Below, in pieces: positions 1 through 64,000 of a stretch of DNA of 64,000 nt. Origin of the DNA: Selaginella moellendorffii (taxonomy: Eukaryota; Plantae; Lycopodiophyta); the NCBI RefSeq assembly GCF_000143415.4, contig NW_003314350.1, positions 124,001 through 188,000 on the forward strand. The letters run 5' to 3'. The translations under genes were made by a program, and so were the position numbers. The notes beneath the pieces were generated by a model. The model made no database searches. It had not been told where the DNA came from and worked only from the letters and a program-made list of their open reading frames with translations. Within the stretch, counting starts at the first letter, position 1. Each line of letters begins with the position of its first letter.

Positions 1-3000
1 TTCGAGCATTGTGGTTACCAAGCTTGAAGAAGGTCCCATGTGCAAAACTATACTTGGCAAATAATGCCAAGTTTTGGTGGAGAAAAATAGAGACCAATAA
101 AGGACCAGTGGCCACTTGGGAAATGATGAAGGTGAGGATCTGTGTGACTTACGTTCCTCCGAATGCTACTTTGCACCTAAGGGATGAGCTGAGTAAGTTG
201 AAGGAGACCAAAACTATTCAAGAGTATGTGAATGCGTTTATGACAAAGAGGACACTTGTTACGGATATGGGTGATATGATGTGTTTCATGCCTTCATATC
301 AGGCTTGCAAATTTGGGCTCGAGGCAAGGTGATGCATTGGAACTTGACCAATTATAAGGAAGTATTGAATGCAACTATTAATGTGTATTTCGATGATAAC
401 CTGTGAAAGGGAACACAATGGGGTTGGGATCCATGTTCAGCAAAGGAGCCAAACCAAGAGGGACATATGGCAAAGGGAAATTCAAGAAGAGTTTCTCTAA
501 GAATGAGTCCTTAAGGTTTCAAAAAGGCACATTCGGTGGCTAGTAAGCAAGTACATGGGGGAGTCAAGCGAAAAAGGACAAACCCATGGATAAAAAGGTT
601 AAGTCAGTTAGTAGCATGGGAAACAATATATATTTCAACTGCGGTGAAGCAAGACACTTTTCAAGAGAATGTCCTTACCCCAAAGAAGGCCAAAGTCAAT
701 ATCGCCATTAAGTCGGGTGAAAACCAAACTGAGGTGTGTGATCCAGTCCTTAGCTCAAAGTTACTTATTACATAAAGAGTCATTCGCGACATTTACTAAC
801 CCTCCAAGGGAAGCTCGGAAATAACTTTGTTAAGATCCTAGTGCTTTAGATAATTTTGTGATTGCAGACATAGTCCGGCAAGCCGGACTAATAGTGCAGA
901 AGCTGGATGAACCAAGGACTATAGAGTTTGTTCAAGATAGCTAAAGCATCAATGAGGTACTTCGATAAACAAGAGTCGAAGTAGAGACATGGAAAGTAAA
1001 CATGGACTTTATCGTGTTGGACATGATGGGATTTGATGTGATCTTCGGGATGGATTGGTTCAATCGATTTGTGGTAGCCCTATATGGACAAGGTAGGAAC
1101 CTTATGGTACTGGCAAATGCCTGGAGGCCCAAGATCTAAAGGTAGGGCAATGTAAGGGTAAAGACTCCTTCTTGAACCTGGTGTCCACAAGAGGACAACT
1201 CACTAAAGGAACCAAGACAGCATTTTTGTGTTTACTCTCGGTGAGGAGTGACAAAAAGACGGGAATAAAAGAAGTACCTTTAGTGATCTAGTAGGTGTTG
1301 GATTAATTTCAAAATACTATGTCAAAGGAGCTACCAGCGAGATTACCCCCCACATGACCAATAGAATATAAAATTGAGTTGGTCGAGGGTGCTAAGGCGG
1401 TGGTTCGTCCCCCCTATCATTTGAACGAAAAGGATTTCAAGGAGCTCAAGCACCAACTGGAAAAGTTGGTGGATAAAAGGTATGTTAGGTTGAGCAAATT
1501 GCCATATGGGGTGTTGGTGTTATTTGTGAAAAAAAAAGATGGATCTATGCGCATGTGCATAGATTACCGATTGCTCAATAAATATACAAAGAAGAATAAG
1601 TACCCTTTACCAAGGATTGAGGACTTATTCGATAGGTTGGAAAAAGTAAAATACTTTTCGAGTATTGACCTAAGGTCAAAATATTACCAGATCAAGATAG
1701 CAGAGGAAGATGTCGAGAAAACAACCTATTAAACAAGGTATAGGAGCTTTGAGTTTTTAATGATGTCCTTTGGGCTGTGCAATATGCCAAGAATATTTTT
1801 GGTGTTAATGAACCACATTTTTGTACCCTATCTAGATCACTTCGCGGTCATTTATATTGACAACATCCTAATCTATAGCAAGACGCTAGAGGAGCATGCC
1901 GCACACTTGACAAAGGTGTTTGAGAAACTAAGGGAACACAAGTTGTATGCTAAAGAGAGCAAATATGACTTTGCTCAACAAGAGGTAAAGTTTCTCGGGC
2001 ATGTGGTGGGCAAAAACGGGCTTAAGGTGGACCCTGAGAAGGTTCAAGCAATCCAGGAATGGGAGCAACCATCGAATGTACATAAGTTGAGGACGTTCTT
2101 GGGGCTATACAACTATTGCCAAAAGTTTATCAAACACTATTCGAGAGTAACCTTACCCTTAACGGACCAAATGGGAAAAGGGAAAATGGTATGGACAGTA
2201 GAATGTGAGGCAGCATTTGTCCACCTAAAAGGGAAGTTGAGTAAAACTCCTGTGTTGGCATTATTAGACTTTGGTAAAGACTTCGAAGTAAAAACGGATG
2301 CTTCAGACTTTGTATTGGGTACAATTTTGAAGCAGAACAACTATCTAGTAGTGTTCTTCTTGAAGAAGTTGGATAAAGCTTAGCAAAAGTGGCTTGCCCA
2401 TGAGAAAGAATTATTTGCGGTGGTCAAGGAGCTCAAGGAGTGGCAACACTACCTTGGGAGGCACTTCTAAGTTTACACGGATAATGTGGCAACAAAACAT
2501 CTTGTCACAGCTTGACCTAAGAAGAAAACAAGGGCGGTGGGCCAAAGCTTTGGCTGAGTTCAATTGCGAGATTCTGTATAAAACTGAGACAAGTAACATT
2601 GTGGCAGGTGCTCTAAGTCGAAAGGCAAGTTTAAAGTTGGTGATATTTAGAGTGACAACAATGTTTTGGGATGATATATGGATAGCATATGAAAATGATG
2701 GTTTAGCACAAGAAGTGTTGCTAAAGAACCAAGAAGTGCGGGATGCTCACTAGAGAGGTGAGTTATCAATAAAAGAGAAAACAGGTTATGCAGAATGCAA
2801 TAGACTCATCTATTATAAACAAACGAGGCTGTATGTTCCAGAAGGGGAACTAAAGAAGGTAGTCTTAGAAGAGTGTCATGATGGACCTCTTGCAAGACAT
2901 GGCAGAGTGCCCAAGACGATAGGCTTACTTAAAAAGAAGTATCACTGGCTAAATATGGCTAAAGACGTCCAAGACTATATAAAGACATGTCCAACATGTC

Positions 3001-4658
3001 AATAGGTTAAAGCCATGACTAAGGCTAGTGGGGGCTTGTTACAAAACCTTCCAATTCTAGATCGTCCGTGGAAATGTCTTACGATGAACTTCATTACGGG
3101 ATTCCCCTCAAGTGAGGGGTTAGATGCGATATTTGTGGTGGTGGACTGGTTTTTGAAGATGGTATATTTCATACTCACCACAACGGAAGTGGATGCAGAA
3201 GGTGTGGTGAAGTTGTTTTTCGAACAAGTGGTTTGAGTGCGGGGAAGGCCATAAGAGATCATCTCAGATCAAGATAAGATTTTCACCAATAGGTTCTGGA
3301 AAACTCTCTTGGAATAATATCGCACCAAGTTGAAATTCAACACAGCCTATCACCCACAAACAGGTATGGAGTATTAAGTTAAGTTTGATGGCACTAACAC
3401 TTCTTAAGAGATGGACAAACGGAAAGGGTGAATAAGCAGTTGGAGGATTATTTGTGATGCTATATCTCCGGAGACCAAACTGATTGGATAAGTCATTTGG
3501 GACTTGTGGAAATATGCTATAACAACTTAACAAATTCAAGTATTAGGGTGAGTCCATGGGAAGTCATCAATGGGCGAGCTATTGAAGGGCCTGTGGAACT
3601 CAGCATGGCCGAGTACCATGGAGAGTTACCTGTAGTGGAGGCATTCACGGTGGAAAGACTTAACATTTGGAATTTAGTGAGGGATTCTTTGGAACGGGCT
3701 TAACAAAGGCAAACTAAATATGAAACTAGAAGCGCTGAGATGTAGAGTTCCAACCTAGGGATAAAGGGTCGCTAAACACCAAGAACCTAAGGTTACGAAA
3801 TAGGATCAGCCAAAAGTTGACCCAAAGGTAAAATGCATGTATTTTTGGAAATGAATTGATCTTGAGTTCCTTAAGTAGGTTCATAAAGCCTTATGATATT
3901 GAGGCTCAAATTGGTAAGATGGCTTATTGCCTCTAACTTCCTCAGGAGATGGGGAAGGTGCACTTTACGTTCCACGTGAACTTACTCAAGCTGTATTTTG
4001 AGGATCCGCTTCGCAAAAACCAAGTAAGACATTCACTTGAGGTTATCCAAGGGGAAAAAGAATACGAAGTCAATGTCATCCTCAATGCGCACAAGAGTAA
4101 GGGATAAAAACGCAAGGTGAAGGAGTCCATGTGAAGTGGAAAGGATTTCTATATTGCAAAGCAATATGGGAACCGGAGGAGAACTTAGCAAATGTGCAAG
4201 ATTGGAGGAGTTTTTGCAAAATAGAACTCTATATACTTATGCAAAATTTAATTAAAAAATCTATTTAAGAAATTGAGCAATGTTATATGTTAGGAGCCAA
4301 AGGCACACTGAAGGTAAGTTAATTAGGATGGGTTAGCTAAATTGATTAGGCATAGGGAACTATGCTCGACTCCCTGCAGGGATGTTGAATCCATAGACGT
4401 ATTCTATGGAGGTTGGGTTCGAGTCCCAACCCTCTAGTAAAGCAAGGTTGGGTTCAAGTCCCAACCCTATACTAGGGCGTGGTGAGATGAGGGGTATAAG
4501 GACACCTATACTCCGTTGTCATGGGCTCTTAGTCGGGGAGGCTAATTTAAGCACACTACTAAGTGGGGGGATGCCCCCGAAGACATAATCAACAAGTCGT
4601 AAGATTAAAAAGAAAATGTTCGATGTGGGCATCAAACTTCTTTTATGGGTGGTGGAGT

Positions 4659-5778
4659 TGTAAGGAACCAACTCCTTGAGGTGTCAAAGGCTAAAGGATC
4701 CCCAAAAGCATGACCAAAATGATAAAGAGTTCATCAAATGAGACCGAGTCCAAGATTGAGTCCGAGACTGACTCTGAGACTGAGTTCGAGACCAAGTCCG
4801 AGATCGAATCCAAGACCCAGTTCAAGACCGAGTCTGAGATCTGAGATTGGGTCCGAGACCGAGTCTGAGACCAAGTCCGAGATAGAGTCCAAGGTTGGGT
4901 CAAAGATCAAGTCCGAGATCGAGTATGAGATTAAGTCCAAGGTCGAATCTGAGATCGAGTTCAAGACTGAGTCCGAATACTAATATAGGTCGTGGGGTGA
5001 AAGCCCAAAGTGTGTGTCTCCCAAAGGAGGGGGAGAGGGTGTTGCAGGGGGTTCCAAAAGTATAGTAGAGATAGTGAGGTCTAGGAACTAGTCTTGAATG
5101 AACTCTCTAGTAGTGTTTCCAAATTAACTTGAGGTTGAGACTAGGGTTAAGGGGCCTTGGGTGGGAGTGAGTATGGACTCAGGTGGTGCTAAAGGGGCCA
5201 CTCAAGGAAGTGCTCAAGAGCAGCTCCCACTCCCGAAAGGGAAATTGATTGCGGTGCTCTCGGCTCATGAGGAGTGGGTGCTTCACTTGAGTATCTTGCG
5301 GCTTATTGGTCCTCACCCTTCCTAGGGGCTTGGGCTTTCCCTTTAGGATGGAAGTGGGGGAGTAGGGGTACCCATATCGGGCCGTTAGGCCACAGTGTTT
5401 CCCCTTGGTGTCCCGAAGCATGTGTTGCACCTAAAACTTGGGATTTAGAGGGTCCCATGATCAAATTTTGTTGTACCAAGGGATGTTAAGAATTCGGAGG
5501 TTTGGTGTGCTTGGCTACTTATGCTTATGGGGAGTGTAGCTAAACCTTAAGTTCAATCTAACTCGAGGAGAGGGATTGGGAAAGAATTTTGGAATCTATG
5601 GATGGATGGTTAAAATTTCGTTGCTCATGTAGTGAGTTGCTGAAATCAAGTAAGACCAAGTAAAAGCTAGTATAATAGGCGGGAACTTTAGCGAAGAAAC
5701 TTAAATAAGGCTAAAACCATGATGGTCAGATAAACGAAGTAAGCTAGCAAATTAGAAAGGAAAAATTTGTGGCTTACA
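4659..5778 (+). repeat. 3' LTR (~1.1 kb) of the chromovirus element
   Basis: Starts TGTAAG right after a G-rich PPT-like tract (GGGTGGTGGAG) and ends CTTACA, giving a terminal inverted repeat. Confidence 0.7.
4738..4980 (+). repeat. Degenerate 6/12-bp tandem array (GAGACC/GAGTCC) inside the LTR
   Basis: Seen directly in the sequence. It produces spurious repetitive ORFs on both strands. Confidence 0.85.
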
Positions 5779-6400
5779 TATATTTCAAGTTATGGGATTT
5801 GTACTCAAGACCTATTATGCACATGAAAAGGCATCTGGAATAAGCATAGATTCATGATTTATTAGGTTTCTAGATTAGCTCTAGATTAGTTTTCAAAGCC
5901 TTTATAAAAGTATATTTTGAGGAATTTATACTCCAAATGTTTAATATAATCCAATGTTTTTTTTTCTTCATTGTTTTAATATTTTTTGTCATCTCCCCTC
6001 CTCTTGATAACAAGCTCCAATAGAGTTGAGCCACTAATGTTATTCTAGATGTCATATAGCCTACAAGAATGATATGCCACTGCCTACAATGACTAGAGAG
6101 CTAGATTTAAAATAACTAGCTCTTTTGAGCACAAAAACCACATTAAAAAGATTTAGATAACTATTGTAAATATAGTTAGAGCTGTTTACACACTCATAGA
6201 GGAAGGTAGGTTATAATATGACTAGTTGACAGTAGTATTTGGTGAATTATGTGAATAATTTCAAGCTTTTGTGTATGCATTTTTCAAATTTATTTAGGTA
6301 AAGCTATAATTTTTTGATACGATTCAGAAGTAGAAAATCTGAACAACTAAAATTCATCTATAAATAATCTAAGCCTTATGCCTTAGATCATCGACTAAAA

Positions 6401-7199
6401 ATGTTACAAATAGTTTTGGCTCTCTTTCTTATTCCATTATCTGTTTTATCTCAATCACCTCCTAATGGCACTAAAATAGTTAGCATTAGAAACCAAGTTA
6501 ATGTTACTATCCCTGATATGTGCTTATATGTAGCACCTGTAAGTTTTCCAAGGAGAATAATTTGTCCACAGTGTTCAAGACAGGTGATTATGTTAAATAT
6601 TTCATTTTATTTTCTTGAGTTCTAAAATTTTCTTTGCTTAGTGTTCTTATAATATCAAAGTAAATGAAGCAAGTTCTGGAGCTTGCATATCAAGCTATCC
6701 TATTACAATTGGTATTTATGAAGATTTTTCATATTATTTTGGACAAACAACAGGAGGTTCTGTTTCTAAGGAAGCTTTCCGTAATGAATTTCAAAGTGGA
6801 TTAACTGTTCAAGGACAATGCCTTGATTTCTGTTCATTAAAAGTTGAAGTTTATGATACTAGTTGTTCTTATTATATTGGAAACATAGTTGTCTCTGGAA
6901 ATAATATTACAAGGACATTCAATCTAAACAGAAGATTAACTCCAAGAGGGAGAATATATGATCGCAGATACGACAGTTCATATTCAGACCAATGCTATCA
7001 GTTAAGCTCACCTTTGATATATGAGATAAGTTCAAATTATATAAATCCATTGGAAAGCTTAATTCCCAGGACACTTGAAAACTCAATAATTTTGGGGAGA
7101 AGATTAAGGATGGTAGATATTGGTGATGTCATGGTAGAAATACCAAGATATTGTGTCTATGATGAAATGAACTCCACACTAATATGTACATGTGACTAA
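6401..7199 (+). CDS. Orphan secreted Cys-rich protein, ~246 aa, 2 exons (6401-6583, 6642-7199)
   Basis: Signal-peptide-like N-terminus (MLQIVLALFLIPLSVLS). A 58-bp GT..AG intron joins in frame to an open 185-codon second exon ending ICTCD*. Confidence 0.75.
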
Positions 7200-7706
7200 A
7201 AAGTACTTATACTAATAATATATATGAGTTTTTGGTTTGCTTTAGAAGGGGTGGGGTGGAATAAATATTTTTAGAATATCTAAGTATATTCTAAGAAATT
7301 AATCAAACTGTTGTAAAGTGATCAGAATTTAATCATAATTTATTTATTTAGAACTAATATAAACCTTATTTACAATAATGTTTTAAAACTCAACAATCAT
7401 TAGAAAAGAGAACTCATTTGTTTTATTTGCACAAGACCTCAACTTTATTCCATACTTCTACATCTCCACCATTATAAGCAAATTTGGCTTAAAAGGATGA
7501 TTGTTATAATGAAGTTTGAGAGCCATAAAAATATGATTTTGAATAGCTAAGTAAAGAGGGATCACTCACCCTCAAAACATCTCCAACTTGATGTTTCCTT
7601 ACTAAAAAAATTAAAAAGCTTTAGGAGTAAAACACACTAACCAAAGTATAAAACGAAGGGTCTCCAAACAAAATTTAAAGAGCACTTTTAAGAGGTAATT
7701 TTACAT

Positions 7707-7790
7707 TATAAATATATATATATATATATATATTTATTTATTTATTTATTTATTTATTTATATATATTTTTATATATATATATTTATATA
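7707..7790. repeat. (TA)n/(TTTA)n microsatellite
   Basis: Seen directly in the sequence. Confidence 0.9.
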
Positions 7791-9258
7791 GTAATTTTTT
7801 TTCTAGATTGTTGTCTATTTGTTACTTAACAGTTTTCTTTTCAGTTTAATTCAGTCACTAATCACACTTTATAACCTAACACCATTCCCTATTATCACAA
7901 AGCACATTGGTGCCATAGGCCCCTCTTTTGCCAAAATAATCACTCTTTACCTTGAGTATAAGGAGGTATTAATCAACTTAAGCTCTAAATTGGATTGAGT
8001 TTCTCTCACAACTAATCTGAATTTGAGTTGGAAAATGTCCTCACTCTGTACCTAGTCCTACACCACATTACTATCATCTTTAATAGATTGTGCTAAATGT
8101 GTCTTGGGGGGAGCAAATCCAGCAGCTTGTGTGCTTCCCATAGATTATATTCTAATTGGTTTATATAATCAAATTCATAACAATTTGAAAATAGAAATTG
8201 ATATCATTGACATTCAAGTCTATAAGATACTATAAATTAAATATTTAACTTTATTTTCTAAAACATATAATTTAATGGTAGGATTAAGATTTATTTTTAA
8301 TAATAAAATAATACTATCAAATATATATATAATATGGATAATAGCTATAAAATTAGATTTAGTTTTAGAATTTGAGGCCATGTTGCTGATATTTCTTTAT
8401 TTATACATTAAGAATTTCTAAATTTCCATAGCTTACATCTACAACTTACCTAATTATATCTATTGGATTTCTAGCAAGAGTCCAGCCCTACCTCAAAAAT
8501 CCCACACAATGTTACTTAGCATCTTTTCTAAAAGCACAATGCATTACAATCCCCAGCTGTCATAGCATTTTGGTGGTAGATGAAGTATAGCAAATTAAGT
8601 ATGCATTTGAGCATTTTCTTGATAGTTAGGATTATGAGCTTGACACTCAAGATTACGATCTTGACAATCAAGACTCATGAAAAAGTGATGGTTGCCACCA
8701 TATAGGAGTAGTTAAGGGGGAGAGATAGCACTTGACCCCTATCCCTATCTCTATTGTATTCTAGCCTATCATTAATGCATATTCATTTACTCAAGATTTG
8801 GAGTATTTTAATGATGTCAAGCTTATCTTTACTCATGACCACTATTATAAACGTTTTTAAGGATCAAAAGTTTCAAGTTAGTTTCTAATCAACTTGTGTG
8901 TTCATTAGCTTGTTCTAGAGATCAAAGATTACTATACTAGCACAAGATCAATAACATCAAAAACCCTTTGTCATTCTGCAACCACAGCAGCAAACTGTTG
9001 CAATTAGCTCTTCACTGAATTCTCTCTCACACCTGCAATAAAACTGTAGCAACACTACACCAAAGATTTTCTACAAGTTTTCAGTAGATGATTTGGACAT
9101 TTAGATTCTTAAACTATTCACTATGCTTTAAATTTAGTTGCATGAGTGTCTTATCACTAAAGTAAATCATTTCATAGTTCACAATGCTAATTTGGGCTAT
9201 TGCCAAAGCATTTTGATTTCAAGAATGCTAAATTGCATATAAAAAAACTTAAACTTAA

Positions 9259-9289
<31 letters not shown>

Positions 9290-12200
9290 AATGTTATGAT
9301 ACAAACCCCAAGTTGAAGTTATGTTCTCTAAGATAAGCCTATAGAGATATTTGTAGAATATGACTAAGTTTAAACAAACTAACCATATTCTTATGCTCTC
9401 CAATGCTTACTCATGACTCTTTCCAAATATTTTAGTTTATTAAATTTCATTTAATTTTTATTTTTTATTTTATTTTTTGTAGACTATGGATTAAAACATG
9501 GGAGTAGTGTTGGCACCAACAAGAGCAGTATTTGTCACTAAGAATCCCTAGCTATTATTAGAGATGCCACTATGGCCAAAGGGAAGAAAATCCTATATAT
9601 TCATGTGTTGTACCTATAAATAACTAAAGAGAACGACTTGAGAAATGATTCATAAAGGATTAAATATAAAGGGAAAAGGCATATGAATAAAAGTGCACCA
9701 TTTTTTTCAATTGATTAAGAGTATTAGGATACTTAGGGTTAAGCATCAATAGTATTAAGTTAGATGACATCTTGGGAAGTTTAAATTCAAGAGCTTATAA
9801 TACCATCAATGGGCTATATCTTACAATAGGCTAAGTTCTACTGTCTTATTTCTTCTTATAAAACTATTCCATTACTAGATACTTTTATCTACATTCCCAT
9901 CCTCAAGCATAAGTAAAAAGAAAAAAGAAAGAACGTTCATAATAGTATAATTGTCATCAATGTCATTAGATGTACTAGAAACTAAGAATTTTGATTTTTA
10001 GTTAACCTTGATTGAGTTATAGATGCTACTCTATTCTTTTAGCTTAGTTAATTTGAAACACAATAGGCTGCAATAGAGAAGTGTTATTCCACCTGATCAT
10101 GACCTCTTTCTAGATTAGTTGCCCATCCCAAATACACTCACCACCCATTAAGAGATCATGCATCTTAGGAATCTACCAAAAGACCTTGATACACTATAAT
10201 TTAAATTTGTCTTCAAACCACACTAATGTGAGCATACTCTCTCTATTCTTCACTGCCATGCACACCTATTCAAATTCTTCTTCTTCCTCTCTACATACTA
10301 GAAACTTATCACTTCTACATCCATTTAAAACTCAAGATCTTAATTAGATGACTAAGATTTGGAGAGCTAAAATATCTCTAAGAGTATTAGTGTTGAATGG
10401 TAGGATGGACTTGGAGCTATAGGATCAAAGTTCAAGCTTGTGTAGATGTCAAAAATAGAATTCAAGAAGTAAGAAATTTTCAAAAACTTTTTTTTTTGCT
10501 TTAAAGAGTAAATTCCTCTAAAATTCAAGAGAAAAATCTTATTAAATCTTAAATTCTATGGAACACTCTCCTCAATCCTATCAAAACTTATTATATCCAT
10601 TTGGAGATATAAAATAAAAGGCCTACCTGAATAAGTACTAGATCTCTCATTAAAGGTTATGGATGCTTATCAAACATATTTGTAACATTAATAACAATTT
10701 TTATCATTCTAAAAGACACTTTTATCACTTCAACCCACTAATCTGTCAAAGAAGATGAAAAAATATAAAATATAGAAAAGATAAAAGGTAAAACTGAAAA
10801 CATGCCATAAGAATGTATAAGAACTTTTTGCCCCAACATTGGAACTTTAAAATTTCCATTTCCATCAAGTAAAAATCATCTTTATCATTTTATAAAATAA
10901 CTTTTGCTCATTTACAACTAAAATACTCAAATGATATTTTTATTAATTTTTTATTATATATACTTTTTAGCAGGAGACTTTAATGTCATATGTAAGATAG
11001 AAATGAAAGATAAAATGTTTTACTAGCAAAATTAAATAATAATGATATAAAGAATAAACTGTCCTCCAATAATTCCAATGATAATTTCATTTTTAGACAT
11101 ATCCAAGGTTCTAATATTTCAGACCATGTCTGCTTTGATAAACCATCTCTAGTTTCATGAAGATTTAGTGCTGTAAAAGTATAATCAATGTCCACAACTT
11201 CCTTATCTACAACGTCCTTGTCATTCTTTATCCTCTCATTTTGGCAAAGATTGGCCAAAATTTTTTAAGCAACCAAGTATCACACTTATGTTTTTAAAGA
11301 TCCTTCTTCAAAAGCTACATCAGCTTCAATCCCTTTTAAATCCAGCTATAACTCATGGTTTTAATTAGATTGCTAACTTGCCAGGATTTGAAGAGCTACC
11401 TTACCCTATCCCATTAGCTTGAACTCTCAAAGTACAACTAATTTCCTATATCTTATCATGCCTAAAACTTGCCTACTATTGTAATGTCACCTAAGTGCTA
11501 GAAAGAAGTAGAACAAGGAATTAAGAGAAAAGGGGAGTTAAAAAAGAAAAGGCAGTATACTTCTTATTACATTTACTTGATATGAGTATGGTAAATAATG
11601 TGATGTAAAGATGTCCCTAAATGGATGTATTCATGATGAGATAAGTGGAGAAAAGTGATTTGGGCAAATGTAGTAAATGATGGATAAAGATGTAATGAAT
11701 TCAAGAATGATCAGATAGTGATTTTGAGTGACTCAAAATGATGGTAATGATGTGTGGATGGATCTGATGTAAAGAAAAGCCTGGAAACTATGGGAGAAAG
11801 CCGGGAAATGAATAAGCTCCAAGACGATTGAAGTTGATGCCACCTCAAGACTAAAATGCAATCCTGAGCTTGCTACATAAGATTACAAGTCTTAGAAAGA
11901 CAAGTAGAAAAAAGTAAAAGCAAAGAAAAAAAAGAAAAACAAAGAAAACAAATAAGAGAGAAAAAAAGTGATTGCGAGAGAAGTTGGAGGTGATGCTAGG
12001 AGCTGCTGAATGTCACTGTGTTGTAACATGTTCCAGGTGGATGAAGAGCATTCTGAAGGAGGCCAAAGATGCCAGTGAAGCTAGCTGTGTCACCCTCCAG
12101 AGTTGGATGTTGTGTTGCTATGTCAAGATGGATCACTGTGAGCTTGAGTGGAAACTTGGAACTCTACTTTGTGTATGCTACAATGAAGTGCCTCTAAAGT

Positions 12201-13350
12201 CTAGAATGTGGTGTAAGTCATTGTGTATCTAGTGGATGGGTTCTATGGTGTTGGCCACAGAAGATGCCATGATTGCATTGGGTGATGCTTCGACTGGGAT
12301 CTTATGGGCTGGTGTCACCTCTAGGTGCTGGAAAGGCTAGAGAAAAAAACTAAATTGCTGTAGGAATAAATCTGCCACTACTGCCACCTTTTGCAAGCAT
12401 CAACTATGGGAGCTTTGCGTATGTATAGGTCTCATTCAGCTGTTGTATGTGAGTGTTGAGGACCCGGAAGAGGCCTCCAAAGGTCTAGAGAAGGTATTGC
12501 AACTGAAAACAAGCTTTAAATCATTGTTGATATGTAAATATTCAAACTCATAAGGTCACACAATAAAGTACATGTGTTATGGAGGATTTCTTGTAAAGAA
12601 AAAGTAAGCACAACATCATAGATAGTATGGTGGATATGATCTCTAAGAGAAAACAAAATGTCCCTCTCCATATGTTGATGCAAATGCCCACAATGCTTTC
12701 TCATATCAAAGAGCAGGGATCTCATTTGGTGTCCACAACTATATATCTATGGGCTGGTCTTGACTCTCCACGTGCTCAAGAGGTGCCTCCTCTACTCCCA
12801 AGGTGGTGTTCATGTTGGCATCACAAGTCTCGATGAAAGATGGTGAGCAAAAGCTGGGAAAAACCATATCTAACACCTCCAACTTCATGAAAGGAGTATG
12901 TAAAGTGTCCTCTTATGTTCCCCCACCTTAATCTAAAGCAAAAAAGTCATTCCCCAAAGCTGCCACTACATTTCTACTCTCCACCTCGGCATTTGTAAAA
13001 TATATAGAATCTTAACTGATCTTGGAGCTCAAACAAGTGTGACCAGTTATAGTAGATAGAGGAGGAGCCCAAGGGTGAGACTGTCCAAATGGGATGAAAA
13101 AGGCCGATCATGTTGCACTCTAGCATCTTAAACTTTGATATGGTATCATTGTGGTCTAGCTAGTGTCAACTGTGACACTTTTTGGGATTCCAGAGCCTGT
13201 CCTTTTGCATTGAGGATGTGTTGAGAGGGGAGCCTCTCAACAGTGTGGAGAACACTCTTTCATACTCTAAAATTCTGCTCAAAATATATCTCTTGTATGA
13301 ACTCTCTAAAACCCTAGCAATGGGAAGAAAGGGGTTTATACCCCCCTCCC
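7790..13350 (-). mobile_element. Probable highly degraded LINE (non-LTR retrotransposon) relic
   Basis: The minus strand gives eroded RT-like motifs (IGIGVKCYLSPL ~ RGVRQGCPLSP near 8710-8750; LLILKNVYNS ~ LDxxKAYDS near 8840-8870). It ends at a simple-repeat tail and has a TATA-like motif near 13340. No long ORFs. Confidence 0.4.
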
Positions 13351-14444
13351 AGAATATCCTTCACACCCCTAGAATATTCTAATAGTGGAATATTCTAGGG
13401 ACTCACTCAAATGCTATATATATCCTAATAGGAAATCACTATAAAACTCTAATATTCCTATTAACTTTGTGCTTTTACATTCTTGGAAAAGTTTGCCACA
13501 CAATTAACCATGTAGTGTAGGCCAACTAAAGTGAGTTAGACTATTCCCCCTTCTTGGGCAGCATAAGTGCATTTAATAACACTAACAACCTTCCTTCCAA
13601 AGTCTTGGTTTGTTCCCAAATTGCTTGTTTTGTTTCTGTTTTACTGGTCTATGCATGCAGATTGCAGTGGAATAAAATTAGATTGCTGCTCAGAAGCCTA
13701 GATTTGTGGACATTAGAATGACTTTAGAACTTTTTGCATAAACCTGTTGGCCACTAAGTTTCTTGCACTTAGGCCTAGTTCTTTTTTTTTAAGGCTAATC
13801 TCGAGTTTCTTGGGATAAAGAGCAGGTGATTTAAAGAGACTAACCTTGGAGATCCCAATCAAGTTGAGCACATTGAGCAGAAAGAGATCACAGCTTGGCC
13901 TTTAGTGTCGCAATCAAGGGCAATACCCAGCCTTGGAGCACCTGGTTGTGGATGGAGATCATGGCTTGGCCTTTAGAAAGGCAATAAATCCACAATGACA
14001 ATATATTCCTATAACTGTCCGTGCACTCTACAATGTGCTTCTTGAGCTCCCAAAATTTGGAGACTCACATTAAAAAACACTTTATACTAAGAAATGGGAG
14101 AAGAAGCCTCTAAATGCTTATGAGTCTTACCATGCACAAGTTCAGTGTGGAATTATCAACAAGGTGATTTAGTATTGATGAAGTTTTCTCATCTTGGGTG
14201 TCTTTTGGTCAAGTAGAGAACTTGCCACGTTAGTGCAATCTGGACCTGTATAAGTACGAGACTCCAGTATAGATTCTCTTAACACTATAGAAATCAACAA
14301 TCATCTTATACCTTCGATCTTGCTTTATGGAAAGATATGAATTAAACCCATCAAATTTTGAATAATACCAAGATTTAAGCAGAAAACAAATTGAGCTGCT
14401 CCATGATCTAGAATGTACGATTTAATACAAAGAGAACTTTTGCA

Positions 14445-14680
14445 ACCTAGGATGCATCAAAGTTCCAGCCCTCAAAGTTTGAGCAAATAGTGTGTTCCTT
14501 GCTGGACAAAGAGGAACTTGGTTGCTCAGGCTGGATTGACACCCTATCGAGCCTGTCCTTGCAAAGGAAACTCTAAGAGTGTTGATTCCTGGGAAGACAT
14601 CAACATTTGCATTGGTGACGATGCTTGTACTTGGTGTTCCCAGGATCCCTGAGTCCCTGGAACATGAAATCACTGCCACT
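14445..14680 (-). pseudogene. Germin-like protein fragment, an inverted paralog of the gene at 16789
   Basis: Nucleotide match to ~16945-17215 (SDFMFQGL, TNANVxVFPGINTL, TLFAQTL) with internal deletions. Confidence 0.85.
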
Positions 14681-14863
14681 AACGTGGTTATTGTTGAGAA
14701 TCCCAAGCTCTTCCAGACCACACCAGAGCTTCCCAATCGTGGTCACAGCATTGGTCCCCGATCGTCAAAGTAAGCTTAATCGCTTGTGTCCACAAACTTT
14801 AGAATGGAATCAATGCAGGAAGATTCTATATGTACTTGTCTGATGGAAAAGATGGAAGTTACA

Positions 14864-16168
14864 TTAAGATACGAAGTTCTTTCCCAGCTGTGGAAACTCT
14901 TGGGGGCTGTTGATGCTCGGGCTTAGAGCGTCTCCTCCTCCAGCGGCCGAGTAGCGAGCTCCAGAGGGCGATTGGAATCCACCCCCTCGTCCTCGCCCTC
15001 TTCCACCGCGAGGGCTTCCATCAGCTGGTCTCAGGAACTCGTTGATATTGATTGCCTGTGTTAAAGAAGAATCGATTGTTGATATCGACAAGAACAAAGG
15101 GAAGAAACAGCGCACCTTCTTAGATTTCTCGTCTCTTTCGGCCGCGTCCTTCTTCTTGAGCTTATCTTTGTCAGATCCCTGTGCGTTTTGGAAGATTGTG
15201 TTAGAGATCACGAGATCCTGGTAAATGTTAACAAAAGATCGCCAGACCAGTTTGATAAAGACGTCGGCATCGTTCTTCTTGTCCACTAGCTGCATCGCTC
15301 TGAGCTCACTGTCGGCTTCCACTTTGCGTTCCTCGGCTTTCTGGTGACCCCCGATGCTCTTGCGCCGCTCCTGCACTATCTTCTCATACTCATCCAGTGT
15401 CATCTCCTGAAAAAACCATTTCCATTCACACGCCATCTCCTTCGTAAAAAACACAAGGAAAGAGTAAACTTACTTTTTCTTCCGGTGCTTCCTCTTTTTT
15501 GTCTTCGGTGTTCTTGTCAGTCTCTTGCGAGGCATCCGGAGGAGGAGCTACAACTTGCTCAAACTTGCTCCCAGCAACCTCTCTAGTTTTCACGAAGAAC
15601 AAACAAAGTGAGCGAGAGAGAAGAAGGGAAAAAAAAAAAACAGATCGAAAAGCTTACGGTGGCGCGCCCCCGCTGCGTTGCTCATCTGGAGGATAGAAGC
15701 CTCCTCTACCTCCTCCACCTCGTCCTTGGCGATCTCTCCCACCATCAAAACTTCGTTCACCGTCGGAAGCAAAGCTCCTGTTGTAGTAGCCCCCTCGGCC
15801 TCCTCCGCGACGATCGCTGTGATCACGGTCGCGATCACTGGCAGAATCTCCTCCAGCCACGAGATTCTCGCGGCCCCTTCCAGCCCTTCCACGGCCGCGG
15901 CCACGACCGGCCTGGGCTTCCTTCTCAGCCCTCACTGGAGCAGTAAGAAAATTTCCGGAAACGCTTAGAGCTCGCAGATCGAAGAGGACTTACCGGATTC
16001 GGCCGGAGGAAGAGGCTTGGAAGGAAGCTTTGCATGATGGAGATCCTTCTTGGGCGAGGATTTGCTTGGAGCTGGAGGCGCCGCCGCGGTGGCAGCCGTG
16101 CTGTACTTCGCTACAGGATCCTCGTCCTCATCGTCGCCCAACAGCGCAAATCGATTGAAAGCAGCCAT
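14864..16168 (-). CDS. RGG-repeat RNA-binding protein (HABP4/PAI-RBP1, Stm1-like), multi-exon
   Basis: N-terminal NRFALLGDD, RGG tracts, EMTLDEYEK, INEFL and C-terminal FPQLG motifs. Confidence 0.9.
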
Positions 16169-16788
16169 TTCGAGGCAAAATCAGCTGGATGCCCCAAGAT
16201 TCTCACATTTGCCGGCGAGGTGGGAGAAATGCGCTATCCCGGCATGGGCAGCCGCCACATCCGCTTCCATCGCCTATCTCGAAGAACCCTAAATTTGTGT
16301 AAGAGCCCTAATTTCCATTTACATTTATCTCAAACTGACATTTTATTTTGAAGGAGACTCCATCCAATGCGAATTCATATTCGTGCTACCAGCAAAATCT
16401 CAAAAAATTTATGGTGTAATATCACCACATTATATTAGCATTAAAGAATTTCTCTCGTTAATTATTATTTTTTTGGATTTTTGAGAATTTGTTTGGTTCT
16501 TTCATTTTTGGTAATGGTTTGAGACCACGACCCGATCAAACTGAAACAATCCATGCTATGGTTTTGATCAAGTCAGTGAAATTAGCGTGTTATCCTTCTT
16601 TGTCCCCTTCAATCTTTATGCTTGACCAAGTCAGATCTGGAGTGCTTGACACTGCCAGTCGGTGACAACTACTATATAAACTCAACACATTTCTCCTCAT
16701 TCCATTCTTCGTCAATCAAGTAGCATCACAGCAAAAAAATATCAAAAGCTTTGATCAATCAGCTCAACTCTTACTGCCAAGATACAAG

Positions 16789-17442
16789 ATGTCTTACAAG
16801 TTAGCCATTTGTCTGGTTGCCATTTGTGCCATTGCTTTCGTCCATGGATCAGATGAAGATGCCCTCCAGGATTTCTGTGTCCGCGACAAAAACAGCAACA
16901 CCATCGTCAATGGATTCACTTGCAAGCCTGCAGCGGCAACTCTAGCCAGTGATTTCATGTTCCAGGGACTCCGCAACCCAGGGAACACCAACAACAAGCT
17001 CGGATCCATAGTCACCAATGCAAATGTTGGCGTATTCCCGGGAATCAACACTCTTGGAGTCTCTTTTGCGAGGGTTGATTATGCTCCATACGGTGTCAAT
17101 CCCCCCCACGTCCACCCCCGAGGAACCGAGCTCCTCTTCCTCCAGCAAGGAACACTCTATGTTGGATTCGTGAGCACCACCAACAACACACTCTTCGCTC
17201 AAACTTTGCATCCAGGGGATCTCTTTGTGTTCCCGCGTGGTCTCGTTCACTTCCAGCTCAACGTTGGGAAGACACCGGCTGTTGCTCTTGCGGGATTCAA
17301 CTCCCAGAATCCGGGTGTCACCCAGGTAGCCAAAGCAGTGTTTGCATCCAATCCTCCCATTTATGACGCCGTCATCGAGAGGGCGTTCCAGATCAATCCC
17401 AAGCTCATCCAGCAGCTCAGGGACCTCATCAAGCAAACTTAA
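16789..17442 (+). CDS. Germin-like protein (cupin), single exon
   Basis: Signal peptide, LQDFCV, GVNPPHVHPRGTE, FPRGLVHFQ. TATA box at ~16674. Confidence 0.97.
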   Translation: MSYKLAICLVAICAIAFVHGSDEDALQDFCVRDKNSNTIVNGFTCKPAAATLASDFMFQGLRNPGNTNNKLGSIVTNANVGVFPGINTLGVSFARVDYAPYGVNPPHVHPRGTELLFLQQGTLYVGFVSTTNNTLFAQTLHPGDLFVFPRGLVHFQLNVGKTPAVALAGFNSQNPGVTQVAKAVFASNPPIYDAVIERAFQINPKLIQQLRDLIKQT

Positions 17443-17759
17443 TCAAAACTTGCTTTTGCAATGATTCTTATGTAATTTTCAAGAATAAGATTGAATAAAG
17501 AACTTTACCTTTTCAACTGCTTAAAATATTTAAAATAACAATTAAATAATTTAAATCTGAAATATTTGTACGGCTGCTGGCTCGTTGTACGGGTCCGCTT
17601 GTAAATAACTGCCTTCACTGTCGGCTGAAGCGGGAAAACTTAAATTTTAGGGCTCGTGTGGTGCTAGGGCTAAGGGCTCCATCACAATGCCGGGGGATCC
17701 CAGCGCCATGGCAGCGATCTTGAGGTAGGGCATTTCTCGCGTCCATCGCAAGCGGCGCC

Positions 17760-19262
17760 ATGGGGCTGTCACTGGGAGGAGGATTGGAGACGGCAAACAC
17801 CCCTCGCAAGAGGCGGCCGTTTGCGCCGTCGCGGCCACACACGGCAGGGGTTACCGCGATCTCGCACAGGCCACAGACGGCACCAGCGAGGCCCCAGTCA
17901 AGCCCCAGGAAGAGAATGGATCGAAACAGCCCCTATTCCCCACGGAATCGCTTCGCCACGCCGAGGTCTGCGAACTTGAGCCGGCCCCAGACCGCTGGTG
18001 AGCCCTTTGCGCTCAATTCCTCGGCTTGGGGGATGAAGCCGATGCCTGCCGGGTCTCCAGCTTCCGGCCGGTCGAGAGGGAGCGATTCTTCCAGGTGTGG
18101 CCTCGATCGAGAGACGCTCGTCAAAGAGCTTGTCGAGTTGAAGAAGCTTGTGGCGGATCAAAACAGGCAGCAAAAGAAGCAAAAGCTTCTAGCTTCCGCG
18201 GTGGAGCACGAGAATAGGTACCATTTCCTTTGTCATTTCATCACATCTTGTTTTCTTTCGCTGTGATTCTTCCAACTTACAGGAAGTTGGAGAGAGACAT
18301 ATTGGATCTTGAGTTGAAAGGAATTGCCGACGCCCTCAGTGATTACGACTCACCGTTTCTTCGCGAGAAACTCCAAGGTATGTTAATTGTATTTCCTTTG
18401 ATCGAAGCTCTTCAACTCTCTGGCTTGTTTGGCTGCAACGTAGATTTCAAGACAAGGATCAGCTACTTGCAAAGGGCTTGCCGGCTCCAAAGTGAGGAGC
18501 TCTGCCTTTTGCGAAGAGATGTCCGTGGAACGCACACCAAGGTGCCTAGTAGTCTCGTGGCAGGAATAGACAGCCTTTAATTTCTTTTTTTCTCGCAAGG
18601 GAACAGGAGCTTGAAATGGAGCGAGACGTTTTTGCAGAGGAAGCGTTCTTCTTGCAGAGGGTGGCGAGAAAGCTGGCAACGATTCAGACCCGGATCAACT
18701 CCGAGAACAAGGAGATTCAGCAAATGTTAGCGAAGAACGAACAGCTGGAAGCAGCCAACTATCAAACCCAGTCCAACATCACGGTATCTCCAGCGTTGTC
18801 CCCGATCTCTAGCTGATGGAAACGAGCAAAGTTTTGCAGGAAGTATCCAATGTGCTTCAGAAGGTGACGCATTCTCTGTCCATTTGCCGGTTCAAGACGA
18901 GCGAGGCATCCATCGCCAGCAAGAGGTATTTGAAGCAGAGCAAGGACGTGAGAAGGCGTGGATTGGCAGCCGAGCAGTCGATCCAACGCCTGAAGGATCA
19001 AAAGCTCAGGTTCCAGATCAGGATGTCCATTCTAGAGAAGAAGCTCATCGCGTCCAAGAAGGAGCTGGCCATTGTGCTTCAAGAGAGAGACAAAGGCAGG
19101 GCAGCTAGAATGAAGAAATACATCGAGGAGCAAAGCAGGGCCATGAGATCTCCCAGGCACAGGACACCACCTCGCCGGTCTCCAAAGCCAGTTCCGGCCG
19201 ACAGGGTTGTGGGAAGCGTCTCTGATCGCTCACAAAAGGAGAAGTTTGGCAAGAAAGACTAA
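17760..19262 (+). CDS. Uncharacterised multi-exon coiled-coil protein with N-terminal RPxTA motifs (3' end uncertain)
   Basis: Successive ORF segments are separated by short GT..AG introns and are heptad-rich. Confidence 0.65.
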
Positions 19263-19488
19263 GCTTCTTCCTAAGTTCCGGGGACTTACATCCATGGGAG
19301 CCTCCACGACAAGTTAACAGACTCCTGGCCGGAAGAGTTCCTTAAGCGGCCTCTCCAGGTAGCGATTTTCTGCTTTCATCTCATATGTCACTCACACTGG
19401 TTTGTTTATTTGCAGAGCGGAGTGTAAAACAACTCCAGAGAAGCACAAGCCTTGGAGAAAATGGTAGAATTCATTCATCCATCTCCTC

Positions 19489-20997
19489 CTACTCATATTC
19501 ATCTAAAGCAGGATCTTCTCGGCAGACGTGTGACACGAGGATATACGGCCCGGAAGTCGTAACATTCAACTCCATTATCCTCTGGGCGACGCGCTCGCCT
19601 CGCTCGGTATCCCCGTGCTTGCAGCAAGCGCTCAGCAGCGTCGTCCACGCAGCCACGTCCGGCTTAAACGGCATCGAGGTAAGCAGCTCCTCCGCTTCTT
19701 CCAGTAACTTAGCTCGTCCCAGCAGGTCCACCATGCAACAGAAGTGCTCCAGCACGAGAGGAACGCCATACACGGGCTTGATCGACACGAAGTGGTCGCG
19801 CCCCTGCGAGAGGAGCCCGAGATGAGCGCAACCAACGAGCAAGTTGATGAAGGTCACCTCGTTTGGCCGGACTCCGTCCAGGTTTAGCCTCCGAAAGAGC
19901 TCCCCGACTTGATGGTGGTGGCCATTTTGAGCGTAGGCCGTCATCATCGCGTTCCAGGAGACAACGTTCCGGTTTGGCATGAGATCCAGCAACTCTCGAG
20001 CTTGGTGGAGGTGGCCGTGCTGCGTGTAAGTCGCGAGCATACAGTTCAATGAAACCATGTCCTTTTGAGGCATGCTCTCGAAGAAACTCTGCGCTTCCAC
20101 GAGATGGGCATTTGCGGCGTGTGCTGAGATCATTACGTTCCAGGTGAAAACGTCCCAGGCAGGCATTTTTCGGAACAACGACATGGCCGGGTCAAGATGC
20201 CCCTTTTGGGCATTTGCTTGCACCATGCCATTCCACGTAACAACATTCCGCTCGGGGCATTTAATAAACACCTCGCGAGCCTTTTCTAGTTGACAAGCCT
20301 CTACGCAAGCTTTTACCATAGCTGTCCAGGTTACCACGTTTCTCTGTGGCATGAGATCAAAGGTTTTGGTGGTTTGCATCAAATCCCCCAGATTAGCAAA
20401 TGCGGTAATTAGAGCAGTCCAGGATATCACGTCGCGTTCTTCCATTTGGTGGAATATTTGATGCACCATTGATGTGTTCTTCTTTTCTGAGAACGCAGTG
20501 ATTAATCTATTCCACGATCGAATCTCATGCTGCGGCATGTAATCAAAGAACTGTTTCGCTTTGTGCAAATCCCCAGCTTGGGCAAATCCAGTTATCATCG
20601 AGTTCCACACCGCACAATCTCTATGGCGCATGGTATCGAAGATGGATTTCGCCTCGTCGATGTGTCCAGCGAGCGTGTAGCCATTGACCATGGCGGTCCA
20701 GGAAACGGCGTCCGGATGCGGCATCATGTTGAGTGCCGCGCGCGCGCGATCGAAGTGCCCGTTGCGCACGTAGGCGGTGATGAGCGCGTTCCACGAGTAG
20801 GAATTCGGATCCGGGATGCGATCGAACACCAGTTGGGCTTGCTCCACGCACGAAAGCCTCCCATACATGTCCACGAGGAGATTGGCGACGAACCGGCTGT
20901 GGCAATTGCTGCTCACGATGAAAGAATCGATGGCGCGGAGCTGCGCGACGCTCTCGCTGGACCGGATCGCCCGAATCACACCGGCAAAATCGATCAT
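19489..20997 (-). CDS. PLS-class pentatricopeptide repeat protein with E domain
   Basis: Tandem S-type PPR motifs (VVSWNAM) and the E-region HFCCMVDLLGRA..MPFKPD..W..LLSAC. Confidence 0.96.
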   Translation of the reverse strand: MIDFAGVIRAIRSSESVAQLRAIDSFIVSSNCHSRFVANLLVDMYGRLSCVEQAQLVFDRIPDPNSYSWNALITAYVRNGHFDRARAALNMMPHPDAVSWTAMVNGYTLAGHIDEAKSIFDTMRHRDCAVWNSMITGFAQAGDLHKAKQFFDYMPQHEIRSWNRLITAFSEKKNTSMVHQIFHQMEERDVISWTALITAFANLGDLMQTTKTFDLMPQRNVVTWTAMVKACVEACQLEKAREVFIKCPERNVVTWNGMVQANAQKGHLDPAMSLFRKMPAWDVFTWNVMISAHAANAHLVEAQSFFESMPQKDMVSLNCMLATYTQHGHLHQARELLDLMPNRNVVSWNAMMTAYAQNGHHHQVGELFRRLNLDGVRPNEVTFINLLVGCAHLGLLSQGRDHFVSIKPVYGVPLVLEHFCCMVDLLGRAKLLEEAEELLTSMPFKPDVAAWTTLLSACCKHGDTERGERVAQRIMELNVTTSGPYILVSHVCREDPALDEYE

Positions 20998-21944
20998 TCG
21001 CCGCTACCTTCGCCATCAAAGAAAGAACATCGCGGGGAGATGAGACCAAACAAGTATAGAATATTCTGGCGAGTATATGAAATATTATACATCATTTATC
21101 TTCTTTAGAACCGATTTGCGGTTTCATGACGCTCACTGAACAATTCAGGGCATGAATAGAAAAAGAGATGAATAAAACTTACATTTGTTTCTTCAACATT
21201 GTTGCTGCGGCCTTGAATGTGCATTTATATCTGTCACTTTTCTCAGCTAGCGAAGAAGCTTGTGCAACTGCATTAGCTATTGGAGAAGCACGAGCTTGGG
21301 CCTGAGCCAGGGGCAACTAACCTGGAGTTGCAAAATGTTGCTATTGCTCCAACTCTTGCTACTTGTTTCAGCCCCTCCCAAATTTATCCTGGGTCTCTGC
21401 TGTCTCCAAGGGGCCTGCATCTCAAGCAGGAGAGCTCCTCCTCTCAAACTACTGCTCTTCAACCAGAAGGGGTTGCCTCTGGACTGTGACTTGGAGTTAT
21501 ATTTGCGATTGAGTTTGTGGAGTTGATGATGTTGCAGAAAAATTGGCAGAGCACTCAAAATTTGTTTTGTTTCACTTTTGGCACTCATAAGATTGTCCTA
21601 TAGATAGATGATAGAATTGTGACAATGGTGGTGATTATCAAAGACACTTTGAGTAGTCAGGTTTGGAGCAACTGGTATGTTCATACAAATGAGTTGACTG
21701 ATTTAAAGGCTGCGTTGATACAAGGTGGAAGTGGGCTAGAGGAGGCGATTGCAAAGGAGGAGGCTGGAAACGGCTCTCGGAAGCTCCCTGGGGACTTCAT
21801 ATCTTTCTTCTCCCTGGAGATTCATATCTTTCGGATGACGACGAAATTGCACTCTGTTCTTTTGAAGCTTATCTAGATCTAAGATGAGGATGCATTGGGC
21901 TCTCGCGAAGTCCAGATGCAGGCTCCCTCCTGCATGACGAGTTC

Positions 21945-22600
21945 GTGTGCATGAATCTCCAGGCTATGGGCGAAGATGGGAACCTGAAAGATGGCGCGTT
22001 GCCCGAGTTTCTTAACTTCAGGCCTGTGTACGCGAAGCCCTCGCTTCCGGCAGCGCTTGCTCACGAGGCCTTCGGGAACGTGTTCGGACATCGTCTTCTT
22101 CACGAAGATGGCAGTCAAGTGTTCCCGGTATTACGATTACAAGGATGAAGTCGCCGAGTTATGGAAAGCAGGAATGGACTTTATCAACGAACTCAACACT
22201 GGGGGCCACCATGATTTGCCGGCTTTATTGACAGCTTTGGAGGCGAAAGTTGGGATATTCGCAAGCAAGTGTGACCCAGGCAAGCAAGGCCCGCAGTATG
22301 TGAGGCCCTACTGGGCAGATTGGAGACAGGGATAAGTTCTACCTGACTCGTTATCCTGCGCTGCTGATCGAGCACATTGGGCCCTTCGTTCGGATCAGTG
22401 CCGTTTTTTTGTTGGCAAGCTGTGCGTCACTCCGCTGACTCAACTTGCTGCTGCTTCACGAGCACGACATGTCCGTCGTTCACCTTTGCAAGGCAACCAG
22501 GCTGGCCCTGCAGGAGCTCTCTAGCTTCTACAGGAACCACAAAGGTGGGCACCTGACTGTCCCGTACCCTCTCAAGTGTTCCAAATACGTTCCCTGGCCC
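21945..22600 (+). pseudogene. Frameshifted remnant resembling a Crinkler-type/fungal PD-(D/E)XK REase-like domain (normally kinase-associated)
   Basis: Joined frames read FRP...ALAHEAFG, EAKVG....DPGKQG.QY..YW, YPALLIEHIGP...SAVF..V.PLT, LALQELSSFY...PYP. Confidence 0.5.
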
Positions 22601-22680
22601 TTGGCAGCAGGGAAGCTGTTTTTTCTTGTCTGCAGCATGGTGGAGGTAAGGCTCTTAAGAGTGTTCAGATTTGTGATTTT

Positions 22681-24790
22681 TCTTTAGATTTAGCTTTAGC
22701 ATCATCTAGATCTTTGATTTTCTTTTATTTTTTTTATTTTTTCTCCTCTCACAGTAAGTAAATCCTTTATTTATGGAGTAATAATTGCTATAATTGCTCA
22801 AACACAATTGATAGCAATATTCATGACATATGGTGCAACTTCTCTTCCTCCTACTCCTTTTACCAATCCTTAAATCTAGTTGGATTTTTTCTATGGAAAT
22901 TTTAAAGATGATATATATTATTGGTTTAATCAATTCATAGTAACTGCCACTTATCATTTTTAGGATGATGTTTGGATTTCATTATTACTTCTTACCATTT
23001 TTTCATGCTCTTCTCATGTTCCCTCAATAATCTTTATAGTATTATAGTTGATTGGCTAAAGAAAAAGGATATTGATTTCTTCGACTTTCATATGTCTTCT
23101 AGGGAAAAGATTGCAATATGTCAATCTTCTTCTAATTAGAGATGTTCATTTAAACAAGATTCATGTTTAGTATTAATCACCACAAGAGATCAAAATCTGG
23201 TGAGCCAATATTAAGGAAATGTTAAAGAAAGGTGTTATTTGGAAAGTTTGAAATTGTTAGCTATATAAACCTTATTTATGAAGTATGATAAAAGGATTTG
23301 GTTCAACATCAACTATCACCCATTGAATGATATGACAGTTTTGACCATGTACCCACTTCCTCGTTTAAAGCAAAGCCATTAGTTCACCATGTTAAATCTC
23401 ACCTTTAGGTATTGGCAATATTTTTAAAATTATTTTCTATATGAATGGATCAAAACATCATTAATGAATCACCTTTGGCATATTATAAAGAACTTTATCC
23501 ATATATTAAAAAGTCACTGAAACATTACTCAAACCAAATACCATCATTAAGTACTTATATAAACTAAATAGTGAAAGTGATGTGGGAAGAACATATTTAT
23601 GATGTACATAAGGTTTGGATTGGTTATATAAAGTTGGTTTGAAGTTAAAGTAGTTTATAAAATCTAAAAACACCACTTATCTTAAGTTTTACATTTCTTA
23701 TGAAGGTTTGCAAATTAATTTTGACAAGCTTACAATTGTTTTAAGGTTTTCTACACTGAAGTGTATGAATAATGCATAGTGTTTCACTGGCAAAATGCAA
23801 TATCTTATTAATTATATTTTTTATTGTACTGCACCATTGTAAACATTATTAGAGTCATTGATATCATCTTTCATCTAATGTAAAACTGTAAATAGGTATT
23901 TATAGAACTCAAGGATGTTTTGCTAACTCCTCCACTTTTGGTATACACTAATTACATTTATCCTTTCATCTTGAGCATGAATGCTTACAATATTGATTGA
24001 AGGATGCTAATATAAGAGAGTTTGAGTGTGCCTAATAAGTGGCTTAATAGTACTATATTTATGGTTGAGACATTTTATATATTAACATATCAACTAAGGA
24101 TATGCCACACTTTTATGAATGTTTATTATCCACAAATAAATAATTTGATAAATGATTTGTTAAAACCTTCAAGGGGATGATGGCAAAGTATATGACTTTT
24201 CAATTAGAATGTGATAGTTATTTACATTTCTTTGGTATAGTTATATCATGAAGTGCAAAGTTTTACTGTTGCTTCACTATTTAAAGTCTTATATACTCAT
24301 GATCCCAGTTTGCCAATAAAATTGAGTTTATCTTTGTGATTAATATAAACTATTAACATTGGGTCATGGGATTAATAGTTAATAAGCATTCCTTCATTTA
24401 TTTTAGTGGAACTTGATAAACATTTGAGCAGTTGGATAAAAATGGTACTGCAACATTAATTGTCACTATTTATGGAGTGTAGAGTGGATGATCAAGTGTT
24501 AATTCATTCTACCTGTCTTATAGTATATAATTTATGTAAGGGGTTCATTGTTAGTTGAAAAAGACTATATAGCAAATTGAGTCATAAATTTATAAGGTTT
24601 AGCATAAAACTTTGAGCCTCCAGAAATTATACATGTAAAATGCTTCATATAAAGAGATTAGGAATAAATTACACTACTTATATATCCACCAATACCTCAT
24701 TTTCCCGAACTATCAACTAAAGAACATTAATTATTTTCCATCCTTCTGAGAGAAGGGGATGGTATAAGGGTAAGTGTATAGTTATAATGC
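22681..24790 (+). mobile_element. Ancient, internally deleted, AT-eroded copy of the gypsy family found at 42995
   Basis: Collinear similarity: 23185-23240 with 45060-45125, and 24745-24795 with the PPT and LTR start at 61070-61130. Confidence 0.85.
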
Positions 24791-25724
24791 CATATACTAT
24801 TATAAGTGTAATTAAATTTTTATATAGAATTGACTCAATTTTTAACTCACTCTCAATTCTCTCTAGATTTAAATAATGATCCCAAAGAGATCTCACTACT
24901 AATGATACTAGTTGATAAATGATTATTTGTTCAGTTTTTGGTTGGAAAACCAAAGGTATTAAGGGAAACTAGATTAAACATAGTTTTTAAGTCTAGGATA
25001 CATTCTATCAATTTTAATATTAATTATAATAATACAAATGGTATATTTATTATCAATAACTAATAATCAAATGAAAAAATATTTCAGCTCATCTTTTAGA
25101 CTATTTAGATTTTTTTTTGAGTGGGTTTTGATTTTGCCACTCAAGGAACTTAAGTTTCATATATGTTTCAGAGTATTTTGTATTTTAAATAATTTTTAAT
25201 AAAACGAATTTTAGAAAGCGTTCTATGAATATTTCTTATTAAAATTAATTAAATATAAAATATATGCTCTAAATATTGTAATATAATTTTTACAAATAAG
25301 AAATTAATAAATAAAACTTACTTCTTTTATTTTTCATTAAGATTGAGAAGAGTGGGTTCCCTAAAATACTACCTTGATAGAGGTGATATTGTATTAACTG
25401 CCAGATCATCAATAAAGCTGAGATAATTTTGTCCATCATCTTATTATAGTATTTTAATTCTTTAAAATACATATTGACACTGTTGTTACAAGTTAAGTTT
25501 TATATAATATAAACTTCTTTAATTATATTTTCTAATTTAGCCAATTGTTAGATTTTAAGAAAAAATCTTAATGGCTAAGTTACAACTTAAAAACCTTTAA
25601 ATGTGTGTAAGGTAGTAATTTCAAGTCATTTGTGTGGTGTCATCTACACAAAGTTTTGCCTTTCATAATCTTGAATGACATTGATTCACCAAGCTTAAAT
25701 CTTATTTTAAATCATTTAACACTT

Positions 25725-26604
25725 ATGTTTGAAATAATGTTTTTAATATTTTTGATATTATTCATAAAATTTACTATTTCAGCTATAAATTATAGTGGAA
25801 AAAATAGTATGACAGTTGAGAGTGTTAATTTAATTATTCTTGCTATTGAACTAATGATTAATATCACTGAATCTGGAGAGTTACCAAAAGGTCAAAGTAT
25901 GCAATATGATTATACAATACAAGATTATATATATGGTCCTTTAAGCATGACAAATCAAATATGGATTTATAGTTCAAATGGAAAATTTATTGGTACAACT
26001 TGTGGAGCAAATCTTGTTGAATATGAACACGATGATGGTGATAATGTAAGACATAGATTGACTACTCTATTAAATTTATATCGTAATAATATTCTTAATT
26101 TACGTGCAAGATTTGTTAGAATAGTGTTTGGTTCTTATGCTATTGAGTTTATGGAAAAACATTCTGCACATAGATTACCACAAATTCAAGATACTATATC
26201 CAATAATTTACATGATTGTAGAATTGATCTCACTACTTTAATTAGTAATATGCCTTACAATTCCTTAAAAGCTACTGAATTTTTATTATCACCAAATAAT
26301 AAAGCTTATTTATATTTACATTTAAATTGTATTCTTTCTTTATATGTAAGAAATGTTATAAAATGGTATAAAGGATCTTCAAATTTTAAAAACTGTGAAT
26401 TTAAGATAGAAATGGATGGGAATATTGATGGTTTGGTCTCCTAATATATATTGTAATAAGAAGAGAAATTGTGATATAGGAAAAACATTTCTTTCTCTTC
26501 AAAGTGACTGTAATTTGGTATTATATGAATCCCATCAGAAAACATTTTTAAAACATCCTAAATTGAAGGTATTGTGGGCTTCAAATACAAACCCATGTAA
26601 TTAA
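25725..26604 (+). pseudogene. Secreted protein with C-terminal bulb-type (GNA) mannose-binding lectin domain, frameshifted near 26425
   Basis: Signal-like MFEIMFLIFLILFIKFTISA. Lectin motifs EMDGN, LSLQSDCNLVLY and VLWASNT are split over two frames. Confidence 0.7.
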
Positions 26605-26794
26605 TTGTAATTTCTTTGCTATGCCCTTTGCAAATTGAGAGAAAACTGTGATAATTTGTATACAACTAGTCAACAATTCTCAAAAGAAATAAAGACTCTA
26701 CCTACTTCAGTTGCTCCTTTAGAGAAACTCCTTAATACGGTTTCTTTTTTGAGATGTAATTTAGATTTACATGCAGTTTAAGGGTAATTTAAAG

Positions 26795-28340
26795 TTAAAC
26801 CCTAGAAATATTTCTCTTTCGATTGTGCACTCCATCTTCCCATGTGAGATCTGAGAAACTCCATTTCGGCGCTTGGGGATCCGCCGCTATGTTTCCCTTG
26901 GCGGAGACGGTGACGCTGTAGGTCAGCTTCTGTCCGGGCTTGTGAAGCTCAGTTTGCTGGGAGTGACCGAGATCGAGATTCCCTTGGCGCTTCCCACGGA
27001 AGCGGTGTAGGTCGCGCCGGGATTTCCCACATTGGTCACTGGCCTCTCCACCGTCTTGCTGGATCGATCCAAGAGGACTGCGATGGAGGGATAGTTGAGG
27101 CTGAAAGAGGTGTCGTTCTTGGGGCATTTGCTGCTACTGTCGCCTGTGATGTTTTGGATTTGCTTGGAGGTATAGCCCGAGTTACAGAGATAGGTGATAT
27201 AGTCGAGAGGATCAGTGTCGTAGACTAGTCCTGGATCGACTGCTTTTGCTGGTTGGATCTCACCGTTTCCAACGTCGAAAACAGTCGCTGCCTTGTTAGT
27301 GCTTGGATCGACGATTGTTTTGTTGGTGTTGGCTTTGGTGATAGCTTGAGTCTCCAGTTTTATTTTGTTTTCTCTCGACTTACCTGTGGTCATGACTGCT
27401 GATTTGATCGCCGCAGGACTCCATGTTGGGTGAATGGATTTCAAGTAAGCGATGGTGCCACTGACGTGAGGGCACGCCATGGAAGTTCCAGAGAGAAAAG
27501 TGTACTCCACAAACACTTCCTTTCCATTGTCAGTGTCGGGGATATTGCTTGGCCAAGCTGCTAAGATCTCGACTCCTGGAGTGGTAACGTCCGGCTGCAA
27601 CGCGAGATAAGTCACAAGCTTCATGGTATGTCTTTCGAGTACCTTGATGATATCCGGACTGATTGTGTGTGGACCTCTTGACGAAAACTCCGCTACAAGA
27701 GGTGCTGGCTTGTAAGGAATCGTTGTTCCTCTGAGAATTCGTGATTTACGACTGCACAGAAAGCACGAGGCCAAGAGTAAGTTTCCATCACCTTTTGATC
27801 ATCTGTTATACTTACTTGGCTGCTATTTTAGCATCCTCGTTGATCTCCCTGTCGATTGTACTGGCACCAACTGTGAAGATCCAGGGAGCACCGTTGGACA
27901 CTGATCCAGTAAATGCTGTGTCCGAGCCAGAACCCGAGTTCGAGATGGAGCCCGAGCCCGACCCCGACATAGTGCACGCGGGGTGGAGCCCGGCAGCTCG
28001 CACATGCACTAGAAGTCCAACTGGGGGTGTGGAGCCGGGCACCTGAGGTCTGACCTCGGCTGCCCAACACTCTCATCCCCCACTATCCTTCCGGTGTTTA
28101 TGGCCTACCACGCCCCAGGGAGACAAGTGCTTTGTCTTTCCACCGTGTATGCCTCCACTACAGGTAACTCTCCATGATACTTGGCTATGCCGAGTTCCAC
28201 AAAACCTTCAATAGCTCACCTATTGATCCAAAGTTTCCACCAGCGCAAGAGACCATGATTCCTCTTTCAACGGCGTAATAGGCACCAATCGCAATGACGT
28301 CTATGCTGTAAACTGCGGGATAGCCTCCGAGATGGACTAA
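26795..28340 (-). pseudogene. Subtilisin-like protease (S8), C-terminal half only, disrupted
   Basis: DVIAIGAYYA..GIMVSCAGGN, NGAPWIFTVGAST, SGTSMACPHV, LNYPS and Fn3 tail. The N-terminal Asp/His region is missing, there is an insertion and there are frameshifts. Confidence 0.85.
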
Positions 28341-29379
28341 GCGATTGTTTAGATTGCTAAACCTTTCTTTTTCTTTTTATCTTTGTTTTTTCAGCAGGAA
28401 AAAGAAAATTTTCGCTGAGCATAATTCCTAGCTCGCTGAAGAGCTCACAATGAGGTCTGCCAACTTGCTGGAAGAGCGAAACCGAAATGCACAATCGGAG
28501 GCTGAGTTGCAAGCCAAGAATTCTTCCTTGCTACTGGCTGTTGATTGATGACTTGAATATTGAAAGGGCTGCCAAGGAGAAAGAAGAAGCTCTGGTACGA
28601 AGTCGAAAGATCTGGAAACGGAAAAACATGGATTATCTGGTGTAAGATCGTTGTAAAATGACTTGCAATGTCAGGAATTGCGATTTGTCAAAGAGGATAC
28701 TGGCCTTAAAGAACATTTATCAATTGAAGCTACCACTGAAGATCTGTATTTTCTTGTTTTACTTTCCTACTGACAGAATCTCCTATTTAACAGACATCAA
28801 AGCTGGCCAAACTTTATAAACACAGTGGTCTAAAAATTAGTGCACACTTCTCTAGGATGTATGTTCTTAGTCTCCATTGACCACTACTCTGCATAAAAAA
28901 CTGCAATCCAGCCATCATCTACCACCATTTTCTAGGAAAGTCCCAAAGCATGGTGGATGATGTCTTTGTTATAAACTTGCCAGTTATCAACTTTGTGTTT
29001 ATCATTCACATAGCACAAGGTGAGTGCCATACTGTTGAGAGGTGTATGTAAAATCCCACCTCCCGCTTATGCTTCTAAGCTGGCATTGGGGGTTTCAGCC
29101 ATCCCAATGTTCATCAACTCCCATTTTCCTGTGGAGACTGCAACAAGGAGGGGAGATCCAAAGCCATCTTTGGTCTTCCTCAATGTTTTCTTGTTGAAAA
29201 GCACTACTACTGTTTTTTTCTTCCGTCCTTGTTTTTTTTGTTGCCTTGACAGCAACCCCAGAAAGCATTTCTCCAATCTCCTCTAAATTTGAAATTCCAT
29301 GGGAAACTTGTGTTTGCCATTGTTCATGTTGTTGTTGAAAGCCTTCACCAAACACGCCTCCCCGATCAGCCGTACGCAC

Positions 29380-29660
29380 TCACATATGGTCGCGACCAAG
29401 ATCTTCTTGGCATCTAATCAAACTCCACAATGGCCGCCTCCACTCTATGCAATCCACACAAGCATCTGCTCGATCACCTCCACTGCCTCGTCCAGCTTCC
29501 CAGCCTTGCAAATCTCCGCTATGGAAAGGCTGGATGTCGCAGCGTGTGGACCGTGCGACAAACCCGAATCACACTGGCAACGCTGCACAACGCTCTTGCG
29601 GATTGCCCGAATCACACTGGCAAAATCGACCATTCGCCGCTTACCTTCTCCATCAAAGTA
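29380..29660 (-). pseudogene. Internally deleted PPR gene paralog
   Basis: Start MVDFASVIRAIR and upstream sequence match the PPR start at 20997, followed directly by E-domain-like AGKLDEAVEVIEQM. Confidence 0.7.
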
Positions 29661-30135
29661 GGAGATGAAACCAAGAATGTTTAAATTGTAGCATATTCCC
29701 TATCGAATAATTCATACGAATATAGAATATGCTTACCAATATAGAATATGAGTATGGAATATTCTAGCTCCTGCTTAGAACCTCGAGAGCTTGGAGAAGC
29801 TAAACTTGAATGGGTTCCAAAGGAGACCAATCTTCAAGAGATTCCATCCACCAAGTATCTGCCATAGCCACTACCCATGAATCCTCATGAAGAAATCCAG
29901 AGTGAAGAAGAAACACAAGAGCGGGATAGCAAGCCAAGTTACATGAGCAAGCCGGTGAATTCCAGCGAACTTTGGTACCACCCGAGCATCATCAGCTGAG
30001 CCACAGCAAGCACAGATCAATCCCAGAGAAAGGAGCAAAGAAAACTGAAGTAAACCGAGGCTTGCTTGCTTGCTCGCTCGCTTGCAATCGCTCCAGAGCG
30101 ACAACGTAATCGCTGCGTTGTCGCTTGCCAAGCTT

Positions 30136-32154
<2,019 letters not shown>

Positions 32155-32201
32155 CTAGGGCACAGTTGGAAAGGACACGTCTTTTAAGAGCGCTGGTTCT
32201 C

Positions 32202-33027
32202 TTACACGCAAGTAGAAACCGTGACAATGTCGGAGATCCAGCCAATGTACTCGAATTTGCAGCGGTGCTCCACGGTGTGGAGCTCCTGCGCGTTCTTCTT
32301 GAGGTATCGCCAGAAGCTGGGCGATCCAGGGAAGCCCATATTGTCCGCCACGATCACGCTGCCACTCTTGAGCAGCCCCTCTTCCTTGAGCTGGAGATAA
32401 TCCTTGAGATAGACGTTCTTGTTGTGATCAATGAAGACCAGATCGATGGCGCTCAGCTGGAGCTCGTCGCGGATGATCGATTTGAGCTCCGCAAGGCAAG
32501 TCTCGAGCGTGCCCTCGAGAACGCGGACCCTATCAGAGAGACCTGCGAGAGATAATCAGGGCCGTTAGCTTCAAAATCGCGATCCAACGGTGAAGAACAC
32601 ACGAGGAAGAACACGAGCTACTCACCTGCAATCTCCACCATTTTCCTCGCGATCTCGACGTTCTGGGGATTCATCTCAATGCTGATCAGCAGCCCATTTG
32701 GATCTTTCATCCGCGACGCGATTCTCACGGCCGAGTAGCCGCAGTAAGCACCCAGCTCCAGCGCGAGCCGGGGATTGGAGCGCTCCACAACCGAGTCGAG
32801 AATGGGGCCTTTGTCGTCGCCGATGTTCATGAACCACGTCCCCTTGGATGCGGTGTAGCGATCGATTACATCCAGCACGGATTTGGGATTCCCTGGCTCG
32901 GCCTCTGCGACTACGTGCTCGAGGAGGCGCTGCTCTCGCCCATCGCCCACCTGGCCCCGGAAGAATTACTCGGGCTCGTCATCGCCCGGAGGAAGGAGAG
33001 CGTCTTGGACACGGAGGGAGGAAGCAT
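32202..33027 (-). CDS. Catechol O-methyltransferase (COMT-type), 2 exons (intron 32543-32625), apparent 1-nt frameshift near 32965
   Basis: MNIGDDKG, LELGAYCGYSA, FIDH, IVADN..PG, EY. The ATG at 33027 is out of frame by 1 nt with QVGDGRE. Confidence 0.85.
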
Positions 33028-33462
33028 TCCTTCTTTCCTTTCTAGCTCTGCCAAAGGAGAGAGATCTTGGATCGATCGATCTATCTCTCTATCTCACTTC
33101 AGTGATGGATTGGACCTATGGAATCGATAAAAAGCAAGCTAAGAACCAAGATCTCTCTTTTCTCTTGGGATTTTTTAGCGGTTTGTGCAAACGGTGATGG
33201 AATTAATGAGCCAGGGTCGGTTGGTCACGTTTTCGAACGAAAGCGTACCCGGAATCTCGAGAGAATCTCTCGTTCATTTATGATGGGAGAAAGATAGATC
33301 TGTCCTTCCTAACAATCCAAGGAAATTTCAAGCTTTGATCGATCATTTTATATATACTGTTTGCGATGGGTGTCGTGAATCCCACGAAGATAATCTCTAT
33401 ACGATGATCCTGTACAGCTCAAGCGAGAATTTTCTTTTCTTTTTTCTCTCTTTTCACTTCGT

Positions 33463-35554
33463 TTATGTGCCTATAGGTGATCGATCGTCTGGGCCGGCGA
33501 GCATCACCTGCGAATGAGAAGAAAACGTTAGAAGCACACCAACAAGAAGAGAATTCTTACATTGCAATCAAACGCAAATCTTCGTGCCAGCATGATCGCA
33601 GCGTTTCGCTCGCGCTCGGACTCAAATCCAAGCATGTAAGTCAGGCCTCGCTTCACAAGCCAAAACATGGCGAGAGGAGCGGCCTGTCCGCCGCCTCTTG
33701 CTCCGCAAAGCTGCAAAATGGAAGCTTTCGATCAGTATCCTCGTTTGTCCTCAAAGAGTTCAAAGCTTACCTGCATGCCGGCGGCGTATTTCTCTTTGAT
33801 CTTCGTTGTCAGTCCTTTACGGAGCTTCATACGGAGTCTTCCAATCTCCAAAGCGTGCAATGCTTGCTTTTCTACGTACTCGCCATTCTGCTGTACAATA
33901 ACTACCTGCAAAAAACGAAAAGCTTCGTTGTTTCTTCAAAAGAGATCTTGTCCATCACTAACATTAAACTCTGAACCGCCCTTCTTTGCCAACGCTTCGA
34001 CGTAGTTCCCCAATCCAGGCGCTGGAAAAGAAAGAGATGTGTTATCCTTGAATGGGAATAAGCTACGAACCTGGATCAACAGGGCCAGTTGTAGATAAGA
34101 ATTCTTTCGCTCCATCTGGTAGAGTAATATCCACTCGCAAAATTCTTCCAGCATCAAACGGGTCCGGAGCGTATTGTGACTTAACAGCACCTGGTGTTCA
34201 CTTGTCAGTCACAGGTAGAAATTGCATAACACGTCTAGAGATTTCTTTACCTGATATGAGTTCCTTTTTACCCCCGTCAGCTGAGATCCGATGCCATTGG
34301 AATTTGCAGGAGGATAGATCGGGTGCTTGCTCGTCTACAGGCGATAAGCTTAGCAAAGATCCCAGACATTCAGTACCATCGACACGATAAACTCTCGCAT
34401 TAGCTCCGTGTTTTGCAACATCCAACTGCAGACATACATATCACAGGTAAGTGGAGCTCATAAACTTGAAAGAGACTCGTCACCTCTTTCCTTAGTTGCA
34501 GAACCTCCGCTGACTTCACGTCAAATTGTTGTTGGATAGCTTGAAGTTTGTAGTCCATGTCCATGACCTGCACAACCTCCAGTTATGTGACAAGCCAACT
34601 AGAAATGGAAACTAATGCAAAAAGAAGGAAAGAGAGAACCTTGCTAGGCTCGTGAAGCATTTTTATTCTTCGAGCTTCTTGAACTTCGCGCCTCATTGCC
34701 TCGAGTTCCTGGCAGTGAAAGTTCCTGCTTGAGTTCCTCGAAAGCTGATATATGCTTACTTACAGCTCTTTCGGAATCACTGTAGCTACGCCTCTGTTGC
34801 TCAGTAGTCAACGCCTCGACTCTCAAAACTGAAGCCTTCGCCTTCTCAATCTCTGCCTGTGCCACGGAGCGAGCTTCTTCCACCATCTTCTTAGCTTCAC
34901 CTGAAGCCTACAGAAAACAACACATTAGAAAGACAAAACTGAGAGATAAAATATTGTCTGGATCGTTGCAAACCTGCTTGAAAAGAGTAGCCATTTTCCG
35001 GAGCTCAATCTTTTCCTGGGACATTTCAATCTCTCGTTGCACGAGCTGAATGCCCAAAGCCTCCACCTATGAAGATCTTCCTTGTGAGAAAAGGAAAGAA
35101 ACAAACATAAGAATCACGCATTGCTTCAGACCAGAGTCACGGATTCCTCGACATCATCTCTGTTTCGGCCAGCTACACGGCCTCCAAGCGCATCCAAAAC
35201 GTTTCTTAGCTTAGTGATAAGCTCTTGCCTCTCGAGCATGAGAGCGCTCTGGAGCTTCTCCTGTGATACATGAAGAACATAAGAAGATGGAGAGAGAGAA
35301 AAGAGAAGGAGACTTATTTCACTCACATCTTCGGCGAGTTTTGCCGCGGCAGCGTGGGCAGCTTCCTGTCCTCGCTCGAATTTACTCGCCAGGTCACGAA
35401 CAGACAATCGCTTCTGCTGCGCGACGAGGTCAGCAGCCTCCTTGGCCAGAATTTCACGCCTGGAAGGCGATGGTTGATCTTCCTCATCGCTTCCCAGCGC
35501 TAGAAACACGCTCCGCACCAATTTGATGTCTGCTTCCACACCCAGCGGCATCAT
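33463..35554 (-). CDS. SCAB: Stomatal closure-related actin-binding protein family, multi-exon
   Basis: EILAKEAADL..QQKRLSVRDLASKFE and C-terminal FESERERNAAIMLARRFAFDCN. Confidence 0.92.
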
Positions 35555-36516
35555 CTCATGCCCGATCGATTGGATTCATGCGAATTGGAAGAAATTCGTC
35601 CTAGGGCATGATCCCGCTGCGCGCATTGGCAGCGAGAGCCCCGAGAATCCAGTTACCTGGGATTGCCGAGCTCTAGAGATGCAAATCGAGCGCCAGCATC
35701 TCCAGACCACAGCGCCAGAGAAGAAGAACACAAAATAGAGGAACTCCAAACAGAATCAAAAGGAAATAAAGCTTCCCGATCTTGACCGTCCATCGCAGCA
35801 CTGTATCTGCACCGTCCAGCTGGACAGTCATCCAACGGCTGTCACGCACGTGTCGCGTAAAGAGCAATCCGACGGCTGGGCGCCGCTCATCATGATGTAA
35901 GGTCGAAGCTATGTGGTCACATTCTCGCCTAACACCACGATATAGAAATTTTTGGAATGATGATTCGCAGCAACGAGAAACCATGTTGATTCTATCATAC
36001 CTCCCTTTCATTTCTTAAAGACAAGGTTTGATAGACCATGAGGTGTAGCCCACATTCGTTCGTTTCCCAGAAGAAGAAATCGCGAATGGCAGACAAGAAG
36101 GTCCTGGGTTCAACTCCTCTAGGGCTTGTAATGAAAAATAATTCCACATCGTTTGTCAACTTTTAAAAGGTTAGAGATAAGTAGAGATTGGGCCCCACTT
36201 TATCCATACCACATGCGTGACCGGACACGTGTCCCGGCAACCGGCTGGTGATTTTGCGAAGAACACGAAATGCGAAAATAACTATAAGTAAAGAAGGCGA
36301 GAGAGATTGCGTCTCTCGTCGGCATTTTCTCGAGCTTGGCTAGGGTTTGCGGCGCGCGCGTCGTGTGCTCTTGGCGGCAATCGATTTGTTGTCGCGATTC
36401 CTGGGAAGGAAATCGCTGTAGCATAGGAGGAGGAGCGGCAAAACGTCGTCAGCTGGATCGATCTCGCTTGGTCTTGTTGCGATCGCACAGTGGCCGTCTT
36501 TCTCTAGGGTTTTGGA

Positions 36517-38919
36517 ATGGGAGGCGAGGATAATCTCGATGCCGCGCCTGTCATGCCGCCGAATTTCGGCGCTGCGTCGATCGATGCGCACAAGGAGGGC
36601 CAGGAGAGGGAGATCGGCAAGCACGGATTGAAGAAGCTCCTTGTCAAGGCCGGGGAAGGATGGGAGAGGCCGAGCACTGGGGACGAGGTCAAAGGTATGA
36701 AGTGCTCGTGGTTAGAGAGATTGGCACTAATGAGAAGAAAATGTGTGTTTTCTTTGTAGTTCACTACACTGGCATGCTTCTCGATGGAACCGAATTTGAT
36801 TCCAGTAGAGATCGAGGAGAGCCTTTCTCATTCAAGCTTGGTGTTGGTAACCATCACGTCTTTTCGATCGTTTTGCCTACCTTGATACCTCATTTTTCAC
36901 GTTTTATCTTTGTTTGCGCAGGTCAAGTTATCAAGGGATGGGACCATGGCATTTCTACAATGAGGAAAGGAGAGACTGCTACATTTACAATTCCGCCAGA
37001 GCTTGCCTACGGAGAAGCTGGCGCTGGCCCGTCGATTCCCGGCAATGCAACGCTCAAGTTCGATGTGGAGCTGCTCTCGTGGGACAGCATCAAGGAAATT
37101 TGCAAGGACGGAGGCATTTTAAAGAAGATTGTGGCCGAGGGTCGCAACTGGGCGACTCCCAAGGATGACGACGAAGTTCTGGGTGAGTTTTTGATATTTA
37201 AAAGCTATAGTGAAACGACTTTTGATTGTTGCTGGCAGTGAGATTTGAGGCGAAGCTGGAAGATGGAACTGTCGTGGCAACAACGCCACTGGCTGGAGTT
37301 GAATTTCGCGTCACAGATGGTGAGCTCCCACCGTTTACCTTTATACCATCCAATCATCTACAGCTTATTTACAGTGTATGCTCTGTTGCAGGATACCTTT
37401 GCCCCGCTATCAGCAAGGCTGTGAGAACCATGAAAAGGGAGGAGAAAGTTATTCTCACGGTAAAGTCGCAATGTAAGAATGAGCAGAATGAAAATTCCAG
37501 CATCTCCTTGTCTAACGTTGTAGCTATAACTGATAGATGGATTTGGAGAAGCTGGGAAGAAGGCACACGGTAATGAATGTGCTATTCCGCCAAACGCGAG
37601 TTTGATTATCAGCTTAGAGCTTTTGTCGTGGAGAGTCGTAGACTATATCACGCCGGATAGGAAGGTTGTGAAGAAAATTCTCAAGCAGGGTGAGGGTTAC
37701 GAAATGCCTAACGATGGATCACTTGTTAAAGGTAAGAAAGGTCGATTATCGTCTTTTAGTGTTGCTATGTCTATAAATCTTGCAGTCAAGTACGTGGGAA
37801 AGCTTGCAAATGGGAGGGTGTTTGACGAGAGAGGCCTAGCTGGTGAACTGTTCGAATTCAGAGTTGATGAAGGTAATATTGCAAGTTTTTCTCCGTGAAA
37901 CAGATTCTAAACTCTACCTTTGTGTGTGAAGAACAAGTGATATCTGGATTGGATAAAGCTGTTTCTAAAATGAAGAAGGGAGAGGTTTCCCTGATTACCA
38001 TTGATCCTGAGTATGGCTATGGTAATTCTGTCACTCGTGGAAGTTTGAGCCTTATACCTGCGAATTCAACGCTTACCTACGAACTGGAGCTGGATTCTTT
38101 CGTAAAGGTGGGGAAGTCTACATTTACTCACAATGATAATGCTTGGTACAGGAAAAGGATCCATGGGATATGGATACAGGGGAAAAGCTGAAAGCTGCCG
38201 GTCAGAAGAAAGAAGACGGGAATGCTCTTTTTAAAGCCGGTAAATATCAGCGCGCCTCAAGCAAGTATGAAAAGGTATTGTTTCACGAAAGCTAAGCGAT
38301 GAGCTGACCCCTCGTCTTTCCGCAGGCCATAAAGTACATCCAGCACGATAACTCCTTCAGTGAGGAGGAAAAAAAAGTCGTAAAGAAACTCAGGGCCAGC
38401 AGCAATCTGAACAATGCGGCGTGTAAGCTAAAGCTGAAGGAATACCAGGAAGCAGCAAAACTATGCACAACGGTACATTTAATTTTGCAGGTATTTGGTT
38501 GAAGGCTTTCTTCCTCCCAGGTTTTGCAAGTGGAGTCCCAGAATGTGAAGGCTTTGTATCGGAGAGCACAGGCTTACGTTGAAACTTTGGACTTGGATCT
38601 GGCCGAGTGGGATCTAAGGAAAGCGTTGGAGCTTGATCCCAATAACAGGTAACTCTGCCTAGTCCTCTATCAACGTGCTTCACATTTTCTCCTTGTTTTT
38701 TTCTTTTTGCGAGGCAGGGAGGTGAAGGTCGAGCTAACAAGGCTAAAACAAAAGGTTTGCGAGTACAACAAGATACAGGCGAAGATGTACGGAAACATGT
38801 TTGCTCGTCTAAGCAAGAAGGTGGAAGATAGAGGAACGGAGGTACAAGAGGTAAGCGAGCTTTCGAAGTTGCAAATGGCTTTAGCTGACATAGTGCTGTG
38901 CAGCCGGAGCGCATGGTAA
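36517..38919 (+). CDS. ROF1: FKBP62/ROF1-type peptidyl-prolyl isomerase (3 FKBP domains + TPR), multi-exon
   Basis: [30 protein letters not shown] region [17 protein letters not shown]. Confidence 0.93.
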
Positions 38920-39035
38920 CGGAGAATTAGAGCCTGATCCTTCGTGATCCGCAATTTTGAGGTTAGCTTGGTTGTTTTAACCGCCCTAGGTGCCCTCCAA
39001 GCGCAAAGAAGTTTTGTTTCTGAGAAGCCAAGGAA

Positions 39036-39578
39036 ATGAGTCGACAACCATTGGTGGAAGTAGAGCTGTTTATCGATGGTAAAGGGCCGGAGCATGTTTT
39101 CAAGGCCCCGCTTGGGGGCTGGGATCAGAACCGGCTCGACTTGGAACAGATCATGATCGACTACAAGCTGCGAGCAATCTATGCCTACTCGCTGAGTAGT
39201 GGGCGAGGCCAGCGGCTGCGCTACAATCCCAGGAATGGCCTCTCGATGCTTCCTTACTCCGGCAAGAGCGATAGCATCATTCGACTCGATGGCGATCCAA
39301 AGGTTCGAAAGTTCTCCATTTTATTTTTCCGAAAGTTCTACCTTGAATGGATTTCTATGATTTTGCAGAGGTCGCGGCTGGTGCCAGTGATAAAAATTGG
39401 TGTTGGAATCGGCTTCATCGTCGCGATGGTAACTTGCATCTTTGTGGATTTTAGTAGCGACTGGATCCAGGCTCTACGCAACGCAAGCGCTGGGAGGATG
39501 ATGCTGGTGGTTTGTTTCGTCACCATGATCATCCTCCAGATCTCGAGACAGGCCAGGTCTCACAAGAAGAGGCTCTAA
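39036..39578 (+). CDS. Small conserved plant membrane protein of unknown function (one intron ~39303-39368)
   Basis: VEVELF..GKGP..VFK..LGGWDQ.RLD, RYNPRNGLS and two C-terminal hydrophobic segments. Confidence 0.75.
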   Translation: MSRQPLVEVELFIDGKGPEHVFKAPLGGWDQNRLDLEQIMIDYKLRAIYAYSLSSGRGQRLRYNPRNGLSMLPYSGKSDSIIRLDGDPKVRKFSILFFRKFYLEWISMILQRSRLVPVIKIGVGIGFIVAMVTCIFVDFSSDWIQALRNASAGRMMLVVCFVTMIILQISRQARSHKKRL

Positions 39579-39646
39579 GATCTGGAAGTGATAGACAAGT
39601 AAAAAGACAAGTGAGAAGTTTTACTCTTTTACGCATCACTCCTCTT

Positions 39647-40483
39647 TTACGCATCACTCTCTTCGTCTGGGAGGTAAGTCAAGCGAAAGATGGGATGGTT
39701 GACAGTTCGAACGCCCTGTAAAAGTGCTTCTTGATGAGTAAATAAAGTTCTCTTTTTTACGTGAGTAGAACTTACTTGCCAGAGCCATTGTGGAATCCTT
39801 GGAGGAATGAGTATGCTCCCTTGGAAGGACTCCACAAACTGGGACTCCTCTCGAGAAATCTCTCCGGTTCTCTGGAATCGACAAAACTCCGCCGTCGATG
39901 TGGATAAGTTCCAGCACTGGAGCTTTCTCAGACACATTACCTGATCCACAGAAAATCACCACCTCGTGAAAAAAATAAAACGAAGTAAAAACTGTTACTT
40001 ACCACAAGGCCGGTGACATGAGCTCCATCCAAGCAGTGCAAGTAAGCCGGCAAATTCTCCACGGAGATTATCCTGTGAAGGATTTCCACAACTTGGTTGT
40101 GGGAGAGTGTCACGACATCCTGCCAAAGTTAAGAGAATTTCAGAAGAATTTACTCGAGAAGGATCAAAACAATAGACCTGGAATTTGTCCACATGAAAGT
40201 GCTGCAGATGGATCCCTTGGTCTTGACAAAAGCTCCTGAGATCTTTGTTGGGTTGAGCCTCTGGAGTGAGCGATACTATCGTCTTCAAGTGTAGCCGCTT
40301 CAAGAATCTAAAGTTCTTCATCGTTGGGTAAGCCCCCCTGTGCAAGAAAGAAGAAAATTCTCTAGAGTTAGTACTCCTCTAGAAAGGAGAAAGATCAAAA
40401 GCTTACCTGTACAGCGATTCTTCCACAATCGCATACCTGAATGGAGGAATGAGCTGCGTCTGGAAGCTCTTGGCTGTCTCCAT
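39647..40483 (-). CDS. OCA6/Siw14-like (PFA-DSP) phosphatase family protein, multi-exon
   Basis: LIPPFRYAIVEESLYRGAYP..KNFRFLKRLHLKTIVSLTPE, HCLDGAHVTG, CLRKLQCW. Confidence 0.85.
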
Positions 40484-40556
40484 ACCCTCTCAAACAGTAG
40501 CCTACAAACCTATACCTTCTAAAGACGAAAAAACAAAGTTGTCTAGCTTGCCTTGT

Positions 40557-42887
40557 CTACCTCTCTCTCTTTCCCAAAAGCCGAACTTTTTCCTTGCCGT
40601 ATTTGAGAGTCTTCTTGTCACCGTTGTCAAAATTTACTGTGAACTGCGATCTGCGTTGCTGCACGTGAGTTATCGTTCCCTTCAACCTGAACACGAGAGT
40701 GGTTATAGTTAGTGTTCTTGGTATATGAAACTTTCCCGCTCACCATGTTTTATCAGACGATCGGCAGACTTCCACTCTCTTCGTCACTGCGTCCGAGCCA
40801 AGCCGGTGGAGAATAGATGTGTCGTCTTCATCCGATTCTACTGCGTCCGCGACCTCCTCCTCCTGTGAGCTCGCTGGCCTTTTCCTTTTGCTTCTCTGTC
40901 CCCGAGCTGTGTTGGAGGCTTCCACAACTTCGGTGCCCGACGGCTTTTTTATCTTGAGCTTGAGCGTCTTTCTCTCGGTTTCCGGGGGCTCAACGTTGTC
41001 ACTCCTGGACCTTTTCTTGGATGAGTCGGCGGCTTCTTCACTCGACTTTCCTCTTGCTTTCGCGCTGCTATTCACTTTAAACACCCATTTCCCTTCCTTT
41101 CTGGCGGGTGCTGAAGCTGGTGCTTGCTCGTCGTCAGAGGACGGACACAGTCTAGCCATCTCGGATTCCGAAGGAAGACCAGCTGAAGCACGCAAGCTTT
41201 TAATCTGATCCCGATCTGCCTCGTCTTTGCGTTTCCATAATTCAACCACTGCTTCCTCGACACTCGTCGCCTAAGGGGGAAAACATGTTTGTGCAGCGAA
41301 ATAGCAAGATGGCAGTATAAATTACCTGGAAGCATTCTCCACGACAGGCAGCACATGTGAAACGCAAATTTTGTATCGTTTGAAACTCCTGATATTTTTC
41401 ATCGCTACAAGTAACAAACAAGGAAATTAATGTGCGCTAAAGCAGTTGATAAAAACATTACCTGATGCCTTCACAGACACAATGAACCCAATGCTCACAA
41501 CCATCACATAAAACCATGGGCGTCGGCTCTGATTCTCTGTACACCTGATAAGACAAAGCATGAAAATATTGTCTTTGATTGACAATGACAATACCTTCAT
41601 GCAGATTGGACAGTATTTATCTTTCACAAACAGTCGTCCGCAAGCATCGCAAAACAGATACGAGTGGAACCACCTGTGAAAAGAAAGAATCATAAAGAAC
41701 TTATGCTAAGGACACGAAGTACGTACCTTGAACTAGAACCCCCTCCAGGAACACGAGTACCACAGCTATGGCACTGCGAGTGTTTTGGACAAAGAAATGG
41801 TCCTTTTGCCGGAGCCTGTGAAACCCAAACAGTCATAAAAGTTCGACGAAGTAATAAGTCTCTACCTTAGCACCACTTTGCTTGCAGTTATTGTGGTGAG
41901 CTTCATCGCATCTTTTGCAAAACAAGAGCCTGTTGGGATCACCCGTAACTTTGCAATCCTACATCAATTATGCTCAGATAAAACGATGTCAACCTGACAA
42001 GAAAAAAACTCACTTCACACGTCCGGCAATGCAAACAACGCCAAGAAGCCCAGTTGAATAAATCTGCATCGACCATTCGAAGTAAATGACCATCCTCTAT
42101 CACAGCAAAACTCACCTCGATTTCCTGCCCAGTCTTTCAAACATTTGCGGTGGAATCGTCGGTCACATCCCTGGCAAGTTAGCATCCTTTCCTGCTTCTT
42201 ACTCTCGGCTTCTGCCAGTTGACATAGCCCGCAGAATATCTCCTCGGGAGGAGCAACGCTTTCTTCCGGCTGAGAAGGCGTACTCACTTCCCCTCCTCCA
42301 TCATCTGGTGTCTAAGAAACCAAGAAAAAAAATTCCATCGCTTACAAACAAAAGGAAGAAGATCGAAGCGAGGTACCTGATAGTCTGGTTGATTGTCCTC
42401 CGCTGGCACGCTTTGTTCTTCGATCTCCGGCTCTGGCTCTGGTTGCTCTGGTTGCTCTGGCTCCTCCTCTTGCTCGGCTTCGTGATCGGCCTCAGGTTCT
42501 GGCACTGACTCTAGAATTTTTTCTTCTTCCTGTGCTTGGAGCTCCTGAGGATCTTGAGGAGCGCCTCCATCTTCCTCGGCCGCTGCCGCTGCCACCGACG
42601 TGGATGGTTTCTTCTTTTTCTTCTTTGAGGACTCCTTGGACTGCCGCGGCACGAGAACCTCAACCGTGTCCTCGCCAGTCGTGATCATCAGTGGAGACTT
42701 CGCCAGGAGCTTCTGGAGAGCCGCCGCATTGCGTAAGAACGCGTCCTTGCCGCCGAGCTTGCGCAGCGGCCCTGACGATCCGAGCGCGCAGTTGCAAATC
42801 TTCCGGCTGCCAAGACAACCTCGATCTAGATCGGGAGAGTAAGAGAATCGCTTACCAGGTGAGAGGACATGCCACATGAAACGCCAT
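40557..42887 (-). CDS. PHD-finger protein with C-terminal Tudor-like domain, multi-exon
   Basis: Start MAFHVACPLT..KICNC, several PHD fingers, CDACGRLFVK..YCPIC, and KRVEV..W..G.I..V. Confidence 0.9.
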
Positions 42888-42994
42888 CGCCTCCAGCTTC
42901 TTCCAGCCCTAAATTATAAGAGCTATTTAAATTCATTAACGCTTAATTATTTTAAATGGAAATATAATTTATGTATTTTTGTACTTTATAAATT

Positions 42995-43168
42995 TGTGAG
43001 GGCCAAGTGTACGGATACGATGCCGTATACTAATATTAGCGTAGTGGATTTTGGTAGCCGTCGGATTGGTTTCAATCCGGACCACTTGCTCCTGTATATA
43101 AACTAGGGTTTTTGGGCTAATTGATATGCACATTTCTATATTCCCTTTCCATATTCCAGGCACTCACA
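42995..43168 (+). repeat. 5' LTR
   Basis: 4 mismatches to the 3' LTR over 174 bp. Confidence 0.97.
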
Positions 43169-43169
43169 T

Positions 43170-43185
43170 TGGTGGAGGTGAGGGG
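43170..43185 (+). promoter_or_regulatory. Primer binding site, probably tRNA-Ala
   Basis: TGGTGGAG 1 nt after the LTR is complementary to a tRNA 3' end ..CTCCACCA. Confidence 0.65.
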
Positions 43186-43392
43186 CACCTTTGATTATCC
43201 CTGAGGAGTGCTTGGATTTGGGATTTTGATTTAGATCTAGCTTTTGCATCGTCTAGATCTAGCTTTTTCCATTTCCTTTCTTTTGTTCTTTCTTTTGGTT
43301 TAGATCTAGCTTTTTGCGTTGTCTAAATCTACCATTTCCTTCTAGCTTTTTGTCATCTCTCTTCTTTTGCTCTTTCTTTTTCGTTCATCTTC

Positions 43393-44325
43393 ATGGCAGA
43401 TCCGCAATCTCCTCCTTTGACTCTAGAGCAGCAGTTGGTACAATTGCTTGATGCTATGCGCTTGTAATTGAACAACCAAACTCAGTTGATGGCGGCGTTC
43501 ACGGCACGTGGTACAACTCCTCCTGCTCTTGGTGCTAATCCTCGCGTTCGGCCGGAGTTCTTTCGCGGGAATCCTGGGGATGATGTGTACCATTGGTTCG
43601 ATCACTTCACGGTGATTGCCACATATCATTCTTGGGATGATGCTCGACGTTTGCGTGAGTTTCCCATGTGTCTCCAAGGGACGGCGTTGCAGTGGTACAA
43701 TGGTTTGAGCGCAGCCACTCGTGGGGATTGGAGTGTTCTCCCGGACGTCTTCAAACGCGCCTTCGGACATGCCGATGATTGTGATGATGCTTTCCAACAA
43801 TTGCATCGTCTTCGCCAAGGGCCATCTGAGTCAGTGATGCAATTTGGCGTTCGTTTCCGAAGTCTTTTGCTTCGTGCGGAGCCAAATATGTCGGAGCGGA
43901 TCAAGCTAGGAATGTTGTGGCCAGCACTTCGTCAAGATCTTGTCGGACTTGTGCATGCACTTGCTCTTGCCACCCTTGATGATGCTCTTCGCTTGGCACA
44001 ACGTTATGAGACGTCGCCTCTTCCACTTCTCGCTGCACGTCCTTCCGCTCCACTTCCTATGGGTGATGGTCCTATTCCAATGGAGGTTGATGCTGCTGCT
44101 GCTCGAGTCCAAGGACAAGCGCGAGGACGTGGTCGTGGCCGTGATGTTCGCTGCTGGGCGTGTGATGAAGTTGGTCATACTTATCGGCGTTGCCGTCGTT
44201 TTCCGGATTGGCGACCTCTATTTCCTGGGTGGAGACCTTGGCGTCAGCAACGTCCCGTGGGTGCTGCTGCAGTGGAAGGTCTGGACACTGAGATGCATCC
44301 GGGAAACGAGGAGTCGCGCGAGTAA
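43393..44325 (+). CDS. gag: Gag, with a premature TAA at 43465
   Basis: PEFFRG, ALQWY, LRQGPSESV and the zinc knuckle CWACDEVGHTYRRC. Confidence 0.9.
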
Positions 44326-44364
44326 TGGAGGGACCTTGCGCGAATAAATCAGTGACCCCTCCAT
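44301..44364 (+). promoter_or_regulatory. Predicted -1 ribosomal frameshift signal (G GGA AAC + H-type pseudoknot)
   Basis: In-frame slippery heptamer, 6-nt spacer, 9-bp stem 1 and 8-bp stem 2. The -1 frame is pol. Confidence 0.75.
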
Positions 44365-47300
44365 CTTTCTTTTGGGAGTATCATCAAGGGGTTCACTCGG
44401 CACCGGTTCATCCCGTGTTTACTTTCCAAGCTCGTTTTTATAACAAGAGGTTTCCTATTATTCTCTCCGTGTTGGTTGATACAGGTTCGAGTTTATCTTC
44501 TATTGCTCGACCTGTTACCACACGTTGTCGTCTACACTTGCGTCATGCGACGGAACCAGTTTTCATTCTTTATGGCAACGGCCGTACACATGCATGTGCA
44601 CGGGATGAGGTGGACCTGGTTGTGCGTGTGGGCGATCTCGAACTTGAGTTGCAGTCGTTGCGGGTGGTGCCAAGTCAAGCTTTTGACCTCATTCTTGGTA
44701 TGGATTGGTTGCAGGGCAATCATGCCAAGTGTGACTTTGAGGCTTCTCCCCCTTGTCTCATACTTCCTTATGTTTCATCCATTCCTCTCACTTCCATACC
44801 TCTTCGTCCCTCTACTTCTACCTCTGCTTCCATTACTTTTGTTCCCCCACTCTTTCCTTTTGTGTTTCCATCTTGTTCTGCTTTTCCCTTTTCCGATCCC
44901 TCCGACGATCTTTGTGTTGCAGCAATTGACCGGCTCATGAAAGAGTATTCTGATCTCTTTGAATTTGACCTATCGTCTGGGGCCAAGATTGCCACACGTC
45001 ATCCGATTCCAACCGGGGATGCTCGTCCAATCAAGGTTCCTGTTCGTCGTCGGTCACCTAAGGAGATCAAGATTTTACGAGCCAACGTCAAGGAAATGCT
45101 GGAGAAGGGTGTTATTCGGAAGTCGCGGAGTCCTTGGGCATGTGAACCTCATCTTGTGACGAAGCCTGATGGGAGTATTCGTTTCTGCATCGACTATCGC
45201 CCGTTAAACGAAGTGACGATCCCAGATGTGTATCCTCTTCCTCACACTGCTGATCTCTTAGATCGTCTGGGGCGAAGTCGTTGGTTCACCAAGCTAGATC
45301 TTGCTTCTGGGTATTGGCAAGTACCAATGGCCGAAGAAGATATTCCTAAGACTGCTTTTCGTACACCATTTGGTTTGTACGAGTTCTTGGTGATGCCGTT
45401 TGGTTTGAACAATGCTCCCGCAACTTTCCAGCGGATGATGGACGAGGTTCTTTGCGATATGCCGGAAGTGACTGCTGACTTCATTGATGATGTCTTGATC
45501 CACTCGGAAGGGATGTGGGAGGAGCACGTTCGTAATGTTTGTAAAGTGTTGGATCGGCTACGGGATGTTGGTTTAAAGCTGAAGCGGTCAAAGTGCGTGT
45601 TTGGGTCCAAGGACACAACTTATCTTGGGTACCGTATTTCTCGTGAGGGTTTGCAAGTTGATCCTGACAAACTTGTGGCTGTTCTAAAGTTCCCTACTCC
45701 GAAATGTGTGAATGATGTGCAACACTTTTTGGGTAAGGTGCAGTATCTCGGTCGTTTTGTGGATCATCTTTCCGATCGCACTACACCATTGCGAGCGTTG
45801 CTGAAGTCATCAACGTCATCTTTCATCTGGTCTCCGGATTGTGAGCGGGCGTTCGTGGATCTCAAAGAGCTATTGACGACTCCTCCGGTTTTGGCATATC
45901 CTGACTACACTCGACCTTTTATTTTGCGCGTGGATGCTTCTGACATTGGTCTTGGAGGTGTGTTGATGCAAGAGAGCTCGAGTGTGCCTGGTCAGCGCCA
46001 TCCCATTGCATACATAAGCCGTACATTACAACCAGCGGAGATGAACTACTCCACGACGGAGAAGGAGTGTTTAGCAGTAGTCTGGGGTTTCGAGAAACTT
46101 CATGCATATCTACATGGTTCTCGGACATTACTTGAAGGTGACCATGCTGCTGTTACTTCATTATTGAAGCGGAAGAACCTGGTTGGTCGTACGGCTCGAT
46201 GGGCTTTGAAGCTTCAGATATATGATTTCGATGTTGTTCATCGCCCAGGGAGTTCTATGGCTGATGCTGATGCCCTTTCTCGAGCTCCTCTTCCTTCTCC
46301 ACTCACTTCTCATGTTTCTGACGAACCTATTGTTCCAGCGTCTGTGGATTTTCTAGATGAGGATTCTGTGCCGTCGGCGGTTGCCGTCCTTGACATTCAG
46401 TGTCCACAGGGCGCAGAGCAAGATCTACCTTCTCTTGATGAGGTTCGCGAGGCTCAAACGATTGAGCCGTGGATTCGAAGGCTTCGAGATGGGTTTGAGA
46501 ATCCTGCATCACTTGCTGATGACTTGCCTTTCCGGCATTTACATTCTCAATATCGCCTTGAAGATGGCCTTCTTTATTTTGTGGGGACGGATCCTGATGA
46601 TCATTTACGGTTGGTGGTGCCTTCGGTGTTTATTCCGCGGTTTCTCCATGCCTACCATGATTCTCCTGTTCTAGGTGGGCATATGGGACACCGTCGTGTC
46701 ACCGAGAAGCTGCGCAGGTCTTTCTATTGGCCGGAGATGCGACGTGATATTATCCGGTATGTGCGTAGCTGCGTTTGGTGCCAAGCTCGTAATACTCCCC
46801 CTTGTGCTGCGGAAGGACGGTTGGAGTCAATTGCAGTTTCCCGTCCGTTTGAGTTTGTGGCGTTTGATCTTATGGGACCTTTTCCACGATCGACTGCTGG
46901 CAATGAGTATGTTATTATTGCTTCTGACTACTTGACTCGTTGGGTGGAAGTTGGTGCTCTTGCTAGCGCCTCTGCAACTGCTGTTGGATACTTCCTCCTC
47001 AATCGAGTGGTGTTCCAGCATTCTTGTCCAGAGCGGATTCTTTCGGATAATGGTCCTGCATTTATGGCTGAGGTATTTCATGTTTTGACATCTCGGTTGG
47101 GAATACGCCACACTTTTACGAGTGCTTATCATCCACAATCAGACGGTCTGGTGGAACGGCTCGTTCGGACATTCAAAGGGGTGATTGCGAAGTATGTGAA
47201 CTTTCAGCATTCGGATTGGGATGGTTATTTGCCGTCTCTTCGGTATGCCTATGTCACAGGGGTGCAGAGTTCTGTTGGTGCTTCACCATATAAACTTCTA

Positions 47301-47399
47301 TATGGTCATGATCCAATTTTACCAACAGAGCTGGGTTTACCTTCGTGATTGCCACGAGCTCCTGATGCTAGGTCATGGGATCAGTATTTGACAAAAGCT
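44325..47399 (+). CDS. pol: Pol (PR-RT-RH-INT), premature TGA at 47346, interrupted by an insertion
   Basis: LVDTGS, FIDDVLI, VDASD, HHCC zinc finger, DDE core (SDNG, HPQSDGLVER). Confidence 0.96.
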
Positions 47400-48529
47400 C
47401 TATTTCGTTAAAGTGGGATTTATTCAGTAAAATGGGACTAGGTACAAATTTTCAAGTATTTGAAAATGACGTGAAATTATATGTTTTTTGTCCAGGGGCT
47501 AGACATATCTGGGGCATGGTGACTAGCGCGGTGACCTTATGTCCAGACTGAGTCCATCTAGTTGTATAATAAATCTCATTGTCAAGGTGAACAAGCCGAA
47601 TCTGAAGCTAAAGAAAAGCGATGGCATGCGCGCACACACTATTTGTTTGTTCATTGAGCGTGTGGTGAGCTTTCCAAGATGAACATCATTCCTATTAGCC
47701 AGACATATAACTTAATGGTGAGAACATTTAGATATTATTCAATGTTATCTTTTTCTAACGAATCTAATTGTGAAGGTGTAGCAAGAGGCATTGCTAGTCT
47801 GGAGAAGTCATTTAACTCATTTGACCCTTAGTGTATTTTCATGAAACTAAATAACATTCATATTATTAAGGAATTTCTCTAGTACCTTTTTTTTACGACA
47901 TAGAGGCTTGCATTTCTTTCAAAGGTGATTTAGTAAAAGGCCTGAGGGCACATGCCATTCTATTTCTCAGACCGGTATTAAGATATACTAGTGCAAAGGG
48001 AAAAAGGTATTTGGTGATCAAGTAAATGGCATGAGGGCACACGCCATTATAAGCCTAAGCGCTAGTGGACACCTCCTTTTTGGTACTCTCAGCGGTACTA
48101 TCATCCTTCTCCGGGTCAGTTGTTTTGCTTTGGATTGTTGTCTCTGACGTTACTGGGGCGTTCTCGATAGTTGTTAATGTTGCCGTTTGTTCAGAAAAAT
48201 GATCACCTGGAGTATAGTACGGGGAGTTTGGAAGACTTATATATTCTACATCTTCACCTATCTCCTTCTCCGTCTCCTTTTCTGCCTCACTTACAGATTT
48301 TGTGCTTGCCATGAGACCGCTCTTCACCCTAAAATATGGAGTTCGTTGTGTTATAAAAGGAAACCAACACACACGCTGCAAGGGAATGATGGTACATAAA
48401 GCACGTAAGCCCACAATATGGGTTTATGTGCCATTAATATGGGCCACACGCCATATTATTAGATTTATGCACGTGTGATTGGTAAATACATATGTCACAT
48501 CATCTTTGTTTTACCTCACACACTATATC

Positions 48530-51500
48530 AAGCCTCCTCTGATTCAGATTCGGATTGTTCACCTTGAAATAAAATACATTAGAAACTTTGTAAAGGAATA
48601 TTAATGAATCTCACCTTGAACCCGAGTTATGAATGCTCTTGCTGCATCTCTTGCATGGTCTGGCAAGGTGATGGTGGCACTCTGCTTCCGCATCCAACCA
48701 TGCACAACATTATCCACCGATATGCTCATGCTGGGATCCCTTGGATTCAGCACCCATCTCTTTTCTAGGCAATCCTTCGTATATCCGGAACTTGGCTTGA
48801 ACCACTCCACAGTTACATTGAAGGAGTTAGTTTCCGCGTCCTCCTCTGCATCAGTGATGCAGCGCCCCACCCATATCATTTGTTTTTTATTACTGGGTCT
48901 GACAAGCACGACCATTCCTTTGCAGACCTGTACTGGATTGAATGCTGAATCCGGCTTCTTGTTCCTCGGCCCACAATAGTGATCCTCAACATCGTTATCT
49001 GTCACTGCATTTCCAGAGGACATTGTTCCGTTACTATCTGGTGCTCTGGGTTCTGGCCAAAAGGACTCTTCCAATTCTTCATATACAACCGGCCCATTTT
49101 GGATAGCAGATATAATCTTCTCCCAGTATTCGAGCAAAGGCTTGCACCTCTGAAAATAGGATTCTCCACCAAACACCAACCCCCTCTTCCAGAAGGCAAT
49201 ATGCTGTCTAATCCCGGCCACTATACTTTCCTGGTCTTTGAGTCCATCCGGGTGCATCGGCCGTGGGGAACCCTGAGGAATCATAGGTTCCCCAGTTATG
49301 GGATCTCTCTTGAAGAGTTCAATGCCGTCCACTGGCAGCCACACTGTGTCCCATTCTCTCATCTTGTACCTCATCACTGGAGCACCGTCACACATGCTGA
49401 AATGAAACTGAAGAGGCTTGGAGTGGCCAATCAGCGTTTCGGATCCATCCCTGATGTAGCCTCTTACAAACCCCTTAAAGTCTGGAACCTCTGTCAGAAG
49501 TGCAGCTTCAACAGTGCCTTTGATGCAATTTTGGAATTCATCGTAGAGTTGTGGGAGGGTGAGGACATTGGATCACCGGAGGGACTCTGCCAGGTGACTG
49601 AACATGGCATCGACGTCTTCATGAGTGTGCCCAACCATGAGAAAGCCAAGTGTAACCGTTTCAAATATGCCTTTGGCAACAAGCATCGCCAAGTACGCGA
49701 AGACGTACATGTTTTTGTTCTCACTGCCAGCATTGTCTGTTTGGAGCAGAAGATGGGGTGGAAGGCCACATCGGCCGCAAGAACTTCCTTGAGATTCTGC
49801 TTCGTTTGGATGAGGCTGTGCATTCACCGGGCGACCAGCCTCGTCGGAATGGCATGAGGCCTCACGTGATAACCCTACAATCTGACGGCCAACATATTCA
49901 CTGGGATGGCATGGGGCCCCACGCGATACTGCAAGCCTTTGCTCCTCCTCCAGCTGAACCCTGTATGGGGTTCGATCGACAAGGGCCTTATGCAAGGGTT
50001 GGCCGTTCAACTCAGTCTGCGCACTTTGCAGAGACCTTAAGTGTTTTGCTAGGGACGCAATCATCATGTTTGCACCCCCGCCACCCCATAGAGGTACAAA
50101 GAAGTTCCCATAGTTCTGGGCACCATGCCCATGAGCGATTATGCCAAACAGAGACACAGGCAGCTGCATGGATGAAGAGATTGCCTTGGGGGCAGGATTG
50201 AGTCGAGGTAAGCACGTCTTTTTCTGGTCCATTTTGTCGTGGATGATGCAGAGGTAAGAGTCAGGTCTCTCCATGGAGAGAATCCTGTTATGATAATATG
50301 CAGTCCTGCAGCTTCTCTGCTCGATGTTGTGGTCGAGCCGCCTTCTAACCAACGTCTCTCGCTCTTGAGCGCTGCAATAATTCTTCGACAAAGCCATTTT
50401 GATAGCAGTGCACTCGTCACACTTTGAAAAGCTGGAGTACTTTCCTATACTCACATCCCTGAATCTGTTGCTCCACAATCTACTAAATCTAGATTGGCTC
50501 AGCTTCCTGTAGCCATTACTCTGGAGTTCCCGATTCACATCTTCCAATATGGCCCCCTTGGTATACATGGAAGGGAGAACTCGTTGGGTGTCTCGTGTTC
50601 CATCTTCCAAGAGGCGGGTTTTATGTGGTTGCTGCTCGCTACATGTCTCGACAAACCTCTTGAAGATTGCCTCTCCATATACAACATGACCCCTAGTTTT
50701 GTGCGTACCGTCGTTCCCATGGATTGCCTGTTGAACCCTTTGTTCCTCAAACTCAGTTTTGATTCTGTAGAATGTGGTTCGAGGGACTCCATAAATGATT
50801 CTCCATGCCTTCATGCAGACCAAACCCCTCTGGAAGACCATGCCCCCCACCTGATGTTCTGAAGCATCAACAGATGACCGTAATGCCTCATACACAAAAT
50901 TGCGAGCTGCCTTCCAGGACAATGTCTTGTATCTTGCTCTCTCCTCTTCAATAGCATCCCAATCAGCATGTTGACAGCACCTCCTCTTGCAACAAGTAAC
51001 TGTCGAGACCATTCGAACCTCCATCGCCATTTTCTGCCTTTTCGGTTCGTTGCTCAGATCCCTTTGGCTGCGCTTTAGGAAGGTGTACTTTCTTTTCCCA
51101 TGAAGAGATGTTCTGTCATCAGTTGTAGTGGTGTTTGATTGTGAATCCTTCACATTCTCAAACACTAAGTGCCTCAATTTCCACCGCACAATGCTTCCAA
51201 TAGTCAGACTGTTTTCTTCTGTGTCAACAACCTCTAAAATCGCAACTCCAATATCATCCCAGCCCAATTCTTGATTAGCAACCGCATCTCTTGGATCGAC
51301 AACTGTGGCTAAGCCCTCAGCTACCACCTCCCCCTCGGGGTTGTTTAGAAACACTTTTGCCTGAATCCATGTAGCATGGTTCTTAAGATCCACGGAGGGA
51401 ACATGCGTCGCACTTGCGCTGTCCCCAACATCTGCTTTCTTCTGAAGATTTTTCAAGGCAACAACAACATTTACCCCGACGACCATCTCTCCTCGTTCAA

Positions 51501-51669
51501 TAGCGACCACATTCCCATCGAAGACAGTCTCTACTGATACAGCAGCATTGCCTTCCCCAAGCCTTTCACAGTGTATAACAAAGTTCCGATCCATAGACAC
51601 AAGGGTCCCTTTTGCAACTCTTTTCCCACCATTCAAAATGTAAACCTTTTCCCCAACCCTGAAGTCCAT
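48530..51669 (-). CDS. Sola-like DDD transposase, ~1020 aa, with one in-frame nonsense codon (TGA 49573-49575)
   Basis: FSKCDEC, HDKMDQKKTCLP, LQTDNAGSENKN, FLMVGHTHEDVDAMFS. The frame continues past the stop into ORF 48601-49395, with a likely short last exon GEQSESESEEA*. Confidence 0.85.
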
Positions 51670-52609
51670 TCTGAAAGTGCAGAAAAGAAGTTAAGACCAT
51701 ACAAAAAATGATTGGAGAATGGCCTAAATCATAACATACCAAACAACCTCAATAGCATGAGGCCACATGCCATTATTCAAACATGCTATTGACACCCACG
51801 TGAAATTTCGCATTCACAAAATTGGCATGAGGCCTCATGCCATCTTGATATACACACAGCTGCAGGCAAGTAAAAACATACATGACAATACGCTAGCCAT
51901 GAAATTGCAAGGGCCCAAGATGGCATGTGGCCTCATGCCATTTCTAAATGTGGTCCTAAGCCATTCCATGGTGAACATACCAGGAAGCACAAGTGCCAAA
52001 TATCAAGAGGAAGCGGTAGCCACACCAAAGACAGTGCCGCTCGCAACACCGCAACTACTCATAGCGCCGCTCGCAACACCGCAACTGCTCGTAGCGCCGC
52101 TCGCACAAACTGCCACTCGCATAAACTGCCGCTCGCAATGGCGCTCGCAATGCCGCAACCGCTCGTAGACGCATAAACCACAGCCCACAACGCCACTTAC
52201 ACAAGCAGCGCTCACTGCGCTCAGCGGAACCAAAAACACGGCGCACAAAAATGATAGACCTAGGAATGAGTTCGAGAATTCAAAAATAACACACGCTTGA
52301 ACGTCACATCAAATCCTCTGACAAACCAGATCTTATGATTCCTCTGACAAATTTCAAACTGAGTAGCTTCTAGACTTTGCTGTCGGAGGTTGAACTTTGT
52401 CACATCATGTCCTTGCCTCGATCCAGCTGTGCCATGTCAGTGATTCGAACTTTGCCATGCCATGTCAGCGATCCGCGCCAAGATTATTCGCCGTGTAAAG
52501 GAATAATTACGCTGTGTGTGTACGTCCATTTATGGCAATATAAGGCCACACGCCATTCAAAGAATAATGCTCGACATAAGGCCACACGCCATTCAAAGAA
52601 TAATGCTAG

Positions 52610-53935
52610 TCGAGCATTTTTTGGTGCATTTTTGGGTTCAAAATTGCATGAGCCCACACGCTATAAAGTTTACCTGTACCAAAAATAGAAACAGCTTTAT
52701 TTACTTGGGAATTTAAGTGGTTGAGGCATTTTTAAACTTACAAACACATGCCCTACTTACATTCCTTTGGTTGCCTAAAATTCAAAAATATTATAAACCT
52801 TTCTTTTTGCATTTTCAATGTTTTCAATTATGGTTTTTGATTTTCGTAGGACCAGCCTAGTAATCTATTTGCATCCCGTCATGTTTATAACTAGCTTTCG
52901 TTCGTCCCCTTCGCTAGCCTGAGATACATCTGCTCGGCATCTGCCTCTTACAGCATTTGCCCAGAAAGGGCATCTTTCTTCACGCAGCATTTGCCACATG
53001 TTTAGGGTTTAGGGTTTAGGGTTTAGGGTTTAGCAATTCAGTAGCTTGATAAACATGCAAATACAGAACTTGATGCAAAATCCTTTGATATGTCACAATG
53101 CCCCTAGGACCATAAACACATTTCAATAGAGAGGGTCCTTTCATTTCATAACTCCTTACGTAGATCTTGGTGAAACCAGAGTTAGTGAAGTTAGTTTCTT
53201 GTGATCCCGCATCTGATTGTGATGTCCCTTTGTAGTTTCGATGGAAAGGTCAATGCACACCAAACTGTGAAATCTTGGAGCAAAATAACGGTCGGATCTA
53301 TGGCAAATGCCCCTGAAACATTGTAAGGCTCGTGTGGTCTCATGTGGTGTCCGATTGAGATGCTTCTTTGCAGGGTCATCAAGAAAGACATTGTATACCA
53401 TTCTGTAAAATCTAGTTGCGATCTAACGGTTGGATCTCCAGAAAACTCAAAAAAATCTCGCACGTGTCAGAATATCCTAGGAATATACTCCTATGTGCCC
53501 CTGAAAATGGCATGCGGCCCCACGCCATTCAAGAGATAATGCCAGATGACGCCGAGAATTTTTTGGTGCATTTTTTGGGTTCAAAATTGCATGAGCCCAC
53601 ACGCTATAAAGTTTATCTTTGCCAAATAGAGAAAAGTTTATCTGTGTCATGTGAGGTAGTTACAGTCCTTTGTGCTCGGCATCTGCCTCTTGCAGCATTT
53701 GCACTGAAAGGGAATTTTTCTCCATTCAGCATTTGGCCCTGAAAATGGCATGCGCCCACACGCCATTCAAGGAATAACGCCACAGGACGCCTGGATTTTT
53801 GGGTTTAAAATGTTTAGGGTTTTTTGGGTTTTTTCAAAATATTTTGGGTCCAACGTTTTTTGGGTTTCTTTGGTTCAAAATTGCATGAGCCCACACGCTA
53901 TAATATTGATTTGAGAGAAAAATAGAAACAGATAG
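52610..53935 (+). repeat. Three direct copies of a ~70-bp unit (~52615, 53560, 53860) and a second duplicated unit (52930/53672) in the transposon's central non-coding region
   Basis: GGTTCAAAATTGCATGAGCCCACACGCTATA occurs three times and TGCTCGGCATCTGCCTCTT twice. Confidence 0.85.
53001..53033 (+). repeat. Interstitial telomeric repeat (TTTAGGG)4
   Basis: Seen directly in the sequence. Confidence 0.95.
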
Positions 53936-54616
53936 AATTTCTTTATTTAGCTGAACATCTGCCATTTTTGGAAATACAAGATGCTTTGGAATATCCAATC
54001 ATGCATGGTATAAATATAGCGAGGGTATTAAATGATATCCCAATCATGATCTTTCTTTTGGATTTCGTGTGCATGCAGTCCGAGGAATGATGACGTTGCG
54101 GATTTCTTTTGGATTTTGCGTGCTTGCATGCGCGCGGCAATCCAGAAATTAATGGTGGCGCCCAAGTCCGAGGAATGATGACGTGGCGGGATTACCAACC
54201 GTTGTGACATTTCGCGCGTGTGAGGTTAGGTTTTGCATTTTGCTTTGTACTCGCGCTCGCGCTCGCATCACACTCGCGCTCCCGCTCGCATCGCGCTCCC
54301 ACTCGCGATCACGCTCACTTCTCTACAGGTTTCTCGTGTGCATCGGCGTCCACTCGCGCTTGCATCACACTCGCGCTCGCATCGCGCTCGTGTGCATCGG
54401 CGTCCACTTCAAGACACACTCAGTTTGTAACTTCGCCGCCAACTCCGCCGCCCACTCCACCACCCACACGCAGCCCACTTGGCGTCCCGGGAGATTTCAG
54501 CACCACTCTCCAACTGTAAGTGGCAGAGTAGCCTTGCTGCTACGATCCGCTGCACACACAGTGCACATTCGCCAGCGAGTCCGGCCTCGATTGTCACGGC
54601 CTCCATTCGGCTTCAA

Positions 54617-57600
54617 ATGGTAAGTCTTTTAGACCAAGTAGAAAATGGCATGAGGCCACATGCCATTCAGTAGCAACATTGGCATGCACCGATTGGGCTC
54701 TCGAGTGCAGTCCGGTTACAGATGGCGTGTAGCCTCACGCCATCTTAGGATGCAGCCTCAAGACATCTGATGCAGTGGTGAATGGCGTGTGGCCTCACGT
54801 TATTTCCAGCTGCTAGCTTTTCATCTGTCAGCTCTAATTGTTGTGCATTTTTGAACAGGCGAGGAATTGCGTTCTTCTTCCAGCCACTGTCAATGTGGAT
54901 GTAGAGAAGGGGGAGGAGCTCACCAGTTGGACTTTCGGGATGGAAGGCAAGGATCTGATGCTGTACAACACAGATGGTGGGAGAAAAGAATGCATGGGGA
55001 TCCTCATCCAAGTGACAGACACTCCATGCAGTTCCATGCAAGAATATGGACTGGCACTTGTGGTAGAGACAGCGTCCGCCTTCAAGATCCACCTTGCACA
55101 TCCTAGCGGCTTCCCGGAGGGGGGCAGCGGCTATGAGGAATTCCTAGAGGGAGCTAGGGAGAGGTTGTCTAGGAGGCCCACAATTTCAAAGACGCTGCGG
55201 GTCTATGAAGATCACATGGAATCCACGGACCTCACCTACGACGATGTTCAAAAACTATATTCCAACATTGAGCCGTTGAGAGTGCCTCCAGTTTGCGAAG
55301 CGAAGGGGAAGGGGGTCGATCTGGAAACTACCCCGAAGCAGAAAAGGGTGGTCAAGCTCAAGCCGACGTCCGACTCTGCTGCTCCAAAAAAGAAGCTACT
55401 CGGTGATGCCATTGCCTCGGGTTCGAACACTACACCCACCAAAAAGAAGAGCCGCAAAGAGCAGAAAGAGCAAGAAGAGGCAGCAAAAATCGTCGCAGAT
55501 AATAGTACTTGTTACTATTCCAACAAAGTATATACAATCGACGTGAGCCGTATCGAGATCCAAAGCAAATACAACCACAGGCTAGTATCTGATGAGTGGG
55601 TGGAGAAACTGAAGCAGAAGATGCTGGCAAGTCCAGTAACACCCGACATCGCAGACGTGATCCCCTATTACCGAACAATGAAGGGCGAGACGAGGTTTCC
55701 AGACTTGATCAATAGGAAGGTGTTGGACGATCAGAACATCCGGTTCTATGCCGTCTCCGGGCAGCATTCTATCTTGGCGATGCAACAGATAGTTGTGGAT
55801 ATTATGGTGGGCGAGGAGGTGAAGAAAGTCTTCAAGACAAGAGTTGTCCGCCTGATAAAAGGCAACTCGCCCCTCCGATCTATCATATACATCTCCCACG
55901 CGCAGAATGTCAAGCAAGAAACGTGCTACAAATCGGGTCTGCACGAGACATTGGCACGAACACGGAAGCTCTGGGTTCAACTGAAGAAGCCACAAAAACC
56001 AGGACAAGGACGTGCACTAGCAACTAGCGCCTGGCAGGTAAGCCTCGTTGCATGTGGCATAGCATGTGGCCTCACGCCATTTCCATTGCAGGAATTCTCG
56101 AGTCTTCTCTCGAAAACACTGGGGGTCAATGACACACTCAGCATCCATAACATTCTACTCGCGACAAAAGTTGTTTTTGACAAATGGGTAGATGTGCTAA
56201 GGAGGTACCATGACGGGGAGTTGCTAAACTCAATGGGTGTGGAGGACGGCCGGAAGCCCAATGATTTGAAGCTCAACGCCTTGCGTTTCTCGCGGTCTCT
56301 AGACGACGACGACCTTCTGACAGTGGCTAATGCTCTTCTACGTGGTGAGGTAGTCTTCAACAAGACCAAAATGACTCCCGGCCATATTGTGACATACGAG
56401 GACTTGTGCACGACTCTGAGAGCTCGTGCGCTATTGAAGGATTGGATCTTCGAGCAAGTGGCCGTGGCGAGGGTGAGCATCGACACCACGCAAGAGATGA
56501 TGGAAGAGCTGGACTTGTCAAATGAAGACATCGACGAGTACGTGAAGGGGGCCCCCAAGTTCATCGATCTGCTGCGGGATGCCACGAAAAGTAAAGCTGA
56601 GAAGTTGGATCAGTATCCAAATTTCATTAAGAGGGATGTCGACCGCCGGCTTCAGAAACAGCTCGACCCCGCAGCAGAGGCCTATCGAGAACCTTACCGG
56701 GTATATGTGAATTCGGATGAGGATCAAAGGTGGAGGAGCATTGTTTCCCGCGGAGATGAGCAGGTCAAGAACATCTTTTGTGTGATGGACTTCACAAACG
56801 AGGAGATCACTCATGCAGACGAAGTCAGCTCCATCATTGACTTAATGGTGGGACTTGCGGAGGTGGAATCTTCAGTCCACTATATGATCTACGACTCCGA
56901 ATCCTATCACAAGTTCTGGAAGGCCTTGAACGAGGTGAAGGCTCGGTTGAAAGGCAAGGAGATGCGGGAGATCCATGGGATAATGGCTAAGAAGAAGATA
57001 CCGACGAATGTCCGCATCTTCACAGTTGCCCTTGTTATTGGTCCTGCAGTAGAGTGGGACTGGAGTGACTTCCCAGCTTCGTTCAACAAAGCCGATCGAA
57101 TTGATCTGAGGGAGGTCAATTTACCCGTGCCTGAGGAACTGAAGACGGCTATGGAGCTTTCGAATCCAAAGAAAGCTCCAGGTGCAGCATGGGAAATGCT
57201 CAGCTGGGTCTTCAACGCAATAGCGGGTGACTCCAAGGGCAAATGCGTTGTCGAGTACAACTGCGGCGGACTATTCTTTCGAGCCGCACTACTCAAGGGT
57301 GTCCCATGTGTTGCGGTGACAAACTCCATTGAAGAGGTGACTTCAATGGAGCATATAATTACAGTTGCCAAAGAAAAACAGTATCTTCTCTACGAACCTG
57401 GTAAGTACGCACTTTAAGTTTAAATGTTATCTCACAAGCTCTGTATGCAGGAGCGTGGCCACCCCCAGATGCTGAAACGGCGTTAACAGCTACTGATGTT
57501 AGGCCGAGGTCACAACCTGCACAAGGTAAGGTCACGTGAGGCCTCATGCCATTTTGATTATAGATCGTTGTGAATATTCAGACACGAGGACTGAAAAGCG

Positions 57601-60222
57601 CACTGGTGGCGCGTCGAAGAAGGACAAACAGACAAGCAATAGGAAAAAAAGAGGTACAAATTATATTTGCAATGGCGTGTGATCTCATGCCATTCCTTGC
57701 AGGAGACACTTCTTCAAAGGCAAAACAGGCAAGCACCAGCCAAGCTCAAACTGACAGTGGTCATAAAAAGCGAAAGCACGTTGGACAGTCGTCGGGATCA
57801 GAGGCGTTTGATTCGAAAAGGAAGAAGGGCAACGAAAAGATGATAGGTAATGCCTCGCAGTTATGGCGTGTGTGCTCATGCCATTCATTGCAGATCAAGG
57901 GCTGAGTGAAAGGAGCCAGTCACCACCTTCTGACTCAGATTCCTATGGCGGACTCCCCTTCCCCAATCTCAATGGAGAGGTACAATGGATGAGGGATGCT
58001 TTTCAAGTCAGGGCCACGTTTTTCTCATCTCGTCGTCTTCGAAGGGTGCAAGAACGTGCAGAAACCATGTTAAGACAGTCGGGTGAGGATACGGTCCTAG
58101 GTCACGCACTAAAACAGGCTATGGATGTCTTGTATTTTGAGATGGAGACTCGGCCAGATGATTTTTCCAAGATGGTCCTGGAAAAACAAGCAATCCAGCC
58201 TGAGCAGCCTATGGAAGAAATGCAAGAGGGGGATGAGGAGCCAGAGAAAGATAATGAGCAGGAAGAGCAGAAGGACGAAGAGGAGGACAAAGAAGAGGAG
58301 GACGAAGAAGAGGAGGACGAAGAAGAGGAGGACGAAGAGGACTTGGATGGTCCTCACAATGGTGACGATCACAATAACGACGATGATGATGATGACGATG
58401 ATGGCCAGCCTGAGGTGGCCAAAGAGCAGCGGAGGAAGGTCATACAAGACAAACCATCAGGTAAATAATAGTACATCCATTCCTAACCTTTTACCATTTC
58501 TAACATTGTCCATGTAGGTCGCAGAAGAAATGGTAAGTAGAGATTATTCAGTTGAATTAAGATACAAACTCTAGCCTTTAGTGTCGAGGAAGGATAGTGC
58601 CAAGCAAGGGTCGAAACGTATGTCCAATCCTTCAGAATCAGCAGTGCGCCCAAGTGATATCGGTCCTAGTTCCTCAATAGCAGTTGATGGTAAATACAGT
58701 ATAGTCGATTCAATGTGCTAATGAGTTTGTTTTTAGTAGCACGGGAGGATACCATCTCAATCGAAGGGAGATATTTGGACATGCATATGGATCCGCCAGT
58801 GGACTCTACTTGCCTGCAAGAGTCATCAGAGCTGGTGGAGGCTACTATCCATATCAACGCCAAGCAAGCTGACCACGCTCCACTTGATGCTGCCCATACC
58901 ACTAAGTCAATCTTGTCCACGTATCCAACTGACGGTGACTAGGCGCCATTGGACCCGCATGAGGCCGCCCCAGCCGCCGAGCCGGTCGTATCCTCATTTC
59001 CAACGTGTGCCCAATCGTCTGACTACGCGCCATTGGAACCTCCCTACACCGCCCCTGCTGCCTGTTCGGTCATGTCCACTTTGCCAACGGAGGCACCAGC
59101 TGAAATGGCGTGTGATCACACGCCATCGGAACCACCCCATGCCACTGTTGAGCCAGTTGTACCAGAGTCTACAGCTGAAATGGCATGTGCCCACACGCCA
59201 TCGGATGCGATTGACCCCACATTGCAGAGGAGAGTATTTCCGCCCTTCACGTTTCCTCGACCAAAACCCTCTGAACGACCATCGGGAGCACCATTCGCTA
59301 ATATTGTAGATGGTAAAATTGACTTGTACCATTTTTTATGCTAACGCATTTCATTTCAGAGTCACGGCGAAAGTACTGTATCGTTTTTGATCTGAACGGT
59401 GTCCTTTTCTCCCATGAGCGTGGCTCGTCCTCAAATGTCACTGCACCCTCCAAAGCCTGCGGTCGCAAGTTGGTCAAAAGAGACAGATTCACATTAATCA
59501 CACGGGAGAAACTGCGGGATCTAATAATGACCATGCGACACTTAAAACAGAGGGCCGGGTTCAATTTGCAATTGGGAGTTTGGACATCCATGATGCGCCA
59601 CAATGCATTAACGTTGCTACAGATGATGCACGATCAGACGCGAGTAATATTACCATTTGACTTTCTCCTAACGCAGGAGGATTGCTTGACTATGGTCCAT
59701 GTGAGGGGTAGCAAGCCCATTTTCGTCAAGGCAGAGGCTGTAGTGATGAACCGGACTGCTAGGTCAAGTGAAATCCTCATCATCGATGACTCGCCGATTA
59801 AAACTGCAGCGAACACGCACACATATGCAGTGCACCCCATCTCTTGCAGTATGGAAACTAGGGAGAAGAAACCGTATGTTCTGGGGGACCTTGCAAAACG
59901 GCTTGAAGCGATGGTGATAGAGAACCGGCCAGTCCAGGAGGTGGCTGCAGAAATCAACCAAATGGCAGATGGAACGGTATATCAGAAGCCATTTGATCGG
60001 ACAGACACCAGTCATCATTTATGGCATGTATATTGTCTAGCCAAGCACTATCCGCATCTCCATAATCTGCTCAACCGGATGGGTTCTTCGACCACTGAAC
60101 ATGAGCGTGGACGTATTAGAGAAGAGATGGCATTACTATTGGGTTTAAATCCTGATAGTGTGGAGAGTGATGAAATTCCAAGATTATTGTATAGGCGTTG
60201 GAGGCAAAAAATAACAGTCTGA
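54617..60222 (+). CDS. Transposon cargo gene, multi-exon: ParB-like domain + degenerate DNA MTase-like domain + acidic linker + FCP1/NIF-type HAD phosphatase domain (in-frame TAG at 58940)
   Basis: ATG|GT at 54617 joins 54859, and there is an in-frame intron at 56038-56091. A chain of phase-1 GT..AG introns from 57401 to 59359 stays in frame. Motifs: FYAVSGQHS; KCVVEYNCGG..RAALLKG..CVAV; VFDLNGVL, VWTSM, IIDDSPIK. Confidence 0.7.
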
Positions 60223-60648
60223 GATGGCATGTATTTATTTAAAAATGTAACTTATTATGGCATGGGGTTCCATGCCATTGTATTAATATTAAAAGACAAT
60301 TCTTTGAGAGGATTTGCATTATACTAGAAGTGTTACAGCATGTTATTGGAAGTCTACGAAGTTGTTTTATTAATAAGGGGAAAGTAAAGATTGAATGGGG
60401 ACTTGGGCTCCACCTAGACTCGGAGCAACTGAGCCAATATTAAAAGGATGGAAAGAAATTGGACGACGATGACAAGGAGAAGAGAGAGGTGAAGCAGTGA
60501 GAAGTGATTGAGTAGACATTTCCTTGTTTAAAATAAAATGGCATGTGCCTCAATGCAGTTGAATTTTGTTATATTTATATACTATATAAAGGTTTGGAAA
60601 CCTTATTTTACAAGTGGGATAATGACAATTCCCACTTTAACGAAATAG

Positions 60649-61052
60649 AGCTTACAAGCATTCTTCCACTTGTCCGAGCAGAGTCTGCCGAACACTTAGG
60701 CCGCGTACAAGTGGGACAACAACGGCGCTACAACTCCCATCATCGTCCACCTGCGGAGTACAAAGTGGATGATTTGGTGTTAGTCCGTTTTCCCCATCTT
60801 ACGGTACGTGGTTTATCTAAGGGGCTCCTTGCGCAGTGGAAAGGACCGTATCAGGTGTTGCGGCAAGTTGGACCGCAAGTTTATGAGGTTCGGCATGACG
60901 TTCAGCAGGCCGATCCTCCGGAGATTGTGCATGTGCAGCGGTTAAAACACTTCATACAAAGGGATCAGGAGCAATTAATACCGTCTACAGATCCGCCGAT
61001 GCCTCCTCCTGATGTTCCTCCAGATCCCGGCCCATCTACAAGAGAACCCTGA
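60649..61052 (+). CDS. pol: C-terminal remainder of the gypsy integrase (GPY/F domain)
   Basis: YKVDDLVLV, WKGPYQV, VHVQRLK. Confidence 0.9.
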
Positions 61053-61084
61053 CGGCCTTCCATTATTCCGAGAGGAGGGGATGA

Positions 61085-61258
61085 TGTGAGGGCCAAGTGT
61101 ACGGCTACGATGCCGTATACTAATATTAGCGTAGTGGATTTTGGTAGCCGTCGGATTGGTTTCAATCCGGACCACTCGCTCCTGTATATAAGCTAGGGTT
61201 TTTGGGCTAATTGATATGCACATTTCTGTATTCCCTTTCCATATTCCAGGCACTCACA
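61085..61258 (+). repeat. 3' LTR, preceded by PPT GAGAGGAGGGGA
   Basis: Direct repeat of 42995-43168. Confidence 0.97.
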
Positions 61259-62242
61259 AATTTAATTTATAAACTCATTTATAATAAATATTATTAAGTT
61301 TTGTAATTTTAGTATATTTATAAATTTAAAAAATTAAAATTAAAATCATAATAAGAATAAGAATATTTTAGATAACTTGTAAAGAATTTATTAAAACTAC
61401 AAAAAGCTTTTACTTATAACTAAGTGAATTATATATTAAATGATGTATATCTTGTACTCAAAATAAAGATATTAATAAATATCTTAATAATTTTAATGTT
61501 TATTTTTATTTAAAAGAATAAAATAATAACTTTACATTTTTATGGAAATAATGAGAAGGGTATTAATAAATAAAAGATGCTGGATCATGAAACATTTTGA
61601 TTATGAATATTTATATTTTCTTTAGATTTTTATTGTTTTACTTACATAAATTAAAATGTTTATACTTAAGTATCATTTTGCTAATTTTCTAATTGAGATC
61701 AAATAATATATATGTAATGTTATGAATAAAATCTTTATATTTTTCTCATAACATTTTCACCATTATGGACAAGTATATATTCAATATTATAAAGCAAATA
61801 AAAGTAACAATAGTATGTTAATGTAATTTTATTGTTACCCTTTATCATTTTTACTAATTAAAAACTATTATTTTATGAGTTTTACAACTGTTTATTTTAT
61901 TAATGCTATATTATATACTTCAATGTAAAAATGACTTCAATTACTATTTTAATTAAATTTATGTTATTGTTTCTAAAGTACAAATAGATTATGTCCCTTT
62001 CATGATTAATATTATAACAAGAATAAAATTCTAAAAACTCAAATTTAGATAATCCAAAAGCCAGGTTTTCCTGTATGAGATCTTGCAAAATTAATCCAAT
62101 AGCTAGAATTGTTTTAGGCTTCTAGTTCTAATGGTTGAGATTTTAAGATTTTAAATTTGGATATTCCGAGCCATTCTGAAGTCATTTATTTATTTAAAAT
62201 TAAATGCTTGGAATTATAAGAACCCTAGTTTAGCCATGGTGG

Positions 62243-64000
62243 ATGGAGAGGAGGGATTCCAGGCTCGTCTACCAGGCGCTTGTGGACGAGGGCGTCAAGC
62301 CGAGCATTGGCGTTCTTCTCGCAGCGATCAAGGTATGTAAGAATTCACGGGATTTACAAACCGGTAGGAGGATTCACGGGGATGTGATCAACAACAGGGA
62401 ATTCTCGTCTCACCGCTTCGTGGCAAGCGCATTGGTGGACATGTATGCGAAATGCGGCCGACTGGGGGATGCCAGGAGGGTGTTCGAGAGCATGAGCTCT
62501 CACGACTTGGTGTCGTGGAATTGCATGATCCAAGGCTATGCTCAGAGAGGGGAGATGGATTTAGCACTGGAACTCTACGATCGGATGCAAAGACAGGGCT
62601 GCGATCCAAACCGAGGGACGCTGCTCGCTGCTCTCAAGGCATCCGTGAGCCTGGCTGAGAGAGAAGAAGAAGAAGTAGAAGAAGAAAGCTCGAAAGTTTC
62701 TAGACGAACGAAGCGTGGACAGTGCTTGGAAAGAGGCCGAGAGATACACTCTCACGCTGTGAAGACTGGCAACGAGCTCGATCCTTTCGTGGCCAACACT
62801 TTGGTGGCCATGTATGCAAAGTGTGGAAGCATGGAAGAGGCTCACGAGATTTTCGACAAGATGAGGCAGCGGGACGTGGTGTCCTGGAACTGCTTGGTGA
62901 TGGGATACGCGAAGAACGAGCAAGGCGAGATGGCTCTGGAACTCTTCTCGCGGATGGAAGAACAAGGCTGCCAAGCAAACGCTGTGACTTTTCTCGGTGC
63001 TCTCAAGGCTTGCGTGAGCTTGGCTGAGAAAGAGCAAGGCACGCTCGTCCAGGGAAGGGTGATAAAGTGCGAGTGCCTTGAGCGAGGGAGAAGGATCCAC
63101 TCCCGAGCTGCAGAAACTTTGGGACCGGATCTCTTCGTGGCGAATGCTCTTATCGATTTCTACTCGAGGTGTGGAAGCTTAGACGAAGCACGCAGTGTTT
63201 TCGAGATCTTGGACAGGCGCCGAGACGTGGTCTCATGGAATTCCATCATCCAGGGGTGTGCTCAATCTGGAGAGGGAGATCTGGCTCTAAGTTTCTATCG
63301 AGCTATGAAAGGTGACGGCTTCCAGCCGAACAGGGTGACGGTTCTTGCCGCGTTGAAAGCTTGTGTGAGCTCGGCTGAAAAAGAAGAAGATGGAGATCCG
63401 GAGAGCAGAGTTTCATCGGCAAAGTTAGCTCGAATCCAAAAGCGTTTGGAGCAAGGCCGAGAGATTCACTTCGAAGCAGCCAAGCTTGGACTGGACTCCG
63501 ACGTTTTTGTGGCCAGCGCGCTCGTCGACATGTATGCCAAGTTCGGGAGCTTGCCGGAAGCTCGCAAAATTTTTGAGAGTATGAAGAAGCGGAGCGTAGT
63601 TCCCTGGACCGCCATTATCATGGCCTATGCTCAAAACGGCGATGGAGAGATGGCTTTGCGACTCTACTCACGCATGGAAGACGAAGGCTGTGCTCCAAAC
63701 CGGGTCACCGTTCTCGCTGCTCTCAAGGCTTGCGTGACTCTGTCGGAGAAAGAGCCCGCCATGAAAGAGCTCTCGCTGGGAAAAGGAAAAGCTATACACC
63801 GGCAGGCCGTGGAAATGGGAGTGGACTCGGAGCTCTTCGTCGCCAACGCTCTCATCGACATGTACTCGAGGTGTGGCAGCATGGCGGACGCGTCTCAAGT
63901 TTTCCATGGCATGAAGGCTCGAGATATCGTCTCCTGGAACTCCATCATCCAAGGATTTGCACAGCGGGAAGGAGGAGATCCAGAGACGGCCTTGAAACTC
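62243..64000 (+). CDS. PLS-class PPR protein (runs off the window)
   Basis: Repeated FVA..LVDMY.KCG...A..VF..M...DVVSWN..I.GYA triplets. Confidence 0.92.
   Translation, partial: MERRDSRLVYQALVDEGVKPSIGVLLAAIKVCKNSRDLQTGRRIHGDVINNREFSSHRFVASALVDMYAKCGRLGDARRVFESMSSHDLVSWNCMIQGYAQRGEMDLALELYDRMQRQGCDPNRGTLLAALKASVSLAEREEEEVEEESSKVSRRTKRGQCLERGREIHSHAVKTGNELDPFVANTLVAMYAKCGSMEEAHEIFDKMRQRDVVSWNCLVMGYAKNEQGEMALELFSRMEEQGCQANAVTFLGALKACVSLAEKEQGTLVQGRVIKCECLERGRRIHSRAAETLGPDLFVANALIDFYSRCGSLDEARSVFEILDRRRDVVSWNSIIQGCAQSGEGDLALSFYRAMKGDGFQPNRVTVLAALKACVSSAEKEEDGDPESRVSSAKLARIQKRLEQGREIHFEAAKLGLDSDVFVASALVDMYAKFGSLPEARKIFESMKKRSVVPWTAIIMAYAQNGDGEMALRLYSRMEDEGCAPNRVTVLAALKACVTLSEKEPAMKELSLGKGKAIHRQAVEMGVDSELFVANALIDMYSRCGSMADASQVFHGMKARDIVSWNSIIQGFAQREGGDPETALKL

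Follow-up and report, generated by a model that had tools for sequence, protein, structure and literature searches.

A genomic transposon of the lycophyte Selaginella moellendorffii carries, beside its transposase, a gene for a protein in which a ParB/sulfiredoxin fold, a methyltransferase-like domain and a NIF domain are joined, which raises the question of what such a protein could do for a mobile element. The window analyzed here is a stretch of 64,000 nucleotides (contig NW_003314350.1, positions 124,001 to 188,000). Our preferred reading, held tentatively, is that of a mostly non-catalytic, sequence-specific DNA-binding accessory protein, a predicted binder of the 25 dyads of its own element, which in a VANC-like manner would keep the element open for expression or transposition. 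The element and its transposase are as follows.

47395..60653, no strand assigned: TIR DNA transposon, Sola-like, 13,259 bp, interrupting pol in an LTR retrotransposon of Gypsy type
47395..47421, plus strand: left terminal inverted repeat, 27 nt, with the ACAA target duplication just before it
60627..60653, minus strand: right terminal inverted repeat, with the ACAA target duplication just after it
48601..51690, minus strand: transposase gene (DUF7869; Pfam PF25273, E 1.3e-29), with one in-frame stop at 49573-49575

The Gypsy pol ORF lies to the left of the transposon and integrase-end domains lie to its right. The inverted arms (27 nt) are 96% complementary, and the 4-bp ACAA stands at both edges. 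In a contig of run X3, the match stops at 60654 and is followed by 50 unlike letters, and the X3 copy therefore has another flank. While Pfam gives DUF7869 alone for the transposase, the protein holds three Asp-bearing motifs, HDKMD, TDNAG and GHTHEDVD, which we take to be the DDD triad. The label Sola-like refers to TIRs, 4-bp duplication, DDD-type motifs and size, a placement in the superfamily by features and not by a tree. Both the TIRs and the 4-bp target site duplication by which Sola elements are defined are found here, and motifs of putative DDD type, a size in the reported range and a seed-free plant host are shared as well, whereas a second gene and an internal dyad array are not mentioned in the available part of the Sola description (PMC10741241). 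The window copy looks methylated and decayed: the transposase and the accessory gene carry one stop each, and A>G or T>C changes account for 28 of the 38 positions at which it differs from run X3.

The accessory gene, the second gene of the element, lies between the TIRs and head-to-head with the transposase gene, in agreement with the initial annotation, which had called its product transposon cargo.

54617..60222, plus strand: accessory gene, inferred GT-AG model of 11 exons, 1,642 codons, one internal TAG
54617-54619, 54859-56037, 56092-57400, 57451-57525, 57564-57653 and 57703-57846, plus strand: exons 1-6, inferred GT-AG model
57894-58460, 58518-58532, 58582-58689, 58737-59312 and 59360-60222, plus strand: exons 7-11, inferred GT-AG model
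55480..56034, plus strand: ParB/sulfiredoxin-fold domain with an SGQHS motif (AlphaFold model, Foldseek, VIA)
56092..56685, plus strand: all-helical domain (model residues 1-198, pLDDT mostly 60-90), kept in the homologues (alignment A2)
56686..57390, plus strand: beta-class N4C/N6A methyltransferase-like domain without catalytic PP(Y/F), motif I degenerate (YNCGG)
57894..59312, plus strand: exons of an acidic, Pro/Thr-rich low-complexity linker, with the premature TAG at 58940-58942
59374..59820, plus strand: HAD domain of NIF/FCP1-like type, with DLNGVL as motif I and IIDDSP as motif IV

The motifs quoted in the initial annotation are present in the ORFs at 54838-57417 and 59323-60222, which it had joined by an in-frame exon chain. 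The 11-exon model has 10 GT-AG introns, of which the last 8 are all in phase 1, but the TAG at 58940-58942 breaks the frame in the window copy; the best enumerated exon chains (introns of 40-300 nt) likewise retain one stop. Position 58940 is C in runs X1 and X3, and both runs show in-frame 9-nt and 3-nt insertions in the linker region. For intron 2, support comes from the ORF calls of homologues, which end at the same W-x-V point. The annotation had looked to RNA-seq for confirmation of splicing; the two RNA runs gave no spliced read over the gene and almost no reads, and no RNA holder is listed for it. Contigs from X1 are ungapped across the predicted introns and may be DNA, and for this reason we set them aside as splicing evidence, either way. 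A depth peak at 54513-54552 was rejected as expression, being cross-mapping of abundant unrelated reads. Neither the premature stop nor the 25 dyads had been mentioned in the annotation, although the dyads offer the best hint at the target that the protein may bind.

That the three domains belong to one protein is borne out by protein models of the fern Adiantum (P0037) and the liverwort Riccia (P0049), each holding all of them in one annotated chain. At identities of roughly 20-30%, the domain order is preserved among lycophyte, fern and liverwort proteins. The homologue search gave 21 matches, from which an RTX-repeat protein (P0002) and a repetitive protein (P0016) were dropped as chance matches; the N-terminal 140 residues had no detectable match among the fetched homologues. 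In ferns the family is young and present in many copies, with 10 clusters at 85-99% identity to the query and 20 members in one of them, which fits the expectation for transposon cargo.

The ParB/sulfiredoxin core proposed from sequence motifs was recovered as a fold. The AlphaFold model of 55480-56034 (pLDDT 80.6) gave three Foldseek matches at E<=0.001, namely Noc (7.5e-5) and two ParBs, and the best 8 of 21 VIA rows were all ParB/Srx-superfamily proteins, headed by PadC (Z 9.7, rmsd 2.9, 100 aligned); moreover, homologue P0010 has a structural match to ParB_N in the Atlas. The columns G, H, R, N, R and P of this domain are invariant in 16/16 aligned rows. By motif position, the box-I arginine is found in 14 of the 16 rows (1 K, 1 gap) and the P-motif 3 asparagine in all 16. 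G[QL]H[ST] occurs in every row, with Ser/Thr in place of the GxxR arginine, which maps by motif to R104 of Caulobacter ParB, the residue following GxH that CTP binding requires (PMC8367383). Since this arginine is absent, the domain does not appear to be a canonical CTPase.

The all-helical domain that follows, presumably at the position of the HTH domain of ParB, is a candidate DNA-binding part; modelled together with the methyltransferase-like part, it gave no fold match, and neither an HTH nor any other fold of DNA-binding type was assigned to it. For the methyltransferase-like part, a permuted beta-class Rossmann fold is predicted with moderate support. Its model has a mean pLDDT of 58 and yielded zero Foldseek matches at E<=0.001; the best 10 VIA rows were all beta-type N4C/N6A methyltransferases (Z 8-9.7), with M.MboIIA first (Z 9.7, rmsd 4.5, 163 aligned) and the N4CMT structure 8s9n at rank 8 (Z 8.2), and in a further VIA comparison of this low-confidence model the best 15 rows were beta-type enzymes. 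Riccia P0049 matches PF01555 at E 5.8e-4, below the cut-off. A (D/N/S/T)PP(Y/F/W) motif was found in 0 of the 7 proteins checked, in line with the degenerate methyltransferase devoid of DPPY/SPPY that had been described; an invariant Asp closing the catalytic strand is the sole catalytic-motif residue kept. The SAM-binding FxGxG is likewise degenerate, reading EYNCGG in the window, DFFSGG in Riccia, DVFACG in Adiantum and DINTGG in P0028.

Beyond the linker, the FCP1-like domain with DLNGVL instead of DxDxT was confirmed by PF03031 (E 5e-6; score 26.7 bits, Pfam cut-off 21.8); the Adiantum P0037 domain scores 61.3 bits. Motif I departs from DxDx(T/V) throughout, with DLNGV in the window, DLNGL in six fern proteins and DLDDI in lycophyte P0014, so that Asn takes the place of the second Asp in the window and in each of the six fern proteins showing the motif. 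The DLNG variant is a known but uncharacterised NIF subgroup, and hence the family name is no pointer to the Pol II CTD. The suggested action on phosphoproteins such as the CTD found nothing behind it other than this Pfam family name.

The ParBc and N6_N4_Mtase matches anticipated for the window ORF did not appear (0 Pfam families at E<=1), and the ParB and methyltransferase assignments consequently rest on structure and homologues. NCBIfam, PADLOC and PHROGs gave nothing significant on the window (ParB-like phrog_1033, E 0.22). Word-index protein searches returned 0/7,987 candidates for the window ORF and 1/7,992 for alignment A2, itself a member of the alignment. Sequence searches of PDB gave nothing meaningful, the one row under E 0.001 being a repeated cytochrome fusion and not a relative. 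No sequence relative was found in viral contigs, prokaryote genomes, phages or plasmids, and the one metagenome locus, L001, lies in a glycosyltransferase gene of bacterial type and was dismissed as due to chance. Because no prokaryotic or phage sequence relative emerged, we infer a probable prokaryotic origin of the ParB-MTase module from folds only; in the ParB-domain tree, the window row sits on a long, unplaced branch, silent on origin. We found no description of the family in the main texts of the papers searched; architectures of eukaryotic MTases are tabulated in the supplements of PMC4738411, which could affect the claim of novelty.

Known systems resemble the protein in parts. The phage ParB-fused m6A/m4C methyltransferases of the ParB-terminase locus have the same order, a ParB fold N-terminal to an amino-methyltransferase fold, whereas the catalytic motif is absent here and helical, acidic and NIF domains are added (PMC6536676; PMC4738411); unlike those phage proteins, ours is encoded by an intron-bearing gene in a plant TIR transposon and has no phage or prokaryote relative at the sequence level. 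With the CTP-dependent clamps ParB, Noc and KorB it shares the N-terminal fold, box-I arginine, GxH, asparagine and a dispersed palindromic site nearby (parS/NBS), but it differs in the Ser/Thr for the GxxR arginine, in the lack of ParA, in the fused MTase-like and NIF domains and in a helical domain as a candidate counterpart of the HTH (PMC8367383). Bdelloid N4CMT (PMC8885841) and Marchantia DN4MT1 (10.1101/2021.02.12.428880), eukaryotic beta-class 4mC methyltransferases of bacterial origin, also combine the permuted beta-class fold with a eukaryotic host; both are host proteins with enzymatic activity (TSPPY in DN4MT1) that lack ParB and NIF domains, in contrast to a transposon protein without the motif. 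An inactive transposon-borne MTase domain is known from DIRS1 retrotransposons, and a ParB-related part fused to an MTase in eukaryotes from chlorophyte-type Dam; these MTases belong to the M.EcoKI/M.TaqI-like group, unlike the permuted beta class predicted here, and the Dam fusion, to a ParB HTH, is reported from chlorophytes and chytrids only (PMC4738411).

The element also holds a candidate binding site.

47620..60560, no strand assigned: 25 dispersed 24-bp dyads, core ATGGCRTG-N6-CAYGCCAT (22 bp)
Starts of dyads 1-13: 47620, 47936, 48025, 49848, 49905, 51751, 51821, 51919, 52570, 52642, 53506, 53585, 53744
Starts of dyads 14-25: 53879, 54644, 54721, 54781, 56058, 57530, 57671, 57862, 59104, 59179, 60256, 60537

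At a score of at least 10 bits, all 25 dyads lie within the element, and the remaining 50.7 kb of the window has none (resampled control mean 0.12), and the pattern search gave 22 matches against 0.07 expected. Most (21/25) are outside predicted coding sequence. In the accessory gene, 7 of the 9 dyads fall in predicted introns, to which only 12% of the gene belongs (binomial p 1e-5, given the inferred splice model). None of the 24 deviating arm positions is compensated, so it is the sequence that is conserved rather than a hairpin, and a reading as RNA hairpins was rejected. The A/G and C/T arm variation is a CpG site, and some of the uncompensated variation may come from methylation decay. 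The single Rfam match on the window was due to chance. Co-occurrence of gene and dyads is known from one element.

The nearest precedent for this layout is VANC of the Arabidopsis VANDAL (Mutator-like) transposons, encoded by an accessory gene of a DNA transposon and binding a short element-specific motif that recurs in the introns, the intergenic stretches and the terminal non-coding regions of the element encoding it; the transposase type differs, and a dispersed 22-bp dyad stands here against a 9-bp asymmetric motif in tandem arrays (PMC5735166). Likeness to VANC lies in gene and motif layout only, while binding and demethylation are predicted by analogy; the main ORF has 0 Pfam families, and no VANC-named protein occurs among the named matches.

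We propose a scenario in which a phage or prokaryotic ParB-MTase fusion would have entered seed-free plants and gained a eukaryotic-type NIF domain. A dimer could read two 8-bp half-sites via the helical domain or the target-recognition region of the MTase part, and the conserved ParB-fold pocket may bind nucleotide or phosphate and control dimer contacts, not as a canonical CTPase. Occupancy of sites spread over the element might shield it against host 5mC silencing or bring its ends together for the transposase, while the acidic linker and the NIF domain would contact host proteins. Several observations argue for the binding of own dyads: dyads that are element-confined, mostly non-coding and intron-biased, around a gene between the TIRs; ParB and MTase folds both from DNA-acting families; invariant ParB-fold residues (16/16) in a protein whose MTase catalytic motif is absent (7/7); the VANC precedent (PMC5735166); the multicopy, young fern family; and the lack of arm compensation (0/24). 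Against it stand the helical domain without an assigned DNA-binding fold, the lack of VANC sequence likeness, a window copy with stops in both genes and almost no RNA reads, arm variation that CpG decay may explain in part, and a dyad link seen in one element; the transposase or a host factor could be the reader instead.

If the dyads are transposase binding sites, comparable to subterminal repeats, the accessory protein would be a co-factor that binds DNA non-specifically or binds the transposase. Second proteins assisting transposases are known in Harbinger and CACTA elements, dyads lie within about 230 and 100 bp of the two ends, and a cluster is found upstream of the transposase ORF; nevertheless, the majority sit well away from the ends, in introns and in the spacer that separates the two genes, and the TIRs themselves lack a dyad. 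This alternative seems to us less probable than the preferred reading. We regard as unlikely a role along the lines of the initial annotation, in which the protein would read chromatin or the Pol II CTD or act as a phosphatase, its NIF domain binding or dephosphorylating phosphoproteins in favor of transcription or target choice of the element, with the dyads unrelated. The NIF score above the Pfam cut-off, the kept first Asp and IIDDSP, the DLDD of P0014 and the suggestion by Iyer et al. of a possible PCIF1 mimicry, with contact to RNAPII, by the inactive MTase domains of DIRS1 (PMC4738411) are in its favor, but Asn replaces the second Asp in the window and six fern proteins and the dyads are left unexplained.

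A passively captured passenger gene with no role for the element would account for a broken, essentially unexpressed copy and for canonical catalytic residues missing in all three domains; we hold it to be quite improbable, as domain order is kept from lycophyte to liverwort, the ParB-pocket residues are invariant, the introns hold the element's own dyad and in-frame indels in other copies suggest frame selection. An enzyme after all, whether an ATP/ADP-dependent kinase, NTPase or nuclease built on the ParB/Srx fold (relatives of SerK, SbnI, Osa, GmrSD and DndB) or a DNA-modifying MTase with a non-canonical motif, appears very unlikely: structural neighbors do include SerK, SbnI, SspE, BrxU and DndB-type proteins, and the GxH motif, two arginines, one asparagine and the Asp ending the MTase catalytic strand are invariant, but the motif-mapped arginine after GxH is Ser/Thr in 16/16 rows, PP(Y/F) is lacking and the SAM-binding motif is degenerate. 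A bolder and improbable extension is a eukaryotic ParB/parS-like system, in which a phage-derived ParB-MTase clamp would load at the 25 dyads, spread and bar host methylation, in a domain family that would include DUF3723 of fungal Starships, so that the ParB fold would serve large DNA transposons of eukaryotes as a common module of self-protection. DUF3723 is a conserved accessory gene of Starships, with a structural lead to a ParB-like domain.

Few proteins by which transposons evade host silencing are understood in detail, VANC being the foremost. If true, the binding of own dyads would make this protein a factor of a new kind, by which a transposon of seed-free plants protects or regulates itself, and since the element provides a candidate protein together with a candidate 22-bp site, the idea is open to one binding assay. 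A prokaryote-type ParB-methyltransferase module, largely missed by Pfam, appears to reside in the mobile DNA of lycophytes, ferns and liverworts.

The window has PPR genes, short introns and a high gene density of land-plant type, and in it a Gypsy retrotransposon is broken within pol by a 13,259-bp element carrying the accessory gene:

43468-47348 and 60654-61052, LTR retrotransposon of Gypsy type containing a gag-like ORF region and pol, the element being inserted near its integrase end
47395-60653, TIR element, 13,259 bp, with 27-nt terminal inverted repeats and ACAA flanking both ends
54617-60222 (+), accessory gene from its ATG at 54617 to its end at 60222, with 11 exons and 10 GT-AG introns (inferred model)

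The minus strand of the element encodes a DUF7869 protein (Pfam, E 1.3e-29), in which three motifs contain Asp and the frame is broken by one stop codon. Judged by its features rather than by a tree, the element is Sola-like, this superfamily being described in the sections consulted of PMC10741241 as having a DDD transposase and 4-bp duplications and as occurring in moss. In the DNA run X3, a contig follows the window up to 60654 and then continues with 50 unlike letters, while depth is zero over the right flank, indicating that the X3 sample has a copy elsewhere. Downstream of the transposase, an acidic, Thr-rich ORF of 122 codons (48055-48423, minus strand) may be its last exon. In the spacer between the divergent genes (52000-54600), blocks of 60-80 bp are duplicated around palindromic dyads; short tandem repeats rich in GC also occur there, as does a small array of repeats of the plant telomere type. 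Outside the element, 6642-7199 and 25611-26444 are AT-rich ORFs (185 and 277 codons) that resemble by eye no obvious plant family.

The initial annotation had read the accessory gene as an exon chain coding for a single protein with ParB-like, MTase-like and FCP1-like domains, and homologues bear out this architecture. HMMER, run over all 1.84 billion representatives, found 21 matches at E<=0.001, two of which were dropped as repeats; the best protein match, from Selaginella moellendorffii itself, has 28% identity. Among 20 clusters looked up, all six with an organism name come from seed-free plants (Selaginella, Diphasiastrum, Adiantum, Calypogeia and two from Riccia), the others being fragments. 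The Adiantum protein P0037 (1,246 aa) and the Riccia protein P0049 (1,064 aa) each combine the ParB-like, helical, MTase-like and NIF regions in a single predicted chain, so that two independent genomes agree with the domain order of the window at the level of gene models rather than transcripts. The Adiantum family comprises 10 clusters at 85-99% identity to the query, one of them with 20 members. Another Adiantum gene model, P0040, has an additional N-terminal part (residues 1-350) without match in Pfam or PDB and carrying an RWLS motif of the kind seen in hAT-type transposases; should this likeness hold, the family would be carried in the fern by elements of another transposase superfamily.

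In the predicted exon chain, all eight introns after the third exon are in phase 1 and all seven inner exons are divisible by three, which favours the chain as real; intron 2 is moreover backed by homologues, whose ORF calls stop at the same W-x-V point. One predicted intron of just 38 nt is doubtful, and the chain is interrupted by a single TAG at 58940 (codon 1,232 of 1,642). This position is C in runs X1 and X3, with only in-frame insertions around it. Between the window and X3, 28 of 38 differences are A>G or T>C, an excess that would fit C-to-T decay of a methylated copy, provided that X3 is nearer the ancestral state. The splicing proposed earlier found no confirmation in about 12% of each of the RNA runs X8 and X9: neither gave splice joints over the gene, X8 reached at most ~2 reads of depth near the gene's 5' end, partly within intron 1, and X9 had zero reads over the gene. 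Upstream of the gene, a stretch of 40 nt (54513-54552) is matched in part by RNA reads in the hundreds and also by DNA contigs of very high depth; it resembles a 25S/28S rRNA 3' end, presumably captured in the element.

The ParB/sulfiredoxin likeness noted from the sequence was upheld by structure. The ParB-like domain (55480-56034) was modelled at pLDDT 80.6. Foldseek links it at E<=0.001 to three structures, of Noc and ParB, and PadC, KorB, a ParB-N protein, SerK, sulfiredoxins, SbnI and Atu1540 make up the top eight VIA rows. It is also matched by 17 viral models at E<=0.001, most named ParB-like and one a modification methylase. In a 16-row alignment, every row shares G, H, two R, N and P, and has Ser or Thr after GxH. 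CTP binding by Caulobacter ParB requires R60, R103, R104 and N136, according to an excerpt of PMC8367383; by motif mapping, the domain retains R60 and N136 but not R103/R104, so that it belongs to the superfamily but would not be a canonical CTPase. Residues 45-225 of the related protein P0010, homologous to this domain, lie closest by features to fungal DUF3723 among the named clusters of the Atlas (score 0.95, 16/30 matches), with a cnidarian cluster also near by features and a molluscan one by structure. DUF3723 is presented in part of 10.1101/2021.12.13.472469 as a conserved cargo gene of Starships. It may be a ParB-fold domain.

The MTase-like region is poorly modelled (pLDDT about 25-60). 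Foldseek returned nothing at E<=0.001, whereas each of the ten best VIA chains among 48,161 is a beta-type amino-methyltransferase (Z 8.0-9.7, with unrelated folds appearing from 7.9). Moreover, P0049 matches PF01555 (E 5.8e-4), and residues 195-450 of the homologue P0028 lead to an Atlas cluster set bearing PF01555 (score 0.90; 39% of members), to be taken as a lead only. The SAM motif is degenerate and the catalytic motif absent from all seven proteins checked. The degenerate methyltransferase initially proposed would probably keep its fold, despite the weak model and the empty Foldseek result. As for its proposed prokaryotic derivation, ParB-fused m6A/m4C methyltransferases commonly lie next to phage terminase genes (in the portions consulted of PMC6536676 and PMC4738411), and by analogy such fusions are the likely source of the domain pair, but no prokaryotic sequence-level relative was found. 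The NIF domain clears Pfam's cut-off and retains the first Asp and IIDDSP; where the second Asp would stand, the window and the fern proteins have Asn. Its activity is doubtful.

A 24-bp dyad with the core ATGGCRTG-N6-CAYGCCAT occurs 25 times in the element and not once in the remaining 50.7 kb at 10 bits. As 17 of the sites served to train the matrix, the inside count is partly circular; this does not apply to the confinement. By pattern search, 22 matches were obtained where 0.07 would be expected, all of them within the element. Predicted coding sequence excludes 21 of the 25, and seven of the nine in the accessory gene are intronic, four ending 8-10 nt upstream of the acceptor AG of predicted introns. 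No compensating change accompanies any of the 24 arm positions that deviate, which points to a site read by a protein rather than a hairpin, although CpG decay may contribute to this. The intronic dyads at 56058, 57530, 57671 and 57862 are oriented such that CTCAY, a branch-point-like word, falls ~20 nt before the acceptor AG; the short introns may have been created partly through dyad duplication. Two further dyads lie in the transposase itself (49840-49960, minus strand), where the sequence stays in frame between its first two Asp motifs; this part could be either a missed intron or an insert not needed for function.

What the accessory protein does can be weighed against these features. A live enzyme is very improbable given the missing catalytic motif (0/7), the degenerate SAM motif and the lost CTPase arginines. 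That the gene is a passenger appears improbable. A reader of phosphoproteins is only slightly less so, with nothing found to tie the NIF domain to the Pol II CTD, a link that the initial annotation had raised. Reading of the dyads by the transposase is unlikely, if less so than these.

In main texts of the Creative Commons literature, we found no description of a Selaginella transposon ParB-methyltransferase family and no paper on DUF7869 or on DUF3723 together with ParB; a looser match does not, in the part consulted, describe the accessory-protein family (PMC4738411). Transposon accessory proteins and dead MTases borne by transposons are already known as kinds. The 4mC methyltransferases of bdelloids and Marchantia differ, as partial sources describe them, in being active host enzymes without ParB. 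A parallel is the Arabidopsis VANDAL protein VANC, which, in the sections consulted of PMC5735166, binds a short motif located in introns, between genes and in terminal non-coding sequence, and strips methylation from its element; this motif layout parallels that of the dyads. By this analogy, we tentatively favour, at less than even confidence, an accessory protein that would read the dyads of its own element and then either act like VANC or bridge the element ends.
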